Assembly: GCA_964016885.1 (NCBI GenBank)
Contig: CAXHJY010001310.1
Coordinates: 1 to 50,688, forward strand
Direction: 5' to 3'
DNA from: Eledone cirrhosa
Lineage: Eukaryota
Length of the DNA stretch: 50,688 nt
Shown: piece after piece, positions 1 through 50,688 of the stretch
How positions within the stretch are numbered: the stretch's first letter is position 1
Layout of the letters: every line of letters starts with the position of its first letter
The notes under the pieces: generated by a model
Databases searched by the model: none
The model's input: the letters and a program-made list of their open reading frames with translations, nothing else
What the model was told of the DNA's origin: nothing
Translations under genes and position numbers: made by a program

Positions 1-12400: not shown

Positions 12401-14694
12401 TAGTAGTAGTAGCAGTAATGGTAGTAGTAGTAGCAGTAATGGTAGTAGTAGTAGCAGTAATGGTAGTAGTAGCAGCAGTAATGGTGGTAGTAGTAGCAGT
12501 AATGGTAGTAGTAGCAGCAGTAATGGTAGTAGTAGTAGCAGTAATGGTAGTAGTAGTAGCAGTAATGGTAGTAGTAGTAGCAGTAATGGTAGTAGTAGTA
12601 GCAGTAATGGTAGTAGTAGTAGCAGTAATGGTAGTAGTAGTAGCAGTAATGGTAGTAGTAGTAGCAGTAATGGTAGTAGTAGCAGCAGTAATGGTGGTAG
12701 TAGTAGCAGTAATGGTAGTAGTAGCAGCAGTAATGGTAGTAGTAGTAGCAGTAATGGTAGTAGTAGTAGCAGTAATGGTAGTAGTAGTAGCAGTAATGGT
12801 AGTAGTAGTAGCAGTAATGGTAGTAGTAGTAGCAGTAATGGTAGTAGTAGTAGTAGTAATGGTAGTAGTAGTAGTAGTAGCAGTAATGGTAGTAGTAGTA
12901 GCAGTAATGGTAGTAGTAGCAGCAGTAATGGTAGTAGTAGTAGCAGTAATGGTAGTAGTAGTAGCAGTAATGGTAGTAGTAGCAGCAGTAATGGTAGTAG
13001 TAGTAGCAGTAATGGTAGTAGTAGTAGCAGTAATGGTAGTAGTAGCAGCAGTAATGGTAGTAGTAGTAGCAGTAATGGTAGTAGTAGTAGCAGTAATGGT
13101 AGTAGTAGCAGCAGTAATGGTAGTAGTAGTAGCAGTAATGGTAGTAGTAGTAGCAGTAATGGTAGTAGTAGCAGCAGTAATGGTAGTAGTAGTAGCAGTA
13201 ATGGTAGTAGTAGCAGCAGTAATGGTAGTAGTAGCAGCAGTAATGGTAGTAGTAGTAGCAGTAATGGTAGTAGTAGTAGCAGTAATGGTAGTAGTAGCAG
13301 CAGTAATGGTAGTAGTAGTAGCAGTAATGGTAGTAGTAGTAGCAGTAATGGTAGTAGTAGTAGCAGTAATGGTAGTAGTAGTAACAGCAGTAATGGTGGT
13401 AGTAGTAGTAGTAGTAACAGCAGTAATAGTAGTAGTAGCAGTAATGGTAGTAGTAGTAGTAGCAGTAATGGTAGTAGTAGCAGCAGTAATGGTAGTAGTA
13501 GTAGTAGTAACAGCAGTAATAGTAGTAGTAGCAGCAGTAATGGTAGTAGTAGTAGTAGTAACAGCAGTAATAGTAGTAGTAGTAGCAGTAATGGTAGTAG
13601 TAGTAGTAGCAGTAATGGTAGTTGTAGCAGCAGTAATGGTAGTAGTAGTAGTAGTAATGGTAGTGTAGTAGTAGTAACAGCAGTAATGGTAGTAGTAGTA
13701 GTAGTAACAGCAGTAATGGTAGTAGTAGTAGCAGTAATGGTAGTAGTAGTAGCAGTAATGGTAGTAGTAGCAGCAGTAATGGTAGTAGTAGTAGTAGTAA
13801 CAGCAGTAATGGTAGTAGTAGCAGCAGTAATGGTAGTAGTAGTAGTAGTAACAGCAGTAATAGTAGTAGTAGTAGCAGTAATGGTAGTAGTAGTAGTAGC
13901 AGTAATGGTAGTTGTAGCAGCAGTAATGGTAGTAGTAGTAGTAGTAATGGTAGTGTAGTAGTAGTAACAGCAGTAATGGTAGTAGTAGTAGTAGTAACAG
14001 CAGTAATGGTAGTAGTAGTAGTAGTAGTAGTAGCAGCAGTAATGGTAGTAGTAGTAACAGTAATGGTAGTAGTAACAGCAGTAATGGTAGTAGTAGTAAC
14101 AGTAATGGTAGTAGTAGTAGCAGTAATGGTAGTAGTAGCAGTAGTAATGGTAGTAGTAGCAGCAGTAATGGTAGTAGTAGCAGCAGTAATGGTGGTAGTA
14201 GTAGTAACAGCAGTAATGGTGGTAGTAGTAGTAGTAGTAGCAGCAGTAATAGTAGTAGTAGCAGTAATGGTAGTAGTAGTAGTAGTAACAGCAGTAATAG
14301 TAGTAGTAGTAGTAGCAGTAATGGTAGTAGTAGTAGTAGCAGTAATGGTAGTAGTAGCAGCAGTAATGGTAGTAGTAGTAGTAGTAATGGTAGTGTAGTA
14401 GTAGTAACAGCAGTAATGGTAGTAGTAGTAGTAGTAACAGCAGTAATGGTAGTAGTAGCAGCAGTAATGGTAGTAGTAGTAGTAGTAATGGTAGTAGTAG
14501 CAGCAGTAATGGTAGTAGTAGTAACAGCAGTAATGATGGTAGTAGTAGTAGTAGTAGTAGTAGTAGCAGCAGTAATGGTGGTAGTAGTAGTAGTAGTAGC
14601 AGCAGTAATGGTAGTAGTAGTAGTAGCGGCAGTACTAATAATAGTAGTAGCAGTAGTAGCCATAGTAGTAGTAGTAGCTGCAGTAGTAGTAGTA
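9447..14694. repeat. 5.2-kb trinucleotide-based minisatellite, unit about 21 bp (GTA)n(GCA)1-2GTAATG, filling WARS1 intron 4
   Basis: Directly visible; occupies more than 99% of the 5278-bp intron 9426-14703. Confidence 0.98.
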
Positions 14695-14703
14695 TTTGCT
14701 TAC

Positions 14704-14886
14704 CCCATGTGTTCAAAATCTGAGAAGATGAATGTTTTGTCTGTGTCAAACCCCATGGCAATGATGTCTTTCATGTTTTCATGGGCCAGCTTCCTAGATT
14801 CTTCCACAGAGAAATCCTTCCACAGGAATTTTTCATCGTCGGTCATTTGGATAACTAATGGCACATCAAAAACTTCCTGTAACCAT
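14704..14886 (-). CDS. WARS1: TrpRS coding exon 4
   Basis: 183 nt, [24 protein letters not shown]...[25 protein letters not shown](G); CAG acceptor and GTAAGC donor. Confidence 0.97.
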
Positions 14887-14954
14887 CTGCGGGCGGGGGG
14901 GGGGGGAAAAACAAAAACAAAAAGAATTTAGCTATCAAGTTATATCATCATTCC

Positions 14955-15526
14955 CACCATCATCATCATCATCATCATCTTTGTCACCGTTTAATGTCCA
15001 TTTCTCCATTCTAGCATGGGTTAGATGAGTTGTCAGTTGTTTAAGACAAGTCAGATCAGATGACCATGTCTTGCTCATACAGAACTGTTTCTGGCTTGGT
15101 TTCTATGACTGGATGACCATCCTGATGCCAACCACATTTACAGAGTGGACTGGGTGCTTTTTGTTGTGTCACCATCATAACCACTTTACACTGTGGGATG
15201 GATGCTTTTTGTCGTGTCACCAACACGACCACTTTACAGTGTGGACTGGGTGCTTTTTGTCGTGTCACTAATATGACCACTTTACACTGTGGATTTGGTG
15301 CTTTTTTTCATGTCATCAACATGATCACTTTACAGTGTGGACTCGATGCTTTTTGTAGCGTCACCAACATGACTACTTTACACTGTGGACTGGGTGCTTT
15401 TTGTCATGTCACCAACACAACCAGTTTACAGTGTGAACTGGGTGCTTTTTGTCGTGTCATCAATATGACTACTTTACACTGTGGACTGGGTGCTTTTTGT
15501 CATGGTACCAACATGACCACTTTACT
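14955..15526 (-). mobile_element. RTE-tailed SINE 3' half with internal ~48-bp tandem array (about 8 copies, 15136-15526)
   Basis: Unit actttacagtgtggactgggtgctttttgtcgtgtcaccaacatgacc. Confidence 0.85.
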
Positions 15527-15759
15527 TTAATACATAAAAATTGTTTCTAGATTTGTCACAAGGGCAGAAATTTGAATGGAAGGGGTAAGTCGATTAAATC
15601 AAATCAGTTTGTTACCGGTACTTTGTTTGATCAACCCCCATAAGGATGCAAAACAAGACTGAAGCTCCGTTGGATTTGAACTCAGAATGTAAAGGGCCTA
15701 TGCTCTACAGATTCTGCCGACAAAGAAATAATGAAATATTGTAACAATGAAATACTTAC

Positions 15760-15879
15760 TTAGTTATAATAAATGGAATCAAATGACCAACATGCATGGC
15801 CATTGAAGAGGGCCCACGACCAGTATATAAGTAAAAAGGTTTGCCCTTCTCATACATATCCAAAATCACATTCAGTTCT
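15760..15879 (-). CDS. WARS1: TrpRS coding exon 3 (HIGH motif)
   Basis: 120 nt, [39 protein letters not shown](K). HVGH is the class I HIGH motif; TTTCAG acceptor and GTAAGT donor. Confidence 0.97.
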
Positions 15880-16028
15880 CTGAAAAATTAGAGAAGAAAA
15901 GGACCAATCAGAATTGGTTACCTGGCAAAAAATAACATTTGTTGTTTCTTTTAATTACTTCAATAACAGTTAGAATCAATATATATATATATATACACAC
16001 AGACATATATATATACACACACAGACAC

Positions 16029-16059
<31 letters not shown>

Positions 16060-16126
16060 GACACATATATATATATATACACACAGACACACATATATAT
16101 ATACACACACACACACATATATATAT

Positions 16127-16171
<45 letters not shown>

Positions 16172-16238
16172 TATATATATATATGAATGAAAAATGGTGA
16201 GCTGTGTTGTTGCAAATATGAGATATATAAAAATGAAG

Positions 16239-16279
<41 letters not shown>

Positions 16280-16425
16280 AAGTATTTCCGAAGAAAAAGC
16301 AAAGGATAAAGAGTGCTCTATGTATAATACAGAGCTATTTAATTAGAAAGTGAACAACAAAATATATATATATACATACATATATATATATATGTATATA
16401 CATATATATGTATGTATATACATAC

Positions 16426-17030
16426 ATGGTGGCTGCCAACTCGTTTTCGAGTACGGCCACTACTTTATATCCATGTAGGAGAACCCCTACCAATGCGCTG
16501 AACGAGTGTGACTTTTTAGTCCAGCCAGCGACTTGAAAACTCTGGTACAAACCCTACACTTGTGACAATTATTGACACATAGTGCTGGGCCCATGCTACC
16601 ATGTGACGACAAGTGCAGAGAGATCTCCAGATATAAAGCAATGCCTGTGCTGTGAAGCTTTTATAGTGAGCAAAGGCACGGCACAAAGCCAGTCCCACTC
16701 TCTTAACCAAGATATTTACCAAAAAGAAGAACAAGTTAACATCATTGGATACCATCAGGGTTGCAGATGTTATATCAGAGTTTTCCTTCTCCTAGAATTC
16801 TGCCTTGACAAAGGCTAAGGGGTCATCTCTCCCGGTGATTTTGGATGGCCATTGACTCTTAAGAGCTCCTTTGCCCTTTGACAGGTTTTGTTTTTAGTCC
16901 TGCAGGATGTCCAAAGTCACCCTCCTCACCAAGAAACCTTGGTGGGGTTGCCAGTTTAGTCGCCAACGACCCGACCATGAGACAGGTTGTACTGGGATAC
17001 ATGTTACCAGTAGCACAAACTGGTGACCAT
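16426..17030 (-). mobile_element. Bipartite non-autonomous RTE derivative, copy 1
   Basis: About 600 bp, nearly identical to 30989-31596. Has the RTE 5'UTR-like motif GGAGAAGGAAAACTC and a terminal C2H2 finger remnant CRVCTRVFKSLAGLKSHTRSAH. Confidence 0.75.
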
Positions 17031-17519
17031 ACATGCATATATATAAAAATATGTAAAACATTCCAAAAATTTTGCATCTAATAACTGCATATACACATGT
17101 ACAGATACAAAGCATATACACATGCACACATACAACTCAAAACATACAATAACATCCATATCTACACATGCATGCATGCAGACATACATACATATCTACC
17201 TAGTTGCTGTTGTGTAAATTCCAATGAAAGAGTCTTGTGTCTGTTAGAAACCGACTCTCTCTCTATTGGTAAAACTTTGTGAAATTATAAAACCAGAATA
17301 TATATATATACATACATACATGCATATATATACATACATATATGCATATATATACATACATATATATATATACATACATATACATACACATACATACATA
17401 TAGATATATACATATATATATATACATGCATATATTTACATACATACATACATATATACTTACATACTTACATATATATATACTTACATATATACTTACA
17501 TACTTACATATATATATAC

Positions 17520-17556
<37 letters not shown>

Positions 17557-17678
17557 CATATATATATACATAAACGCACATATATATATATATATACACA
17601 TACATACATACATACACACACACATACTTCTGGTCACGAGACAGAGGACAAAGAGAGAGAAAGAGAAAATCAATTTAC

Positions 17679-17787
17679 CTGTGGGCGAAAAAGATGCCCC
17701 TCCTTAAGAAATGGTGCACAGGCTTACCAATAATCTTCTCCATACGGTCAATTAGGGTCTGGTCAAGGGGAGTACAGCCAAACCTCG
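17679..17787 (-). CDS. WARS1: TrpRS coding exon 2
   Basis: AG/GT-bounded 109 nt, in phase with exon 1: (S)[35 protein letters not shown](R). Confidence 0.96.
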
Positions 17788-18019
17788 CTAGTTAAAAACA
17801 GAAAGACGTATTCAAGCTTTACAACAGCAATAACATAATGTTATTATATAAACCTTTACATCATGCTGAGGTCAACTTTGCCTTTCATCCTTTCAAAATT
17901 GATAAAATAAAGTACCAGTCACATACTGGGGCTCATTTTAATCCACTTTCTCTTACCCCCCCTAACTACTGGTCCTCGGCTTAATTCAGAATATCTGAAC
18001 AAAGAATGAGGTCACACAC

Positions 18020-18342
18020 ACATGGCTTAGTGGTTAGAGCATTGGCTTTGCAATCGAAAGGTTGGGAGTTCAATTCTCAGACCGGGTGATGTGTTGTTTC
18101 CTTGAGCAAGACACTTTATTTCACATTGCTCCAGTTTACTCAGCTGTAGAAATGAGATTATAGGGACTGGGGTCCCTATCATTCGTGGAGGTGCCACGGC
18201 AAAAAAGCACCCAGCACTCACTGTAAATGAGGTTGGTGTTAGGAAGGGCATCCAGCTGTAGAAATCGAGACAGAATCAGTTCCCGTCCCACCCTTGCAAG
18301 CAGGGAAAAGTGGACGTAAAATGAAATGATGAATGATGATGA
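18020..18342 (+). mobile_element. tRNA SINE with RTE-derived 3' tail
   Basis: Head as 7984-8130; 3' end cccgtcccacccttgcaagcagggaaaagtggacgtaaaatg differs by one base from the LINE end at 44293-44334. 3' halves of related copies at 6748-6970(-), 7432-7622(-) and 20266-20446(+). Confidence 0.88.
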
Positions 18343-18522
18343 TATAATTCTTTAAAGTCTAAGCGTATTATATATTCACCAGGCTAAAAATTCTAATTTA
18401 GTCCAGAAATAGCCATCGAAACGGCTTGAGCTCTGCCGTCGGGGTCATACTTTTTCCTATATATATATATATATATATTAATTCAAAATATTAACAAAAA
18501 TAGACATTTGTGTGATCAAGTA

Positions 18523-18589
18523 TATTTTATTATACATATTTCAGAGGTACTGAGCTATCTTCAACAGTACGTCCTCATCAGATAAAATA
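18523..18589 (-). ncRNA. Hammerhead ribozyme motif in PLE end fragment (about 18478-18640)
   Basis: tattttat-CTGATGA-ggacgtactg..cagtacctct-GAAA-tatgta-TA-ataaaata; perfect 8-bp stem I. Confidence 0.85.
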
Positions 18590-18689
18590 AGATGATGCAT
18601 GACATACCCTGACATAGTAGATGGTTAAGATTCAGTCATCTATTGTAAAACTCATTCTTTGATTTATTCATTGAACCTTGTTTAACCTT

Positions 18690-18721
<32 letters not shown>

Positions 18722-18897
18722 CGTGTATATATATATATGTGTGTGTGTGTATAAATGATTTGATTTTTCCTCTCTTTCATCTTTTTCTTTCACTATCCAG
18801 GAAAAACTTGAACCGTTAAGATCTCATTCCTGGATATGTCAATATTTATAAAACAAACTTTGTATTTTATCTGATGAGAGCGTACCAAAGTTTTGAT

Positions 18898-19587
18898 ACC
18901 CTTGCTGCTACTTATTGCACCAGAGCACCGGCCACATATAAAATCTATGTTCTTAGTTAGCTTACCTGTGATCCCACTACATCTTTTATGCAGCCATACT
19001 TTGCATTTGGGACATAAAATGGAGTTTCTACTTACTCCTTTCCTACACACTGAGCATGCCCATTTCCCGGATGGGACCGGTGCCCTATTTTCCTTCCTAC
19101 AAACTAGAACTTTAGCCTTAGACAGGTTAATTTTAAGGCCTTTTGATTCTAGGCCATGCTTCCATGTTTGGAATTTCTTCTCTAGTTCGGTCATTGATTC
19201 AGCTATGAGCGTTAGATCATCTGTGTATAGGAGTTCCCATGGACAGCCGGTCTTGAACTCAATTGTTATAGCCTGAAGGGCAATAATAAATAGTAGGGGG
19301 CTAAGAACGGAGCCCTGATGAACACCAACTTTTACGCTAAACTCTTCACTATATTCGTTGTTAATTCTAACCTTGCTGACTGTTTCTTTATACATGGCTT
19401 GTATAGCTCTCACAAGCCATTCATCAACACCTAGTTTTCTAAGAGCCCACCAGATAATGGAACGGGGGGACTCTGTCGAAGGCTTTCTCCAAGTCGACAA
19501 AAGCTAAGTATAGGGGTTTACTTTTAGCTAGGTACTTCTCCTATAGTTGTCTTACAATGAAAAGAGCGTCTGTGGTACTTTTACCTA
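18898..19587 (-). mobile_element. RTE subfamily B internal fragment (RT + PHD), degenerate
   Basis: High identity to about 45205-45890; stop and frameshift near 19470-19543; YTDD. Confidence 0.92.
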
Positions 19588-19822
19588 TACCACTAAACAT
19601 GTCCGACGACCCATTGATTACAGAGTCGGGCCAGATGGATACAGATTGAACCTTGAGCTGATCAATAGCGAAACATGTGTCACCAACCAATAAAAGTAAT
19701 GAAGGAGTAACTATTTGTCCTTGTTTTATATTATTATATATATATATATGTATGTACACAACAACATACACATATATATACAATATATTAACAAATGGAA
19801 ACTATATTTATAAAACCATATT

Positions 19823-19887
19823 TATTTCATTATACATATTTCAAGGACACCAAAGCAAATTATGGTGCGCTTTCATCAGATAAAATA
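19823..19887 (-). ncRNA. Hammerhead ribozyme motif (mirror copy, sense in WARS1 intron 1)
   Basis: Reverse complement of 20036-20100. Confidence 0.85.
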
Positions 19888-20035
19888 TAATATAGAGCAG
19901 TTTTATAAACAAATATTGACATACCCTTAAAAGAATGCGACCATGTCTGTTGGAAGCTCCCGGATAGTTCCAACAGACATGGTCGCATTCTTTTAAGGGT
20001 ATGTCAATATTTGTTTATAAAACTGATCTATATTA

Positions 20036-20100
20036 TATTTTATCTGATGAAAGCGCACCATAATTTGCTTTGGTGTCCTTGAAATATGTATAATGAAATA
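20036..20100 (+). ncRNA. Hammerhead ribozyme motif
   Basis: tattttat-CTGATGA-aagcgcacca..tggtgtcctt-GAAA-tatgta-TA-atgaaata. Confidence 0.85.
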
Positions 20101-20229
20101 AATATGGTTTTAAAAATATAGTTTCCATTTGTTAATATATTGTATTTTTACTCCAAAAATTTGTTGAGTGCTTTATATCAGTTATAAACATATTTGCTTG
20201 TTGTATCCCAACAAATTAAATATAACTTC

Positions 20230-20268
<39 letters not shown>

Positions 20269-20534
20269 CTCACTGTAAATGAGATTGGCGTTAGGAAAGG
20301 CATCCAGCTGTAAAAACCATCCAAGATTAGTTCTGTATATGCAAAGCATGGTCACCTGACCTAGCATTGCGCATAACAGGACAACACGTCTAACCCATGC
20401 TAGCGTGGTGAAAGAATGGACGCAAAACAGTGGCGATGATGATGATAATTATATATATACACAAACATATATATATATATATAGCGAAGGAGGTCTGGGA
20501 TCTTGTCAATCGACTGTCGATATATATATATATT

Positions 20535-20602
<68 letters not shown>

Positions 20603-20646
20603 TAAAATAAATATATATATATATATACACACACACATATAAATAA

Positions 20647-20693
<47 letters not shown>

Positions 20694-20698
20694 AATAA

Positions 20699-20729
<31 letters not shown>

Positions 20730-20906
20730 TAAATAAATAAATATATATATATATATACACACACACATATAAATAAATATATATATATACACACACACAC
20801 ATATAAATAAATATATATATATATATACAGACACAGACATAAATAAATATATATATATATATATACACACACACATATAAATAAATATATATATATACAG
20901 ACACAC

Positions 20907-20945
<39 letters not shown>

Positions 20946-20949
<4 letters not shown>

Positions 20950-21163
20950 GCCGATTGACAAAATCCCAGACTTCATTCGCTTAACGAATGGAGTGGAGCT
21001 CGTCATATCGGACCGAGGAAACGATGTTTCCATTGGTCTTTCCAATTGCTAATACCATCTTTCGGTCGCAAATCTAGACAGGAACAACTGTCCGAGGATC
21101 GAAACCACAACCTCACGATTGTCAATCCATTCTCGTAACTCCCAAGACAATCCTGGTCGTGCC
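20946..21163 (-). mobile_element. tRNA-headed repeat ending at (TA)n
   Basis: Body shared with 4184-4320, 7840-7930 and 20485-20520; degenerate tRNA-like head at 21095-21163. Confidence 0.7.
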
Positions 21164-21282
21164 ACAGTCGAGTCATATGGCGTGTACAGGACATTCATTT
21201 CCTTTTAAAAACCCGCAAGCTATAAACAGCTGATTTCTTCCGGTGTAAGAGAGAGTAGTGTCAATATGACACACGTACACAC

Positions 21283-21449
21283 TAGAGGGTCGGACCATAT
21301 GCTTTCCAGCATAGTTACGTCCCTTTACGATCTGAGTTCAAATCCCGCCGAGGTTGACTTTGCCTTTCATCCTTACGGGGTCGATAAAATAAAGTACTAG
21401 TAATGCACTGGGTAATTGCTGGCCTTGTGCCTAAAGTAGAAACAATTAT
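21283..21449 (+). mobile_element. SINE family 1 copy
   Basis: Near-identical to the reverse complement of 5180-5345. Confidence 0.85.
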
Positions 21450-21629
21450 ATATACACAGGTATATATATATGTGTATATATATAATTTTATGGACATTTA
21501 AAGGTAAATGTTATTTGTATTTAACCGATTCTGATTAACAGGAATCGAATATTCCAGTTAGTGTAACGAAACGGTAGTAAATTAATTAAATGATTTTGAT
21601 TTAATTTGAAATGAATATATATATATATA

Positions 21630-21781
21630 AGTTTATCCCGGGTTCAATCGGGGGTAACCACAGTAAGTAAGGTACCCAATACATAGCAGAGTATAAATAT
21701 TTAATATAGAAATGACTTCTACAGGACTACTTCCTGATGATTTCTCCCGACTGAAACAGTTCTAGTCCTGTATAAGCCATT

Positions 21782-21790
<9 letters not shown>
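21630..21790. mobile_element. 160-bp miniature family-B PLE fold-back with hammerhead core (about 21730-21776, +)
   Basis: Tail homologous to 35258-35324, about 28-bp inverted arms, CTGATGA..GAAACAG..CTGTA; TA flanks. Confidence 0.75.
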
Positions 21791-21812
<22 letters not shown>

Positions 21813-21937
21813 AAATAAGGATAATAAAAACAAAGGCAAAACTCCACAGACGACTCCACCACCGACATACTAGATACGAGCCGGCATAATAAAGACTAGA
21901 TGATGCAATGTATTATGAAAGTGTGTAATAGACTTAC

Positions 21938-22067
21938 AGATAAGTTTTTGGTAGTCGACACCTTTAGCTGACTTACTAACAACATTCCATGGATTGACAA
22001 TATCGTCTTCCTCGTCTGTATCTTTTATTTCCAGTTCTTTCATAGTTGATTTAATTTCATCTGCCAT
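21938..22067 (-). CDS. WARS1: Tryptophanyl-tRNA synthetase (cytoplasmic), coding exon 1
   Basis: MADEIK...EEDDIVNPWNVVSKSAKGVDYQKLI matches the eukaryotic TrpRS N-terminus (V.PW.V...GVDY.KLI). Ends at a GTAAGT donor, phase 1, 130 nt. Confidence 0.93.
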
Positions 22068-22369
22068 CGTAACTTTCTATATATATATAGATAGATATAT
22101 AGGGAGATAGAGATATTAAGGAATACGAAGAACTGTGTTAAATCTATATAGATATATAAAAAATAGATTATATAGATATATGTATATATTTTTATACGGA
22201 GATATATTATAGACAGTCAAATGAATCGATTAAGCTGAAACTTCGAAGTCACAACCACTTTTCTATGCAGACAGATAAACGTTGTACGTTGCACTCTATA
22301 TAAACATATTGAGTGTTCATTCAGTTAATGTTTTAAGTACAACGGTATTTTAAACACCCAGCCCGATAT

Positions 22370-22432
<63 letters not shown>

Positions 22433-22793
22433 CAATCAATCTAGAGTCAATTCAGCTGTAACGCACAGCGTGTACATCTATCTCTAATATAAAAGGAGGA
22501 ACTTGTTTGTCGCACCGTCTCACCGGCTACGACTAAGATTTCACAATGCCCAGCCCCTCCCTCTACTATTTCCTAGGGCTGAGGAGTGAGGTGGGGCAGC
22601 TTGAAAGTAATTTTATCGTGATCCTTATTTTCGTAGATTATTTTTTTTTAATTTCCTTTTTTTTTTCACATTTTGAGATTCGTTTGGAATAACGTTAATC
22701 TATAGACTGTGTAGCTCGAAGATCAGAGAGTCACTCCGCGTAGAGCTGCTACTTCTCCGCATTGAGAGATCACAACTCCAATACTGTGGTTAA

Positions 22794-23030
22794 ATGTCTC
22801 AAGAAAAAATCGCTGGACAGATATTTCGGGCAACAAAAAAGCTGGTAGGAGACCCAGGAGTAAAACCCCGATCAAAATAGTAGGATAACATCCATGAGCT
22901 TAACTGGTCTCACTTCGGGATCCAGCCCGATCAATTGGAGAAGGTTGCTTCTGACAGGACCCGCTGGGGAGAGTGTTTGAGGACTCTCCCCCCCCCCCCC
23001 CCCCCGATCCTCTCAGGGCGAAGAAGACAT
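22794..23030 (+). mobile_element. 3' end of an Expander/Rex3-like RTE LINE, degenerate
   Basis: GRRPR..DNIHELNWSHFGIQPDQLEKVASDRTRWGECLRTLPP resembles the RTE C-terminus. Confidence 0.7.
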
Positions 23031-23731
23031 TTCGAGACATGCTTACTACTTTGTATATATAACGAGCAAGGCTATGTAATATATATACGAGGGACTGAGC
23101 GCAGATGGACAGGACACCTATCCATTGTAGGGTTACTTTATTTTATAGAATCAGAGCCGGTTTTTCGCCAGGTTGGGTATTAAAGGCAATTATAGTCCTT
23201 TCCAATACTGCTCTATTTTCTATATGCTTAAATAACCCTACTGCGAAATAAAACTATATATATGTAATATAAAAAGGGAGGAGGGGTTAATATGCAAGCG
23301 AATTCAGATGACCGGTTTAAATAAAGGGATACTTCTAAGTCTTTACACCGGCTCTGTTATGTTTTCTTAATTTGTTCAGTAATATTACAACGGTTCCTGG
23401 TAAAATCTGTTAGTATTTTATTTCGTATTTCTACTGTATTATTGAATTATACCTACTTTATTCTAATAAATTTATTACGTATGAAATGAGAAACTTGAAA
23501 AGTTTTTTACGATATACATAGCATACACACATATGGTTGATTATAATGGGGTTTACCAATATACATTGAAATATATGTAGGATTAGAATTATGTTTTAAG
23601 TATAACTTATTCTCTCTCCATTTATATATATGTATATATAATTCAAAAGTAAAAATTATATCAACCAAACTGAGTGTGTTCTGTTATTAATTCTGGCAAT
23701 ATTATTACACAAATATGACCCTCCCCAAGTA

Positions 23732-23793
<62 letters not shown>

Positions 23794-23853
23794 CTATATA
23801 TCTAGGAGAATACACAATATATTTTATATATACAAAGGATGCGCGTGCGCACG

Positions 23854-23893
<40 letters not shown>

Positions 23894-23933
23894 TTCAAAT
23901 ATTAACAAAATAGATATTCTTGTGATCAATTAA

Positions 23934-24000
23934 ATTTTATTATACATATTTCAGAGGTACTTGAATCAGATTCAACAGTACGTCCTCATCAGATAAAATA
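23934..24000 (-). ncRNA. Hammerhead ribozyme motif in PLE end fragment (about 23890-24068)
   Basis: Second copy of the 18478-18640 fragment with the same core and a variant loop II. Confidence 0.8.

Positions 24001-50688: not shown

What the first reader, a model, noticed from the sequence alone, without database searches (positions are those of the whole stretch)
20146..20232. Covarying small hairpin marks the arm/tail junction in otherwise dissimilar PLE families
Seen: a few nt beyond the point where the tail-less arm is joined to (TA)n, every tail starts with a 5-bp stem and 11-12 nt loop. TACTC-N12-GAGTG (20149-20170, 29235-29256); TACTC-N11-GAGTA (35320-35300, minus); TACTC-N11-GGGTA (21692-21673, minus, G.U wobble). 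TA-flanked orphan pieces at about 4640-4710 and 16277-16345 show a (G)CTCT-N11-12-AGAG(C) variant. Families A and B share little other sequence. Inference: a structural landmark positioning RT priming on the RNA, conceptually like a telomerase template-boundary element (PLE RTs are established relatives of TERT).
Basis: partly seen in the sequence, partly recalled or inferred. Interest (0 to 1): 0.78.

Follow-up and report, generated by a model that had tools for sequence, protein, structure and literature searches.

The report
Twin hairpins marking Penelope insertion ends
In one group of Penelope-like jumping genes a short hairpin-forming motif, shared by dozens of distantly related families, occurs twice, and the two kinds of insertion end mostly fall a few bases before one copy or the other, so it likely tells the element's reverse transcriptase where to start copying.

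Summary
The hairpins are real, and larger and more widespread than reported. The elements are Hydra-clade Penelope-like elements (PLEs), not Naiads. The motif is RCUC-[stem-loop]-UN bulge-GAGY-RC. In Hydra-clade loci picked by protein alone, 42 of 45 families carry it upstream of the ORF and 30 of 45 carry two copies, 54-83 nt apart (controls: 2 of 359 ORF windows). The lower stem is almost invariant; the upper stem covaries (first pair 86 of 87, with repeated switches on the tree). Tail-less ends map about 5 nt before copy 1 and tail ends about 3-8 nt before copy 2, so the tail is the spacing between the copies. Inverted insertions pair one end of each kind (39 of 40). A UA-rich patch sits 4-8 nt before each copy. 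Likely mechanism: each hairpin anchors the RT, and nicked (TA)n DNA primes at the UA patch. This is inferred; there are no RNA or biochemical data. Internal initiation at two sites near a stem-loop is published for one Poseidon PLE; this motif was not found in print. The scan noted one copy before in another genome. The telomerase template-boundary analogy has the wrong polarity.

The parts
19778..20233 (.). Family A insertion 1: inverted arms; tail-less end (J) at left, tail end (T) at right, both joined to TA-type repeats
   Evidence: self-BLAST 19826-20097 palindrome; ends read
20044..20091 (+). Type I hammerhead core of the tail-bearing arm, to the predicted cleavage site
   Evidence: descriptor; activity not tested
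20150..20171 (+). Hairpin copy 1 (SL1), family A: 4-bp lower stem, 3-bp upper stem, TT bulge
20146..20233 (+). Tail, from J to T; in full-length copies hairpin copy 2 (SL2) follows 7 nt after T
26360..29319 (.). Family A insertion 2: long J arm on minus strand with ORF remnant and 1.5-kb 3' UTR, short inverted T arm on plus strand
27859..28392 (-). ORF remnant: thumb end, CxCx5C linker and GIY-YIG-type endonuclease of a Hydra-clade PLE
   Evidence: 150 scored genome matches at 98-100%; no Pfam hit
29236..29257 (+). SL1 of insertion 2
   Evidence: z -2.7
35257..39686 (.). Family B insertion: large inverted repeat, T end at 35257, J end at about 39686, hammerhead cores at 35385 (-) and 39624 (+)
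35299..35319 (-). SL1 of family B
21630..21790 (.). Older family B mini inverted insertion; SL1 at 21692-21672 (-) with a G-U pair; J end about 9 nt before SL1
16277..16355 (-). Family C tail fragment with SL1 at 16335-16313
4641..4715 (-). Family C tail fragment with SL1 at 4696-4675 (first pair mismatched)
18418..18460 (+). Tail-less arm of a further family (I) whose tail-bearing copies elsewhere carry the same hairpin 5 nt after J

Best explanation
These are tails of Hydra-clade Penelope-like retrotransposons whose leader carries two copies of a conserved bulged-hairpin motif, with insertion ends mapping a few bases before either copy, and each copy likely anchors the element's reverse transcriptase so that copying starts there. 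Shown: motif, duplication, covariation, end positions, a UA-rich patch 4-8 nt 5' of each copy, and one-of-each pairing of ends in inverted insertions. Inferred: the protein reads the invariant lower stem, bulge and 3' flank on the sense RNA; the endonuclease nicks both strands of (TA)n; each 3' end pairs over 2-5 nt with a UA patch; one cDNA starts before SL1 (tail-less arm) and the other before SL2 (tail-bearing arm); the two 5'-truncated cDNAs are joined head to head. A protein dimer on one RNA, one subunit per hairpin, would give the pairing most simply, but is untested for this clade.
For: Prevalence in protein-selected loci: 42 of 45 families, two copies in 30 of 45; controls 2 of 359 ORF windows and 6 of 450 shuffles. 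Covariation with no pairing filter, 87 instances from 51 families: positions 5, 6, 7 paired in 86 of 87, 65 of 85, 48 of 59, above all 2000 shuffles, and only in the 2-nt-bulge register; bulge starts with U in 86 of 87; G-U 14, A-C 3. Independent count on 12 equal-length hairpins: 0 of 500 shuffles reach the score. At least 7, 10 and 6 double-sided switches at SL1 positions 5-7 on a 41-protein tree. Ends: family A J 30 of 31 at 2-6 nt, T 27 of 29 assigned at 3-8 nt; family I 11 of 18 at exactly 5 nt; other species 28 of 46 alignment ends within 0-12 nt, 11 at SL1 and 17 at SL2. UA patch 68 of 83 against 22 and 23 of 83. Inverted pairs J+T 39 of 40, 50% expected. Family B tail-bearing 6935 against about 6200 tail-less. 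Mini-units keep both hairpins, one without the hammerhead (L321, L323). Precedent: two internal RT starts bounding the tail, both strands nicked and extended, in PAc (PMC11167929).
Against: All evidence is genomic; no RNA, binding or activity data. Family B has a second tail-less end 12 nt before SL1 (1604 against about 4600), and its older subfamilies gave scattered offsets (6 of 22 within -1 to 6 nt). 18 of 46 cross-species ends lie further away; many are visibly my extension stopping at polymorphisms, a few are real. SL2 of family B has lost the upper stem and SL2 of family C has a 60-nt insert, yet T ends stay in place. Twenty short 8-nt-inner hairpins show no covariation beyond shuffles. 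Single window hairpins are weak folders (z -2.7 to +0.5). Full-length genomic units end at T and lack SL2 downstream of the ORF (L326-L329), so a T start needs read-through, a circle or a template jump that I could not show. Other PLE families here have precise ends and tails without this motif.
Confidence: 0.63

Rival explanations
1. The motif is a DNA-level signal: an inverted repeat bound by the endonuclease or extruded on single-stranded cDNA, guiding cutting or resolution of the intermediate.
For: The GCTC/GAGC arms are an inverted repeat and nearly invariant. In D. virilis Penelope the tail was needed for endonuclease recognition of DNA, as reported in PMC11167929, and Craig 2021 suggests endonuclease resolution makes the tail.
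Against: Inner length varies from 6 to 24 nt, the upper stem covaries, and G-U outnumbers A-C 14 to 3 on the sense strand. In PAc the tail ends equal RT starts.
Confidence: 0.13
2. The hairpins serve translation, stability or packaging of the leader RNA, and ends are set only by TA microhomology that happens to lie nearby.
For: SL2 lies just before the start codon; junctions do overlap UA patches, and family B uses a second patch 12 nt upstream.
Against: The family A leader holds 13 TA-type patches between the predicted cleavage site and T, and ends use two. The patch itself is conserved at -4 to -8 from the hairpin. Non-coding mini-units keep both hairpins.
Confidence: 0.12
3. There is one RT start (T); the tail-less end arises when fold-back or second-strand synthesis stops at SL1, which then works as a boundary like a telomerase TBE (closest to the first reader's analogy, and to self-priming models).
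For: One-of-each pairing is also expected from fold-back; self-priming on an antisense template was proposed for head-to-head PLE repeats (PMC3846280, passages).
Against: Window insertion 2 has a 2.6-kb J arm and a 0.3-kb T arm, so each arm holds sequence the other lacks and neither can be a copy of the other; long arms ending at T also exist (L122, L125). Both ends have the same geometry to a motif copy.
Confidence: 0.1

Closest known systems
PAc, Poseidon-clade PLE of Anolis carolinensis (Frangieh et al. 2024, PMC11167929)
   Same: Two internal start sites bounding the genomic tail; AT-rich target; hammerhead upstream; a stem-loop at the start region; dimer predicted.
   Different: [quoted passage not shown] S1 does not show this motif by eye. 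Here a conserved motif sits 3' of each end in the untranslated leader, a UA patch matches the target, and tails are 54-83 nt, not 30-40.
Hydra clade of PLEs (Craig et al. 2021, PMC8557442)
   Same: C-terminal endonuclease, RWK-type, DKT, CxCx5C, CxxC and CxH motifs, canonical hammerhead, (TA)n targets. The motif is visible by eye in the published coral, sea-cucumber and copepod consensus sequences.
   Different: The sections and passages I read do not describe the hairpin, its duplication or its relation to the tail. Family A units are about 3.9 kb, longer than the usual <3 kb.
Telomerase RNA template boundary element and alignment region (PMC4993307)
   Same: Template-adjacent helix with conserved base proposed to bind a related RT; short 3' alignment stretch that pairs with a repeat primer. 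The family A model's best structural match is TERT.
   Different: The TBE is 5' of the template and stops synthesis; this hairpin is 3' of the start. The UA patch, not the hairpin, is the closer telomerase parallel. No homology of the RNAs was shown.
Twin priming of LINE-1 (recalled, not from a call)
   Same: Both target strands prime cDNA, giving an inversion.
   Different: In L1 the second primer anneals at variable internal sites and the arms do not overlap; here both starts are fixed and the arms overlap.

Membership tests
Hydra-clade PLE | Single ORF, RT followed by C-terminal GIY-YIG endonuclease | tested here: met
   Intact 737-739 aa ORFs in family A; domain order; fold matches RTs, TERT first. 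Pfam gave no hit.
Hydra-clade PLE | RWK-type motif and DKT in place of DKG | tested here: met
   RWR and DKT in families A and B; family C ORF is degenerate but 26-47% identical to A and B; definition
Hydra-clade PLE | CxCx5C linker; no CCHH; CxxC and CxH around the conserved E and N | tested here: met
   Family A; C-termini of B and C not examined
Hydra-clade PLE | Canonical hammerhead motif in the pLTR | tested here: met
   Descriptor hits in A, B, C; not among the 150 of 368 Rfam rows listed; cleavage not tested
Hydra-clade PLE | Insertion into (TA)n | tested here: met
Hydra-clade PLE | Phylogenetic placement with the published reference proteins | not tested
   References were compared by eye only; the tree holds no named reference
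Naiad PLE | N-terminal endonuclease | tested here: not met
   Endonuclease is C-terminal
Naiad PLE | Lack of a canonical hammerhead | tested here: not met
   Cores with stems present
Telomerase template boundary element | Helix 5' of the template that stops synthesis | tested here: not met
   Motif lies 3' of the ends on the sense strand; definition
PAc-type internal initiation element | Two fixed positions bounding the tail | tested here: met
PAc-type internal initiation element | RT shown to initiate there on RNA | not testable with these tools
   needs an in vitro assay

The most novel reading that the evidence does not exclude
Hydra-clade PLEs carry a duplicated, cross-phylum RNA anchor: one RT-endonuclease dimer binds both hairpins of one RNA, nicks both strands of (TA)n, aligns each 3' end on a telomerase-like UA patch and starts two cDNAs at once. 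This would explain the PLE tail and inverted arms, and define a roughly 170-nt cassette able to mobilise any RNA placed 5' of it.
Probability: 0.4. Interest if true: 0.85.

Novelty: new variant of a known kind. Interest (0 to 1): 0.7.

Why it matters
How PLEs choose internal start sites, and why insertions carry a one-sided tail and inverted arms, has been open for two decades; the one in vitro study mapped two starts in one element but no conserved determinant. A motif with deep covariation, present once per end across dozens of families of median 47% protein identity, names the bases to mutate and predicts tail length from motif spacing. Because PLE RTs are the sister group of telomerase, an anchored primer-alignment patch bears on how telomerase-like template use arose. 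A compact cis cassette in a young, abundant family with intact ORFs is also a practical handle for target-primed insertion work.

Tried and rejected
DNA similarity search of the own genome found nothing because common words are skipped; exact patterns were used instead. The Rfam scan was swamped by microsatellite hits. Pfam did not recognise the PLE protein. Viral contigs held no relatives. BLAST ends over-ran into TA repeats and strict extension stopped at polymorphisms; one search is a compromise that still leaves false ends. The first junction script merged distinct copies and crashed; one search replaces it. The p-value printed used wrong counts and is not used; one search gives the right one. 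5' breakpoints of family A arms were confounded by subfamily divergence. Naiad reading rejected; in the Naiad consensus file the five GAGCACT places seen were not canonical motifs, one doubtful (9 of 22 and 9 of 17 places seen, line breaks can hide hits). A chance hairpin was rejected.

Full report
OBSERVATION. The six hairpins are at the stated places, within one base. Window patterns give 5 matches against 0.26 expected and 2 against 0.00; the patterns came from the data, so the stronger tests are those below. Each hairpin lies in a one-sided extension of an inverted repeat joined to TA repeats. Call the tail-less end J and the tail end T.

WHAT THE ELEMENTS ARE. Exact patterns count 7803 family A tails, 33,996 family B arm motifs and 2121 family C tails in the 3.0-Gb genome. 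All three have a type I hammerhead core upstream of J. Family A is young: 150 scored matches to the window's ORF remnant are 98-100% identical, and three fetched copies have intact ORFs of 737-739 aa. The protein has RWR, DKT, a CxCx5C linker, CxxC and CxH around a C-terminal GIY-YIG-type domain, the marks of the Hydra clade. A and B are 39% identical; C is degenerate but related. The model has mean pLDDT 88 and its top structural match is TERT, as expected for any PLE. They are not Naiads.

THE MOTIF. To test this without selecting on the hairpin I fetched 90 loci by Hydra-clade protein alone (78 metagenome, 12 genome contigs, presumably host DNA; hosts not determined), forming 72 families at 85% DNA identity. 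Of these, 45 families had the N-terminus and at least 90 nt upstream: 42 carry the motif, 30 carry two copies, 3 none; controls were 2 of 359 ORF windows, 6 of 450 shuffles and 5 of 45 reverse strands. Copies are 54-83 nt apart (30 families). With detection on the lower stem and flank only, 87 instances from 51 families pair at upper positions 5, 6 and 7 in 86 of 87, 65 of 85 and 48 of 59 cases (shuffle maxima 74, 50, 34); other bulge registers do not exceed shuffles; G-U outnumbers A-C 14 to 3. Twelve equal-length hairpins gave 15 double-sided changes, 0 of 500 shuffles. Twenty short ones gave no signal, and SL2 position 5 is nearly always C-G (32 of 34), so covariation comes mainly from SL1, where a tree needs at least 7, 10 and 6 double-sided switches. 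The lower stem is nearly fixed, with a compensated GCAC/GTGC form in a few cases (L249; L246; family B SL2). By eye the motif is at the ends of the published consensus sequences from coral, sea cucumber and copepod. The family A leader folds into SL1, a middle hairpin and SL2 (z -2.5); single window hairpins are weak.

BOTH ENDS SIT BEFORE A COPY. Full-length family A continues from T through 7 nt into SL2 and then the start codon (220 pattern matches). Offsets below count from the last matching base, so microhomology shortens them. Family A, 80 distinct arms: 30 of 31 tail-less ends at 2-6 nt before SL1; 27 of 29 assigned tail ends at 3-8 nt before SL2, 9 unassigned. Family C: 10 of 12 assigned J at 0-12 nt (9 unassigned) and 17 of 17 assigned T at 3-12 nt (3 unassigned). 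Family B: only 6 of 22 assigned J within -1 to 6 nt, because the anchor caught old subfamilies without a matched reference and a second site. For young B, genome counts are 6935 running into SL1, about 4600 ending 5 nt before it (2318 forward; the reverse count is doubled by the gap) and 1604 ending 12 nt before it; the last may be a second priming patch or later slippage. Family I, met by chance, has 11 of 18 J ends at 5 nt, 1 at 2 nt, 6 unassigned. In other species 28 of 46 ends, in 21 of 26 families, lie 0-12 nt before a copy; contig ends were dropped first. A TAT/ATA patch occurs 3-11 nt upstream in 68 of 83 instances, peaking at -5, against 22 and 23 of 83 further up. Family A has 13 such patches between cleavage site and T and uses two.

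ONE END OF EACH KIND. Among 100 T and 83 J positions listed for the first 66 Mb of contig C1, outward-facing neighbours within 5 kb were J+T in 39 of 40 cases (p 3e-11); arms whose partners miss the exact patterns are not counted. Family I gave 8 J+T and 1 J+J among close pairs, by eye. Window insertion 2 has a long J arm and a short T arm, each with sequence the other lacks, so both ends need a template that held the whole element.

MECHANISM. Most likely (0.63) each hairpin is a protein anchor on the sense RNA, the nicked (TA)n end pairs with the UA patch about 5 nt 5' of it, and synthesis runs away from the hairpin. Priming of the two target strands at SL1 and SL2 gives the inverted arms and a tail as long as the motif spacing. 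Starts, binding, strand nicking and any dimer are inferred, partly from PAc. Open: genomic units end at T without SL2, so the template must regain it by read-through, circularisation (proposed in PMC4209133) or a jump. Tandem mini-units of 191 nt (hammerhead, SL1, SL2) and 169 nt (SL1 and SL2 without the hammerhead core) fit either and suggest the hairpins are the cis requirement, but rest on a few loci. Rivals: a DNA-level signal (0.13), a translation or stability element with ends set by microhomology (0.12), one start plus a stop (0.10).

SCOPE. Four other hammerhead-bearing families in this genome (13, 3, 2 and 6 arms) have TA-joined ends and no motif; their clades were not determined. The rule is so far Hydra-specific.

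WHAT IS KNOWN. PMC11167929: parts 1-2 of 4 of the text (abstract, results, discussion, start of methods) and the text layer of two supplementary figures; the figures and the GenBank file could not be seen and might show more on the PAc stem-loop. PMC8557442: passages, section 11, and supplement parts 1, 2, 52, 53 plus one search. Passages only: PMC3846280, PMC4209133, PMC4993307. Preprint 10.64898/2026.07.22.740005: parts 1-2 of 5; its supplements are closed. Seven full-text searches listed no paper on this motif; subscription papers and Repbase notes are not covered. This scan noted the same hairpin, as one copy in the tail, in another genome (e1-9578672); I saw that note after my own tests.

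VERDICT. The concept of internal initiation beside a stem-loop is published; the conserved duplicated motif, its geometry to both ends and the pairing of ends were not found in print. Interest 0.70.

Noticed in passing
L321 (G000:C4:279228800-279230300), L322, L325: Head-to-tail arrays of a 190-210 nt family B mini-unit (hammerhead, SL1, SL2, first codons), retrozyme-like; in L321 one arm ends at T and the inverted arm at J.
   Followed up: partly
L323 (G000:C2:316656200-316657300): Tandem 169-nt family A unit with SL1 and SL2 but no hammerhead core, again with one J and one T end.
   Followed up: partly
family B arms, e.g. L040, L041, L291-L320: 28 of 47 arms lose similarity 35-51 nt upstream of the predicted cleavage site, at the 5' edge of the hammerhead, and 1 of 47 at the site; the sample is biased by the search patterns and by subfamily divergence.
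   Followed up: partly
window 18418-18460; L009, L017, L158, L163: Family I arms show the GAAA box and SL1, but no CTGA-GA box in the 45 nt shown upstream.
   Followed up: partly
L268-L278: Family C SL2 keeps the lower stem, first pair and bulge but carries an insert of about 60 nt.
   Followed up: partly
L025, L060, L096, L103, L135, L153 (family D); L131, L142, L163 (E); L155 (F); L091, L152 (G): Other hammerhead-bearing, TA-targeting families; D has precise ends and a tail of about 50 nt without the motif. They may use a different signal.
   Followed up: no
window 18470-18640 and 23890-24050 (minus): Two tail-less arms of an A-like family (H) with hammerhead cores.
   Followed up: no
window 41225-44330 (+): Nearly complete non-LTR element with AP endonuclease, RT and PHD finger, one frame change, ending in (ATG)n repeats; related fragments at 18900-19586, 24068-25118 and 45086-46329.
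   Followed up: no
window 9449-14692: 5.2-kb array of 21-nt GTA/GCA-rich units.
   Followed up: no
window 28768-29020 and 26570-26810: Insertion 2 holds an internal duplicated, inverted piece of its own 3' UTR next to the inversion point.
   Followed up: no
L244-L255: Hydra-clade PLEs with (TA)n flanks lie in contigs of bacterial genome assemblies, probably animal host DNA carried into the bins.
   Followed up: no
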